Origin: Corallochytrium limacisporum Hawaii | Lineage: Eukaryota > Protista > Pluriformea | DNA length: 64,000 nt | Direction of reading: 5' to 3' | Assembly (NCBI GenBank): GCA_002811645.1 | Contig: PDIP01000079.1 | Span: 19,576-83,575, forward strand | In this document: positions 1 to 64,000 of the stretch, piece by piece | Layout of the letters: every line of letters starts with the position of its first letter | How positions within the stretch are numbered: the stretch's first letter is position 1 | The notes under the pieces: generated by a model | Database searches by the model: none | Seen by the model: only the letters and a program-made list of their open reading frames with translations | Told to the model about the DNA's origin: nothing | Position numbers and translations under genes: made by a program

Positions 1-1
1 T

Positions 2-46
2 TTGTACGACTACGATGTGTTCAATGTCAAGCCAAAGTCAAAATAG
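2..46 (+). CDS. 3' end of a gene entering from the left edge (LYDYDVFNVKPKSK*)
   Basis: Open frame from base 2 to TAG at 44-46 with coding-like codons, followed by an AT-rich 3'UTR-like stretch. Confidence 0.55.
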   Translation: MYDYDVFNVKPKSK

Positions 47-1827
47 TCCTTTTTTGAGAGTAGCAGGGACTCTTCGTTTGAATCAGCTATTGAAATATTT
101 TTTTATGATTGTTAAAAAGAGCAAAATATAATGAAATAGAATGGAATCAATATAAGTTATTATACAATCAAGATTAAAAAAGATCCTCGGGAGTCAAGTT
201 TTTCGGAGTTTTGACCCTAACATACCAGACAGAGGGTGGTACATGCAAGGCTGTCAAGTCAGTATCGGACAGAAGACAGGAATAGAATATTTTTTTTCGC
301 CGACAGAATAAGGTCGGCGTGCCTCCTCCCAAGTAAAATTTAGTACTCTTTTCGCTGAACCAGTTTCACATTATTTTTAGTGATTCTTGCATCTAGGTCA
401 CACCTTCCCAAGGCACAAACTCTCTGAGGGCGGGTGATATGGATTTAATTCTTATAGGTCCCAGACACAAATAACCAGTGATACTTGTAGCAATTTCATA
501 GTTAGAAGGCTGTTTTTTCGCGCACAGCTAATATCACCGTTGTGTAAAATAATATCCGATGTCCTTCGAAATCCTTCCAAGTCGCAATGATGATCGCTAG
601 GCGGTGTGAGATGCTGTGCGAAATAACGTCACTCAGGAGAGTCCAGGTCGACAGTCACTCCCATTAGAAAATTTTCTAGCCCCGTACTATACTAGTTCAG
701 GCCCGTGTTTGCCTGTTTGCTCAGCTACGTCCTACTCACTCTGGAGTGAGCCTACCTAAATTATGATTTGGAGATGCAAACTAGGCAGAAACGCAGACTG
801 TTGATCTTCCTGGAGTGCACACAGGCAGCCGACAATACCGACAGGTCAGCAATCGTCTGAGAACCGTTGGTGGGGAGAGTTTGAGCAAAGACGGGGCTTT
901 CGATTGCGTGAAGGAGGGAAAAGGTGGGGAACGGGGAGGGGGGAAAAGGACGTGGCGGTGACGGGGTGAGCAATCCGGAGAAGAACAATTTGATACCAGG
1001 GCGCGAAACCCGTCCGCGGATGATTGGGAACTGACGTCCGTTTAGTACCGCCGCGCACAAACCGTGCGACAGAGGCGGTGAGCCGGGGAGTTGAGAGACC
1101 CGACCACATTGCCGCTCTCCCCTCAGCTCGGCCTGGTCCTGAGACACGGGGACTTTTCAATTTTGATTTTTTCCGTTGTGTCCACATCCATGTCCCCTCG
1201 TCGCGGTTATCCTTCTCCATCTGCTTCTGTAGTAAATAAATTCGAGTCTTCTCCCTTGTTGGGGGATATGCAGGTGAGAAGCTGATGTTCCGTGGACGAT
1301 AAAGAAAAAGTTGGACGTTTTGGGAAGGAGGGAATCCCTCCGAGGGGGGGGGGAAGAGGACGGAGACGAGCCGGGGAGACATAGATTGGTACTGAATGTA
1401 TGGAAAGCGGTTGCAGTTCAACAGATAGAATACCTGCGAACGAGAACTACGTAAAGAAAAAATTTGGTAGGCGGTTGCCTTTGCAGCAAATGTACAAGCA
1501 ACGAGACCCACAAAGCAAATAACTTCTTCGGTTCGCAATCGGGTGTGTGTGTCTGTTGAAGTTTTGCCAATCGATGACATGGTACATTGCAAACTGCTGT
1601 CCCTCGTGTACACGTTTCTTGCCGCGGAAGCTTCCCATCTTCGCCCTGCTGTGCGCAGGTAGAAGAACAGAGTAATCTGACGACCGGAAACAGTTTCAGC
1701 CATTGGTCGATGTAAACTGTGATGGGTAGCAAATCACACGCTCACGACGAAGATATTTACGTAGAAAGAAACAATAGAGAATGTCCCTCGTTGCACAGTA
1801 ATATAAAGTTCAGTTGATTATTGAAAT

Positions 1828-4236
1828 ATGAATTCAGACGACACACATTCGACTGGTAAGTCATCGCCAGCCCGGGAAGAACCCGAGACCCCCGATGCGT
1901 TGGGTAGCCATAATTCCCAGGAGAAACAGCCACTGATTCCTCCTTCTTTTGACGATGGCCGTGCCCCAGTTTCAGAGGCCCAATTCTGGAATAAATATGA
2001 GGTCAAATATGAGGACGTGACCGTCCGTCAGCACATGAAGAGCACGCTTTCAAAGGTGCAATGCTGCCCTACAACCAAGGCGGGAGTGAAGAAGATGGCC
2101 CGTAAGCGATTCCCCATTGCTTCCTGGTTGCCTAAGTACAACAAGGATTCCTTTGTAGCAGACTTGATTGCATCGGTTACCATTGCAGTCCTCAACGTAC
2201 CCCAGGGTATGAGTTACGGTATTCTTGCCGGATTGCCACCCCAATACGGCCTCTATACATCCATCTTCCCTCCCCTTATGTACGCATTCTTGGGAACATC
2301 GCGCCAGATGAGCATCGGTACATTTGCGCTGGTTTCGCTCATGTCCGGTCAGGCCGCAACTGCTATTGTCGGTGAAGGTAGCATTGACGGGTCCTCAACC
2401 AACATTAAGCCAGAATTTATTGAAGCTTCGATTGCCATTTGCTTTATTGTGGGTCTGCTGCAGATTCTCATGGGCTTTATGAGGCTGAGTGTGGTTGCAC
2501 TGTTCCTGAGTGAGGCGCTGCTGTCTGGCTACACCTGTGCCGCTGCCTTCCACATTGGCACTAGTCAGATCAAGCAGTTTGTGGGTGTTTCGGCACCTAG
2601 CTACGATGGAGCTGCAGGAATGTTCCGCAAGTGGGGCTGGTACCTCAAGGAAATCCCTAACTGGAACCCTGCTGATATCGTGTGTGGTCTCATCGCTGTA
2701 CTGATGCTGCTGGGCATCCGCGAATTCAACATTCGGTACAAAAAGAAGCTGTTCATGCCCATCCCCGGTGAACTGATTGTCTGTGGTATTGCCATTCTGG
2801 CTTCCTGGCTCGGAGGTCTGGACGATGCTGTCGGTCTCAGCCTGCTCGGTGATGTTCCCGCCGGTTTGCCCACCCCTTCCGTACCGAGCTTCAGCGCTGG
2901 ATTCAGCGAGCTCTTCATGCAGGCTATTCCCATTGCCATCGTCGGTTTCGTCATCTCCATTTCCATTACCAAGACGTTTGCGAAGCAACATGGCTACTCC
3001 ACCAGTGCTTCTCAGGAACTGTATGCCTATGGCGCATCTGCTCTCTTCGGCTCCTTCTTCCAGTGCTTCACCCCTGCAGGTAGCCTCAGCCGTAGTGCCG
3101 TGGCGAATGAAATTGGTATGAAGACTCAGATTGCGACCCTGATGCAAAGCGGTATTTTGATGGTTGTCCTTTTGATTGCCACTCCCGCATTTGCCTACTT
3201 GCCAAACTCCGTTTTGGGTGCCGTTATTATTGTCGCGCTCCGCGGTCTGATTCTCCAAGTGAAGGATGCAAAGATCTACGCTCAGGTCAAGATTGCTGAT
3301 TTCTACGTCTGGGTTATTTCTTTTGTGGGTACCCTCATCTTCAACATTCAATGGGGTATTGTGATTGCTCTGGCTGCTAACTTGGCCGTGATTATCATCC
3401 GCACCTCTCGACCGTCTATTCAGCTGCTGGGGTGGATTCCTAACACTGAGATCTATCGTGACACCAGCCGTGTTACTGAGGCTGTTGATGTCAAGGGAGT
3501 TGCCATCATGCGTTTCAATGCATCCATCTACTACAGCAATGCTCGCTACCTGATGGACCACGTTATTCGCGTTATCAACGAAGCGGACCGTCCGATTCAT
3601 TCATTCGTTCTAGACTGCAACCCTGTCAACGACATTGACACGGCTGGTGTGAAGATGATGGTGGAACTGCAGAATGAATTGCGCAGGCGCCATGTTATGC
3701 TCTATCTCGCTGTATGCAAGGGCAACGTCCGTGATGTCCTTCGTCGTGGTGGCTTCTATGACCACCAGGAGAACGAAAACGTCAAGTACATGTTCGTAAC
3801 ATTGCACGATGCTGTCGTCTTTGCATGCTACGATGGCATTCATGGACGGGAGTCTGTGGTTGACCATAGCAATGCGGTCTCCCCGTGCCACTCGTCAAAC
3901 CCGTATGGTCCTTCGTATAACGAGGAAGGTAAGGTGTCGTTCCGTTTCACCCGAGATGCAGCTATTGCCATGCTTGACGGTGCAGCTATGAACATTGGCA
4001 TGATGAACGCAGCTGACTCCGACACCGATGAAGATGATGAGGAGATGTACGGAGTGCCCTTGTCAAGGTCTGATCACGCTGGCGTTGACTATGAGGATGC
4101 CGATGTACCGAACCAAATGCCTTACCTCGCTCGCCGCAACACCTACAGCATGGAATTGCCCGTGGTAATGCCGCGTACCGCGCACACCCGCCGCAGCAAC
4201 TCCTCCGGTGATGTTGACCCCGCCGATAGGGTCTAA
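1828..4236 (+). CDS. SLC26/SulP sulfate/anion transporter with C-terminal STAS domain
   Basis: 802 aa ORF; PIASWLPKY, VPQGMSYGILAGLPPQYGLY, GTSRQMSIG, GSLSRS motifs; many TM helices; STAS (RFNASIYYSN, LDCNPVNDID). Confidence 0.95.
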   Translation: MNSDDTHSTGKSSPAREEPETPDALGSHNSQEKQPLIPPSFDDGRAPVSEAQFWNKYEVKYEDVTVRQHMKSTLSKVQCCPTTKAGVKKMARKRFPIASWLPKYNKDSFVADLIASVTIAVLNVPQGMSYGILAGLPPQYGLYTSIFPPLMYAFLGTSRQMSIGTFALVSLMSGQAATAIVGEGSIDGSSTNIKPEFIEASIAICFIVGLLQILMGFMRLSVVALFLSEALLSGYTCAAAFHIGTSQIKQFVGVSAPSYDGAAGMFRKWGWYLKEIPNWNPADIVCGLIAVLMLLGIREFNIRYKKKLFMPIPGELIVCGIAILASWLGGLDDAVGLSLLGDVPAGLPTPSVPSFSAGFSELFMQAIPIAIVGFVISISITKTFAKQHGYSTSASQELYAYGASALFGSFFQCFTPAGSLSRSAVANEIGMKTQIATLMQSGILMVVLLIATPAFAYLPNSVLGAVIIVALRGLILQVKDAKIYAQVKIADFYVWVISFVGTLIFNIQWGIVIALAANLAVIIIRTSRPSIQLLGWIPNTEIYRDTSRVTEAVDVKGVAIMRFNASIYYSNARYLMDHVIRVINEADRPIHSFVLDCNPVNDIDTAGVKMMVELQNELRRRHVMLYLAVCKGNVRDVLRRGGFYDHQENENVKYMFVTLHDAVVFACYDGIHGRESVVDHSNAVSPCHSSNPYGPSYNEEGKVSFRFTRDAAIAMLDGAAMNIGMMNAADSDTDEDDEEMYGVPLSRSDHAGVDYEDADVPNQMPYLARRNTYSMELPVVMPRTAHTRRSNSSGDVDPADRV

Positions 4237-5483
4237 ATGACACAAACTAATATTTTGTAAACCAAAACCAATCCATGATATTTAACAACATAACCATGAA
4301 TCAATACATAGTACCATAGTATCACAACGTAGAAGAAGCCATCGTGCGACGTAAAATCAATTCGTGCCCGAAGATGTCACTGTATGCTGTCTGGATACGG
4401 GGCCTATTTATTTCACTCAACACACCTACTCCTCTCGGTCGACGACGGGGTGGCCCAGTGGAAAAAGGCAGGATAGTGCGGAGTTTCTTGGCAGTGGGTA
4501 AACTTCAGACCTGGTGGTACTTTAGGTATACAGAAGGGCAACCCTTTAGGCTCATGGTAGATAACCCGTGTACTCCGTCTGCAGGCGGAGTTTTGCAGGC
4601 ACGCGCAGTATGTTTAGTACAGTTTGCTAAATTGCTCTCACGGACGGGAGGTGTCAACCCCACCCCCCTGCCAGCCACTCCGTCGGTTCGGTACTTTCAG
4701 TACCAAAATGTGGTGCTCCACCAGGGTCGGTACAGAATCGTTTCGTTCAGGAAGGATTTGCACGTTCCGGTCCCCCCCCCCGGGGGGGAGGGGGTGGGTG
4801 GTGAGTAGAAGCCTCAGCAATCCTCGGATTCCCGGGCAAGTGTTGCCCGCTTGCACACCTGACCGCAGCGGAAGCTGCCCCCCACGAGGGAAGGTGGGTC
4901 TCAGTGAAAGCAAGCCTCCCCCCGGGGAGGGGGGAGGGGGGGGGGGTTGTGGCCTCCAGTGGTGGTGGAGTGGGGCTAGTGGGTCCCCCGGGTGGCAGAG
5001 AATGTACGGAAGCGCCGAAGGGACCGCGACCCGGCGAGGACGAAATGGAAGAGACACGGCGAGGAGGTCTGGCCGTTGAGGGTGGGTTCCGGTGCGTGTT
5101 TGGCTGATTGGGCATCATTCGTGTGTGAGCATGCAGCAGCGGTTTGTGACCTTTACGATTTTGTTTAAGTTGGCTGCCGCTAGTATTAGATTCTAAAATA
5201 TATGTTGTTCGTACTGGATACGAAATCGGAAGTCCATATGGCTATTTGGAATGGATAGTCAATAAAAACAGAATCTGACACGTGACTCTTACAAACAAGT
5301 CCATAAAACACGGAAGAAATAAAGCGACCTTCTTCTCGGGCCGGACCAGTTCTCGGTTGAAACATCGCAAAGACCTCATTTGTGTTCAACTTTAAACTAT
5401 ACGATTGGGGGTTAAAGAAGGATCAATATCCGAGAATAGAATCGACAGTACGATAGCTTTGAAAGTTACACTTTTATAAAAAT

Positions 5484-6182
5484 ATGAGTTTCTTCGGGGG
5501 AAGCAGTAACACAAATACCACTTCTGAGGAGGTGCAAGATGCTGCTCAGGAGTTTGGCAACTACACTTCTTATGGTGGCAGCTACGATAGCGCCGATGCC
5601 ACTCTGAACGTGCCCCTCATGCCCACCGGCAACTCTGGTTTGTCGCCGTACGCCCTCGGTGCGCAGGAGCTCCAACCTCTGTTTAGCCAGGGCGGTGTGG
5701 ACTACGTTTTTGCTGACGAATATGCGGCTTCACAACAAATGGGCTTCGGACAGCAGCTCTGCTACGGAACGGGTATCTCCTACCTGACGGGTTTGACTAT
5801 CGGTTCCTTTTGGGGTCTGAAGGAAGGCCTTACCCGCACTGATATTGGCGGTACCTCTGCTCGTCTTCGTCTGAATACCGTACTCAACGCCATTACACGC
5901 CGTGGACCCTTCGTTGGCAACAGCGTCGGTGTGCTGGCCATGCTGTACAACCTGAATGACTGGACCATTGTGTACTTCCGTGGTGGCGAGGACGATGCCA
6001 TCAACACTGTTGCCGCTGGTGCCGGCGCTGGTGCGATTTTCAAGAGCACTGCCGGACCTCGCCGCATGCTCCTGGCCACTGCTGTGGGTGCAGGTGTGGC
6101 GACTACCTACGCGGTGGCCCGTTACTTTGCGGACGGTAAACCGCTGCTGGGACCTAAGATTTCCAAAACTCTAGGACTGTAA
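5484..6182 (+). CDS. TIM23: Mitochondrial inner membrane import translocase subunit Tim23
   Basis: LCYGTGISYLTG, RLRLNTVLNAITRRGPFVGNSVGVLAMLYN, RGGEDDAINTVAAGAGAGAIFKSTAG (PRAT family). Confidence 0.93.
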   Translation: MSFFGGSSNTNTTSEEVQDAAQEFGNYTSYGGSYDSADATLNVPLMPTGNSGLSPYALGAQELQPLFSQGGVDYVFADEYAASQQMGFGQQLCYGTGISYLTGLTIGSFWGLKEGLTRTDIGGTSARLRLNTVLNAITRRGPFVGNSVGVLAMLYNLNDWTIVYFRGGEDDAINTVAAGAGAGAIFKSTAGPRRMLLATAVGAGVATTYAVARYFADGKPLLGPKISKTLGL

Positions 6183-6472
6183 AGAACAAAGACTGTGAGC
6201 CAAGGAAACTGGGCTCTATGACCGAATCACACGCAATCATCAGTCACAAATCACAGCACGGCAGTTTTCTAGCACATCATGCGCGGGCATCATAACATTG
6301 TACAGCATCACAAACACAAGCGATCCACACGGACTTTGTTACTAGTGTAGTAACCTTGTCCTCACTTATTTACAACCCATCTGCATACTATATATAATTT
6401 ACAATGGTTATTTTCTAGATTTTCGAGCCGGGTACTTGAGAACATGATTGTTTAAACATGAAGTAAATCGTT

Positions 6473-7669
6473 TTAGTTCTCGCAATTGTTGATAGTGGGT
6501 GCGCCTACGCCAGTATCAGGTTCGTATGTGATACCCAGATCATCCAGTTGGTCGTAGAAGTAGGGACGACAGGAACCGCTGCGCCGTTTTGTGAGAATGC
6601 GCACCCCAGTCTCGGTGACGAGCAGGGTCTCTTCAAACTGAGCGCTAAGCTTGCCATCGGTGGTGGTCGAGGTCCAACCATCCCGCCAGAGCATGTCGCG
6701 CCATGTGCCTAAATTGATCATGGGCTCGATGGTAAAGCAGTGGCCGGGTTGCATGATGCCAACAGCCTTGTTCTTTCCGTAGTGGGGCACATTTGGGAAC
6801 GTGTGGAAGAGCTGGTGGATGCCATGGCCGCAATAAGTCCGCACCACACTGGTATCATTGAAGCTGGCATGCTTTTGAATTATATTGCCAATATCACGAT
6901 ACCGCATGCCAGGCTTGCAAGCAGCGATGGCACGATCAAGGCACTCTCGGGCGGTTTTCACTAAGCGGAGGGCATCATCGCTCGGCTTCCCGATAAATAT
7001 TGTGTCGTTCAGGTCACCATGGAAGCCGCCTTTGTAGAGAGTAATATCAATGTTCAGGATATCGCCTTCCTTCAAGGGGCGAGAATCTGGGATACCGTGG
7101 CAGATGACTTCGTTCAGACTAGTACAGCAGCTCTTCGGAAATTCGTAGTAGTTCAATGGGCTCGGGTAAGCATCCCGTTCCATGCAGGCGGCATGAACAG
7201 CGTCATCAATCTCCTCACAAGTAACACCGGGTTTCGCCATTTCCACTGCAATGTCTAAGACTTCCCGAGCGAGTTCGCACACATGTTCCATACCCTTGAT
7301 CTCCTCTGCCGTTAGCTGCTTAATCTGTGTCTGGCTCTTGGCCCGCTGTTCACTAATTGGCTGACCGTGTACGGCATAGTCAGGTTTTTGGACGCCGTTC
7401 TTGACCTTATTATGCTCCATTCTTCTCGGAAATGGTCTCAGTTCTCCACTATATTCAAACCCTGGATACGGATCGTATTCGCCATTCGCGCTCTTTCCAT
7501 TGGTACCAATGCCTGCGGCCTGGTGGATCAGTTTGTGCACCGTCCAAGTTTTCTTGAAACAGTCCTGCGTGCAGAAGCGTGCAGGTGGCAGGCCATTCTT
7601 GACACAGATGGGGCACTGCATTTTGCCCTCATTGGAGCAGCCATTCCGGCCGCATTCAAATTTCACCAT
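6473..7669 (-). CDS. METAP1: Methionine aminopeptidase 1 with N-terminal C6H2 zinc finger
   Basis: [19 protein letters not shown] zinc finger; [45 protein letters not shown] catalytic motifs. Confidence 0.97.
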
Positions 7670-8154
7670 TGTTATCTATATGCTATTTACTCTGTAAACC
7701 TGGATTCCCGTAGATGTTTACCTCAGCACCATTTTCTTTACATGCCTTCACGGAACTTGGCATCTGCGTGGCATTACATGCATTTCTGTCGTCTCAGGAA
7801 TCCCCTCAAGTAGCCGTTGTGAACTGCAATTAAGGTGTCATATCATACGACCCGTGCTCAGACCCATCCAACTCTCGTCCCTTATTCCCGAACCCACAAG
7901 ATCGGTCCACCCTTTACTTACACGGACCGCACGCACAGGCGAAACGGAAGCGCTCAGCCACGGGCAAGGAAAATGCAGCACCAACCATGTGGTGAAGTCT
8001 GCCATACTGAATGTATACAGAACTCTGCCTTTCGCTAGTGGCTGCCGCCAGGGGAGGGAAAAAATTGCCTTCTACTGGCCTATTTAACCATTGCTTCACG
8101 TACTTCCAATACATTCAGTACTAAATAGACAACGTTACCAGGTCAGGTGACCTA

Positions 8155-9318
8155 TCAAGAATTTATCAACGACAATTTCGCGAGCCGAACGAGGTCCTGG
8201 CTTTGATTCAGGGAATATTTTTGCCGTGTTCGTGAGGGGGTCAGCCTTTGGTCCCGATATTGAATGGCAGTCGGTCCGGGGCGGTCCGGGGCGGGCCGGG
8301 GCCACCTCCACTCAGTTCGGACGAGTGAGGTTCGGCTGAAGTGATTATCTCTTGTCGGCTGTGAAACGTTTGCACATGCGTAAAGGGCTTCTGTGGATGC
8401 TACCGATGCCAATGCATTTTGAGGACGTTGTTTGTGCGAATGAAGCTTTGTCGGAAGGATGGTTTCTGGTTAATGTGATGATGGTAGTGATGGTGGATCT
8501 TGCTTGTTGCTGGTCGCTGCCTCGGTTGTCCTTTTTTCCGGAGGATGTGCATCGTCAGCACGCAGTTATATGAGCGAGGTGTGCACATAATGTCTGCAGC
8601 AAGACAATGTGCAGAGATGGTTTGCAGGAACCCAAAAAAACGGGAGATGTTGTTGGCTTGAAAACTCCGCCAGACACTCTTGACGGTAGGATAAATTGTG
8701 ATGATGAAATGAGGGTCCGTACTGAATGAAACCCGGTTCAGAAATCTACCATCAACAATGATGTGCTTCACACTGCGGTACACCCGCACGCATAAACTTT
8801 ATGAACACTTAGGTAATACATTTTGTACAGCATCTTCGTGATAGAAAAAGGCCAGTCCGATGACACCATCTCTTCTTCCCATACTTTTCTTTGCGCACAT
8901 GAGCTCTCGTTGGTATGCAGGTAAGACACCACTGGGGACGCATCAAGGAAAAACAACTGCTTTGTACATGCTACGTTTTCATGCTCCGCAGCAAGAACGC
9001 AAAGGAAAACAGTAGTACAAGAGGCGGCCTGTAAAGTCATTTGGGGCGAGTGCGCGATTTGAGCAGACAGCATTCTTTCGGTCGCTGCCTCAATTGCGTC
9101 AGACCAAGGAAGCACGGGGAACACCGGCAGAGGTGGAAATCTCGGTGGCCCGCCGCGGAATTATGGCTTGTTTCGTGTGTGCCGGTAGCAAATGTACGCG
9201 TGTAAGAACCGACAATTTTGTGGGCTCTCCTCCATTGGCTCCTCACTCGCCCTCCCTTCTTAGGTGTGCCATGTTCCCTCGGTTGGGGGGTTCGGCTTGG
9301 GATTGCACGGCTCTTCAT
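8155..9318 (-). pseudogene. Possible decayed gene: chain of overlapping minus-strand ORFs
   Basis: Four consecutive overlapping ORFs (9318-9037, 9124-8768, 8789-8400, 8412-8155); the middle two read protein-like; no family recognised. Confidence 0.25.
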
Positions 9319-9569
9319 TCATTGTCGAAGATGAATGGAAGTCTAGTCGGTATTCGTCTGAACGTTGTTCATTTGTTCGGATGATAAGGAGACTAAGGTG
9401 GTAAAAGAGACACAGGATCGGGGGAAGATAGGGTTAGAGTTAACGCTCTGTCTGATGAGTTGGCAAGGAAAGAGCGTGCCGCAACTAAAGACTGGTGAAC
9501 TCCACCGAACCAACGTGGCGTGTGCGGCTAACTCATATTTCAAGTTTTGTACGGAGTGAATGTGAAAGG

Positions 9570-10679
9570 ATGGATTCCTCTGTGGAGACAACGGCTGAGA
9601 TCGGCCTGGTGACTTTTGTGGCTGTTGCCAGCACGCTCATCTCGTACGTTATCCACACGTTTGTGAGCATGTTGGTGGCTGTGGCTGTGATTGTGACCTT
9701 CACCTATACATTCATTCGATACCCGACAGACGATTGGGGTCGCATTGCATTTGATGAAGGCTTCTCACCCCACCGGGTATACCTTCTGCTCAAGGCATTA
9801 CTTGGCCAGCTAAAGAATTTGACCTATGCCTTACCATTTGCCAAGAGTTTGTTCTACTACTATCGCTACGCAGGGCCTGACGTTGTTACCAAACGCGTGC
9901 CTTACAGTAAGAATGGAGTCGACCTCGATGTATGGCACTTTAATGACAGTGTGAGCACGACGAAGGCGATGGAAACCGAGGAAGGTAGACGTAATAGAGG
10001 CCGACCAATCGTGATCTACGCGTACGGGGGTGGTTGGAACAGTGGCACAGGAATCCTCTACGGAGCACTGGCAAAGCAACTGAACAACGCCTTTGGCTGC
10101 GCCGTTATCACCATGGACTACATTCTCTGGCCTCGGGGTACCATGCCAGACATGCTGCAGGATGTGCGTGATTGCGTGAACTGGGTGGTCACAAATGCGG
10201 CTTCATTCCAAGGGGATATCCGCCGTATCCACTTTGTTGGACACAGTGCAGGTGCTCAGGTGCTGCTGGCAGCCCTGCTGCTTGATAAGCAGATTTCCGG
10301 ACAAGTCAAGTCTTATGTGGGCCTCGGTGGCCCCTATGATGTAGAACGTCAGTTTCGGCATGAGACTGAACTTGGAGTAGAATTACTGAGTGCACTCCGC
10401 CACGCAATGGAAGGGCGCAAGAATCTACACAAATGGAACCCGACGCGTCTTATTGCCGATGTGCCGCAATCCGTGATCAATGAATTGCCGCCCATGACCA
10501 TCATTCACGATCGAGAGGACGATACGGTGCCCTTTGACGAGGTCACCAACTTCTGTGACGCATGCAAGAAGCGAAAAGTTTTCCCCTGTGTAGTTCCCAT
10601 TGAGAACTTTGGCCACTGCCGTGGCTTCGTACATCGGTGGTCCCAACAACAAAGGCGAGTTCTGGCCTCCAGCAGCTAA
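9570..10679 (+). CDS. Membrane-anchored alpha/beta hydrolase (isoprenylcysteine methylesterase/BD-FAE-like); the true C-terminus may lie in a shifted frame ending at 10749
   Basis: N-terminal TM segments; YGGGW oxyanion motif, GHSAG nucleophile, HDREDDTVP, NFGH; ATG 9570 preferred over GTG 9495. Confidence 0.88.
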   Translation: MDSSVETTAEIGLVTFVAVASTLISYVIHTFVSMLVAVAVIVTFTYTFIRYPTDDWGRIAFDEGFSPHRVYLLLKALLGQLKNLTYALPFAKSLFYYYRYAGPDVVTKRVPYSKNGVDLDVWHFNDSVSTTKAMETEEGRRNRGRPIVIYAYGGGWNSGTGILYGALAKQLNNAFGCAVITMDYILWPRGTMPDMLQDVRDCVNWVVTNAASFQGDIRRIHFVGHSAGAQVLLAALLLDKQISGQVKSYVGLGGPYDVERQFRHETELGVELLSALRHAMEGRKNLHKWNPTRLIADVPQSVINELPPMTIIHDREDDTVPFDEVTNFCDACKKRKVFPCVVPIENFGHCRGFVHRWSQQQRRVLASSS

Positions 10680-10831
10680 GTTCATGGTTGCAATGGGCAA
10701 TGCGATGGAATTAGAACCTGTTGGTTTGTCCCACTTGTCGGAAGACTAGGGAAACATTCTGATTTCCCTAAGGTAGTTCACAATAGATCCTTGATATAGA
10801 AATGTTCTTTATAAGTTTCCATGCTGTAGCC

Positions 10832-12013
10832 TTATTTGAGAGACATGCAACCATCATCCACGGCTCTCAAGAGTCGCAGTATGCACTCTGCGGCGCCCTC
10901 GAATCCTTTTAATCGGATAAGGTCCAGGAAACGATCAGACAGAGCCTGTACTACCTGTTGGATTCGGAAGGAGGCTTCGGTGCTTATGTCGCGATTCATT
11001 GACAGTCCAATCTGTGGATGTACCCGTCCGGTGTGTACATCAAAGGTCTGAGACCAGCGCAGAGTAAGCATCCGCCGACGGTGGTTGCGTGCAGAGACAA
11101 GGAATGCCATCTCAGCGTGCTGCATACCTTCAGGAAAGACCACAATGGAGTTGCGCGTGGTTGAAGATCTTTCCGCAGCAGAGCTGTTAGTCCGTAACTC
11201 CCTATCACGTTTCTTCATATACTTCCAGAGCATCCGACGCTGGAGTTCGAAATGTGTGTACTGCTGAAGGGCTCGAAAGAAAGCCCAGAGCGATCCCGAT
11301 TGACTGACTTGCCTAGCAAATCCTTGCAGGGATTGTGGCGCATTTGAGACGATGATCTGCAAGTCGTCCACTGCGCCACTACCTGGAACGGAAGTGAAAT
11401 GAATATCAAAGCGCAGTCCCACACTCTCGCCAGCGAGATGGTAAGCCCGGGTAAAGGCGCTCGCATCCTCTGATTCACTGCCGTCCGTCGCTCGCCTCTT
11501 GTAAGTGTACGACGCTTCATCAAAACGAATGCCGCTTAACGCCTCCGCAGCTCTGATTTGTAGGTCCGTCGATTCTTCCCGATGAAAAGGGTCGTTCTCT
11601 TGAGTTATGGTGCCTGACATGCTGGATCCGTCCTGCAGACCCAGCAGAGAATCAAATATCTCTGCTACACCGCGGTCAACACCTTCATTTTGCTCAAGTG
11701 ACCCAGCATCCTCTCCTTCCATGAACATATCCTCTGCCAGGGCAGCCTCCTGTTCCGCCTCTAGACCCTTGATCTCCGACTCGAGTTGTGAGATGCGCTG
11801 CAGCAGTTCGGCCTGTCGGCGCTTCTCCTCTTCAATGATTCCAGGCATGCCCCGCCTCTTTGGCAAGGGCTTGAGCGTGTATACCGTAACCTCATCATCT
11901 TCGGACCCATCTTCTCGTTCCCGTTTCGCAGGTGCCCGAGCCTTTCCTTTGTCAATGCCAGAGCCGCTGGCTTTGCTGGACTGCTCCTCCGGCGGAGCCT
12001 GTACTGGAGCCAT
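10832..12013 (-). CDS. CENP-P/Ctf19-like inner kinetochore protein
   Basis: N-terminal coiled coil, then LSGIRF, YHLAG...LRFDIHF, LWAFFRALQQY...QRR, LTLRW...VHPQIGL, the pattern of the CENP-P tandem RWD domains. Confidence 0.7.
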   Translation of the reverse strand: MAPVQAPPEEQSSKASGSGIDKGKARAPAKREREDGSEDDEVTVYTLKPLPKRRGMPGIIEEEKRRQAELLQRISQLESEIKGLEAEQEAALAEDMFMEGEDAGSLEQNEGVDRGVAEIFDSLLGLQDGSSMSGTITQENDPFHREESTDLQIRAAEALSGIRFDEASYTYKRRATDGSESEDASAFTRAYHLAGESVGLRFDIHFTSVPGSGAVDDLQIIVSNAPQSLQGFARQVSQSGSLWAFFRALQQYTHFELQRRMLWKYMKKRDRELRTNSSAAERSSTTRNSIVVFPEGMQHAEMAFLVSARNHRRRMLTLRWSQTFDVHTGRVHPQIGLSMNRDISTEASFRIQQVVQALSDRFLDLIRLKGFEGAAECILRLLRAVDDGCMSLK

Positions 12014-12240
12014 TTTGTATCATCCGTCGTTCATGATCTGCCACCTGAATATACACATTGGTCTGAACCCAAACAGTAAGATGACTTAGATATCTATACT
12101 TCTGTACCGTGAGCGATCTACAGTATCTTTGAATACGTGGAGCCGATGCCATGCCCAAGACAGACTCCACTCGGCGGTTCAATCCGTGGGTATCTCTGGG
12201 GACGGACCCACTCTGCGCTGGGTGGGGGCCACCCCGAAAC

Positions 12241-12248
12241 TTTCGCGC
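12241..12248. promoter_or_regulatory. E2F-like site TTTCGCGC in the CENP-P/MED17 divergent promoter (CHR-like TTTGAA at 12128)
   Basis: Matches TTTSSCGC about 230 bp upstream of the CENP-P-like ATG; short motif that also occurs elsewhere. Confidence 0.35.
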
Positions 12249-12979
12249 CCTTCCGCTGAGTTCGCCGGCTTCTCTCCGAGGCCAAACTGCCCGAGATTGG
12301 CGTTTTCCATAGTGAAACACCTGGGCCCGGAAGAGTTCGTCCCCATTCCGAAGTAAAAATGGCGGCCCTACGGTCCGCTCCCGGGTCAGTTCGTCACACG
12401 TTTTCTTGCTTTCACTGTTGCGGTGAGCGGCCCGGTAGTGAAAGTACCGAAATTTCTCCCGAACCACTGGGAGCTCGGAAGGTTCGGACGGGTGCCCCTT
12501 GATCAGCTGCGGGTGGGTGAGGGAAGAGCGGGGAGGGCCTTGCGAAAGCCAAAACACTGCCGCCAAAGTATCGGCTCTTTGGGTGCACAGGGGCAACCAG
12601 TTGGCAAGAAACAAGAATTCATGACGCAGTATCTTCTTGGTGAAGTGTTTTCGGTTCCTTTTCTTTTTTTTTTTTTTTGGATTGTATCATGCCTCGGTGA
12701 TTATGGCGAGCGTTGATGTAAGGACCATTGAGCATAGTGATAAGGCAATTTGGCGCCGGCTTGAGTTTGTCATGTGGCAAAAGGTGTTTGAAACCTTCCA
12801 ATCAGAAGATTTCAGAACTGGGCTCGTGAAGCACAAAACTCTTGTGTTCGGGAACGAGAGTTATTAATTTTGGGAAATAGAAGCATAGTAAAGAAAACAA
12901 ACAAGAACACGAAAACTATGTGAGAACAACAGCAACATGAATTAAAGAAATTAAGATTTATCGTAGACAAAGGTGAAAA

Positions 12980-15900
12980 ATGCCGCGAAAGGCAGCAGCA
13001 AAACCTACGGAGAATGGGGCCGAGAAGGAACCGGCAACCCGAGGTCGTGGTCGTGGCCGCGGACGCGGACGGCACGCGTCAACTTCCTCTCGTCCGCGCC
13101 GTGGATCACAGCCAGACAAAGAAAAGCTGGAAAGGGAATTAAGTGTGGAGGCCGAACACGAGAATGGAGAGTCTGTTTCAGCCACCACAGAAAACAACAC
13201 TGAGGCCTCCACAGACAAGCGGCGGCGTTCGAAGCGGACTCGGGGTGGTTCAAAAACAGAAGAAAACGAAAGCACTGGAGCAACTTTACAGGCCCCGTCA
13301 TTTGAACAAGACGGCAGTGTCGCCGATGCTGATGGAGATGAGGAAGAGCATGAGGAACCACCAGCCAAACGCGGTCGTGTCACTCCACGCGGACGAGGCG
13401 GTAGGGGAAAGAAAGGTGCTAAGGCAGAGGCGGAAGACGCCGCAGCGGCGGCCGCAGACGCTGCTGCAGATGCTGCAGCTGACGCCGTTCAAGACGAGGT
13501 AGTAGACAAGGAAGAAGAAGTCGAGGTGGATGTTATGAGCACTACTGGATCCAAACGTGGAAAAGGACGGAATGCTAAGGCAAACAATGCAGCAGCAGCA
13601 GCAGCAGCACTGGCCGCGGTTGAGGAATCGACAAAGAGCGAATCTGCCAAGAAGCGCAAGGCACATGAGGCAGAAGACGAGGCGGCAGCTGTAGAGGTCA
13701 TGGAAGTAGATTCTGCGGCGATAGCAGAGGAACCTCAGAAGGTAGAATCTCCGACGCGACCCGCCAAGGCAAGTTCGAGGCGGACCTCTCCCGTTCGCAA
13801 GCCAAAGGGCAAGGCGAAGACGGTAACACAGAATGGTGCGAATGCCGGAATAATGGTCGGTTTGGAAGCACCATTAGTTCCGCGGATACGACAGATTGGC
13901 TCCTTTGGAGAGATCGATGAATTCAAATTCCCGTCTATCCAGGATGATCTATACCAACGCTCACAGTCACTTAACCTTGCGCAGTTGACCGGAAAAAAGG
14001 TGAAGGATGAACAAGCTGCCGCAGAGGAAGACGAGGCCAGCCGACACAACAAGGCCCTAACAGATGCCCATGAACTATGGATGTCAGTGGACCAACGCCT
14101 ACAGTTCGCCAGCGATGAACTGGGGGTGCTGATGAACACTTTGGACATGCTCTCCGGTGCAGATACTGGTGTGATGCAACAGCGCATAGATGACGACCGC
14201 CCCGCACCACAATTTGTGCAAGATATTCGGAATCAAAAAATTGTGCCTGCGCGATTGGATGCACAAGGCATTCTTGCCTACCAACCGGACTACTTTGTCT
14301 CCATGGCCCATAAGGCAAAAAAGACCCAATTGGCAGAGGCCGCCAGTGCCCTCAGCAGTGCCGCGGCGCGCCTACAAAAGGAAGTGTCAGCTCAACAGGA
14401 ATACCATGGCATCGTCAATGGTTTGCGCAGTCGCTGGAAAATTGAGCGCAAGCAACAAGATGACCGCGTTGCTGGCGCTGGCGGCGGCGGCGGATCCGGA
14501 GGACTTTACATTGACATCACTACAGAGACTTGCGGAGGAGGTTTGTTGCAGAGAGTCTACGATGCTACAGATGAGCCCAGCTTAGCTACATCACGGGATC
14601 ATAAAGACTGGGACCATGCTTATCGTGAGTGGAAGGAACAGCACATGGTAAAACTGAGCATGCGCAGCCGTCGCTCTGACGAAACGACTGTAGACGACAG
14701 CGCAATGGAAACCGACATTGCTGCGGACTCGCGAACACTGGAACTGGAACACTATGATTTGCAGGTGGGAACTAAGGTCTATGACCCACGCTTTGACCTT
14801 AAAATTAAGTCCAAGGAGACGTCGGCTGGCGAGGCTACTGAAATACCTTCTGAGCAAGGCATCTCCCTTTCGCTGCGAAACTTCAAGGATGGCATGACGG
14901 GTAAAGACCTGCCCATGGTTCGTCAGGTACCTCTGATTTGCCACCCTCGCGAGCTCGGTGGCAGCTCGGCAGGCCTGCTGTCCATAGATAGTGAGTCAGA
15001 TCGTACACGTCACGCTGCACTGGAAGGCAGTGAGAAGCAACTCAACCGGCTGTTGGGTAAGATGCACAGTCATTTCATCCACCAGCGCATTGCCTACCGT
15101 CTCGAGAAGACCCTGCGGAAAGAGTTGCGTGGAGGCAAGCTGCAGTCTCTTGTTGAGTTTGACACAGCTCTCTGCGCAGCGGTGGACAATGATCACCTAC
15201 TCATATTGCAAAGGCAATTGGAGCAAGCAATCACTGGCATTGATTCTGTCAAGACTGTAACTCCTTTTGATCGCAGTCTCCTGCTCCTGCTTGCAAACTT
15301 GCAGGTTGATCTCGAATCGCTAGCATCACGCGCAACCAAGGACAGTGCCATGAACCGAGATCTCACTGAGGTGTTGTTGAGTGGTTCCGGTGCCCGTACC
15401 ACTGGCCCATCTAGTGGAGTGGTTCGCAACAGGAGCACAACCAACTTCGCGGCCGCGGGATCCATGGACAGTGATCTGCAAATGGTCTCTCAATCTTTTG
15501 CGCTGCCACTGCTAGACATGCTCAGGCATACGCTCACGCGTCGCCAGGTCTTGCGTTTCTTGGACGACACCTTTGAAAGCTTCAGTGAAGGCGGTCTGAT
15601 CATCCACATGGATCCCCGACAGGTGGACTGTACCCGAAGCATCATTTTCTTGCGCATGGGCAAGACTGGTGAGAACGAAAGTCCTTTGCTCAGTATCATC
15701 ATCGAAGGCACATCACTGTACGTTTATGAGCACGACGCTCCGCTGCAGAAGCAGACCGAGAAGAACAGTGGGAGCGGTGGCCCTCAGACAGCGAGATCTG
15801 CTCAGAATGCAGCCCAACGCTCGCATCGCATCGTCCGCATGACGGCCGATGAACTCCGAGATCTTGTCTACCAGCGTCTGTGCCACGGCTGGGCTGCTTA

Positions 15901-16258
15901 TCTGCGCTCCGAGCTGAAGAGCCGCGGCTGTGTCGTGCTCAATGATGGCAGTGGTGAGCTCACTCCGCTGGCGCTCAGCCAGGCATTCACTGTGGCATAT
16001 CCTCCCGGCGATCTGGAACTGCGAATCAGTCTACCTGCAGGTGCAAAGGAACCTGTGGTTATGGTCATGCCCATGCACACGCTGCAACGTGCCTCCGCCG
16101 AAGCGGCCACCGGTGGCAAGAATGGCGTGATCACAGTCGGGAAAGAAACCCCAGAGCTTGTCCGCACGAAGCCAATCAGGGTCAAATTGAGTTCGCTGCC
16201 TGGTCAGAGCATTACAGACAAGCTGACCTCATTCCTGCAGCGTAATCGGCTGGCTTAA
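12980..16258 (+). CDS. MED17: Mediator subunit 17-like protein with a long low-complexity N-terminal extension
   Basis: PLVPRIRQIGSF, LQFASDELGVLMNTLDML, KKTQLAEAASALSSAAARLQKEV..YHGIVNGLRSRWKI match the Med17 N-terminal helices. Confidence 0.75.
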   Translation: MPRKAAAKPTENGAEKEPATRGRGRGRGRGRHASTSSRPRRGSQPDKEKLERELSVEAEHENGESVSATTENNTEASTDKRRRSKRTRGGSKTEENESTGATLQAPSFEQDGSVADADGDEEEHEEPPAKRGRVTPRGRGGRGKKGAKAEAEDAAAAAADAAADAAADAVQDEVVDKEEEVEVDVMSTTGSKRGKGRNAKANNAAAAAAALAAVEESTKSESAKKRKAHEAEDEAAAVEVMEVDSAAIAEEPQKVESPTRPAKASSRRTSPVRKPKGKAKTVTQNGANAGIMVGLEAPLVPRIRQIGSFGEIDEFKFPSIQDDLYQRSQSLNLAQLTGKKVKDEQAAAEEDEASRHNKALTDAHELWMSVDQRLQFASDELGVLMNTLDMLSGADTGVMQQRIDDDRPAPQFVQDIRNQKIVPARLDAQGILAYQPDYFVSMAHKAKKTQLAEAASALSSAAARLQKEVSAQQEYHGIVNGLRSRWKIERKQQDDRVAGAGGGGGSGGLYIDITTETCGGGLLQRVYDATDEPSLATSRDHKDWDHAYREWKEQHMVKLSMRSRRSDETTVDDSAMETDIAADSRTLELEHYDLQVGTKVYDPRFDLKIKSKETSAGEATEIPSEQGISLSLRNFKDGMTGKDLPMVRQVPLICHPRELGGSSAGLLSIDSESDRTRHAALEGSEKQLNRLLGKMHSHFIHQRIAYRLEKTLRKELRGGKLQSLVEFDTALCAAVDNDHLLILQRQLEQAITGIDSVKTVTPFDRSLLLLLANLQVDLESLASRATKDSAMNRDLTEVLLSGSGARTTGPSSGVVRNRSTTNFAAAGSMDSDLQMVSQSFALPLLDMLRHTLTRRQVLRFLDDTFESFSEGGLIIHMDPRQVDCTRSIIFLRMGKTGENESPLLSIIIEGTSLYVYEHDAPLQKQTEKNSGSGGPQTARSAQNAAQRSHRIVRMTADELRDLVYQRLCHGWAAYLRSELKSRGCVVLNDGSGELTPLALSQAFTVAYPPGDLELRISLPAGAKEPVVMVMPMHTLQRASAEAATGGKNGVITVGKETPELVRTKPIRVKLSSLPGQSITDKLTSFLQRNRLA

Positions 16259-16334
16259 AGTGAGCAACTATTTTGATTAATTCCATAAAGAGTACCTTTA
16301 TTGACTCAAAAGATCGGTGGTCCCATTATCAGCT

Positions 16335-16674
16335 TTACAGACTCTTCCGCATGACCACGTCGTCCTCGTCCGTTGGGATCTCCGTTCGCGTGGAGTGATC
16401 TCCCGTCGGACGACGCACGTCGAGGTCAATAACTTTGCGATCGCGCTTGTTCTTGAACATGAGCCCGGCCTCCGTCTCAGCAAGGGCCTGGAAATCTGAG
16501 GTGGCTGTACTCACAATAACTAACCTCACCATTACCACGATATCCGAGCTCAACCAACTGCCGTGCGAGTTCTTCATCCTCTAGGTAGTACAGACCGGCG
16601 GCGGAAATGTGACTGTTCAGGTAGTCTTCGTGGGTCTCCAGCTCAAGTAGAGCGGCGTAATTCTGTACCGACAT
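16335..16674 (-). pseudogene. CFAP299: CFAP299 (C4orf22) homolog lacking its central region, with the two ends in different frames
   Basis: N part HEDYLNSHI..LYYLEDEELARQLVELGYRGNGE; C part in another frame GLMFKNKRDRKVIDLD..GDHSTRTEI; junction near 16524. Confidence 0.8.
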
Positions 16675-18603
16675 GATATTATGTTCTTTTCTTTCTTCAA
16701 TCAAAGTGTGAATCTGGTTGGGTTCGATGTCCATTCTGAAGGTTGACTCACCACCTACCTCTCTTCCACAGGGGACAGATCGTGTCCGCTGCGGGCAAAG
16801 AGCTTTTGGCAACTTTCTCTCGTCCTTCGCATTCTTCGTTGCCATGTTCTTCATGACAGATCTACTGCCTTGCTCACTTCATGAATAGGTGGTCACTCTC
16901 ATGCGTCAGTTGTAGAATGCTGGTGTGGCCCACAGCGCTCTTACTGCCAGATCTCATGCCACCTCGGGTCGCACCGTCCCTACACGGACGGATTCATCAG
17001 ACCCACCCCAACTCGATCCAACGGAGTCCTTTGGTCACAAAATATACCTGATGCCCTTATTCTAATCTTTAGCATGAATTAACCCTGGGCTGCACCCGCT
17101 CGCTCGGGTTGATGATTTTGTTATAGAGCCACTATGGAAGAAGCACCGCGAACGACAACACGGTGCTCCCGGTGGGAAAGTTCGGACATTTAATATACGG
17201 TAAATATGTATATTCATATTCACAATTGGTATAGACATGAATATATTATACCGATTTTTGGTAAATCCGTGGGTAGTCCCAGGGTGACGTGAGAACTGTT
17301 CAGGTTCTTCCCATTTGCCTTGGAACACCGTGGTTTCCCAGACCCAACAGCGATATTGGTACTTAATGTACCGGGCGGGTCATTGCCTGGGGTTGGGCAG
17401 GTCCTTCGAAACCGGCCCGATAGCTTCCCCCAATTCGCCCGCTTTCGTTCCCATAACGGAGGGTCCCCGCTCCTGGTCGGTGAGCCTACTCCACAGGGCC
17501 GCAAGCCTCGTGGATTTCACACTGTCTGTGATTTAGTAGTAAATATATTATGAAATTTCCAACAGCATTGTGATATGTTTATTTTCTCGCTTTCGTCACA
17601 TCCAAACCCGTTCGTCAAATTCCCAAAACCGGCAGGGCGCACCCGCCGCAGGCAACGAAAGGGGCTCTTAAAGAAAGCGCGACACCCTCGTTCCGATATT
17701 TGCCAACCGATCCCAAACGTGACACGCCTGGTGGATCTTACCGGTATTTCGGGGAGACACTTGCGCCTGTGTATAGTATGCTGGGCCGAAACCGCGACTT
17801 TCTCCGCCCTCCTTCCCCCCCCCCCTCCCTTCTCTTTCTCCTGTGCCAAGAGAAAGAGGGAGGATAGCGCGAAGACGGGAAGCTGGGGTATGGGTGACGA
17901 CGACCGGCCACCGCAAGGCTACAGGCACCTGAGAAAAGCAAAAGCCTCTCTGCGCGGGCCGGGAGGAGTTGACCGGTCACCTGGACCTCCACTCCCCTCG
18001 CTTGTCCGTCGCAACCAAAGGGGGGGCGACAGGGCCGGTACTGAGACAGTAGCGGCCTCGATAACTTTTGTCCTGCCTGCTGATCGAGTCTCTCTCTCTC
18101 TTTTTTTTTGCTACTTTCGAAATCGAAAGATTTTTTTTTTTTGATGTGCACTGTGCTGCCCCCGCAACACAGCTGTCCGGTGGTCTTGGAGTTTGATGTG
18201 CAGTCTGTGAATGGGGTACATTGAGTCACAACCGCAGAGAACACTAAGCGATGAGCATGGTGTGTGAATTGGTGTTGGCGAAGTAGGATTTAAGGGAGAC
18301 AAGAACTAAAGGTTTATCCGTCATCGGCAGAGAGTGTAAGAAAAAAAAATGTGCAAGGCTAGGTCGCGAATAATGCGAACTGCTCGGTGTAGAGTTTAAA
18401 GCTACTTGTGGTTGTGAGCTGTTGAGGTATGGCGTACACTTGGACAACAAGTAGCGTTTAAATACCCACAGCCATACTACGAGTGATAAAGAGAGTGACC
18501 GCGTTGGGCATCGACAAGTGGCCATTGAAAACGCAGCCATGAAGTAAAACAGTCTCATAAACGCTGAGAGTGAGTCGAACGAACAAAATTCCAAATCATC
18601 GCA

Positions 18604-19332
18604 ATGAACGTATCACTTCTGCGATCAGGCGGTAATACTGCCGTCCGTACGGTGCAGTCAATAAAAAGGGTCCGTGACCTCCAAACGTCTGCTCGGGCCA
18701 TGCTGGATATCACTAGCAGCCACATGCAGGCTGGTCCACGTTACATTCCACCACCCAAGGACGCTGGCGGCCGGGGTGTACCGGAATCGTCTACCCTTGC
18801 TGCTGACGCACAATACTTTATTTTCCGGTTCCCGCTCGACACATTGCAAACAACCAAGCGGCTGAAGTCCAGCGGATTCACGGAGGAGCAGTCTGAGGAA
18901 GTGGTGCGAGTCCTAGAAGAAGTGTTGCAAGAGTCATATGCGGGAATAGCACGGAATGTGGTGCGTCGGGAAGAGTTGGAAGTCGTGAGGAAGGACATTT
19001 CTGCACTGCAGGCTCAGGATGTGGGCAGTATTCGCACGGAGTACCAACGCATCAGTGCCGAGTCCGAAAAGATGATCGACCACGTTAATGACGAGATTGC
19101 AAAACTGAAGAGCAATGTGCGCTTGGATTTCAGTTTAGAAAAGGGACGGATCCGTGAAGAGACTACAGTAATGGAGATGAAAGTTAAGGATTCCAACAAT
19201 AAGATTGATACGGAAGTTGCAGCATTGCGCACGGCCATTGAGTCCATGAAACTCGATCTAATCAGATACTCGGGATCCATGTTCCTCTCAGCAGGCGCGC
19301 TCTTCCTGGCTTATTTGCGCTTTGCGGCCTAA
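18604..19332 (+). CDS. CCDC90/MCUR1/Fmp32 family mitochondrial coiled-coil protein (DUF1640)
   Basis: LDTLQTTKRLKSSGFTEEQSE, VRLDFSLEKGRIREE, KIDTEVAALRTAIESMKLDLIRY, C-terminal TM ending LAYLRF; presequence-like N-terminus. Confidence 0.92.
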   Translation: MNVSLLRSGGNTAVRTVQSIKRVRDLQTSARAMLDITSSHMQAGPRYIPPPKDAGGRGVPESSTLAADAQYFIFRFPLDTLQTTKRLKSSGFTEEQSEEVVRVLEEVLQESYAGIARNVVRREELEVVRKDISALQAQDVGSIRTEYQRISAESEKMIDHVNDEIAKLKSNVRLDFSLEKGRIREETTVMEMKVKDSNNKIDTEVAALRTAIESMKLDLIRYSGSMFLSAGALFLAYLRFAA

Positions 19333-19521
19333 GATGAGAATGTTTTGATGGTCGACGTGTGTATAGAAACTAGGACGACGTTCAAATTACAGAACAACAA
19401 TGAAAATGAAGATATAGTACAGTAAGTTTAAACGGGATTCGATATCATGATACAGCCGATGTAAATGTCACCTTATGATACACATGTAAATGAGGTTGGG
19501 GGTGACAAGGGAGTTCTAAAT

Positions 19522-20355
19522 TCACACGTTGGCATCGGCCACTCGGATGCCCAGGAAGTGCTTCCCTTGCTCATAGGCACCGAAGAAGACTAAGCCACCA
19601 ATGGAGATCCAGAATGTCCGCGGAGTGGCACCAGCAAACAGTCCTGTAATGCCTCCTTTGCTATATACTTCGCCTATAGTCACGAGAAGACCGCGGTTGG
19701 CCTCATGGCTCAGCATGATGCGCGTCTTGGCGACATCCAGGGGGGTGGTAGTGTACGCAGCAAAGCCACCGGATACACTTCCACACAGAGATGCTTCCAG
19801 CGGCGAGAGGTCACGGCCCTTGGACTCGGCCCAATTCGTCTTTAATGCTTCGTACAGAGGGAATTGGATCATACTGAAAGGAATCTCTCTCATCAGTGTG
19901 GTGGTATATCCTTTGAAGAAACCGAGCGGTCCTTCCTTCTCCAGGATGCCCTGGATGGCATGGCGGTTGGAAGCACTAACGCCCGCCTGCAGCTTTTGCT
20001 TCACGTTCTCTGTCGGCACCCGGACTACGCATGCAAACGCCTCTCCGACCGAGGCCGCAGCCATGTGTGCAAAGGGCAGACCACCAGGTCCGAAGCGCTC
20101 AGAGAACACACGCTTAGACGACTCATAGCCTCCGAAGAATGCAGCAGCACCTGGCACAGATCCAACTGCCGCACTCAGGAGACCTGAGTATATTCCTTTG
20201 AAACCACCAGACTTGTAGAAACCCCTTTCACTCTGGAGGCGCGTCTTGATTGTATCCAGGGGGAACAGTGCGACATCAACGCACAGTCCTGCCACGCCGC
20301 CCGCGAGCATATACCGCCAAGGGGCAATCGGAGTTCTCTCTTTCTGACTACTCAT
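19522..20355 (-). CDS. Mitochondrial S-adenosylmethionine carrier (SLC25A26/PET8-like)
   Basis: LFPLDTIKTRLQ, VRVPTENVKQ, REIPFSMIQFPLYE, TTPLDVAKTRIM; start at AACC-ATG 20355. Confidence 0.92.
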   Translation of the reverse strand: MSSQKERTPIAPWRYMLAGGVAGLCVDVALFPLDTIKTRLQSERGFYKSGGFKGIYSGLLSAAVGSVPGAAAFFGGYESSKRVFSERFGPGGLPFAHMAAASVGEAFACVVRVPTENVKQKLQAGVSASNRHAIQGILEKEGPLGFFKGYTTTLMREIPFSMIQFPLYEALKTNWAESKGRDLSPLEASLCGSVSGGFAAYTTTPLDVAKTRIMLSHEANRGLLVTIGEVYSKGGITGLFAGATPRTFWISIGGLVFFGAYEQGKHFLGIRVADANV

Positions 20356-20431
20356 GGTTGCACGGGCACTATCACATGACAGCCGGGATTTCCATTCATA
20401 CACTTTGCCACCTCTCCCACGTGCTGGGGAT

Positions 20432-20476
20432 CTGTCAGCAACTATGCTCGCTGACCTACCCAAACGCCTGATCTAC
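20432..20476 (-). other. Putative 45-nt 5'-UTR intron of the SAM carrier gene
   Basis: Minus strand AAG|GTAGAT...TTGCTGACAG| with branch-like CTGAC next to the acceptor. Confidence 0.4.
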
Positions 20477-20898
20477 CTTGGCCAAGCAAATTATCAAGTC
20501 AAAGGTTACATGATGAGCTCACGAAAAGCCCGTACCGGCCCAATGTAACCCCTTCCTTTGGCTGGGTTCTCGTTGCTTTTACTTGAGCACTTGCCTTGAG
20601 ACCTGGCACCCGGGTTGAGGCTGTGGCGGCGTCCAACTGAACCGGAGGCAAGGGGTGTCTCGTGGTGAGTTGGGGAGGGTTTGGGGATTGGGGGGTAAAG
20701 GTCCCACCGTACATTCACGACCGAAATCTGGAAACTTACAGATGGCCAGTATACAAAATCTGCATAATATTTTCAGGAGTCCCGAAATATTGTCTCCAGC
20801 ACCGTATGTGTAATGAGAAGAATATACATTAATAAGTGTAATAGTTTGTGATGTGGAAAGATGGGGGAGATTTTAAATTGTTTGTGTTTTTTTGTCAT

Positions 20899-21546
20899 TT
20901 AGTCGTTCAGACCATGATGATGAGCTCGCTTCGGCATGAGCGCATTCTGGGCCCCCATAAGATGGGCACCAAGTAACTTTAGTAGTTGACCATCGTTCAT
21001 TGTTGTTGCGAGAACTGGTTCGGAATTGGTCTCAGCCTCCTCTGAGTTGGGCTGGTCGCACGCGCCACGTTCGTACGCTTCGGGTGTACAGAATCTAATA
21101 GTCACATGTCCTGGCACGTCGCTTTCTTGTTTCTGGTACTCACTCCAAGAAAATGCCATATGACGCGGAGCAATGTAACCGTGAACTGTCATGGTGCAGC
21201 CTTTGGCGTTGTCAGCATCCCCGGATTCGTCCATTACCACACCGAAGAACGCGCTCTTTGTGTCCTCATCTGGACCGAGTGGTCCATAACCTGCGGAAAT
21301 GTAGAACTCACTATTGGGCTCGCAGAGATCAGACCGCCAGAGCTTGATACTACTGTTACCACCGATCTTGGCCTGACCATTTTCATCCCACTGGTGTTCC
21401 CAGAAATATGCAGTGGCTGACTCATGACGGTACAGCTGCAGAGTCATTTCTGTGTTTACATTGTTGACGATCTCAACGAAGGGCTGGTATAGATACAGTG
21501 GGGTACCCATACCCTCACCAATCATCCTCGGAACCTTGTCACTCAT
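20899..21546 (-). CDS. Uncharacterised beta-rich protein, possibly aegerolysin/actinoporin-like fold
   Basis: 215 aa ORF with AAA-ATG context, coding-like codons and AT-rich flanks; FVEIVNN..EMTL..YFW..W pattern. Confidence 0.75.
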   Translation of the reverse strand: MSDKVPRMIGEGMGTPLYLYQPFVEIVNNVNTEMTLQLYRHESATAYFWEHQWDENGQAKIGGNSSIKLWRSDLCEPNSEFYISAGYGPLGPDEDTKSAFFGVVMDESGDADNAKGCTMTVHGYIAPRHMAFSWSEYQKQESDVPGHVTIRFCTPEAYERGACDQPNSEEAETNSEPVLATTMNDGQLLKLLGAHLMGAQNALMPKRAHHHGLND

Positions 21547-24434
21547 TTTGGCTCTCTTCTGTTGTTTGGTATCGTCATTTACGGCAGAGGATTTTCACAA
21601 ATATTTATTTCTGCTCTAAGGTCACCCAAATACCTAGATATGGTTTCGGTTTTCATTGCATGGCGCTCTTCGTTGTTATTCTCTATGTCGTCTGAATGCG
21701 CAAAATTGACCGTTCCCATTTGGCTCCTTTGGGTTCGTGCCAGTCTAATTGCCGGTACACACCGTGCTGTACGAAAAAGTCTTGGCCGTCGTCATCATTC
21801 GCCCCGATATATAATATTAAAACCAATGAAAAATGCCAAAACAATTCCCGCGCAAGGGCGGTACTTCAAAGACTCCCGCCCTTCCCTGCATAAAATCACC
21901 CACTCTGTACTGAATGTACTGCGACTCCTGTTGCACCAGTTCCTCACGGTCAAGGATCTTCCCCGTCCGGTACTGTGGCTGTTCCTGGATAGGTCCTATG
22001 TTGATAAATGTAAGAGATCCATACTAGATACACTACTTTTTTGACGAGTCATATACATTTCAAAAAAATCTGCGGTCATATGTAACGCTTTCTGTAGCTC
22101 TCACCACTCAGGCACATGCCCGGTTTCCTAATAAAGAGGAAGAAAGGAAAATTTTGCTTCCAAATTTGGTCCCCATGTACTGGGAGTTCACGTGGTGCAG
22201 CATTTTTGTATCCCGCACTGTTACTCAGAATTAGCGCCGACAGGCAGCAAAGTTCACTATGGTGGAGAAATAACACCCTTGAGCAGACCGCGGCTAGGGA
22301 AGGAAGGACCGGTGAAGCCCCAATGAACAGCTGCGGATCCGTCTGCTCGGGCAATGGCGTACATTGTGTGTGCCAACACGAGTCCCCTGCGCGGTGGTCC
22401 ATTTCCTGATTTCCCGAGAAATTCAGAACACAGTGACTGAAAAAAAAACACTATTCGGAGGGTGTTAACCCCTCCTCCCCCCGCGCTGGCCGAAAGGTTC
22501 TCGTACGTTCAGTACCAGTATGCGACATGAGCGGATTGTGGCTGATAACGGTGCAAGCCCCAGAAATTAAATAGGCCCCGGTCTTAACCGATGGAATCCA
22601 TCCCTTGGGGGCCGGCTCCCTGGCCGGTCCGCTTGTGTGCCGGTCGGGTGAGGGTTGCCAAGCATGACCTCGACCTCTTAGGCCTTGGCCGTTTGATATT
22701 TGGACTATATTGTAAACAGTAAAGACACCAATTCCAGCGTCCGACGAGACAAGATGGTGTCAAAAGTGAATCCATGCAGTGAGGTAACAGATTTGCGCAA
22801 GTTCGTCACGGTCTCCACTTGACGCCATCAGAATACAAATAACCACGGCTAGCTTGAGCCTTCTTTAGACCTGACCGCGAGGGAGGATACGATAATGGTA
22901 TACATCAAGCCATACAAAAGTAGATTGTCTGTACCTCACTGCTTGATTCTTTGATCCGATTGGCTCTGAGTAGCCCCTGGTCACGTTCCACTTCCTCCAC
23001 GACCACCAACACGATGATGGATGCCGGAGATGATGAGAAATTTCTTTCCCTGATCTCCTACGAATCCCGCTAGAATGCAACCGGCATCCTAGACGGAACA
23101 CATACGACCGGCCGGGTGGCTGACTGAGCATGTTCGCGTTTGTCTTGCGTCGGTGTATCGATTCGTTGGTCGTATTCCCCCATATGAAGAAAAACTTTCC
23201 CCCAAGTGTGAAGAAAAACCTGTAGGCCTGGGTACTTCGAGAGCCCGGCCCCGTCTCAGGAAAACGGGGCAGAGGCAAATCACTCTCCTCAGACACGAAT
23301 CGCTGCATCGTGAGTGGTGGCCGGGCGCGTAAATTTCAAAATGCGGCGTGGGGCCTGTGAAGGGGGCAATTGCAGTACACTCAGTACCAATACGGCCCGC
23401 GCACACAAGAGAGGGGGAACCAAAAATGGATGTCCCGGACACTGTCCGGTACCCGCCCCCACCCCTCTATCCTGGGTCCATTTTTTTCTTTCCTTTGCGG
23501 CTTAAGTATAGGAAATATACTGCTGTATTTTAAAAAGGGACAGAATATTTGCACAGCCTCCCCGAAAGGTGAGGCACCGCAATCTCCTGGAGAGCCGAGT
23601 GCTGGGGGGGGGAGGGGAGAGGGGGGAGGGTTGGTAATGGAGAGAGAAGGGAAACGGGGGAGCAGGGACGTGGGGAAGCCGCGGAGGAGGGGGGGGGTCT
23701 CGAAAACCGGGAGGCGGAGGGGGCCTCATTTTCTCCAACTTCGCAAAGATCGCGGGAGGAAGAAGAGCGAGAATTGACGGACAGATGCGCTGGGCGGGAA
23801 ATACGGTGCCATATATTTTCCATAGAGAGCAGTGGGCACCGTAGGGACGGGAGGGGTTTCCAGGGCCTCGAGACTGGCTGATGGGTTCTCCCGAGCGGTA
23901 AGGTCGCATCGCAGCCATTGGAACGGCACCACACACACACACAGAGAGAGAGACAGAGTTGGGAGGCATCGTGTGTGCCGTGCACTGGTTGTGCGTGTAA
24001 TACGTGCCACCTTCGGTTGGTACACTTTGGAATTCGCAGAGCCAGCGTCTCCCATTGTGCACTGGACAAACCACTCTAGTGTATTTTGTTTTGTTTGGGC
24101 ACTTCGTGGCGTCATCGGACCGGTTGGAACAAAGAGCCATTGCGAACAGAAACAAGAGAAATAAACAGGAAGTATTCTGTATCCGATGTTATGACATGGG
24201 AAAAAGACACCGCATAAAAAGTCTAAGATATACTGGCTTTTTGCAGTCAAATCAGTCAGATCGAACGCACTGCAACCTTGGTATAAGAGCCATCCTGATC
24301 AGAAATCTAAGTGGTGCAATCTGGAGACCCAAAGAGCGTTCATGTGAAAACACAGTGTCTCGATCAGATGGTAGTTTGCAGGTCAATACCATGTAGTCTA
24401 ATTTGGCACTTCAAAGCAAGTAGGGAGTCATAAG

Positions 24435-26267
24435 ATGTACAGACAAGAAGGGTCTCACGATGAAGATGGTTCCGCCAGACGGCGGGGCACCGCCACACAG
24501 GGGACTGAACAACAAAGAGAATCAAGTTCATCTCCAAGTCTCTTTCAGGGTTCACAGATGTCGATCGGTTCCCAAGGGCGACCAGCATACGCTCAGTCCG
24601 AGTCACTCATGTCCCAGACGACAACTCCCCCACGCAACCCCCAGCATCAGAGCGTCCTGATGCAACAGATTCAAAGCCTTAGTCCTGAACAGCGGGAACT
24701 TATGCGCTCCCTTGGCTGGGGCAACCAACCCTCACTCAGTCCAGAGCAGCTGGCTCTGCTTCAATCTGGGCAACCACGGGAGATCATGGCCGGAATGAAC
24801 CTCGACAGCGTGCACAAGGCCATGGAAGGCCTGCGGATCTCAACTCCGGGAGCTTCCTCGGGTCGTGGTAAATGGGAAGGCTCGAGTCGTGGTTCTAGTG
24901 CACCGGGTACTCCTAGTCGTCTTGTCAGCGTACAAAGTCTGGCAGATGTCACTCCAAGCCATACTGTCGGTCAAATATACGAGGACACTGCAGCGGCCTC
25001 TGCTCTACCCCCGGGATTCGAATACGGCGGAGGCTCGAGCTATGCACATATGCGCCATGGCTCGTTCCCGACGGGACATTCCTCGTCCGCTGCAATGAGG
25101 GGCAGTTCCTCCGACTGGTCGATCCATACCGCCGTCCAAGAAACCGCTGTACAGAGTGAACCTACGTACTATCAACGGTTCTCTGCGGGGACCTCCTTCG
25201 TACCACCGGGTCTGCCTCAGCAGCAACAGCAGAGGGCGTCGTATGGTTTTGCACCCGGATCTCCCTCAGTCTGGCCACAGACAACAACTGTTCCCCAGGC
25301 CCAGCAACAGCAACACCAGCAGCCACAACACGGCGCCCATCAACACAGTCGTCCCAGGAGCAACCCGCCAGCTAGTTACCTCAGAGCGTCAACGGGTAGC
25401 AGCACCTCAGTGTCTGTTAGCATCGGCACGTCAACCGAATCTGTGGCAGCTACCAGCCATGGTCAACCCAAATACCTACCCGGCGCCGTCGGGGCGGCAC
25501 GGACCATCAAAGTGAGTCCTCCGGGCAGGCCCAAGTCGTACCCCGCCACAGCTCCCGCTGTGGTGGAAACGACGGCACCATCCGTTGCCCAGCCATTGAC
25601 GACAACCAGCGCGACCCAAACACCGCGCAAAGTCGACTCTGGCACGCAGACTCCCCGTCGTCTATCGCCGGGTAAGCAATTAAGTGGTGCCAGCCCGCGG
25701 TCTCAAGTCAGCAGCAAAGGCGGGTCCAAGCGCAGCAGTCCTCGGAGTGGTGGCCAGCAGAGCAGTGGCAGTAAACGAGAGCAAAAAAAGCCGGCTCCTG
25801 TGCAGGTCATTTCCATGGAGGACCGCGAGACTGATACAGAAGTGTCGTTCGCAGCGGCGGTGCGGTCCGCAGGATCGGAAGAGGACCTTCCTGAGGGCAC
25901 TCCTAGTTCTGCCGCCGGAAGCGGCGGTAAGGGACGTCGTCGCCGTCGAATTGCTCTGGAGCAGTTGGACTTCAGTGAGCAGGTCGGCAAAGACATCCCT
26001 TCCTTCCTGCGGTACCTCCGCCTTCACAAGTACAGCCCTTTGATTGAAAGCAAGGTGGCCAACATGCAGGAACTGGTGCGAATGGATGATCAAGACCTAT
26101 TGAACCTGGGTATCGAAGCCGCTGGTGCTCGAAACCGTCTTCTCAAGGGCATCGATCTCTATTGCTCACGTCTGCAGGCCGAAGCAGCGAGTGCCATCGC
26201 CCAAGCCACAGTACCTCAGGGCATTCAACTTCCCCCCTCACCGGAACCAAGCCAAGAAGCGAAGTGA
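24435..26267 (+). CDS. Smaug/Vts1-type RNA-binding SAM-domain protein with Q/S/P-rich disordered N-terminus
   Basis: C-terminal DIPSFLRYLRLHKYSPLI...LLNLGIEAAGARNRLLK matches the RNA-binding SAM signature. Confidence 0.85.
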   Translation: MYRQEGSHDEDGSARRRGTATQGTEQQRESSSSPSLFQGSQMSIGSQGRPAYAQSESLMSQTTTPPRNPQHQSVLMQQIQSLSPEQRELMRSLGWGNQPSLSPEQLALLQSGQPREIMAGMNLDSVHKAMEGLRISTPGASSGRGKWEGSSRGSSAPGTPSRLVSVQSLADVTPSHTVGQIYEDTAAASALPPGFEYGGGSSYAHMRHGSFPTGHSSSAAMRGSSSDWSIHTAVQETAVQSEPTYYQRFSAGTSFVPPGLPQQQQQRASYGFAPGSPSVWPQTTTVPQAQQQQHQQPQHGAHQHSRPRSNPPASYLRASTGSSTSVSVSIGTSTESVAATSHGQPKYLPGAVGAARTIKVSPPGRPKSYPATAPAVVETTAPSVAQPLTTTSATQTPRKVDSGTQTPRRLSPGKQLSGASPRSQVSSKGGSKRSSPRSGGQQSSGSKREQKKPAPVQVISMEDRETDTEVSFAAAVRSAGSEEDLPEGTPSSAAGSGGKGRRRRRIALEQLDFSEQVGKDIPSFLRYLRLHKYSPLIESKVANMQELVRMDDQDLLNLGIEAAGARNRLLKGIDLYCSRLQAEAASAIAQATVPQGIQLPPSPEPSQEAK

Positions 26268-26564
26268 ATCTTCGGCAACAGAGTCGTTTACAAACCAGAC
26301 GTAAGCTGAAGAATCGTCATCGTCATAGTCCAGTATGCCAAACACAGTAAAACCAGTTCTCCTGGCATAAGTCACATATTCAGAGAAATGCTCATACGCA
26401 TCAAACATATTAAAGTGGAATTCAACACAAGGTAGTCACTCATCTTTGCCAGCTCTGCAAACTGCACAGTCCTCGTCTTCATGTGCCGGTGAGACCGTAG
26501 TGTCCCCCTCCCTCTTCTCCCCCAGATTGGCAACCGAAGACGTCTCTTCCCCCTCCCCACCCCC

Positions 26565-26829
26565 NNNNNNNNNNNNNNNNNNNNNNNNNNNNNNNNNNNN
26601 NNNNNNNNNNNNNNNNNNNNNNNNNNNNNNNNNNNNNNNNNNNNNNNNNNNNNNNNNNNNNNNNNNNNNNNNNNNNNNNNNNNNNNNNNNNNNNNNNNNN
26701 NNNNNNNNNNNNNNNNNNNNNNNNNNNNNNNNNNNNNNNNNNNNNNNNNNNNNNNNNNNNNNNNNNNNNNNNNNNNNNNNNNNNNNNNNNNNNNNNNNNN
26801 NNNNNNNNNNNNNNNNNNNNNNNNNNNNN
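26565..26829. other. Assembly gap flanked by poly-C
   Basis: Run of N. Confidence 1.
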
Positions 26830-27143
26830 CCCCCCCCCCCCCCCCCCCCCCGGGGGCCGCGGGCGAGGGGGTCTCTTGCCCTCATGGGGACTTCACGCTA
26901 TTTCCACCTACTGAGGAACATGGAAGTTCAATTATATGTAGCTATTTGATGTCCCCTACAGAAAAATAAGTTCGTTCGAAAAGACACTGGGTTTACATTT
27001 ACGTTGCCCCTGAAGCAATACATATGAACTAAAGAATGGGAAGAAGGTAGAAAGGCATTTAGAAAGGCATCAGTGTTTATTGTGGCAATTCATAGGTGTT
27101 ATATACTGTAGAATTTCGGCACTGCATACTGAGTCTGCGCAAT

Positions 27144-27737
27144 ATGGAGGTCTTGAAAGCAGACGCAGGTGTTTTGACTAATTTTGAAGTACTTGATTTG
27201 GTACGGGAAGTTCGATCAAAGGCAGCCACGGTACGTATGAGTACCCTTGGCAGTGTCGAGGATCTCTTGGACGAGACTAACAAACCCAACGGCAAGAAGG
27301 ATACCGCAACGAACGGAAGTTCAAGTGCAAACGAAGCCTCCAATAACGACGGGTCTGGCAGTCCGCTACCCCGTGAATCCTACAGACCGCAGCACAAGTC
27401 ACTGATGACCGTGACTTATGAGGTACAGCAGTACCTTGAAGAGACCTCATGCGTTGCTCAGACCGCGGACATTGTCATCGCCGCCAAGGACACATTTCGA
27501 GGATTGGAACTCCGGGACGAGGAAATTATTCAAATCATTAACTCACGACCTGCCAACTTGGTTGAATTGGCGATCACCATTCCGGACATGGACGAGCGCT
27601 TTTCTGAAGAGGCACTGGATCAGATCCTGAATACCATTGCTGACACCTTGCCTTCGGAACAGAGTCTGGACGTTCCCAAGGAACCCATCGTCGAAGACGA
27701 GGATGTTAAAGATGTCAAAAGTGAGGATGGAAAATGA
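27144..27737 (+). CDS. RNA polymerase III subunit RPC9/C17 (CRCP; Rpb4 family)
   Basis: MEVLKADAGVLTNFEVLDLV, TVTYEVQQYL, EIIQIINSRP, MDERFSEE; AAT-ATG at 27144. Confidence 0.9.
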   Translation: MEVLKADAGVLTNFEVLDLVREVRSKAATVRMSTLGSVEDLLDETNKPNGKKDTATNGSSSANEASNNDGSGSPLPRESYRPQHKSLMTVTYEVQQYLEETSCVAQTADIVIAAKDTFRGLELRDEEIIQIINSRPANLVELAITIPDMDERFSEEALDQILNTIADTLPSEQSLDVPKEPIVEDEDVKDVKSEDGK

Positions 27738-27856
27738 AGAATAGGATAAGTGATACCTGTCAACATTAAAGAAATTTTGTGGTTTCACACTGCATAAGTT
27801 GACTACGGAATGGAAAAGTTTCTAGACTACTGTATACATTACGATTGAGATTTCTA

Positions 27857-29107
27857 TCATGCCATCTGTCCTCCAGCGGCACCCATGGCTGCCAGCAGCT
27901 GGGCCTGGTTACGGTACGGATCATCAGGAACAATGGAAACAAAGAAGTCGCGCACCAGCAGCACAGTGGCCTTCACCACACCAAGGCGCTGGGGCTCTTG
28001 AGGTTGCTCACTTTGTTCGCTTCCATCCTGACCCTGTCGCTGTGCTTCGGCAGTGCCATTAGCCGAGTCTTCTGCAGATGCGTCATCTTCGCCACCTTCC
28101 CTCTCAGAGCTGTCACGTGGCTGAGCCCGCTCAGTCACGGTCTCTTCCCGCTGTTGTTCATCTGATGGAGGCTGGTTCCCCTCTTGTCTCCGCTGTTCCT
28201 CCTCTGCTGCCTGACGGCGTCGTGCCTCCTCACGCTCCTTGCGTTCCTGTGCTTCCCGTTCCTGCTGACGCCTTCGCATAGGATCCAGATAGTACTCATA
28301 CATGGCCTGCTGCATGAGGTAGATGCCCAGACCGAGCAATGCCACCGCCGCGACACGAGCCCAGTTTCCGTGTTGTGCCATGACAAAAACCATGACCAAA
28401 GCCTTCACTAGGGTCCATACTAGGCTATGGTTGTGGCGCTCAGCAATACCCATGTCTTGTCCATTGTCCTCGACAAGAGCCTGCAGGCGGAAGCGACCTT
28501 CATCCTCGTCCACGTTCTCATCATTGTTCTCCTCGACCTCTTCAACTTCGATAGGTCCCTCCACGTTAGTTTCGGGTTCACGACCCTGAGTGTTCTGGCT
28601 CGTCCCAAAGACGCCTGAGTGAGCTTCCTTTGTGAAATAGCCGCTCGCACCTGCCCCAGCAGCCGGTAGGCACTGGGCCGGAACTGCGTACGGCAGGCCA
28701 TTGTAGTGGCACACAACCCATTGTCCATCAAAGCCAGGGAAGGGAGCTGGTAGGGCAGGGTACGCTGTCGGTTGAGGAGTCCGGCAGTACTGTTGTGGTG
28801 TCCGAGCTGGCTGGGAACTTGTTTCAACCTCTGCTGCCTTGACGGGCTCCTTTGCTTTTCCAACTACGACTTCCTGGTCCTTGCTAATCACGAAGCACTC
28901 CACTTTTCCGTCCGTGGCAACGCTATACAGTGGACACGTCGATGCGACTTCCTTGCCCTTGACTATCCATTTCTGTTCTTCATTTATTCCGTACTCTTTG
29001 CTCAAGAGTTTTTTGGCTGATCCTACAGTGTCCAAAGCCATGGCCTGGGCCTTAAGCACGGCCCTACTCGGGATGTGTCGTGCGTATATTTCTACTGAAG
29101 CCGTCAT
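27857..29107 (-). CDS. HERP/Usa1-like ERAD membrane protein with N-terminal ubiquitin-like domain
   Basis: N-terminal UBL-like region (TVGSAKKLL..EQKWIVKGKEV); hydrophobic hairpin WTLVK..GNWARV..IYLMQ; C-terminal FFVSIVPD. Confidence 0.75.
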   Translation of the reverse strand: MTASVEIYARHIPSRAVLKAQAMALDTVGSAKKLLSKEYGINEEQKWIVKGKEVASTCPLYSVATDGKVECFVISKDQEVVVGKAKEPVKAAEVETSSQPARTPQQYCRTPQPTAYPALPAPFPGFDGQWVVCHYNGLPYAVPAQCLPAAGAGASGYFTKEAHSGVFGTSQNTQGREPETNVEGPIEVEEVEENNDENVDEDEGRFRLQALVEDNGQDMGIAERHNHSLVWTLVKALVMVFVMAQHGNWARVAAVALLGLGIYLMQQAMYEYYLDPMRRRQQEREAQERKEREEARRRQAAEEEQRRQEGNQPPSDEQQREETVTERAQPRDSSEREGGEDDASAEDSANGTAEAQRQGQDGSEQSEQPQEPQRLGVVKATVLLVRDFFVSIVPDDPYRNQAQLLAAMGAAGGQMA

Positions 29108-29117
29108 GGTTAACTTG

Positions 29118-29318
29118 CTGACAAAAGAATTTGTCTCCCGGAAATTCTATCACACCACTTATGATTCGCAAATTGGATAAACACTGAGTATTCCCTATCA
29201 CATCCATACAGACGAGTAGTCATTATAAATCACAAGTTCACAGTATAAGTCTTAAATTGTAATGGTTGGGTTCAAATAGCACCATTGCCATACTCCACAC
29301 AAGTATGGTTAGGCGTAC
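29118..29318 (-). other. Putative 5'-UTR intron of the HERP-like gene
   Basis: Minus strand GAAG|GTACGC donor; TTCTTTTGTCAG| acceptor 10 nt before the ATG; donor choice uncertain. Confidence 0.4.
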
Positions 29319-31521
29319 CTTCAATTGCATACGACCTTGTAGAACGTCGTTTGGAACCACGAACGCGAACCCTTTGCCTGCGAATCTATGTTCCTGGCGG
29401 GCTTAACCAACAAGTGGTCTGCGGGTCCTACAGGGGATGGTCTATTTATTGTCTCGGTTGCACGTTCGTCACGGGACGGATTGGGGTGCGTGATGTGTCA
29501 ATCTGGCGTTCGCTTCCTGCTCCATCCCAAGCGACTCCGATTTTCCCCTTGCACCCCCTCTTAACCCCTCTTGCGGTCTACCCCTTCCACTGTCCTGGGC
29601 TTTTGTCTTCTGCATTTTCTCCCTTTCTCTTTCTTATTTTTTCTTCTTTGGGCCTCCGGTGCGAACTGTGGTCAGTCAGAAATTCCCTCTCTCGTGTCTC
29701 CCGACTGCAAAGGGTGTCATGCTATGAAACCGTTCTCCGCTGGTTTCACCACTTCTTGATTTTCTTTTTCCTTGGACTCTCGGGCAGTTTGCTACGGGCC
29801 TTGGCCTTCCTCGCCACACACATTCCCCATCGTCTTCCCATCGTCCGCTCAGCGGGCTTCCGGATGGGCCCCAAGGGTCGACGAAACAACGGACCTCTCT
29901 CCTGAAGTGCTGACACCTGGGCAGGGACGAAAAAAAAAAGTGGGCGGGGGTATACTGAGACAGTGGCAACCTGAGCTTTGCAACGGTGTGGCCATTCTCC
30001 GTTTCCCTCTCTCCCCTTTTTCCTTTTTTTTTCTTTCTTCCTTTTCTCATCTACTCTTATTCCCCCCTTGGAGAAACTTTGCACCGCGGTCGGCTTGGGA
30101 AGAAGGAAAACTACCAAGGACGACAGAGGTCGTGCAGGGGTAGGGGTGTGGGGACAAATTAACACAAGAGATGGCTGGGTATTTTTTTCTTCTTCCTTTA
30201 ATTCTGGGCGTTGACCAAAATTGTAAATCGTGTGTCGTCCTGTCCCGTTATAATTGTATGGGATGGAGCACACCACCCTTTCCCGCCAGGAAGTTTTACT
30301 ACCTTTGGAGCGCCGCTGGTCCACGGCCTCCGACAAATTCTTTTGTTCCTTTTCTTTTTCTTTTCGAACTGACGCCGCCGTAAATCACGCGGGGTCAGCC
30401 GGGTTCATCGGGCCAGTTCTCCGGGTCTTTTTCTTTTTTTTTTTTTGCGAGTTTTCTTCGCACCTGACCACTTTTCCTTTCCATTTATCCGTGCCAGAGG
30501 GTAGGGCAGGGAGGGAGGGGAGGGAGAAAAAATGGGGGTAAAAATAGTGGGCGCACTACCTCCCTTCCCCTCCCTTCCCCTCCCTGATTCTGTCTGGTAC
30601 ATTTACCTCCGCAGCTGCAGCCGTTGACCTGGCCAGCGTTGATTGGTCGGTCGGAGCCTCTCCCCGCGGGGAGGGGGGGGTGGTCGCGCTGGGCCTCCGT
30701 ACCCCTTCCGGGAAGAAATTGCGATGTGCCATGCGATGGATTATGGCAAGCACGTCAGCTATAGATGACCGGTGTTGCAGTATGTATATAGAAAGTAGAA
30801 GACTATTACTATCATCTTGTCACTTCTTGGGTTGCTCTGGTTGTGTGCACCGGTGACATGCCCGACTGTCGACGTGTCCGACCCCAATAATTGCGTTGCG
30901 CCCCCTCCCCCCCCCACAAATTTACGCGGCTACAGAAACGGAGAGGCCTGGTCAGTAGTAAATATACCCGAGTTGAAAAACGTAGCGATGGACCAGAAGC
31001 CCGAGACGAGTACGTCGAAGTGCAACCGTGAAAATAGTCACGGTACGCACGGAGCACTGTGTGGTACGCTCGGCCCATAATGGAACGCAACCGATCTGTG
31101 GCCAAAACTATGCATACTCGCGATAAGATCACCGGAAGCAACAGCGAGCTTGGCATAGTTTCTTGGTGGTGAAAGGTTGTCCCGCTTCCTCTCTTCCCGC
31201 CCCCTCCCCCCGGCCCCTGGAGCCAGCCCTTGAGCGGAGGAAAGCAGTCCTACAGCCGATCTCGATTCTGGGGCCTATTTTCGACGTGAATAATATTTGT
31301 CTGAATCAAATGGTTTCCCGGGTCTGTCCCGGAAGAGGGGCGCGGGTTCCGGTCGTAAACATCACGATGGTGAGAAGGTTGAAAAGTAATAGCTTGGGTG
31401 GAACGGTGGAGAGCTGGATCCGCGCGTATCCTGATGGTTGTACACTCATCAGTTTTTGTTCGCTTCGGTTTCATCATGATGTGAAAAGAAGAGGGATAAG
31501 TTCGTTGCTAAATACCAGATC

Positions 31522-33117
31522 ATGGCGGCCGTACCAACACGGGTGCTGCCCGCGCAGCGGCACGGATCATACTCAGGGACGCGAATCCAGGGGTATCTCA
31601 TGAAATGGACCAATCTGGCCTTTGGATATCAGAGACGGTACGTTGTAGTTACCAGGGGGCTCCTGGGTTACGCGTACAGCGAAGAGGACTACCACGCAGG
31701 GGCTGGCCGTGGGTCTATGGTCATGAGAGGTGCCGTAGTCACACGCGATCCTACCGACAGCGAAAGCTTCACGGTTGAGACCTACGCAGCGAAATACTAC
31801 TTGCGGGCAAGTTCTCCAGCTGATAGGGACCGCTGGTTGACAGCTCTCGAGCTGGCCAGTAAGGACAGTACGGCGGTTGATGGAGAAGCCGTGGATACAC
31901 TAATGATCCTGCAAACGCTGAATCTGCGCCTGTACGAGGTATCGGATCTCAAAAAGAACATGGACCGCGTACTGCAGAGTACAAAGTCAATACTAAGGCA
32001 GGAGAAGGTACCGATTGATGCCGGAATGTTTGATGGCATTGCAGATAGCCTGCGGACCCAGATCCACTTTCTAGATGGGGCGTTGGAGAGCTTTATCAAC
32101 AGTGTGGATACACAACAAAAGCAGTGGCGTAAGGACATTATGGACGAGGTCAAAAGGATCAAAGAAGCTGGTATGTCTGATGCAGGCACTCCAGTTATTA
32201 CTCCACGCACTCCGCGGGCTGCGCTGGCACCCCTCCGTTCCCAAGACATATTGCTAGCGCGGGTGGATTCGTTGTCGAGGCGTGGCGATGACTACGACGA
32301 CGATGACGATAGCTTCTATGACGCTGGAGAGAGCATCATTGCATCCTCGGCAGGAGTAGAGGAGAAGCCTGATGTGATGGAAACAGAGCTGCAAAAAGAA
32401 GCAAAGGCCGCCCATGCAGCCATTCGAGGGATCCGAAAGTCACTTACCAAGCCACTACCGGACGGATTCGACGATACGGACCTACTGCGCTTTCTGATTG
32501 CCCGCAACTTTGACATTGCAAAAGCCACGGCAATGCTGGATTCCTGTATTGATTGGAGACAGTCCTTTTTGCCTGCTACCATTACTACCGAAGAGGTTCA
32601 ATCGGAGCTGGGGAAGGGATCCATATTCCTCTGTGGTCACGACCTTGAGAAGCGGCCAATTCTCATCTTGGACCTAGGCAAGAACACACCCAGCAACACT
32701 GACATTGTGATCTTCACAAGAATGGTAGTATTATTTATGGAAAGCGTAGTTGACTGTATGCCACACAATGTGCACCAATTTACCATGATCCTGGATTTCA
32801 ACACCTTCTCCCTGAATTCCGCTGACATGAATCAGACTAAGGGGCTCTTCCAGGTATTGTCGGACTACTACCCAGAGCGACTTGGATGTTGCCTCTTGGT
32901 GGATGCTCCATGGATGTTCAATGCAGTTTGGTATGCTCTAAAAGGTCTCATGAGCCCGCGGACCATCTCCAAGATTCATTTCATCAATCGTGGAGACATA
33001 CCCAAATATATCGAAGGAAAAGAAATACCACAGCGGTTTGGAGGACGGATGGACTATGAGTACTCTGTGGACCCGAAGGCGCCCCTTGGGCCCGCCACTA
33101 AATACTTGACCCCTTAG
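31522..33117 (+). CDS. PH domain (OSBP/CERT type) + FFAT motif + CRAL-TRIO/Sec14 lipid-transfer protein
   Basis: GYLMKWTN..GYQRRY..YLRASSPADRDRWLTALE (PH); DDDDDSFYDAGE (FFAT); DLLRFLIARNFD, GHDLEKRPI, YYPERLG..APWMF, TISKIHF, PQRFGG (CRAL-TRIO). Confidence 0.92.
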   Translation: MAAVPTRVLPAQRHGSYSGTRIQGYLMKWTNLAFGYQRRYVVVTRGLLGYAYSEEDYHAGAGRGSMVMRGAVVTRDPTDSESFTVETYAAKYYLRASSPADRDRWLTALELASKDSTAVDGEAVDTLMILQTLNLRLYEVSDLKKNMDRVLQSTKSILRQEKVPIDAGMFDGIADSLRTQIHFLDGALESFINSVDTQQKQWRKDIMDEVKRIKEAGMSDAGTPVITPRTPRAALAPLRSQDILLARVDSLSRRGDDYDDDDDSFYDAGESIIASSAGVEEKPDVMETELQKEAKAAHAAIRGIRKSLTKPLPDGFDDTDLLRFLIARNFDIAKATAMLDSCIDWRQSFLPATITTEEVQSELGKGSIFLCGHDLEKRPILILDLGKNTPSNTDIVIFTRMVVLFMESVVDCMPHNVHQFTMILDFNTFSLNSADMNQTKGLFQVLSDYYPERLGCCLLVDAPWMFNAVWYALKGLMSPRTISKIHFINRGDIPKYIEGKEIPQRFGGRMDYEYSVDPKAPLGPATKYLTP

Positions 33118-33689
33118 ATAGGACTTTGGAAGAGGTCCATGGGAGGGCTACAGTCACTGCTGATGCCATCAGGAGACTCATCATCTCCATCTTTGGGAGA
33201 ACGATCAAATGTCAGCTGCCGTCGAGTAGGGTCATTCTTGTCCAACGGTACGAGGATGCGGCGACCGCGTCGAGTGGCGGCTCTAGGTGCTACCTGTGTC
33301 GGAACCTTGCCGTCGCTGCCCGATATGTTTTTCTTTTTGCACTGACGGTACACTGTCTTTGCATCGGGGGATATTGGAGTGGCACACGGAACATAGCGGT
33401 GACTGGATTGCGAACCCGACGGTGGGTCACCCATCCGCCGCTCTTGGTCACGAATGTCAAACGCAGTCTGCAGCGATCGACTGGCCTCAATAAGCATCCT
33501 CCGATTTTCTGATAACTCGTCAGGGCTAGGTACCTGATTGTTCCTCAATCGACGAGAATGAGATGATTCTGCAGGTGTATGTGGCACTTCCATGCTCTGC
33601 AGTGGAGAATGCCGCGAGTCCAGTGTGCTGATCATCGTTGCAAGATCGGCATCCATAGTCGATTCACACACAATGTCCGATGGGTACAT
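33114..33689 (-). CDS. Small disordered protein with CDK sites, D-box and cyclin-binding RxL motif
   Basis: 191 aa ORF; many SP/TP, RRILVPLDKN, RRQLTF; its stop overlaps the neighbour's stop. Confidence 0.65.
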   Translation of the reverse strand: MYPSDIVCESTMDADLATMISTLDSRHSPLQSMEVPHTPAESSHSRRLRNNQVPSPDELSENRRMLIEASRSLQTAFDIRDQERRMGDPPSGSQSSHRYVPCATPISPDAKTVYRQCKKKNISGSDGKVPTQVAPRAATRRGRRILVPLDKNDPTRRQLTFDRSPKDGDDESPDGISSDCSPPMDLFQSPI

Positions 33690-34041
33690 TCAGTTCTGCC
33701 ACCTCTGGAATCTGTGTGGAGAGCAATACAAGGTGCTGTGGACAACGTGCTCCGTCGCCACGACTGCGCCAGTCACAAGTACCTATTTGGTAGGCGCTGA
33801 AATCCAATCAGCAGGTGCTGAACAAAACGATCGAGTCCGAGACCCGCGTTTCCCCCCACCGGATGGGGGGAAGGGTGACAGCCGGCTTTTGAGACTTCTT
33901 TTCCAACCCCGGTTGTTGAGACTCGTAGCGATTACCTGTATATACATCGATAACGTATTCATGTAAGGTAGGGTTAAAACATTCAATATGAAAAGTAGTC
34001 AACAATAGTATACGTATAAAAATGACCTGTATCACTACTCC

Positions 34042-34053
34042 TTTCGCGCGAAA
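34042..34053. promoter_or_regulatory. Palindromic double E2F-like site TTTCGCGCGAAA
   Basis: Perfect 12-bp palindrome with TTTCGCGC on both strands, in a divergent promoter. Confidence 0.5.
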
Positions 34054-34438
34054 AAAGGGACCCCAGTGACGCCCCAGCAGGGAGACAGGGCTGCCCGAGC
34101 CGGGACTCCGCCGGAGGGGGCGACCAGGGCTTGCGCTCAGCACTGCTACCCGTATTGAGGCTTGCGGGCGATACCAAGGGGTATAAGAGCGGTGTCGAAA
34201 AGTTCCCAATATGGCCTGGTGCTCGTTTCCTTATTTCAAAGACTCACCAACAAGACTTTCAGGGTGTCTACACTGTAGGAAAAGTGTAGAAGGAATCACG
34301 TCAACGTGGGCGATAACATGCGGTTTGTTGTCGGCGACAGGACAAATCGAGTGACGTAAAATTGTGCGCAGTAGTTCAAAACCATGTGACCCCTGATCAA
34401 AGTTTGGGACTTGACCAAGTGGACCTCAAGTGACCGAG

Positions 34439-37400
34439 ATGAGGCGAAGACATTCGTTCCTGTGGTCGATCACAGGACTGACCGTGGTCCTACTCCTCTT
34501 GGGACATGCATGGGCAGCTGAGACTTCCGACCCGGAAGTAGATAGTGTGGACTCCGGTGTACAGTCTGCGGAAAATAAGGTAGATCCCGAACATGATGTC
34601 TATTTTTCTGTGCAAGGCTATACACAGGCTGAAGGATGCAGAAACGGTTATCAAAACCTCGAGATCGGTTTGTTTCAAGGGGATGATCTATACAGAATTG
34701 CCACAACTGATGGGGTAGGCCGCTATGAATTTATTGATGTACCACCGGGTGAGTATGCGATCCGTACTCTTCATGAAAAGGATATGACCAAAACTTTGGT
34801 TCCAGACGAAGAAGAAAAGGATGTCAAAGAATTTGAGCAGCCAGATCAGCCGAGTGACATGGATGGCAGACAGAAAAGTATCCGTCCCAGTTGGGCCATC
34901 CCCGTAAAAGTTGTTGACCGCAGTGTGAAGATAGGACAAACTCTAACCGTCGTGGGTCCGACCGTCATGGGCCAGGTTGTTTTCAAGGATCAACTTTCGG
35001 AAGGCACTGCTCAGGATTCTGAAACACTGTTGGAGTTGGATTTATTTCGACGCATGGAAGGCGAAAGTCTCCTATTAGAACGCAGTTCCCTCATTCGCCG
35101 GTCCGGCGATACATATTACTACGAGGAGGTGCCTTGTGGCCAGTACATATTTTCATTGCGCGATCCCCAGAAACTAGTGGATGTCAATCTTCAGCAGGGT
35201 AAGAGAATGCGATTGTCCCCTGTGCTGCAAAAGCAACACAATATCGTCGCTGAGGTGTCGGAAGCGTATTTTGTTGCTAACTTTCGGACAATTGATGGAA
35301 AGCCGCTTTCGGGCGTTCGAGGTTTCTTTGATGGTGAGAAGCTGGCCAAAAGTTCATCGTCCGGTAATCTCAGCGTCTGGACGCGGAGCCTCGGATACAA
35401 GCCCATCGTCCAAGACGGCATTGACATTCAAGGGCCATCTGCGCCAGGGACTCTGTCGTTTAATCACACGCAGTGTATCTTTCCATCAGAATCTCTGGCA
35501 TCATTGCGACAAATTCGGGTTCAAAATCGTCGACAAGGAAATCAAGACAAAGTATCTCGGACGTACATTTGTGAGCGGGTGAGGCGATGCTTTCAAATTG
35601 AATTGGACGATTTTACGAAAACGGGGAACATAGTTGTCGTAAAGGTGTTTACTCCTGGCCCGGTCAGTGTACCTGTCCCAGAGGAAGCCAAGCGGTATCA
35701 ACTCTCACGAACCACTTACGATGGAGGGGAACTTGTATGTGACTCGTTCCCTTCAGATCATATCATCACAAATTGGGCACTGCCTGGTGGCAAGCAAGTA
35801 TATGTTCCAGGTAAACGGCCACGTTTCACACCAACACGGTCCATGTTTCCTTTTGTCGTTCCCATTCCAATGGCATCTGGCACATATCTCAACAGTGGAC
35901 GGGACGAAGTGCCATCGCAGAAGCCCCTGGCAACTATTTCCTATCAGACACCGTATATTGCGGGCCAGGTGCATCTTTTGCCGAACACTATGCAGCTTTT
36001 CCCGGATCCAAAGGACCTGTGGTCGAGAATTAAAGTGAAGGTGAAAAGCCGGGAGGAGACGGTGACACTTGAGCCCCACGCTGTCCAGGACCAACAGCAT
36101 GAGCCAAGTCACTTGGCTCATGCATTTTCCTATGGACCGCTTACCACCACGACCTACGATGTTGTGGTGGATGCCAACTTTTGGTGTTGGTCAAATGAGC
36201 ACATGTCGCTATCAGTGGGATCTGGTGGTATTGTCAAACCCGTTGTGGTGGGGTCAACGTGGAATAGTTCGTCGAGCGACAATGCTTATGTTGAATTCCA
36301 CCAGATCGGATTCTCTATACAAGTCCAAAGTCCCGGACCCATTGACCTTTCTGTGATCAAAGTGGGCCAGGGTGATGATCCTACTATGGCGGAATATTTT
36401 GTGAGACTCGATCGCAAGGGCCTCCATGTTCTTTGCTTACCGGATCTGGGTCCATATCGTATTCTGCCGGCTGGCGAACGTTTTCACTTTGTGCCAAAAA
36501 GGGATCTGATCGTCCAACCCAGCATTGCCACCCTATTTAACTCAAAATGGGAGGTCCTTGCTGATCTGAAACCCGATGAGTGGACTGCGGAATTTGTAGG
36601 CCATGTTTCCGTACCCGAGGCTACAGTGATACATCTCTTGAACGGAAAGCCAAAGACCGGAGAAGCCATCAAAGGCCTTGTCTCATCTCTGAAGATCTAC
36701 GTCATGTCCAACCTGACATATGAAGTGCACCAGGCAACCGTGCGTCTTCTGTCTGTGGGTTCTATGAGTGTGTATGGCCGAGACGTTGGCGATGATTCCG
36801 ATGGCGACGAGGAGGCAAAGACTGAACTCTTGATCAGCTTCCAAATGTCCCTTCCGTACGTAGGCGAATGGTACGTTGTGCCCAAATGGGACGATCGCGC
36901 CGTGTTTTATCCAGCATGGCACACGATTGTGCCATCGCTTGCCTCACCAGTGGGGCCCTTCCTGGAGCCAATGACTGCCGTAGCAGCACGTCCAGTGTCC
37001 GGTTGCCTGAAACCACGGGCCAGAGGACTGCCGGTTGTCATGCGTTGGACTGACGAGGTTTCCATGATGTCAAAGGAGGATTGTGTGTTTACCGATCGGA
37101 GCGGTTGCTTTACCATGCATCACGCTTTGCCGCTTCACGTCAAGCCAGTCTTGGCCCCACAGGAGCGCAGCTATGAACCGTTGGACATTGACGGAGATGG
37201 TATACCGGAACCGGTTCCAGCATCCATCGAAGAGAATTTGGGGTTGCCGGAAGAGGCAGTGGAAGCGTGGAACGAAGTCAGCGACGATCGTATATTCGTC
37301 ACACTGAAGACAATCACCCAGGGCACAATTCTCATTTCTCTGTTCGATAACCGGGCCCAACCGTTCGAAGATGTGACAATCCTGCTTTCCAGTGCTACGG

Positions 37401-38731
37401 GCTACCCACTGACAAGGGAACGGAGCGATAGTAAAGGGCATGTGCAATTTGACGGGCTCGATGCCGGGTCGTACATCGTGCTGGCAGAAGGTTCCGATCC
37501 AAAGTTCTCTCCTGCCTCCAAGGTCCTCGCGTTGAAGCAAGGTGGCACTGCGTCCACCGTCCTCATTGGCAAGCGTATCAACGTGTCAGTTGGGGGTGTC
37601 CTGCGAGATGCTACTGGCACCCCCGTGGCCGATGCGTCCTTCTCCGTCAGCGACGCCAAGTACTTCCCCAGTACGGGGGGCCTCCTGGACGGGCCAAAAA
37701 TGGATCTATCAACGAGCCACGACAGCTCTACTCCTATCGTCTACAAAACTGTAAGCGGCAGAGATGGTCACTTCGTGCTCAAAGATCTTCAACCTTATCG
37801 CCAGTACGTCGTGTCCGTGAACATGGCTCGCCTTCCGCAGGACATTATCGACATTGCTCCGCGCCAACAGCGCATAACCACTAAGAACCGGAACCAAATG
37901 AACGCCCTCTCCTTCACCGCTCGGTCCCTTGGGGGTAAGTTTGACGTGGTAGGCCACGTCCACTGCTCCCCTCGTCACCGCCACCGAATTTTCGCCGTCC
38001 TGTACGACATATCCGTTAGTAACCAACCGGAGGTACTCCGCGTGCCGCTGAATTACACGTCTGATTTTGAGGTGACTGGCCTTAAGGAAGAGAAGCGGAT
38101 GAGCTATCTTATCAAAGTGGGGCCCCTGGATGAGGACACCGCCGCCTTTCCCTGCGATCCGGTCGAATTGACGTTTCTGACCTTCAACCCTTCGACTGAC
38201 GACGGCGCCGCAAATGTAGAGAGACGACGTATAGATCTCCACCCCAACTCGTGCCGATCCCTGGCGGACAGCATCATGGGCGGCTTCCTCTGGTCTGAGC
38301 TGTCCCTGCTCGCACGCATAGTCCTGGCCGTGATTATGGGTATGATTCTGGGCTCCGCAGTGCGTGGTCTGGTGCGGCTTTCAAAGCGGTTAGTGTCTAT
38401 GGTACCAGAGTCCGCCAGCAGCGGCGGCGGCGCCGGCAGTGGGGACCAAAGTGCAGGGAAGGACCGCGCCATCCTCCGCCGCCAATTGCGCTCATCAGGC
38501 CTCCGTCACCGCCGCTGGGCTTCCGACCACAATCTCCCGGAACTCGGCAACGACAGCACCAACAGCGTGCCCACGGACGAGGTGCCGAACGGCGCCAGTG
38601 AAACTGATATTGCCACGGCCGTTGCCGATAATCCAGCCAATTGGGAGCAATTCGGCGCTGCTTTTGCAGCAGAAGAACTCAGGAACAGCGCTGGTCCGTG
38701 TCTCGAGACCGAGAAGCGCAAGAGTTCTTGA
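34439..38731 (+). CDS. NOMO1: Nodal modulator (NOMO)-like type I ER membrane protein
   Basis: Signal peptide; repeated prealbumin-like domains (TTDGVGRYEFIDVPPGEY); FWCW and FHQIGF motifs; one C-terminal TM; ATG 34439. Confidence 0.78.
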   Translation: MRRRHSFLWSITGLTVVLLLLGHAWAAETSDPEVDSVDSGVQSAENKVDPEHDVYFSVQGYTQAEGCRNGYQNLEIGLFQGDDLYRIATTDGVGRYEFIDVPPGEYAIRTLHEKDMTKTLVPDEEEKDVKEFEQPDQPSDMDGRQKSIRPSWAIPVKVVDRSVKIGQTLTVVGPTVMGQVVFKDQLSEGTAQDSETLLELDLFRRMEGESLLLERSSLIRRSGDTYYYEEVPCGQYIFSLRDPQKLVDVNLQQGKRMRLSPVLQKQHNIVAEVSEAYFVANFRTIDGKPLSGVRGFFDGEKLAKSSSSGNLSVWTRSLGYKPIVQDGIDIQGPSAPGTLSFNHTQCIFPSESLASLRQIRVQNRRQGNQDKVSRTYICERVRRCFQIELDDFTKTGNIVVVKVFTPGPVSVPVPEEAKRYQLSRTTYDGGELVCDSFPSDHIITNWALPGGKQVYVPGKRPRFTPTRSMFPFVVPIPMASGTYLNSGRDEVPSQKPLATISYQTPYIAGQVHLLPNTMQLFPDPKDLWSRIKVKVKSREETVTLEPHAVQDQQHEPSHLAHAFSYGPLTTTTYDVVVDANFWCWSNEHMSLSVGSGGIVKPVVVGSTWNSSSSDNAYVEFHQIGFSIQVQSPGPIDLSVIKVGQGDDPTMAEYFVRLDRKGLHVLCLPDLGPYRILPAGERFHFVPKRDLIVQPSIATLFNSKWEVLADLKPDEWTAEFVGHVSVPEATVIHLLNGKPKTGEAIKGLVSSLKIYVMSNLTYEVHQATVRLLSVGSMSVYGRDVGDDSDGDEEAKTELLISFQMSLPYVGEWYVVPKWDDRAVFYPAWHTIVPSLASPVGPFLEPMTAVAARPVSGCLKPRARGLPVVMRWTDEVSMMSKEDCVFTDRSGCFTMHHALPLHVKPVLAPQERSYEPLDIDGDGIPEPVPASIEENLGLPEEAVEAWNEVSDDRIFVTLKTITQGTILISLFDNRAQPFEDVTILLSSATGYPLTRERSDSKGHVQFDGLDAGSYIVLAEGSDPKFSPASKVLALKQGGTASTVLIGKRINVSVGGVLRDATGTPVADASFSVSDAKYFPSTGGLLDGPKMDLSTSHDSSTPIVYKTVSGRDGHFVLKDLQPYRQYVVSVNMARLPQDIIDIAPRQQRITTKNRNQMNALSFTARSLGGKFDVVGHVHCSPRHRHRIFAVLYDISVSNQPEVLRVPLNYTSDFEVTGLKEEKRMSYLIKVGPLDEDTAAFPCDPVELTFLTFNPSTDDGAANVERRRIDLHPNSCRSLADSIMGGFLWSELSLLARIVLAVIMGMILGSAVRGLVRLSKRLVSMVPESASSGGGAGSGDQSAGKDRAILRRQLRSSGLRHRRWASDHNLPELGNDSTNSVPTDEVPNGASETDIATAVADNPANWEQFGAAFAAEELRNSAGPCLETEKRKSS

Positions 38732-38891
38732 GGACCGAGCGCAATCAGTCCACAGCGTATTTATGTTTGCAACACAGTGGACCCCATTAAGGCTGAAAAG
38801 CGGTTACATGGCATACATTTGGTCTTTACTGAGTATAGTAAAAAGATTATAGTAACAGAGTAGAAATGAGTGTGATGGTGTACCTTTGCTC

Positions 38892-40604
38892 TCAAGCCTC
38901 GGTCTGCTTCTGTCCCGCAGCAACGTTTCCTCCGAGGCTGGTCTTGGCTGTGGCACTAACTGGTGTGCCGTATTCGCGATTCAGGATAGTCAAGGTTTGC
39001 TTGCTGCGCTCAAAGACCGCGTAAGAAATGGCCGCCGCCGGCACGACCTTCATCATGCTCGGCAGCAAACCACGGTAGAATCCACGGAACCCCTCTCGCG
39101 CCCAAATCTGCTTGGCCAATCCAATAGCACCGACCGGGTCCTTCTTTACGGTGCCTGATGCGGCACCGCCGGCCGGCAGAATCGCTTCCGTCTGCAAGCG
39201 TGTCCGCACAACACCGATTGGGAAGGCAGCGACCATGCCACACGTCGCGCTGACCGTTCCGCAGCCCAGCAGCACAAACACGCCCGGTGTCCTACTGGGA
39301 TCTTCCTGGTTCCTCTCAATGTACCCTTTGCGCAGCAACTCATACACGGTCAGATCTATGCCTGCGAACGGAATGATGCCAATACATGAGGCAGTTAGGC
39401 CCCGGTAGAAGGAGCCAATGCCCTCCGTGCGCAGCATCTTGCCCATAGCATCCAGTAGACCGCGGTATGTGCCCTCCGGAGCGACCGCCAGGCGTGCTTT
39501 GAGTACCTCGAGGGGGTAGATCGCCGACGTCGACAACACACCGGCGGCACCACCAGCAGCTAGTCGCTGCAGCGGCGTGATCTTGTCCGCCGGCTGGTCG
39601 CCAATGATCAGTTTCTTGACGCGGTCGTACGCAAGGAACTTAATCGCCGTCTCAGGGGCAATCTTTAACACATTCACACCGTTCCCACGCCACAAAGACC
39701 ACAGGCCCCCGTCTCCGTACAGACGACGCAAGACCCTCAACGGTCCGTCTGGTTTTACTCCGGGGGCCGTCTGTCCACCCTGTACCATCATGACCATACG
39801 AATGCGGTCGATCGGAGCTGTGGTCGTGCGGGACACTGCGCCTGCCACCGCCCCGCTCACCAGATGTGGCACCCAATTTGGAAAGAGCTTTTTCTTTCTG
39901 ATTCGTTGTTGCTTGGCAATGTCCGTCACCCCGACGGTCTCATGCTCCTCGTCTTCATCCTCGTCTTCATCTTCGTCCTCATCGACGTCCTTGAGCAGAT
40001 CATCCGGAAGGCCGCTCTCACCAATGTCAATGGCGGCCCCTCTACCCCAGTATTGAAAAATGTCGGTCAAGTTTGCCTTTGGATACATCGACAGGAACCG
40101 AAAGAACTCCGGGAAGCTCACCAAACCGTCACCATCTGCATCCACGGCCACAGTCAGACGCTTCACCGACTCGGCGTTGACCTTGTAGTCCAACTGTTTG
40201 AGTGCTGCTCGGATCTCCTTCTCATCCAGCTGTCCACTGTGATCCTTGTCAATACGATCGAAGGTCGCCCTCAGCTCCGTGTACCGGTGCTCCATATACG
40301 CTGCAAATTCCTGAATGTCCACGACACCGTCTTTGTTTGTGTCGGTGCGTTTGAAGAAATCCTCGAGTTGGTGTGGGAGGATCGGCAGTCCCAGAAAGCT
40401 CATGGCCTGCACAAGCTCCTGCTTTGACAGCACTCCGTCGCCGTTGACGTCCATGGCCCGGAAGAGATCCTTGGCTGCGACATGGACTTCCTCTGTACAG
40501 CTGCATTCGAAGAGTTTCTCAGTTCTGTCCCGCAGATCTTTCTCAAAGAATGATGCAACCACCCGGGTCGGCTTTTTACTACTGCGCTCCTGTGATGGAG
40601 TCAT
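38892..40604 (-). CDS. Calcium-binding mitochondrial ATP-Mg/Pi carrier (SCaMC/SLC25A23-25-like)
   Basis: Four EF-hands (DVNGDG, DTNKDG, DKDHSG, DADGDG); AVSRTTTAPIDR, LWRGNGVNVLKIAPETAIKF, YPLEVLKARL. Confidence 0.95.
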   Translation of the reverse strand: MTPSQERSSKKPTRVVASFFEKDLRDRTEKLFECSCTEEVHVAAKDLFRAMDVNGDGVLSKQELVQAMSFLGLPILPHQLEDFFKRTDTNKDGVVDIQEFAAYMEHRYTELRATFDRIDKDHSGQLDEKEIRAALKQLDYKVNAESVKRLTVAVDADGDGLVSFPEFFRFLSMYPKANLTDIFQYWGRGAAIDIGESGLPDDLLKDVDEDEDEDEDEDEEHETVGVTDIAKQQRIRKKKLFPNWVPHLVSGAVAGAVSRTTTAPIDRIRMVMMVQGGQTAPGVKPDGPLRVLRRLYGDGGLWSLWRGNGVNVLKIAPETAIKFLAYDRVKKLIIGDQPADKITPLQRLAAGGAAGVLSTSAIYPLEVLKARLAVAPEGTYRGLLDAMGKMLRTEGIGSFYRGLTASCIGIIPFAGIDLTVYELLRKGYIERNQEDPSRTPGVFVLLGCGTVSATCGMVAAFPIGVVRTRLQTEAILPAGGAASGTVKKDPVGAIGLAKQIWAREGFRGFYRGLLPSMMKVVPAAAISYAVFERSKQTLTILNREYGTPVSATAKTSLGGNVAAGQKQTEA

Positions 40605-42101
40605 GGTTTTGTATTATGCTACAGTATTTTGCTGATCTAATTCACCGTCTCTTCGTCAGAGACTTTCTCATGTTCACGCCATCTTTTGTGACGCGTGGTT
40701 CCGGCAAAGCCCTGCGTTGCTCTAATTTCGCTACTTCCTGTGTTTTGATCTTTCTCTACTAACAAGCAAGTAGTTATCGAATTCCTTTAAAACGGCGCCC
40801 CTTCGAACCTTGTACCTTCGAGGGGATCAAACGGCGGGACTACACCTCAAAGACACATTCCGCATGCACCAGAGACACCAAAAAATTTAAACAAAGAAAA
40901 CAAAAGAACCAAAAATAAAAAGAGGTAAGAGAAGGACTTCAAAGAGCACTCTGCTGCGCGACACGAGACGCACCACCGATAATGATCTCCCAAAAGTTTT
41001 CCCCAGAAACAGACAGCCCTTGCAACCCACCCGGCGGTGCGCCGTGGACCCTGGAGGCCGCCTCCCTTTATTTTTTCTCTTTTTTTTTCTGTTTTTTTTT
41101 CTTGGGTCGGAAAACTCGCCAAAATCCGCCTCCAAACCGTCCATACACCCGTCCCAATATCCCCCCCTCCCCCCTTGGCCTCGCTCTTCTCCCCTTTGCC
41201 TGGTGCGCCCCCCCCCCCCGGGGGGAGACCACCTTATCGTGGTCCATATTCCCTCCCTCGCCTCCCCTCAGCAACTAAATTGTGGAACTGTATACTGATT
41301 ATATTGAGTTTGCTAAGCCTGTCATTACAAAAAAAAGAATGGAAGGTGGTTTTCTCAAACGGGCCCTGTGGAAATTGGTGGTGGAGAGCCGGTTGCAATG
41401 TTTACCCAAATGCGCCCGTGAGCTCGCCACTGATACGACATAGGAATTGGTCCACTTGACGTAATGCATAGTAAAACTGATGTAACCAATACTAAATATA
41501 TAGGGAATTCAAAGGTAGATGCGAGATCGGTCTTAATTGTCGTTCGATAGGTTCGTAATTCGTTATTCGGTAGCGGAGGGAAGACCCCGCCCCGCCCCCC
41601 CCCTCCCTCGCGGGTGTGGGTGGTGAGTGACGACAAAAGAAAAAAGTAACGAAGGGAAAATAAAAGGCGAATACCGAAACCATAACAAAAAAAGAAAAGT
41701 TACAAAAAAGAAAAGAAAAAAGAAAGAAAAGTTGGCAGATGGGAGCAAGCGATACACCCGCTCCCTCTTCTCTTTTCCTGTCTTCCATTTCTTCCGTTCT
41801 TTCTGTACCGAGGAATACGTTCTTCTGGCGTGGGTCTTCGGTGTCCGCGCGGCGAGAGGGGCTCGGAAACGGACAGGTGAGTGGTCATCTCCATTTTTGT
41901 GCTCTGCCACTGTATCACTCTTAGTACTAAAGCAATGGCAAAGTTTACACAGACCGACTTCTCCCCTTTCCTTTTTCTCTTTTCTTTTGGGGCTCGGTGT
42001 GCGGGCTCTGGTCTCCCTTTAGCAGCAGACACCCCCCCCCTTCTCAGCTCGGGCCGTGGTCTCTCTCCCCCTCCCCTCCCGCGTGGGGGGGCCGCTTCCC
42101 T

Positions 42102-42155
42102 NNNNNNNNNNNNNNNNNNNNNNNNNNNNNNNNNNNNNNNNNNNNNNNNNNNNNN
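42102..42155. other. Assembly gap flanked by a near-identical ~130-bp direct duplication
   Basis: Sequence at about 41972-42101 is repeated at about 42156-42284. Confidence 0.95.
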
Positions 42156-43056
42156 TTTTTCTCTTTTCTTTTGGGGCTCGGTGTGCGGGCTCTGGTCTCC
42201 CTTTAGCAGCAGACCCCCCCCCCCTTCTCAGCTCGGGCCGTGGTCTCTCTCCCCCTCCCCTCCCGCGGGGGGGGGCCGCTTCCCTTGCCGTGCGAGGCAG
42301 GGAGGGTGCAGTGGCTGGGCTGCTGGCTGGCAGGCTGGCAGGCTGGGATTTTGGCCTCCCCCTGCCCCCCCCCACCCCACTTTCTCCACTTTTCTTTTTT
42401 ATTCCCCCCCCCCCTCTGCGCGTGGAGCAGGAGAGGAGGAAGGTGGGGTGTGGGTCTCATCGCCCTCTCTCACTCCCTTCCGTCCAATACTCACCGAGGC
42501 TCGCCTGTCCCGGCCCGTGCTCCCCCTTTTCTTTCCCTTTGGTTGGCCGCCCACCACCAACTCGGAGCCCCCGTTTCGGGAGAAACTCAAACGCGAAGAA
42601 AAAATATGTGTCGGAGCAAAAGAATAGAAAAAACGCACGGGCTATTCACTATACCTGCCGATACCACTGGAATGTCCAGGGAGAGCGAGGGGGGGAGGAG
42701 GGCGAGATATCCGGGGAGCAGATTAAACACGACTCGTTGTCCGCTCCCCGCCTGGCAAGAGAAAGGGGCAAAAAGGCACTGGTCGGGATAGATATGGACA
42801 TACGACACGAGGGTTTATCAGTACTGGATGAACTACTGTCAATATCTGAGATCCGCAAGGCTGGCGAAAGACTGGGTGTACCGAAAAAGAGCAACGGCGG
42901 GGGCTCAGGGGGGGGCTGAGGTTTTCGAAATAGAAAAGGACAGACAGGGCACACGGGGTCCCCCTGGGGAGCGCCCGGGGGTTCGGTTGGGTACATAACC
43001 CCTAGCCTACATCCAGCTCCAAAGAAAGTGGGGGAGAGGGATGGGGGAAGAGAGAC

Positions 43057-43159
<103 letters not shown>

Positions 43160-46100
43160 AGTCTCCCTCTCTTCCTGGTGCACAAGAGCGGGAAAGCGAG
43201 TTCTTCTTACTCTTCCTCTTCCTCTTCCTCGCCTTCTTCTTCTTCTTTTTTTCTCTATATATTGCCTCGTTGATCCTTTGCTTTCCCTTAGCCGGTCATG
43301 CTCACGTCATATACTTTGTAAGCACAAGGAGAAATTGTTTTTTTTTTGGTTTGCGGGTAGGGGCAATATTTTATCGAGGGGGAAGGGATATTGACTTCTG
43401 TCCCCAGGACTGTATAGTAAAAGAACTGAGTTTGGGGACACAAAATCCTGGCTAGAGGGCACCGGTCACCAATGGCCAAGGAAACAATGGTGGTGTTGCA
43501 TCTGCTGACGAGTTTTCTGGTGTGTCCCTTTTTTCTTCAATTTCAGTAATAAAAGTATGAAGAAAAAGTTTTGGAACGGGTCTGAATCGTGTGTTTCCCA
43601 CCTTTCTTGGGAACAATCCACAGACAGCACCAACAGTGAGCAAAAGGACTGCGATCGATGACGAACGGAAAAAGTGAGAGACAAAAATAGACTCCGGTAC
43701 CGGCCAAGTTTTTCCGGTACCGGGGAGAGAGAGGCCTTTGGTCCCCGGGGGAAGGGAGGTTGGCGGCTCACGGTCGGCAAAGGAGAACCGGCGAACAAGG
43801 GTCGCGGAGAGCACAAAGCAGTCGCTGAAATCGGAAGGAATGTGCAGTATATTTAGTACGGAAGTAGGTGGAAGCAAGGGCCGGGGACGTATTCCTGTGC
43901 TGTATGACAGAGAGTTGCTCATGCCCTACCCCTCCTTTTGTTGGTGGCTGGCACTTGTGAATCCTGCCAAGCTGATTTCAAAAAATGATTGCCCAATGCC
44001 TCTAATTGTACCTTTAAAATGAATCTAGATCACCAAACAAGTTTCTTAAGTTATTATAGGAAAATTGGGGGGCTGTTGATACAAATATTTCAATCGAGTG
44101 CCGATCATTTTCATAGTTCCCGACATAATCCCCTACCGCCCACAATGTTTACTCTGTTATCGTGCATGGTTCCCCTACATGCAACCTTACTTAGCATTGG
44201 CTGGAGGGGGCTTGTTGAGCTAAGCTGCAGCAGAAAGTTCAGAATGTATATATACAAGCTACGAGTCGGAATCATCGCGGTAGAGCCTTTATATAATTCC
44301 AGAAGATACGAAACAATTCGCCAGGTGAGAGTGCATTCGAAGCAGAATTCGTCGAGGAATGTTCCTGGAAACCGAGAAGAACAGTGTCATGGACGATCTG
44401 CTCACTTGCACACGAGTGAACGGGAAACGAAAACGTACTAGTACCCGCCCATTAGCAAGCAACAAGGAAAGATCCTTTTTCTTCTTCACGACCTCTCCAT
44501 GTCTGTGATTAGTTCGCAGTGAGTAGGAGAGTCGTCCATCCGATCGGCTCACGCGCGCCGTAGAAAAACTATGAGAGTTGAAAACTGAGAGCATGTGTAT
44601 TGAGGGATGTATCGATCCGAGAACAACCTCAACACGAGGAGGTTGGGATGTTTCTGTAGTCTGTCTGCGTGAAGGGAGCCAACATCACCTCTACCCGACA
44701 ACCACAACGGGGTCCGTGGCAAGGCCCTGTCCATCAAAAGGAACATGGTTAAGTCCACGGAGCCGACATTGTGACTCCTGGTGGATATCGAGTGTGCGCA
44801 GGATTCTAACACTCAAGTCGGTGTCCTGATGATGATCGAAGAACGAAGTAGTCGTTGCACCAAAACCTAAGACGTCCCATCTTGGGTTTGCAGGTCTGCG
44901 TGCGTTCCGGTTGTCTAAAAGCACTGTTCCCTGGTCGTACTTTCTCTAGGTTTTGACCTAATGTTCAATGTAGCAGTCAACCCAGTCACGTCCAACCGTC
45001 GCTCATCGACAAATCTACCCCCACGAGGGGAGGCCAGCTGAGAGAGCTACGGACAGAGAGAGACGATTTGCATGCTCAGTGTTACCGCGCGGTCCTCCCA
45101 TCGGTCCAGAAGCCGTGGTGTCACCGTCTTACGTGCAGTGTCAACGCACGGGAGTCAACTAAAGATGATGAATCGCCCAGACTGGGAGTGAGATCAGATG
45201 GGTCAAAAGCATATTGAGTCCGATTCACCCTTCGATTGTCTTCTTCGGGTAACTATTGCAGTTTTCACCTGATAATTTACACGTTCCTTATACAAGGGAA
45301 CGGGAAGGGGCTCTGACGAAGAAGTGATGCATTCTCATTCTGCAATCCGTGCATTTTGCTTGCCAACTGCACTCGAGCCCAATGCTTTTCCCTTTTCGCT
45401 TTGTGCGTGGGCGATTGGAGAGCGACTATTGACGAATCCCCTTCACCACCAGTAGTAGTTCTCGTCATCATAGTAACTGCATCAGATGGGGCTATAGTCT
45501 ACGCCCCTGCAAACCGGGCAACCCAGAATTGCAGATCCAATACTGACGGTACAGGACACTCCAAGCAAAGCGAGCGAGAGAAGGGTGGCTACACAGAGCC
45601 CCCCGCACCTGGGGGCAAAACCCATTGCTATGTACCAAGGTCGAGAAGACAGAAGCGGGTCTGGCCAGCAGCCGACCAAGCAGGTCGTGTAGGCTTGCAC
45701 GGCTTGGCTTATACTACACCTGGCTGACTGACCACGGAATCTTGCGGGAGGCGAATGCTTAGGCTGGGTATTTGGGGGAGTGGCTTATTGCCAAGTTCCG
45801 GGGACATCATCACCACACAACCAACCTCAATCTACCCCGGGCCTCGACCGCGGACAATACGCCCACATCTTCAAAATCTGCCATCCATGCAAACAAGGGA
45901 CCCCGACCATCCGGGTCGGACATCACCATCGCATATGTGAGAGATGAGGAAAAGATAGCGAGTGTGTATATGTCAGTGAGTTTAAGATGGTTTGATCGTA
46001 TGCACCCGGAGCTGCATAAGCTACCCCGCAGACATTTTTGATCCGATGCAAACCTGCCGCCGAAACCAGACAAGAGGTTTCACAGCTCCTCGCGAGAACG

Positions 46101-47074
46101 GAAACGGCAAGCTTCGAGGTAAGCGAGCGGCATGACTTACCAAAGTAGGCGTTTTGCTGGGGTTTTTGAAATAACGCAGGGGGAGTGGAGGGGGGCCAAG
46201 CGGGGCTAACAGTGCAAGTTTGAGCAGCTAAAGACGCAAACTCATGGGTTTTATGCGTGTGTTATTTGCCCACTGTTTTCCTTATTTTGGTGTTTGGCTT
46301 GTTGCCCGCCGCAGATGGGAGGAGCGAAAACGAGGGAGGGGGAGACCCACTCTTGAGCAACATTTCTAGCGCATGCTCACACTGATAGCGAGCTGCACCT
46401 ACGTTCCGGAATATTTATACATGTCAGTATATAATATACTCCTATAATAGCGTGATAAATTGAGATTGTGTAATGAAAAATAAGTATGGCAGTATATTGT
46501 AATACATTTTCTCATGCCAAAGCGAAGCATGGCCAAAATGATTATTTTTTGGATACCATCACCGTTTTGTCGTCCTACCGGTCTGCATAGCGAAATAAGG
46601 TAATAGGTCCGCACAAAACTTACACCTCTTTGCAAAACCTCTCGAGAGCACTCGGCCCTTCCTCGGTTTCGTTTATTTTTTGTTCACGCTTTTTTAATGC
46701 GCTCCCTCGCTCCTGGGACCGCCATTCTTTTTTTCTTGCACCGTTCCCGCCCACTGTCCTTCCACGGTCCACAAAAAATTGTATAGTCAAAGTACCAAAG
46801 TACCCAAGGACCAAGTTTCCCCTCTGGGCCTGCTGGTTCCTAGGCAAAGCGTTCTTTCGAGGAACATTGTTGGACTCCCACTCAAAAAAAAAAAACCGTT
46901 TGCCCAGCACTCTTGTCCGCTATTACCATGAGAAATCATTTCCTATTCTTACCAACTGCGGTGGGCCCAAAGGGCAAGGGAAGCCAGGAAAGAAAGAAAG
47001 GGAGAGGGGGGGGGGGCAGTGAGTTTCTTGGCAATGGAAAAAGACTTTGCTTGCCCGGGCCCACTCCCAGCGAA

Positions 47075-47478
47075 GAGAGAGAAAGAGAGAGAGAGATACA
47101 CAGAGAGAGAGAGAGAGAGCGACAGACACAGAGAGAGAGAGAGAGCGACAGACACAGAGAGAGAGAGAGAGCGACAGACACAGAGAGAGAGAGAGAGCGA
47201 CAGACACAGAGAGAGAGACAGAGACAGAGACATAGAGGCAGTTTTGAGGAGAGAGAAAGAGAGGGGGAGCGAGCGAGCGAGAGAGAACGAGAGAGGGAGC
47301 GAGCGAGAGAGAGAGAACGAAACGATGGAGAACGAATGAGCGTCAGGCAAGACGGCAAGACATGATCACGACGGTGGCGGCAAGCGGGTGGCAGCACTGA
47401 GGGTCACAGGGGGACAGAGAGAGGGAGACACACACAGAGACAGAGACAGAGACGGAGAAGGAGACAGAGACAGAGAGA
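47075..47478. repeat. Compound GA-rich satellite with a 26-bp unit GACAGACACAGAGAGAGAGAGAGAGC
   Basis: Units at 47121, 47147, 47173 and partial at 47199; also GAGACA and GAGC repeats. Confidence 0.95.
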
Positions 47479-47797
47479 TCGTGCGCACCCTCCTGCGGGG
47501 CACGAGATCCGTCTGTGCAGAACAGGCCGGTAACATACACAAAGGCTACTATTGCCGTCACAGGACACCTGTCGAGCCCTAGTGCCAACTTGAGCAGAAC
47601 AATCGCTCGCTTGCACTGGGAACGGCGTGCTCAGACATGGGGAACCTGTGAGATGGCCGCCGTTAGAGAGGGGGCGTCCTTGGCCCTTTAGTTCCCCAGC
47701 GGCGGAAATTCATTCGTGGGCGGTACAAACCCGACCCCAAGCGCGCTGCTGGTACCCGCGACCGCTACGCACCGACCCAGCGTTGCCCGTCCAAAGA

Positions 47798-47799
<2 letters not shown>

Positions 47800-47843
<44 letters not shown>

Positions 47844-47910
47844 CTCTCTCTCTCTCTCTCTCTCCGTCTCTCTCGCCTCCGTTCTCGCCTCCGTTCTCGC
47901 GCTCTCTCCC
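47800..47910. repeat. Interrupted (TC)n microsatellite
   Basis: TC runs broken by CG, then TCTCGCCTCCGT repeats. Confidence 0.95.
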
Positions 47911-48046
47911 TTCCGTTCTCTCGTCTCCGCCCAGGGCCTGGGCCTTGGGTGTACGTACGCGGCCGTGCGTACCCAAATTACTTACTCTCTTCCCCCCCCC
48001 CCTTTTCCTTCGTCGGCCTGAGGATTTTGCTTGGGTTCCCTTTCCC

Positions 48047-48309
48047 NNNNNNNNNNNNNNNNNNNNNNNNNNNNNNNNNNNNNNNNNNNNNNNNNNNNNN
48101 NNNNNNNNNNNNNNNNNNNNNNNNNNNNNNNNNNNNNNNNNNNNNNNNNNNNNNNNNNNNNNNNNNNNNNNNNNNNNNNNNNNNNNNNNNNNNNNNNNNN
48201 NNNNNNNNNNNNNNNNNNNNNNNNNNNNNNNNNNNNNNNNNNNNNNNNNNNNNNNNNNNNNNNNNNNNNNNNNNNNNNNNNNNNNNNNNNNNNNNNNNNN
48301 NNNNNNNNN
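48047..48309. other. Assembly gap in C/T-rich DNA
   Basis: Run of N. Confidence 1.
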
Positions 48310-49016
48310 CCTTCTCCCCACCTCCCCTCCCCCCTCTCTTTTCCTCGGTTCTTTGGGCACTGAATCTGAACCGTGCGGATGGGGGGAAGGAGAAGGAGAG
48401 CAGGAGAGCCAAAAAAAAGGGGGGGAGACGGGAGAGAGAGGGGGGAAAAGCCGTGGGTTCCCATAGAACCTGCTGCTGGTGATTCTCTATTGTTTCTGGT
48501 GGAAAGTTGAGGAGGTCTAGGAGACAGGAAGTGCTGTCACTATTCAATTTTCAGTACTGGGATAAGGGGAATAAATGGGACGACAAGAGGGGAAAATGGA
48601 AATGATGGAAATGACAGATCTACGAGATGTGTGCAGGGCACGGGACCGGTGCGGTTTGAGGCGGAGTGGTTCGTAGGATGACAGAACGAGCCGTTTGACG
48701 TGACACATTTCATCATTAGTGCGTGTTTGGAACGCTTTTTGTTTGTTGTTTTGTTCTCTGGGTGTCAAAGAAGAAACAAGACGTGGTTCGAGCATGGAGG
48801 TACAAAATATTCCTAAGCCAAGGTAGTGAACATCGAGGAGAGAGCGTGTATTAGTCATAACGAATATCCACAAAGCTTTGAAATTGCACACCATAGATTC
48901 ACAAAGAAGGGAAATGAGAAGAAAACACTAACAAGAACATCTACCACTCACAAAACAGATCCAGACAAACATAGAATTTGAAGTCACCTAGATAACGCAC
49001 ACATAAACCTTCAACC

Positions 49017-51239
49017 ATGGAGATGAATGTGGACTTTAGCGCATACCGCACCATGCGCGAGATGCGTCACATCCAGCCGGGTATGGGACATTGTGCTGTA
49101 GCTGAGCGAAAGCAGGTCAGGAATAGCCTCCCTCGGCCGGCAAAGCCGGGAAGGTCAATGTCCGAGAAGGGAATGATAGTGAAGGAACCCATCCATCGCC
49201 AGAGCAGTGCACCGCAGAACGCCTCCTTCCTGGACACCGGAGACTACTGCCCGTTCATATCTCAGGTCATGGATAACCCCGAGATCTCTCTGGAGGACCA
49301 GGATATCTCTGCAATTGCTGAGTGGCTCATGGATCCGCAGATGATGAATGTCCTCAAAATGGTCAGCGGAGGCGAGACCAAATCCATACCTGTTCCAGCG
49401 CAGCTGCTCCTATGCCGAGCTTGCCATGGCGTAAAGGTCAGCCGTACCTCAACGTCACCGACACCACGCAAAAGTCGAATTTTCCGCAGTAGTGAGAACG
49501 ATGAAGTCATGCTCACCACACGCGGCAGTTGCCCCAGTCTTACTTCTGATGTCTTCTCGTCCATTTCATCTGTTGATGAAGGTTACGGTAGCTCCCGGGA
49601 AGGCTACGGCAGCCCCCGCAGTAGCCTCAACAACCTACGCCACAGCTATGGCAGTGGCTCGGTTTCGTCACGTCGCAGTCGGGTCTTCCGCATCTCATCT
49701 TCGTCCGACGCAGGCCTTCTGAGTCCCCGCCGTAGCCTCAGCCGTTCGAATTCTCAGGCTGACGAGGACGTCGATCCGATCAACATCTGTATCAACGCCC
49801 TGCGCCACGCCATGAAGCCGGCACAGATCTTGCAGACTCTGACCATGTTTGCCGAACAGGGTTGCCCGAGCATGCGCTATCTCGACGAAGAGGCGATGAA
49901 GGATATCTCTCTTCACTGCGGCGGTGGGGATCGTCCCTTGGATCGCCTCCGCGAAGGCATTGCAGACTTGTTGACCGCATGGATCCGTCACGCTTGGTTC
50001 GACTTCATGCCTGTGGACGCGGATAGCAACGCACCTAATCAGCTCACTGAGGAACTGGAGAAGACTATTCAAGCTCTCAGCGACAACGGCATCGCGGATG
50101 TTAAGGTAAGGGAGATCTACCACGCTATGAACCGGGCGAAACGAGAGTATGCTGCCATGTCCCGCCAGGCTTACAGTGAACCCGAGAGAGGCATCATTGG
50201 GCAGCTCTCAGCCGAGACAGCTGGAGACCTGTTGGAGGTCGCAACCAATGATGAGAACAGCGTTCACAGCAGCAGCAGTAATAGTTCCATCAGCTATGAC
50301 GACACAGACAAGAATTCTGAGCCCCTGCCCCCCGTGCCCCAGCACGTGATCGAAGGCATCGACAACATCGTGCTCACTGGTTGCCCTGAGCTCAACGCAC
50401 AAGCGCGTAGGCAGCAGAAGATGCTTGCCAGTGGCATCGACGCCCATGACCGTGGCCTCCTGGCCGCCGTGGTGCCCACCGGCGCCTTGTTGAGTGTTTG
50501 GAAGAAGGACCACACGGACCACCAGCGCCGTGTGGCCACTTTTGCGATTGACCGATACACGACTTGGTTTAATTCACTGTCCCACTGGACTAGCATCCGC
50601 TGCCTCGTCGCAGTCTCCAACCCAAAGGTTCTGAAGGACGTCTACGAGGCCCTGGTCGCTGTGGCCGATGATCTACTCAAGCTTGGTAATTACAACGCAG
50701 CCTTTGCGATGTACACTGGCCTCGGCCACAGCCGCGTGCAGTCTCAAGTATCAAAGATGGGAGACATCCGCAGCAAGACCAGGGAGCAGATGTCCCGCAT
50801 GGAAGCGCTGTTCACCCCAACTCGCAACTTCCGCGCCCTCCGTAAAGATATGGCCAAGCGCAGGGACAAGAACTATGTTCCCATCCTCGCCATCCTCATC
50901 CACGATGTCACTTACCTGAATGAGATGCGCACAGACTATCTCGACGGCAAGGTCGTCAACGTAACGAAGCTGCACACAATGAGCGAGATCTGCGAGAAGA
51001 TCAGGCGCCACCAGGACGTACCTCCCCATGCTTTGTCCAGACTGGACTTGACTGATGCCATGCTGCCCCATCTGAAGCTCAGTGGGACTGGTTGCCCGGA
51101 AAGTGTCGCCGAGTACATCAACGAACGCGTGGTTGGTATGGAGCACGTCTCTGTTAGCGCTGTCGGCAAGTTTTTCGCCGCATCCGAACGTGACATGAGG
51201 CAGATGGCGCAGATGAACGAGCAGAAGGCGCATGCGTAA
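49017..51239 (+). CDS. Ras guanine nucleotide exchange factor (REM + CDC25 homology domain)
   Basis: LLTAWIRHAWFDF (REM); WFNSLSHW, LGNYNAAFAMYTGL, PTRNFRALR, YVPILAILIHDVTYLNE, VNVTKL (CDC25). Confidence 0.9.
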   Translation: MEMNVDFSAYRTMREMRHIQPGMGHCAVAERKQVRNSLPRPAKPGRSMSEKGMIVKEPIHRQSSAPQNASFLDTGDYCPFISQVMDNPEISLEDQDISAIAEWLMDPQMMNVLKMVSGGETKSIPVPAQLLLCRACHGVKVSRTSTSPTPRKSRIFRSSENDEVMLTTRGSCPSLTSDVFSSISSVDEGYGSSREGYGSPRSSLNNLRHSYGSGSVSSRRSRVFRISSSSDAGLLSPRRSLSRSNSQADEDVDPINICINALRHAMKPAQILQTLTMFAEQGCPSMRYLDEEAMKDISLHCGGGDRPLDRLREGIADLLTAWIRHAWFDFMPVDADSNAPNQLTEELEKTIQALSDNGIADVKVREIYHAMNRAKREYAAMSRQAYSEPERGIIGQLSAETAGDLLEVATNDENSVHSSSSNSSISYDDTDKNSEPLPPVPQHVIEGIDNIVLTGCPELNAQARRQQKMLASGIDAHDRGLLAAVVPTGALLSVWKKDHTDHQRRVATFAIDRYTTWFNSLSHWTSIRCLVAVSNPKVLKDVYEALVAVADDLLKLGNYNAAFAMYTGLGHSRVQSQVSKMGDIRSKTREQMSRMEALFTPTRNFRALRKDMAKRRDKNYVPILAILIHDVTYLNEMRTDYLDGKVVNVTKLHTMSEICEKIRRHQDVPPHALSRLDLTDAMLPHLKLSGTGCPESVAEYINERVVGMEHVSVSAVGKFFAASERDMRQMAQMNEQKAHA

Positions 51240-51551
51240 AACGCGCCCCTAGATAGAATAAGATGGTGTGTCCTTTCCATCATCCAACCTTTAACATTAG
51301 ACTAGCAACATAATTAGATTACTCTTGTACAATAGAAAAGGAATATTGTTCCAAATAGTGTTATCAGAGTCAGGTCAATTTCCCCAATAGAAGGAGTCTT
51401 AAGAAGTGTGGATAAATATTGTAATGGTATTTCATAAAAAACTTATAAATAGAAGGCTTATTTAAAAGACTTTTAAGGTGGAAGGTTAATCTATGACACA
51501 CATGCCGTCCATGGTTGGACATGGAATGAAAGGGTTGGATGAATCGACAGT

Positions 51552-53525
51552 TTAGTCGACCTCCTCGATGTGGGGGCCGTCACCCTGGTCAGCACCGGGG
51601 GCAGCACCACCGGGGGCAGCGCCTCCGGGCATGCCTCCGGGCATACCGCCAGGCATACCGCCGGGCATACCACCAGCAGCACCACCAGCCTCCTGGTAGA
51701 TCTTGGTGATGATGGGGTTGCACACACCCTCAACCTCCTTCTGCTTGTGCTCGAACTCCTCCTTCTCAGCGAGCTGGTTGGCATCCAGCCACTTCAGGGT
51801 CTCGTCGATCTTATCGAGGATGGCCTTCTTGTCGTCCTCGCCGACCTTGTCCTTGAGTTGGTCCTCGACAGTGGACTTCATCTGGAAGCAGTAGGACTCC
51901 AGACCATTCTTGGCGGACACGCGGTCACGCTGGACCTCGTCTTCCTTTGCGAACTTCTCGGCCTCCTGGACCATGCGCTCAATCTCCTCCTTGGAGAGAC
52001 GGCCCTTGTCGTTGGTGATAGTGATCTTGTTCTCCCGACCGGTGCTCTTGTCAACTGCGCTGACGTTCAGGATACCGTTGGCATCAATATCAAAGGTGAC
52101 CTCAATCTGGGGGACACCACGAGGGGCGGGGGGAATGCCGGACAGCTCGAACTTACCAAGCAGGTTGTTGTCCTTCGTCATGGCACGCTCACCCTCGAAG
52201 ACCTGAATCAAGACACCGGGCTGGTTGTCAGCGTACGTGGAGAAGGTCTGAGTCTGCTTCGTGGGGATAGTGGTGTTGCGCTTAATCAGAGTGGTCATGA
52301 CACCACCAGCGGTCTCAATTCCGAGAGACAGGGGAGCAACATCAAGCAGAAGCAGGTCAGCGACCTCATCGGACTTGTCACCGCTCAGAATAGCAGCCTG
52401 GACAGCGGCACCGTAGGCGACAGCCTCATCCGGGTTGATGGACTTGCAGAGCTCCTTACCGTTGAAGAACTCCTGCAAGAGCTTCTGAACCTTGGGGATA
52501 CGGGTGGAACCACCGACAAGGACAATCTCGTGGACCTGGCTCTTGTCGAGCTTGGCGTCGCGCAGAGACTTCTCAACAGGGTCCATGGTGCTGCGGAACA
52601 GGTCAGAGCACAGCTCCTCGAAACGAGCACGGGTAATTGAGGTGTAGAAGTCAATACCCTCATACAGAGAATCAATTTCAATGCTGGCCTGCACAGAAGA
52701 TGACAGGGTACGCTTTGCGCGCTCGCAAGCGGTACGCAGACGACGGACAGCGCGGTTGTTATCCTTGATATCCTTCTTGTGCTTGCGCTTGAACTCTTCC
52801 ATGAAGTGAGCGACCAGGCGGTTGTCGAAGTCCTCACCACCCAGATGAGTGTCACCAGCGGTAGACTTGACTTCGAAGATACCCTCTTCGATGGCCAGGA
52901 TGGAGACATCAAAAGTACCACCACCCAGATCGAAGATGAGGACATTCTTCTCACCCTTGAGCTTCTTGTCCAGACCGTAGGCGATAGCGGCGGCAGTGGG
53001 CTCGTTGATGATACGCATTACGTTCAGGCCAGCAATGGTACCAGCGTCCTTGGTGGCCTGGCGCTGAGAGTCATTGAAGTAGGCAGGGACGGTAACAACG
53101 GCGTTGTTCACAGTCTTGCCGAGGTAAGCCTCAGCAGTCTCCTTCATCTTGGTCAGGACCATGGAAGAGACCTCTTCGGGGGAGAAGATCTTGGTCTCGC
53201 CCTTGTACTCAACCTGGATCATGGGCTTGGTCTCCTTGTCGACGACGGTGAAAGACCAGTGCTTCATGTCAGACTGGACGGCAGGGTCGTTGAACTTGCG
53301 ACCAATCATGCGCTTGGCATCGAAGACAGTGTTGGTGGGGTTCAAAGCCACCTGGTTCTTCGCGGCATCACCGATGAGACGCTCAGTGTCGGTGAACGCG
53401 ACATAAGAGGGAGTGGTCTTGTTACCAGAGTCATTCGCGATGATCTCGACCTTACCGTGCTGGAAGATACCAACACAGCTGTAGGTCGTACCCAGATCAA
53501 TTCCGACGGCAGGTCCTTCAGCCAT
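51552..53525 (-). CDS. HSP70: Cytosolic HSP70
   Basis: [34 protein letters not shown] repeats, terminal EEVD. Confidence 0.99.
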
Positions 53526-53754
53526 TTTTGTTGTGTTCTATACAGTGAAACAAAATAATTTCTAAAGTATTTGATCACCACGGTAGTCCAAACTAGATCG
53601 CGCCAGAGGAGCACACTTAAATACCCTTGCGTGTCTGAGAGAGTTACATCCGACGTGTTCGCCTGTCAATGTCTCACGAACAAAAGATCTCCTTAATTCT
53701 TCTTCTGCTCCTTCACTGTGGACGCGTGGGGGTCCTGCCTCTGTGACTGGTGTG

Positions 53755-53757
<3 letters not shown>

Positions 53758-53785
<28 letters not shown>
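53758..53785. repeat. (GT)14 microsatellite upstream of HSP70
   Basis: Perfect dinucleotide run. Confidence 0.95.
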
Positions 53786-53788
<3 letters not shown>

Positions 53789-54654
53789 GTTCCTGAAGGC
53801 ATCAGGGCTCCCTGGCGGCGGCTTGTGCCCCCCCTCTCCCGCGGAAACCAGGTGGGAGATCGAGAAAGCTCTTTTCGCTGAGACCAACCACCACCACCCC
53901 TCCCCACCCACCCTCGCACGTTTCGCCTTCCTTCCCATACAGCACATCAAGACCGCAAGCGGCCGAAGGAAACTGCGGCTTGTTGGGTACTAAAGCTGTC
54001 GCTCTGATTTTTGTTTTGCCTTATTCCGTATTCCCCCGACTCCCGCATTGGCCTGCGTTCGTGGTTCTCGGCATTTTTTTTTTCTTCGCACTGGACAAAG
54101 AACCAAAAAAGCCACCACCGGACGCCCTCCCTCACAAGGCCACATGGCCCCCCCCCAGCCTTCACGGGTCCCCGAAAGAAAGGAGGAGGGGGAGAGACGT
54201 GACACGACCGGGAGTGTTGCCTCTCCGTTCCCTATCTCTCTTTCATCCGAGACGAAACGTTTTTAACTTTCGTTCATTCTTTGTTCACGCTTTTTTCTGT
54301 CAACTTTCGTCTTTTTCGCTCATTCTCTCTCTCTCTCATAATTTCTCATTATTTCGGCACGGCTCAACAGTCGAACAAACTTCGGGCGGTAAGCTGGCAT
54401 GCGATCCGTTCGCGTTTTTGCTGTCGAGCGAGGAGTTCTGGGGGATTCGCGAACATTTTTATATATCGAATGTACCAGATTCGGATGAGAAATGTATTTT
54501 TGTTTGTGATGCAAGCAGACCCCTTGACATTATTGACTGCGGATAGATCGGTGTATTCAGTATGGCACGAGTACCTTGCCCCGACCGTTTCAATTGGGTC
54601 ATTTAGGATTTGAAACAAAAGGATCGTGCCCTTTCAAAGCGCGATATTTCATAG

Positions 54655-54684
54655 GGAATGTACCCGAATTTTCATGAATGTTCG
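54655..54684. promoter_or_regulatory. Heat shock element
   Basis: gGAAt gTaCc cGAAt tTTCa tGAAt gTTCg: six in-phase pentamers, the last four perfect alternating nGAAn/nTTCn, on the 5' side of HSP70. Confidence 0.75.
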
Positions 54685-56863
54685 ACCGAATGAGCGAGAA
54701 ACTTCCTTCTCACCAAATCAACTCTGGTGCAGGAATATAGGTGCTGTTCCCGAATAATCAAGAATTTAATACAAAATGTACTGGATTATTCATGATTTCT
54801 TGTAATTATCCGTTCCACCGAATGCCATCGGCTCCCTCTGGACAGAGACTGGCTCACGGGGACCAGGAAAAGTGGAAACCACATACAGAGAATAAAGCAC
54901 GAATGCCTAAAACTTCACCGAATATTTTGTATGGATAACCAATAGATTGTCCCTCATGGGCTGTGCAAAGGCATCGCATTGAGCTCCCCTTGCTTTCGGC
55001 AAAGGGCAGCAAACAGGCACCCACGGTCGAGAGAAGCTCTCACAGATGGTACCCAATGTACTGAAACTTGGAACGCAGAAAACTATCAACCGATGGGAGA
55101 CCGAGGGAGTCATGAGGAAGGTGATAGAACCAGGGGAAGAGGAGGGGGGCGGAATGGAACATTCGGGACGGAATAGCAAGGGCTGTGCGGGTCCCAGGGT
55201 CAATTGAATCAATGAAAAATAGACATTATAGAATATTAAAGTATGAAAAACTAGAATATTATATTGATTTATACTACAAGTCCTCCTCAACAGGCCCTAC
55301 CACATGGAACCCCCATTGTTCAGCTGGTGATCCGGGGCGAGCGAGACCGCTGGGGCCGAGCCGACAGTGAAACTGTACACACATAGTGAGCGAACCTACA
55401 TCACGAGGAGGTCGGGGGGCTTGGGCCGTCTTTGTTACTGTGTTCGGACGGTTGCGTTTTTCCTACTATGTGGGGGAAGTGGGTAACGCGAGGGGGAACG
55501 GGCAGTCAATCCCCGGTTCGCACCCTTTTCCGGGGATGGCGCTCATTATCCTCCACAAGGCACCTCAGGTCTCCCGTTCAACGGTTCAGAAAGCCAGTTG
55601 GCTTCACATGCCTTTCGAAACCTCTTTGCTTCGGGGGTCTTGTTCGTGTGTGTGGATACGGACGAACGTACCTGCGGGTGAAGGACGACGGGTCTCGTCT
55701 CCAAGAAGGAGCCTCCCGAAGCTGGCACGCAGCACAATGCCACCCTCTACCGTGTATGCGGGGGCAGACGAAGCTGAATGAAAGGGATCAGTCGACAAGC
55801 TGTTACTCGGAGTAGCCTCAGACATGGTCACGAAAGTACGGCAAACGCAAAACAGAGGCCCATGGCACATCCCTTTGGGTGATTGGAATCCTTCGTGAAG
55901 AAGTATGTCCCAACACGTTTGCAAACATCGTGATTCACAAATCCCCTGCCAAATTACAAACAAAGGCATCGATTACTGCATGTCCAGCGATGACTGTGAC
56001 GAACGTACATAAATCCTAAAGCGCCACCCTCATGTAACCGACCATAAGGGAGCCGAGTAGTGAGAGATTGTCTTGCCTGCGACTTCACGCGCCATCTGCA
56101 TTTACTGACACCCTTTAGTGTGCGTGTGGCCGCTGGCTTTCATTGTCTCCCCCAGCCTTTTTTTTGGCTGCCGACAGAAAACTGTAAACCTAATATACAG
56201 GGATGACCTCGAATAAATTCGTAAATAAGTTTAGTTAGGGGTAAGTTTACCGATGATCGACAGCGGCCTAGCTCCCTCGCCCTCCCCAAACTCCAAGGCC
56301 CAACCCCTTTGGTCAACGCGGTGGCTGCGTGTGTTCATGTGTCTCTCCACCGCCTCCGACTCCCAAACTCTTCCTCCCCTCCTGGCCAAGCTTTGTTTCC
56401 CCCATTTTGTTGTTTTGAGACGATGACTTCTTTGTAAATGTGAGACTGGGGTAATACTAAAAATATGGAAATGGCATAGGTCCGACGTATCACTTTCGCA
56501 GCACTTTTGTTTACCCTCCTCTGCTTATGAAGCTGGGACATGCCAAGCCAACAGGTTAGTCGCCTTGTGACCTCAGCCAGTCTCTGCAAAGAGTGGGAAC
56601 GACCTGCAGGGGTTATGTGTGGGCCTATCCATTGCATTTGGCAGTTGCAACTGCGTGTCTTGGGAGCGGCTTCACTTCAAAGTTTCACAGAGAGTCACGG
56701 AATCGCAATAAAATTGAGGGTGCATTGGATATCAATATCTAACTAATAGTTGTCTCTTGAGCTGGTATTTTGAGTCTGGCGTGTAAGACCTTTAGTAGAG
56801 TGTATCGTTGTTTTTTGAGCGCTACATACCATCGGGTAGAAAGCATCACGTTACGTAGGAAAT

Positions 56864-57118
56864 ATGTTCTTTGCACGCGCTGCCGTACGGGCCGTTGGCC
56901 GCCGGGGATACGCCACTGCACCCCAGGACCCCATCCAGAAACTGTACGTGGAGAAGATCCGCGAATATGCTGCTTCCAGGTCAAAGGCTGGAGGTAAGCA
57001 GGACTTTGAAAAGATGCAGGCGGAACTTGACAAGGTCACCCGTCAGTTCGGAATCAAGCACAACCTGAAGATCGAGCAGTACGTGAAGACTAAGCCTACT
57101 CCTGCCCAGAAGAAGTAA
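56864..57118 (+). CDS. ATP5PF: Mitochondrial ATP synthase coupling factor 6 (animal-type)
   Basis: Presequence, then DPIQKLYVEKIREY and ELDKVTRQFG. Confidence 0.85.
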   Translation: MFFARAAVRAVGRRGYATAPQDPIQKLYVEKIREYAASRSKAGGKQDFEKMQAELDKVTRQFGIKHNLKIEQYVKTKPTPAQKK

Positions 57119-58058
57119 TTAAGTCACATCCAAGAAAGTCTCGGTAATTTAGTAAATACGGGATCATGGCAATAATAGAAAAATGCATAAATGTGGATAA
57201 CATTATTATAACCATCGTATCCAGGGATCCAATTATCTTTTGTCGCACATATTCCTTTTAATCATATTTTCATCGGAATCTTTAAAAGTGTTTCCGGTAT
57301 TGTGGTGGAGATTGCCCGCATGCGGACCTTATCAGAGCTGCAGCAGTGCGCTAGTACCCTTTCGAGGTGTGGGCTCTGGCACTATCGTGATTCGTTTCCC
57401 TTGTACCCTCCACCCAGGTCTGCAGACAGAGAGCTCCACAGCGCTCGAGGATTCTCCATGGCTCCCAGTCGCTTCCTAGTTGAGCTTATTACCGGATGCT
57501 TGTGTTCCCAGGAACGAGCTTGAAGCCTCTGTGTCCCGATTCACGATCTCTATATTTTGTTCTCTATCTTTATCCTCTCTTCTCTTGAGATTCTACCTCT
57601 GGCCACGAATAATCTTTAAGTGTACGGCGCTGTGGTTTGTCGTCTTCTTCTGTAAGAGTTGATCCTCTGTGGGTGTCACTGGCGTGATGGGATCTGCGGT
57701 CGCTCCCGCGACCGCTAGGTCCTCCCCCCGGGTCCCCCCCATTCTCTCTCGCTCCCGGTCAGTCGTATGGGTTGGTGGTGGAGAGCCGATGGGAGCGACC
57801 CCGAGTCTCAGTCAACGCGCCAAGCGTGGACTGTTCGGGTTCTCGGCATCACTGTACGGGAGAAACACTTGGTATGAGAGGATCACAAGGTACATAAGGT
57901 AGCCACGAGCTCGTATCATACACAATCATAGAAATCTAAAAAGTGTTATAGATATCTTCGCCAAACAGTCCGGACCGATCACGTGTGGCAAAACGTACAA
58001 CCATATGTGACCATCGGGCTCGGGTAGGCGTAGTTGGACATGATATTGACATAACCAG

Positions 58059-61000
58059 ATGCCCAAAGGAAATCCCTCAAGACAGCCGAAAGGGCAGAGT
58101 GCGGCCAAATCTGCTAGGGCACTCGCTCAGGTGGGATCCGGGACAGGTCTGGTCACATTTGAGAGTGTATCTGGCAGCAATGACGTCGGATTTGACGTTG
58201 AGTCCGGATCGAAAGCGCAATCAAGCGGTTTTGATGAAGATTTGACTCTTGCCTTCGATGCCCGCTTGCGTGGCAACTTAAAAAAGCTTTATAAGAAAGA
58301 TGCAACTACCAGGAACAAAGCACTAAACGACCTACGTCAGGACGTGGATCTCTTGGTTGAGAATCAAGGTGTGCTATTGTACTTTGTTAGACAATTGGAT
58401 CATCTCAGTCAGGATGTCGACCAGAGAGTACGCTTGGGCTATGCAGAGCTCATCGGTGAGATGGCTAAGGCCGCGGGTAAGTCCTTGGCACCAGTACTCA
58501 AAGAAATCTTGCCGGTTTGGCTTCTCCTGCAGTACGACTCCAATCGCGAGGTTGCTCGGAGGGCCACCGAGGGGTTCCATGCAACTTTCAGTGGCGAGAA
58601 GCGACCAGCAGTGTACAAACATGCGGAGAATGCAATATGCACAGAGCTGGGCGCCAATCTGCTTCGCCGATCTGCTGCGGAGATCAATCGAAACATTCCA
58701 TGCACACCTGAGGAAGGCAGGCAAAGGTATGAGAGAATATTCACCGCTTCGTTTGCAGTGCTAGTGCACTTAGCCATTGCTGCGCATCGCACAAGAGCGG
58801 CAGAGGATGGTGAGTACGCCAGTACTGTGGCAGACATTTTGAGAGCCAAAAAGTTTTGGCAGAATGCAGGATTTTCCGGCAACAAGTCAGGGGCATCGGA
58901 CGGGGTGAAGACATCAGTCAGCCGAAATCTACAGGATTTATTGGAACACTACCCACAGTTGGTACAAGCACGAGCAGACGTGGCTGAAATGGTTAGCCAA
59001 CAGATCATCAAGATCTTGAACGACACAAATCTGAAACGGCTCGTGTGGCAGCTGCTGCCTGCCCTATTGCATGCAGTCCCGGATGCCCTTACCCATGCCA
59101 AGAGTTTCCAGAAATCAATTGTGGTCCCGTTGATTCAACAATTGCGCGATGTGGGCCAAGCAGACGCAGAATCCGTCTACCCGATGGTGGTTGTACTCAT
59201 GTCACGCATTCCAGAAGAGCTCATTCAGAAAACTCCAGAGTTTTATTGGGATGTGTTGGAGACGCTGAATCGGGCTCTATTTAAATCTACTTTGGCCAGT
59301 GAGGCAAAAGCTATCAGCACTGCCTACCAACAGTCCCTTTTGTTGCCCTTCGCCCAGAGGGCATACCGACATGTGCTACTGGAATCTGTTCCTGAACACA
59401 TTGCTGGTTGGACGATTGTAATGAAGGGCATAAGTTCCATGGTCAGTGGAGGTCTCGAGGTTTTGAAGGAGTCTGAAGGATGGTCTCCGTCCGCACAAGA
59501 GTCCCTCAGAAGGAATCTTGGAAACTGTTTCGACATTGTACAATTTTGTGTCTTCAAAGCGATTCTATCGAGCCTGGATGCTGGTGCATCACAGGTGGAT
59601 CTCCTTCCTGCCACAGAGAATGTCGTCAGCGGAGTGATCTCTGAGATGTGCGGCAAGATCCGGATGCATAGTGCCACGGGTAGGACCGCTGAGGCCTATG
59701 AGCAGCTGCATTACGGCACCTTTGGAGGCCTCTGCGCAGGATTGGCCAAACAAACCGTGATGTCCATCGTTGATGTCACAAAGCCATCCTTGGTACTTGA
59801 AGACGGACCGGCCAAGTTATGTGGCAACTATCTCCACGATATGCTCCAAGATGGCAAGGCAATGATGCGATGTGCCGTAAGGATCTTGAAGGATACAGCT
59901 GGCAGTAGCCTCGCCGCCCAAGCAATGACCAGTAGCTCTTCTTATGTGGACATCCTTACTTTCTGTGGCACGTTGGCCTCAAGTGTAACTGACACGAGTG
60001 TGAGGCTATTTGATGACGATGGCACTGCCCGTGAAGTGAAGCTTGATGACTCTGATCGACAGTTGGTATGTTCATTGTTTGCACTAGGAGCAAAGCATGC
60101 TGACAAAATCCCCATTGGAAAAGACAATGTTTCGCCCGAAACAATAATGAGCGGCATGGTTGACCAAGCTCTGGACGCTTTGTCTGTGGGGGCGGAAGCT
60201 ACTGTAGGTCTTTCTCTGTTCAATGATCTGCTTACGGAGATCCAGCGCCGCACCTTCGGTGATGATTTTCTGTCCCCGTCATCGAGTGGTCTTTTTGTGA
60301 AGGTCAAGAAACTGCAGAAGCTTCTTGATGTAGTTCTTGACTCGGACTTTTGGGCCGAAGAGAAACTTTGGCCCAACATCCTGAGAACGATTTTGGGCAA
60401 TGCATACCTTGACGACAATACTGAGACCAGGAAACGTGAGTGGTTTGTCTCACTCGTTGATGAGGAAACAATTGATGTCATTCTTGAAGAAGCTTTGAAT
60501 CTTTTTGGCTTGGACCTCGAGGCACTGACTGAGGCGGTCAACACCAAGGACGCAGAGGTCATGCTCTTATGCACAGCCACAGTCACAAACTATGCCCACA
60601 TCTTCTCTTCTTACCTCAGTGCTCCTCTACGCCATGCCGATCAACATGTGTCAGACCTTGCACCTGGTGTAGTAGATCTGACAATCCAGTTTCTGGCAAT
60701 TATTTCGGACGAACCGATTATTGAGGCTGTTACGCAAACTGATACGGGAAAACAAGCAAAGGACGGAATCGACGCGCTGCAAGACATTCTCGTCGGTGCA
60801 AAACAGACGATCCTACACCTGCAAGGTACCGATGGAAAGAGTTCGGGACAGTTCCGCAGTGCAATTCAAGAGGCTTGCCTTGGAAGAATATCGGAATGCA
60901 TTGACGATCTTGTTAGTCAGTATGAAAAGGTAACAGTGCAAAACGTTCCCTTTGACAAGATCTGGACCACAATGAAGTCACTCTGTTATATGTCAGATGC

Positions 61001-63671
61001 CCTTGAGTACCCTCAGACTGAAATTATCGTTGACTTGATAGGCCGCATCGCAGGAAGGGCGGCAGAAAGCATTGAGAAGCGCAGAAACAAAGACCTCTCA
61101 CCGCAAACAGCTCCCAATGACATCACAATGCTCAGGACATTGCAAGGCAATACAGCTGATGCTGAACTCGAGGCATCACTGCTTGAATCACTCTCAGCTC
61201 CCCGCATCGGTGGGTACGGGATTCGTATGGTGGCCGCTTGCTTTGGGATGTATCGCATATGGTACCCCGAAGAACACGTATTTGCCACATCTCATCTGGA
61301 TGAGGAAGACACACTCAGCCGACTGTCTTGGCTGATGCATTATCGAAATGGTAAGATGCACTACTTTTACATGGAAGCGTTCTATTTTGTGGCATGGTTG
61401 AGAACCGTTGTTGGGTATGCTGAAGACTATCGCATCGCTCACTGTCTTCCTACTACGGAGGGCAGTCTTCAGGACTGGCCCTGGGTTAACTTCCAGAGTT
61501 TGACAGTGTGGCTCAGTACATGGCAGAGGCCGGTAGAGTCTATTTGCCAGATTGATGCCCCGGCTTTGGCAACCCGAATGACCAGCTGCAAGTCTGCCTC
61601 TCTGCCGCTTTGGAGTCGGGTGCTTCAGCACCTCTTTGGCCAGTGTGCTGCGTTGGACGATGTGATGAGTATGTTGGAAGCTAACTGGTCTGCACCTGAG
61701 GGTCTGTCTCGCTACTGGACGATTAAGGCACTCCTCCGTCATCTGCACAGCTGCAAAGAGGACACCATGAGTCCAGCGGTGCTCCGTCGCATTGAGAGTT
61801 TCATCTTCAGGGAGGACGGTGATGGCTCAGCACGGGGTGTCGTCAGCCGAGCGATGGTTGCCTTGGAGTACGTAGAGGCTTTGGAGGTGTACACAATCCC
61901 AGTGGTCTGCCTCACACATGATTCACAGTCTCCATGTCCCCTCAATGCCCATGGAGACCTTCATGAGTACTGCGGCAGTACTGCTCGCACAGTGCTCTAT
62001 GACACGATTGAGCTGATGCGTTCCAATGAGATTGACATTTCTTCGTCCTCCATGAGTCATCTGCTGTCACGTGCTGTGTACTTGATGTTGTCGAAGCGAC
62101 AGAATGATGGAACATACGCATACACCTTCTTCAATGACAAGCAGCGGGATTGGCTATGGAATGAAATCGAAACCGCACTGCGAGCCGGCCTGACGAAGGA
62201 AGTCTTGCCCGAAGATCTCATCGTTCCGGAAGACGCGAAAAATGTGCTTGACGTGACTCTCACAATGATTTGTCTCCGTATCTACACAGATATTGGCCGA
62301 TTCCACCTCATGAACCCAGAGCCTCGGCACCGCGATGTCAGCGTGGTGGATGATAAGGTTGTAGACAGAGTATCCAAAGCGTGGGATCGACTGCGTACCA
62401 ATATGTCTCCGCATGTGGCTCAACAATTCATGTCTGTACTTGCACAGTGTGGACAGAGTGCCAACCGCTTGCTCGATCCCTTTATCGACGTGGTCGCCAG
62501 GGCTGCCCAATTCCTGTCCCATAGTGATGTCGTTGACAGTTTCGAAGTCATAATGCTGGTAGAAAGTCTTGAGACCTCTCTGCATATCAGTCAGACACTA
62601 GCATTGCACGAAATTTTGAGGGCATTTAGCCTCTATACCGACTCAACAGCTGACGATGAAACTGGTGATCAAGACCCTGAGAGTGCGGAAGAGGCACAGG
62701 ACGCATTCCTACAAGAACCTGTTCGTGTGCAGCGCATTTTGGAGTTGTGCGTGTCCGCAAGGGACAAAGGCAAAAGCCCAGCCGAATACTACATCCACCA
62801 GACCTCTTTGCTGCTTGCGTGGGATCTTATCCTTGAACATTTTGAAAGTGTTGGTGCCAAGCGAAAAATGAACATCGCAGGCCATTTGCGGAAGATTGAC
62901 GCACTCGGGCCGATCATGGGCTTCATCTGTCAGCGTTTGGGATTAGGTGACGATGACGCGGATTTGCCTTCTATCACGGTCATCCCAGGTATCATGACTG
63001 CCGACTTTCGCAGGCAGAGAGCTGGCGCCGGCATATACCGGCCCGAAGGTCTAGATGTGCACATCTTACAGCGCACTCTTGACTCCTTGCCTGCCCTATG
63101 TCGCCAATGGTGGAGCTACCAAGACAGCAAGACTGTTCAGATCCGCTTCCAGGAATTCGTGGAAAAGCACATCAGTCCCGCACTGATCCACCGTCAGCTG
63201 TCTCAGGTCAAGGATCAATCTACTGTTGGCGACGATCTGACGGTGGCCGTACGGGCGCAGACGAATGAGGTCATCGCTACCTATGACCGTGACGAAGTCA
63301 CCATGACCCTACCGCTTAGCTTCCCATCATCGTTTCCTGTGAAGCCCGTGGCAGTCGACAAGGATGGCGCCAAGTTCGTTGGTGTCGGCTCTAACCACTG
63401 GCGCAAATGGCTGCTGCAGATAACTCTTTTCCTCAATGCGCAGAACGGATCTCTCCTGGACGCCTTCCGCGTCTGGCAGAGTGCCATTGAGAAGCGCTTT
63501 GAGGGCGTGGAAGAGTGTACCATTTGCTACTCGGTCGTACATGGTACAAACCAGCAACTACCGCAGCTCCGCTGTAAGACTTGCAGCAACAAATTCCACA
63601 GCGCTTGTCTCTACAAATGGTTTAGCACCTCGGGCCAATCCACATGCCCGCTGTGCCGTTCTCTTTTCTGA
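58059..63671 (+). CDS. LTN1: E3 ubiquitin ligase Listerin (ribosome quality control)
   Basis: LKKLYKKDATTRNKAL N-terminal domain; HEAT-like body; RWD; FEGVEECTICYSVVH..C..C..KFHSACLYKWF..CPLCR RING. Confidence 0.96.
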   Translation: MPKGNPSRQPKGQSAAKSARALAQVGSGTGLVTFESVSGSNDVGFDVESGSKAQSSGFDEDLTLAFDARLRGNLKKLYKKDATTRNKALNDLRQDVDLLVENQGVLLYFVRQLDHLSQDVDQRVRLGYAELIGEMAKAAGKSLAPVLKEILPVWLLLQYDSNREVARRATEGFHATFSGEKRPAVYKHAENAICTELGANLLRRSAAEINRNIPCTPEEGRQRYERIFTASFAVLVHLAIAAHRTRAAEDGEYASTVADILRAKKFWQNAGFSGNKSGASDGVKTSVSRNLQDLLEHYPQLVQARADVAEMVSQQIIKILNDTNLKRLVWQLLPALLHAVPDALTHAKSFQKSIVVPLIQQLRDVGQADAESVYPMVVVLMSRIPEELIQKTPEFYWDVLETLNRALFKSTLASEAKAISTAYQQSLLLPFAQRAYRHVLLESVPEHIAGWTIVMKGISSMVSGGLEVLKESEGWSPSAQESLRRNLGNCFDIVQFCVFKAILSSLDAGASQVDLLPATENVVSGVISEMCGKIRMHSATGRTAEAYEQLHYGTFGGLCAGLAKQTVMSIVDVTKPSLVLEDGPAKLCGNYLHDMLQDGKAMMRCAVRILKDTAGSSLAAQAMTSSSSYVDILTFCGTLASSVTDTSVRLFDDDGTAREVKLDDSDRQLVCSLFALGAKHADKIPIGKDNVSPETIMSGMVDQALDALSVGAEATVGLSLFNDLLTEIQRRTFGDDFLSPSSSGLFVKVKKLQKLLDVVLDSDFWAEEKLWPNILRTILGNAYLDDNTETRKREWFVSLVDEETIDVILEEALNLFGLDLEALTEAVNTKDAEVMLLCTATVTNYAHIFSSYLSAPLRHADQHVSDLAPGVVDLTIQFLAIISDEPIIEAVTQTDTGKQAKDGIDALQDILVGAKQTILHLQGTDGKSSGQFRSAIQEACLGRISECIDDLVSQYEKVTVQNVPFDKIWTTMKSLCYMSDALEYPQTEIIVDLIGRIAGRAAESIEKRRNKDLSPQTAPNDITMLRTLQGNTADAELEASLLESLSAPRIGGYGIRMVAACFGMYRIWYPEEHVFATSHLDEEDTLSRLSWLMHYRNGKMHYFYMEAFYFVAWLRTVVGYAEDYRIAHCLPTTEGSLQDWPWVNFQSLTVWLSTWQRPVESICQIDAPALATRMTSCKSASLPLWSRVLQHLFGQCAALDDVMSMLEANWSAPEGLSRYWTIKALLRHLHSCKEDTMSPAVLRRIESFIFREDGDGSARGVVSRAMVALEYVEALEVYTIPVVCLTHDSQSPCPLNAHGDLHEYCGSTARTVLYDTIELMRSNEIDISSSSMSHLLSRAVYLMLSKRQNDGTYAYTFFNDKQRDWLWNEIETALRAGLTKEVLPEDLIVPEDAKNVLDVTLTMICLRIYTDIGRFHLMNPEPRHRDVSVVDDKVVDRVSKAWDRLRTNMSPHVAQQFMSVLAQCGQSANRLLDPFIDVVARAAQFLSHSDVVDSFEVIMLVESLETSLHISQTLALHEILRAFSLYTDSTADDETGDQDPESAEEAQDAFLQEPVRVQRILELCVSARDKGKSPAEYYIHQTSLLLAWDLILEHFESVGAKRKMNIAGHLRKIDALGPIMGFICQRLGLGDDDADLPSITVIPGIMTADFRRQRAGAGIYRPEGLDVHILQRTLDSLPALCRQWWSYQDSKTVQIRFQEFVEKHISPALIHRQLSQVKDQSTVGDDLTVAVRAQTNEVIATYDRDEVTMTLPLSFPSSFPVKPVAVDKDGAKFVGVGSNHWRKWLLQITLFLNAQNGSLLDAFRVWQSAIEKRFEGVEECTICYSVVHGTNQQLPQLRCKTCSNKFHSACLYKWFSTSGQSTCPLCRSLF

Positions 63672-63745
63672 TTTCAGGCGTAGAACATGACATGGATCCT
63701 CTATTCTTGTACAATTATATTAGTAATGATAGTAGTAATATCACA

Positions 63746-64000
63746 TCAAGCGACCCCCTTGCCGTGCGCGGTCTTCAGTGCCTGCTTAAGCTCCATCTGC
63801 CAATCGGACAATTGTTCGGGATGCCAGTCTGACTGTCGCTGTAGAATTCGCTCCAATGTTGTCAAAGCACGGTCCGTATCCTCCGCAAAACAAAGAATGG
63901 GCAGCGCATCCAATGCGACTTCCACCACCTTGAGCACCACTGCGTGTGCCTGAATACTGGTCCTGTCCTCATCCTCAGTGTCCAAGTACATGCCATGTAG
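63746..64000 (-). CDS. 3' end of an unidentified gene entering from the right edge
   Basis: Frame open from the window edge (LHGMYLDTEDED...HGKGVA*), convergent on LTN1 across an AT-rich spacer. Confidence 0.7.
   Translation of the reverse strand, partial: LHGMYLDTEDEDRTSIQAHAVVLKVVEVALDALPILCFAEDTDRALTTLERILQRQSDWHPEQLSDWQMELKQALKTAHGKGVA

What the first reader, a model, noticed from the sequence alone, without database searches (positions are those of the whole stretch)
31522..33117. OSBP/CERT-type contact-site protein with a Sec14 (CRAL-TRIO) cargo domain: candidate new ER-Golgi lipid shuttle
Seen, in one uninterrupted ORF: (i) a PH domain with the KWTN..GYQRR signature of the CERT/OSBP/FAPP PI4P-binding group (about 31582-31860); (ii) a helical linker resembling the OSBP/CERT middle region (LQTLNLRLYEV.., QQKQWRKDI); (iii) an acidic tract followed by SFYDAGE at 32311-32331, a near-consensus FFAT (EFFDAxE); (iv) a complete CRAL-TRIO_N + CRAL-TRIO domain. 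Known: PH + FFAT bridges Golgi PI4P to ER VAP, and the cargo domain is ORD in OSBP, START in CERT and GLTP in FAPP2. Inference: a domain swap produced a fourth type that moves Sec14-type cargo (PI, PC or sterol) at contact sites. I do not know a described protein with this layout.
Basis: partly seen in the sequence, partly recalled or inferred. Interest (0 to 1): 0.85.

Follow-up and report, generated by a model that had tools for sequence, protein, structure and literature searches.

The report
OSBP/CERT-type tether with Sec14 cargo domain
A single-celled relative of animals and three related protists carry an apparently undescribed lipid-transfer protein: the ER-to-Golgi tethering arm of OSBP/CERT joined to a Sec14 lipid pocket, so it probably delivers phosphatidylinositol at organelle contact sites.

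Summary
Observation confirmed. 31522-33117(+) is a single-exon 531-aa gene: PH (aa 22-113), two predicted long helices, an acidic tract plus FFAT motif (SFYDAGE, published score 1.0, cut-off 2), and a full Sec14/CRAL-TRIO fold. It is not chimeric: DNA contigs and a probable RNA contig from another strain span it without joints. The genome is most likely Corallochytrium limacisporum. The PH domain's best matches are ORP11, CERT and FAPP1. The same layout, FFAT included, occurs in Chromosphaera, Creolimax and Sphaeroforma, whose Sec14 domains form one clade with it (96/93). The genome separately encodes OSBP, an ORP9-like protein, CERT and VAP, so this is an extra family. Corrections: the PI-binding residues are kept but the PC-binding ones are not, so PC cargo is unlikely; linker homology to OSBP/CERT is not shown by sequence; the donor family is unresolved; the Creolimax PH lacks KWTN. 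PH+Sec14 fusions without FFAT arose separately in other protists. I found no paper describing this layout, and no earlier scan note on other DNA. Likely role: VAP/PI4P-anchored PI exchanger at ER-Golgi contacts (inferred, about 55%). New variant of a known kind.

The parts
31522..33117 (+). Single-exon gene, 531 aa: PH - two helices - FFAT - Sec14/CRAL-TRIO
   Evidence: contigs without joints; 6 of 9 listed strain differences in the ORF are synonymous
31439..33913 (.). Span of a probable RNA contig (run X4, other strain). A second run (X3) also begins at 31443, about 80 nt before the ATG
   Evidence: RNA status is the tool's guess and contigs cannot fix ends or strand
31585..31860 (+). PH domain of the CERT/OSBP/FAPP group (aa 22-113); K28, R39, Y50, R63, G64 align with conserved CERT residues
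   Evidence: 40% identical to this genome's OSBP PH, 31% to its CERT PH
31882..32001 (+). Predicted central helix 1 (aa 121-160)
   Evidence: AlphaFold2 model, moderate confidence
32020..32166 (+). Predicted central helix 2 (aa 167-215); putative dimerisation core by analogy with OSBP, CERT and ORP9/11
   Evidence: PMC11302984; Atlas shape search returns OSBP, CERT, FAPP clusters
32287..32310 (+). Acidic tract (aa 256-263) upstream of the FFAT core
   Evidence: sequence
32311..32331 (+). FFAT-like core SFYDAGE (aa 264-270), score 1.0; orthologues EFFDAIA, EFFEILE, EFFEIEE at the same place
32377..33114 (+). Sec14 module (about aa 286-531): N-terminal helices plus CRAL-TRIO (aa 365-508, nt 32614-33045). 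PI residues R328, E452, T481, K484 kept; K66 equivalent is N329; PC residues absent (M406, F420, M422)

Best explanation
A soluble contact-site lipid-transfer protein of a small family found in Corallochytrium and ichthyosporeans. It arose once, by fusion of a CERT/OSBP/FAPP-type targeting arm (PH + two-helix core + FFAT) to a Sec14 domain. Shown: anatomy, conservation, single origin of the Sec14 part, ligand-residue pattern. Inferred working: the FFAT binds the ER protein VAP; the PH binds PI4P on the trans-Golgi (or another PI4P-rich membrane); the helices dimerise the protein; the Sec14 domain, about 15 residues after the FFAT, moves between the apposed membranes and exchanges phosphatidylinositol (made at the ER) for a second, non-PC hydrophobic ligand. 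Delivering or presenting PI to a PI 4-kinase would regenerate the PI4P that OSBP/ORP9 consume and that holds the PH domain in place, a local feed-forward loop.
For: PH best matches are ORP11/CERT/FAPP1 with a seven-order E-value gap to other PH domains, same by structure; all top 10 Atlas shape matches of the N-terminal half are OSBP/ORP, CERT or FAPP-type clusters. FFAT scores 1.0-1.5 in all four orthologues, like this genome's OSBP and CERT (1.0-1.5), while only 1 of 184 other proteins fetched (nearly all Sec14 hits) scores 1.5 or better. Four-genus Sec14 clade: SH-aLRT 99 in a 176-row tree, 96/93 in a careful tree. R65/E207/T236/K239 equivalents are invariant in all four (residues defined in PMC4945147, PMC12658205). 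VAP with an intact FKVKTT..YCVRPN and K-F pocket is present. Precedent: yeast Sfh2-4 transfer PI but not PC (PMC7385082).
Against: No experiment. The Creolimax PH has lost KWTN, and its PH and that of Sphaeroforma are long-branched, so PI4P/Golgi targeting may not hold for the whole family. The K66 equivalent is N/D; Sec14L6 lacks K66, barely binds PI and moves PI4P instead. Sfh5 keeps the PI residues yet is a poor PI transfer protein. Linker homology is not significant by sequence, and the N-half model was built on an alignment that held OSBP/CERT rows, so the Atlas result is partly circular. The genome already has three PITPs, one of 1132 aa that may be Nir2-like.
Confidence: 0.55

Rival explanations
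1. Same tether, but the Sec14 domain is a counter-exchanger that removes PI4P (or another phosphoinositide) from the PH-bound membrane and delivers sterol, squalene or another neutral lipid: an OSBP-like cycle with a different pocket.
For: K66 not kept, as in Sec14L6, which transfers PI4P. Closest structures are Sfh2-squalene, Sfh2-PI and SPF-oxidosqualene (Z 24.0, 23.2, 23.1). S173/T175 positions are hydrophobic (F420, M422).
Against: The Z values are tied within about 1 with Sec14 itself; the domain does not fall in the Csr1/Sfh2 clade; the genome has its own OSBP and ORP9-like proteins.
Confidence: 0.2
2. [quoted passage not shown] The second membrane may be plasma membrane, endosome or lipid droplet rather than Golgi.
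For: The FFAT is better conserved than the PI4P-binding loop (Creolimax lacks KWTN). Sfh5 precedent. MOSPD2 abstracts.
Against: In this protein and in Chromosphaera the CERT-type PH signature is intact; all three other known proteins with this arm transfer lipid.
Confidence: 0.2
3. Assembly or annotation chimera, or a recent non-functional fusion.
For: None found.
Against: Contigs from three samples cover the ORF without joints; single contigs cross the PH-Sec14 junction; the same layout is in three other genera; strain differences are mostly synonymous.
Confidence: 0.01

Closest known systems
CERT (PH - helical core - FFAT - START)
   Same: PH group, two-helix middle region, FFAT just before a C-terminal lipid-transfer domain, similar size; top structural match of the PH (rmsd 1.3 A over 96 columns)
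   Different: Cargo domain is Sec14, not START; this genome has its own CERT (597 aa, L018)
OSBP / ORP9-11 (PH - helices - FFAT - ORD)
   Same: PH closest to this genome's OSBP (40%) and to ORP11 in PDB; FY-type FFAT as in this genome's OSBP (EFYDAME)
   Different: No ORD; this genome has its own OSBP (814 aa) and ORP9-like protein (781 aa)
FAPP2 (PH - weak FFAT - GLTP)
   Same: PH group and modular logic
   Different: No GLTP domain; this genome's only GLTP hit is a stand-alone 232-aa frame
Yeast Sfh2/Csr1-Sfh4 and other non-PC Sec14 proteins
   Same: Full Sec14 fold, PI residues kept, PC residues absent; Csr1 is the best PDB sequence hit (E 1.9e-17)
   Different: They have no PH domain; the domain here forms its own clade, outside the Csr1 clade
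Nir2/RdgB (PITP + FFAT) and MOSPD2 (CRAL-TRIO + MSP + TM)
   Same: Functional analogues: PI transfer coupled to VAP (Nir2, from memory and PMC7385082), or a CRAL-TRIO domain at ER contacts (MOSPD2, PMC7610837)
   Different: Nir2 uses an unrelated fold and no PH; MOSPD2 is the FFAT receptor, not a ligand
Neurofibromin Sec14-PH and Dbl-family Sec14-DH-PH
   Same: Hold both Sec14 and PH-like domains
   Different: Opposite order, divergent Sec14 (Z about 13), unrelated PH, no FFAT, signalling enzymes
Uncharacterised protist PH+Sec14 fusions (Balamuthia, Dracoamoeba, Salpingoeca punica, an MMETSP protein)
   Same: PH N-terminal to CRAL-TRIO
   Different: Separate Sec14 lineages, non-KWTN PH, no FFAT (best scores 3-6), often a hydrophobic N-terminus

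Membership tests
CERT/OSBP/FAPP PH-FFAT contact-site proteins | N-terminal PH domain of the KWTN (PI4P-binding) group | tested here: met
   K28, R39, Y50, R63, G64 align with CERT (their role in PI4P binding is from memory); the CERT lysine after Y54 is not kept
CERT/OSBP/FAPP PH-FFAT contact-site proteins | FFAT motif, score 2 or less, unstructured, conserved in orthologues | tested here: met
   scores 1.0, 1.5, 1.0, 1.0 (matrix); region disordered in the model
CERT/OSBP/FAPP PH-FFAT contact-site proteins | Two-helix central dimerisation core homologous to that of OSBP/CERT | tested here: inconclusive
   two long helices predicted; pairwise similarity not significant, but neither is it between this genome's OSBP and CERT
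CERT/OSBP/FAPP PH-FFAT contact-site proteins | VAP binding, PI4P binding, localisation to ER-Golgi contacts | not testable with these tools
   VAP gene with conserved pocket present; no multimer modelling or assay available
OSBP/ORP family | ORD (Oxysterol_BP) domain | tested here: not met
   no Pfam hit; C-terminal domain is Sec14
CERT | START domain | tested here: not met
FAPP2 | GLTP domain | tested here: not met
Sec14/CRAL-TRIO superfamily | Complete Sec14 fold with N-terminal helices | tested here: met
   Pfam E 1e-33; pLDDT 95, Z 21-24 to Sec14, Sfh1-3, SPF
Sec14/CRAL-TRIO superfamily | PI-binding residues R65, K66, E207, T236, K239 | tested here: met
   4 of 5 kept and invariant in the four orthologues (R328, E452, T481, K484); K66 is N/D
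Sec14p/Sfh1-type PI/PC exchangers | PC-binding residues Y151, S173, T175 | tested here: not met
   M406, F420, M422 by the alignment to 1AUA (definitions)
Sec14/CRAL-TRIO superfamily | Lipid binding and transfer in vitro | not testable with these tools
   needs purified protein

The most novel reading that the evidence does not exclude
A fourth cargo module on the PH-helix-FFAT scaffold: the first Sec14 protein hard-wired to both VAP and PI4P, which feeds PI to the Golgi PI 4-kinase at ER-Golgi contacts. If the fusion is also absent from Filozoa and fungi and present in Syssomonas, it is a rare shared genomic change that bears on the disputed grouping of Pluriformea with Ichthyosporea (Teretosporea).
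Probability: 0.4. Interest if true: 0.72.

Novelty: new variant of a known kind. Interest (0 to 1): 0.58.

Why it matters
It shows that the OSBP/CERT/FAPP targeting arm is a portable module that has captured a fourth, unrelated lipid pocket and kept it across four genera. Because the Sec14 domain is natively tethered between two defined membranes, it offers a clean system for the open question whether Sec14 proteins carry PI between membranes or only present it to PI 4-kinases (PMC7385082, PMC5486777). Its distribution may add a rare character to the unresolved position of Corallochytrium (PMC11426530). The limits: all parts are known, domain shuffling is common in these protists, and no function is shown.

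Tried and rejected
Chimera or spliced model: rejected; the gene is one exon, so no joined model was needed. Mis-annotated OSBP, CERT or FAPP2: rejected, the genome has separate genes. PC cargo: disfavoured. One ancient origin with amoebozoan PH+Sec14 proteins: not supported, the two groups are separate supported Sec14 clades with different PH domains and no FFAT, though the deep nodes are unresolved. My guess that the Balamuthia PH is ORP5/8-like was not supported. Naming the donor family: PH trees unresolved (query next to OSBP at 93/75, collapsed); AU tests do not reject monophyly of the four PH domains (p 0.12) or their place in the OSBP group (p 0.15), and do not show it. Linker homology by shuffling test: not significant. 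Two word-index searches with the Chromosphaera protein were uninformative; ESM Atlas feature searches were blank; a metagenome scan gave only ordinary Sec14 and Osh-like genes. Schaaf 2008 was not held and the paper cap stopped me reading the CERT PH residue literature and the fission-yeast VAP preprint that mentions Csr102.

Full report
Observation. The frame 31522-33117(+) gives 531 aa without stops. Pfam finds PH at aa 22-113 (E 4.5e-10) and CRAL_TRIO at 365-508 (E 1e-33); CRAL_TRIO_N is partial and below its cut-off. There is no hydrophobic segment outside the Sec14 core that suggests a membrane anchor.

Source and reality of the gene. The assembly is 24.1 Mb in 286 contigs with long intron-free frames, the protein is held in EukProt, and its closest relatives are ichthyosporean. 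This fits Corallochytrium limacisporum, 24.1 Mb (PMC5560861); the name is my inference. One DNA contig (possibly the assembly's source) spans the whole stretch. Two other samples, guessed to be RNA, begin at 31439 and 31443 and leave the upstream region empty; one spans 31439-33913 in one piece with 15 other letters, no gaps and no joints. Of the nine listed differences inside the ORF six are synonymous, and none touches a motif. The gene is real, single-exon and probably expressed.

Family. Searches of 5.8 billion and 1.84 billion proteins give three full-length relatives: Creolimax CFRG7549T1, Sphaeroforma SARC_00748 (partial) and Chromosphaera Nk52_evm3s379. All have PH, a middle region, an acidic FF motif and CRAL-TRIO in the same order. 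Their Sec14 domains form one clade: SH-aLRT 99 among 176 rows, 96/93 in a 47-row careful tree, with Corallochytrium outside (Chromosphaera (Creolimax, Sphaeroforma)). The genome separately encodes OSBP (814 aa), an ORP9-11-like protein (781), CERT (597), a PH-only protein (556), VAP (231), four other CRAL-TRIO matches and three PITPs. The protein is therefore an additional family, not a replaced OSBP or CERT. Only the best 150 of 5719 hits were listed, so more distant members may be missed.

PH domain. Against PDB the PH matches ORP11 (1e-15), CERT (1e-13) and FAPP1 (2e-10); the next PH scores 3e-3. The model's best structural matches are the same three. It is 40% identical to this genome's OSBP PH and 31% to its CERT PH. 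K28, R39, Y50, R63 and G64 align with CERT residues that I recall as forming the PI4P site (memory, not checked in a paper). Trees of this 100-residue domain do not resolve the donor. The Chromosphaera PH keeps KWTN; the Creolimax PH has lost it, and the Sphaeroforma model is cut before it.

Middle region. AlphaFold2 predicts helices at aa 121-160 and 167-215 with moderate confidence, then disorder to about aa 285. OSBP, CERT and ORP9/11 dimerise through a two-helix core at this place (PMC11302984). All ten Atlas shape matches for aa 12-285 are OSBP/ORP, CERT or FAPP-type clusters, with 116-171 residues aligned, but the model's alignment included OSBP and CERT rows. Sequence similarity of the linker to OSBP/CERT is not significant, as it is not between OSBP and CERT themselves.

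FFAT. With the published matrix (PMC3261905 Table S2A; cut-off 2) the motif scores 1.0, the next-best window 4.5, and 0 of 1000 shuffles reach 1.0. The orthologues score 1.5, 1.0 and 1.0 at the same position, equal to this genome's OSBP and CERT; 1 of 184 other proteins fetched scores 1.5 or better. S at position 1 and Y at position 3 are tolerated in tested motifs. The genome's VAP keeps the FKVKTT, YCVRPN and K-F pocket residues.

Sec14 domain. The model (pLDDT 95) aligns over about 235 residues with Sfh2, SPF, Sec14, Sfh1 and Sfh3 at Z 21-24; neurofibromin's Sec14 scores about 13. By the alignment to 1AUA the PI residues R65, E207, T236 and K239 are R328, E452, T481 and K484, invariant in all four proteins; K66 is N or D. 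The PC residues Y151, S173 and T175 are M406, F420 and M422 (definitions in PMC4945147 and PMC12658205). This is the pattern of non-PC Sec14 proteins such as Sfh2-4, which move PI and a second ligand like squalene or sterol (PMC7385082). Caveats: Sfh5 keeps the PI residues and barely transfers PI, and Sec14L6, which lacks K66, moves PI4P.

Mechanism. Shown: anatomy, conservation, one origin of the Sec14 part, ligand-residue pattern, presence of VAP. Inferred: FFAT-VAP anchors the protein to the ER, PH-PI4P to the trans-Golgi, the helices dimerise it, and the Sec14 domain on a short tether exchanges PI for a non-PC lipid, feeding PI 4-kinase and so the PI4P that OSBP and ORP9 spend (0.55). Rivals: a PI4P/neutral-lipid counter-exchanger (0.2); a sensor or tether without bulk transfer, possibly at another organelle (0.2); artefact (0.01).

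Novelty. Ten full-text searches found no description of a PH-FFAT-Sec14 protein; phrases joining PH and Sec14 return only neurofibromin. The library lacks most subscription papers and I could not query InterPro. PH+Sec14 alone is not unique: Balamuthia, Dracoamoeba, a JGI and an MMETSP protein, and Salpingoeca punica carry such fusions, with other Sec14 lineages, other PH types and no FFAT. FFAT+Sec14 without PH also occurs (Gonapodya Csr1-like protein; from memory fission-yeast Csr102 is a VAP partner, not read). The full OSBP/CERT-type arm on Sec14 was seen only in Corallochytrium and Ichthyosporea. Whether these two groups are sisters is disputed (PMC11426530); the fusion could serve as a shared character, but absence elsewhere has not been shown. 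The scan's notes hold no earlier report of this layout.

Verdict. A real, conserved, apparently undescribed architecture built from known parts: new variant of a known kind, interest 0.58.

Noticed in passing
P0035, P0077/P0184, P0034 (Balamuthia, Dracoamoeba, JGI): A separate amoebozoan-type family: hydrophobic N-terminus, PH, acidic linker, Sec14, no FFAT; own Sec14 clade (100/97). Could be a membrane-anchored contact-site Sec14 that arose convergently.
   Followed up: partly
P0056 (Salpingoeca punica) and P0074 (MMETSP): Further PH+Sec14 fusions: PH-Sec14-PH, and hydrophobic N-terminus-PH-Sec14; both unrelated to the family described here and without FFAT.
   Followed up: partly
P0047 (Gonapodya prolifera), aa 83-95: Csr1/Sfh2-clade Sec14 protein with a strong FFAT (score 1.0) before the Sec14 domain and no PH.
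   Followed up: no
window 33114-33117: The stop codon of this gene (TAG, +) overlaps the stop (TAA, -) of a convergent 191-aa orphan ORF at 33114-33689; one probable RNA contig covers both genes.
   Followed up: partly
L015:890-3334 (-), G000:C6: This genome's OSBP carries two FFAT-like motifs (aa 370 and 401, both score 1.5).
   Followed up: no
L016:2348-4018 (-), G000:C132: 556-aa protein with an internal KWTN-type PH domain, an N-terminal region of unknown (possibly PRELI/START-like) type and a C-terminal helical region; another unusual use of this PH group.
   Followed up: no
L014, G000:C132:81944-82372 (+): CRAL-TRIO match with one TAA inside: intron, sequencing error or pseudogene.
   Followed up: no
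window 27096-40604: Neighbours: Rpb4/RPC17-like (27096-27737 +), a 416-aa protein with a ubiquitin-like-looking start and membrane segments (27857-29107 -), a NOMO-like 1433-aa protein (34430-38731 +), and an EF-hand mitochondrial carrier (38892-40604 -). No functional link to the finding seen.
   Followed up: partly
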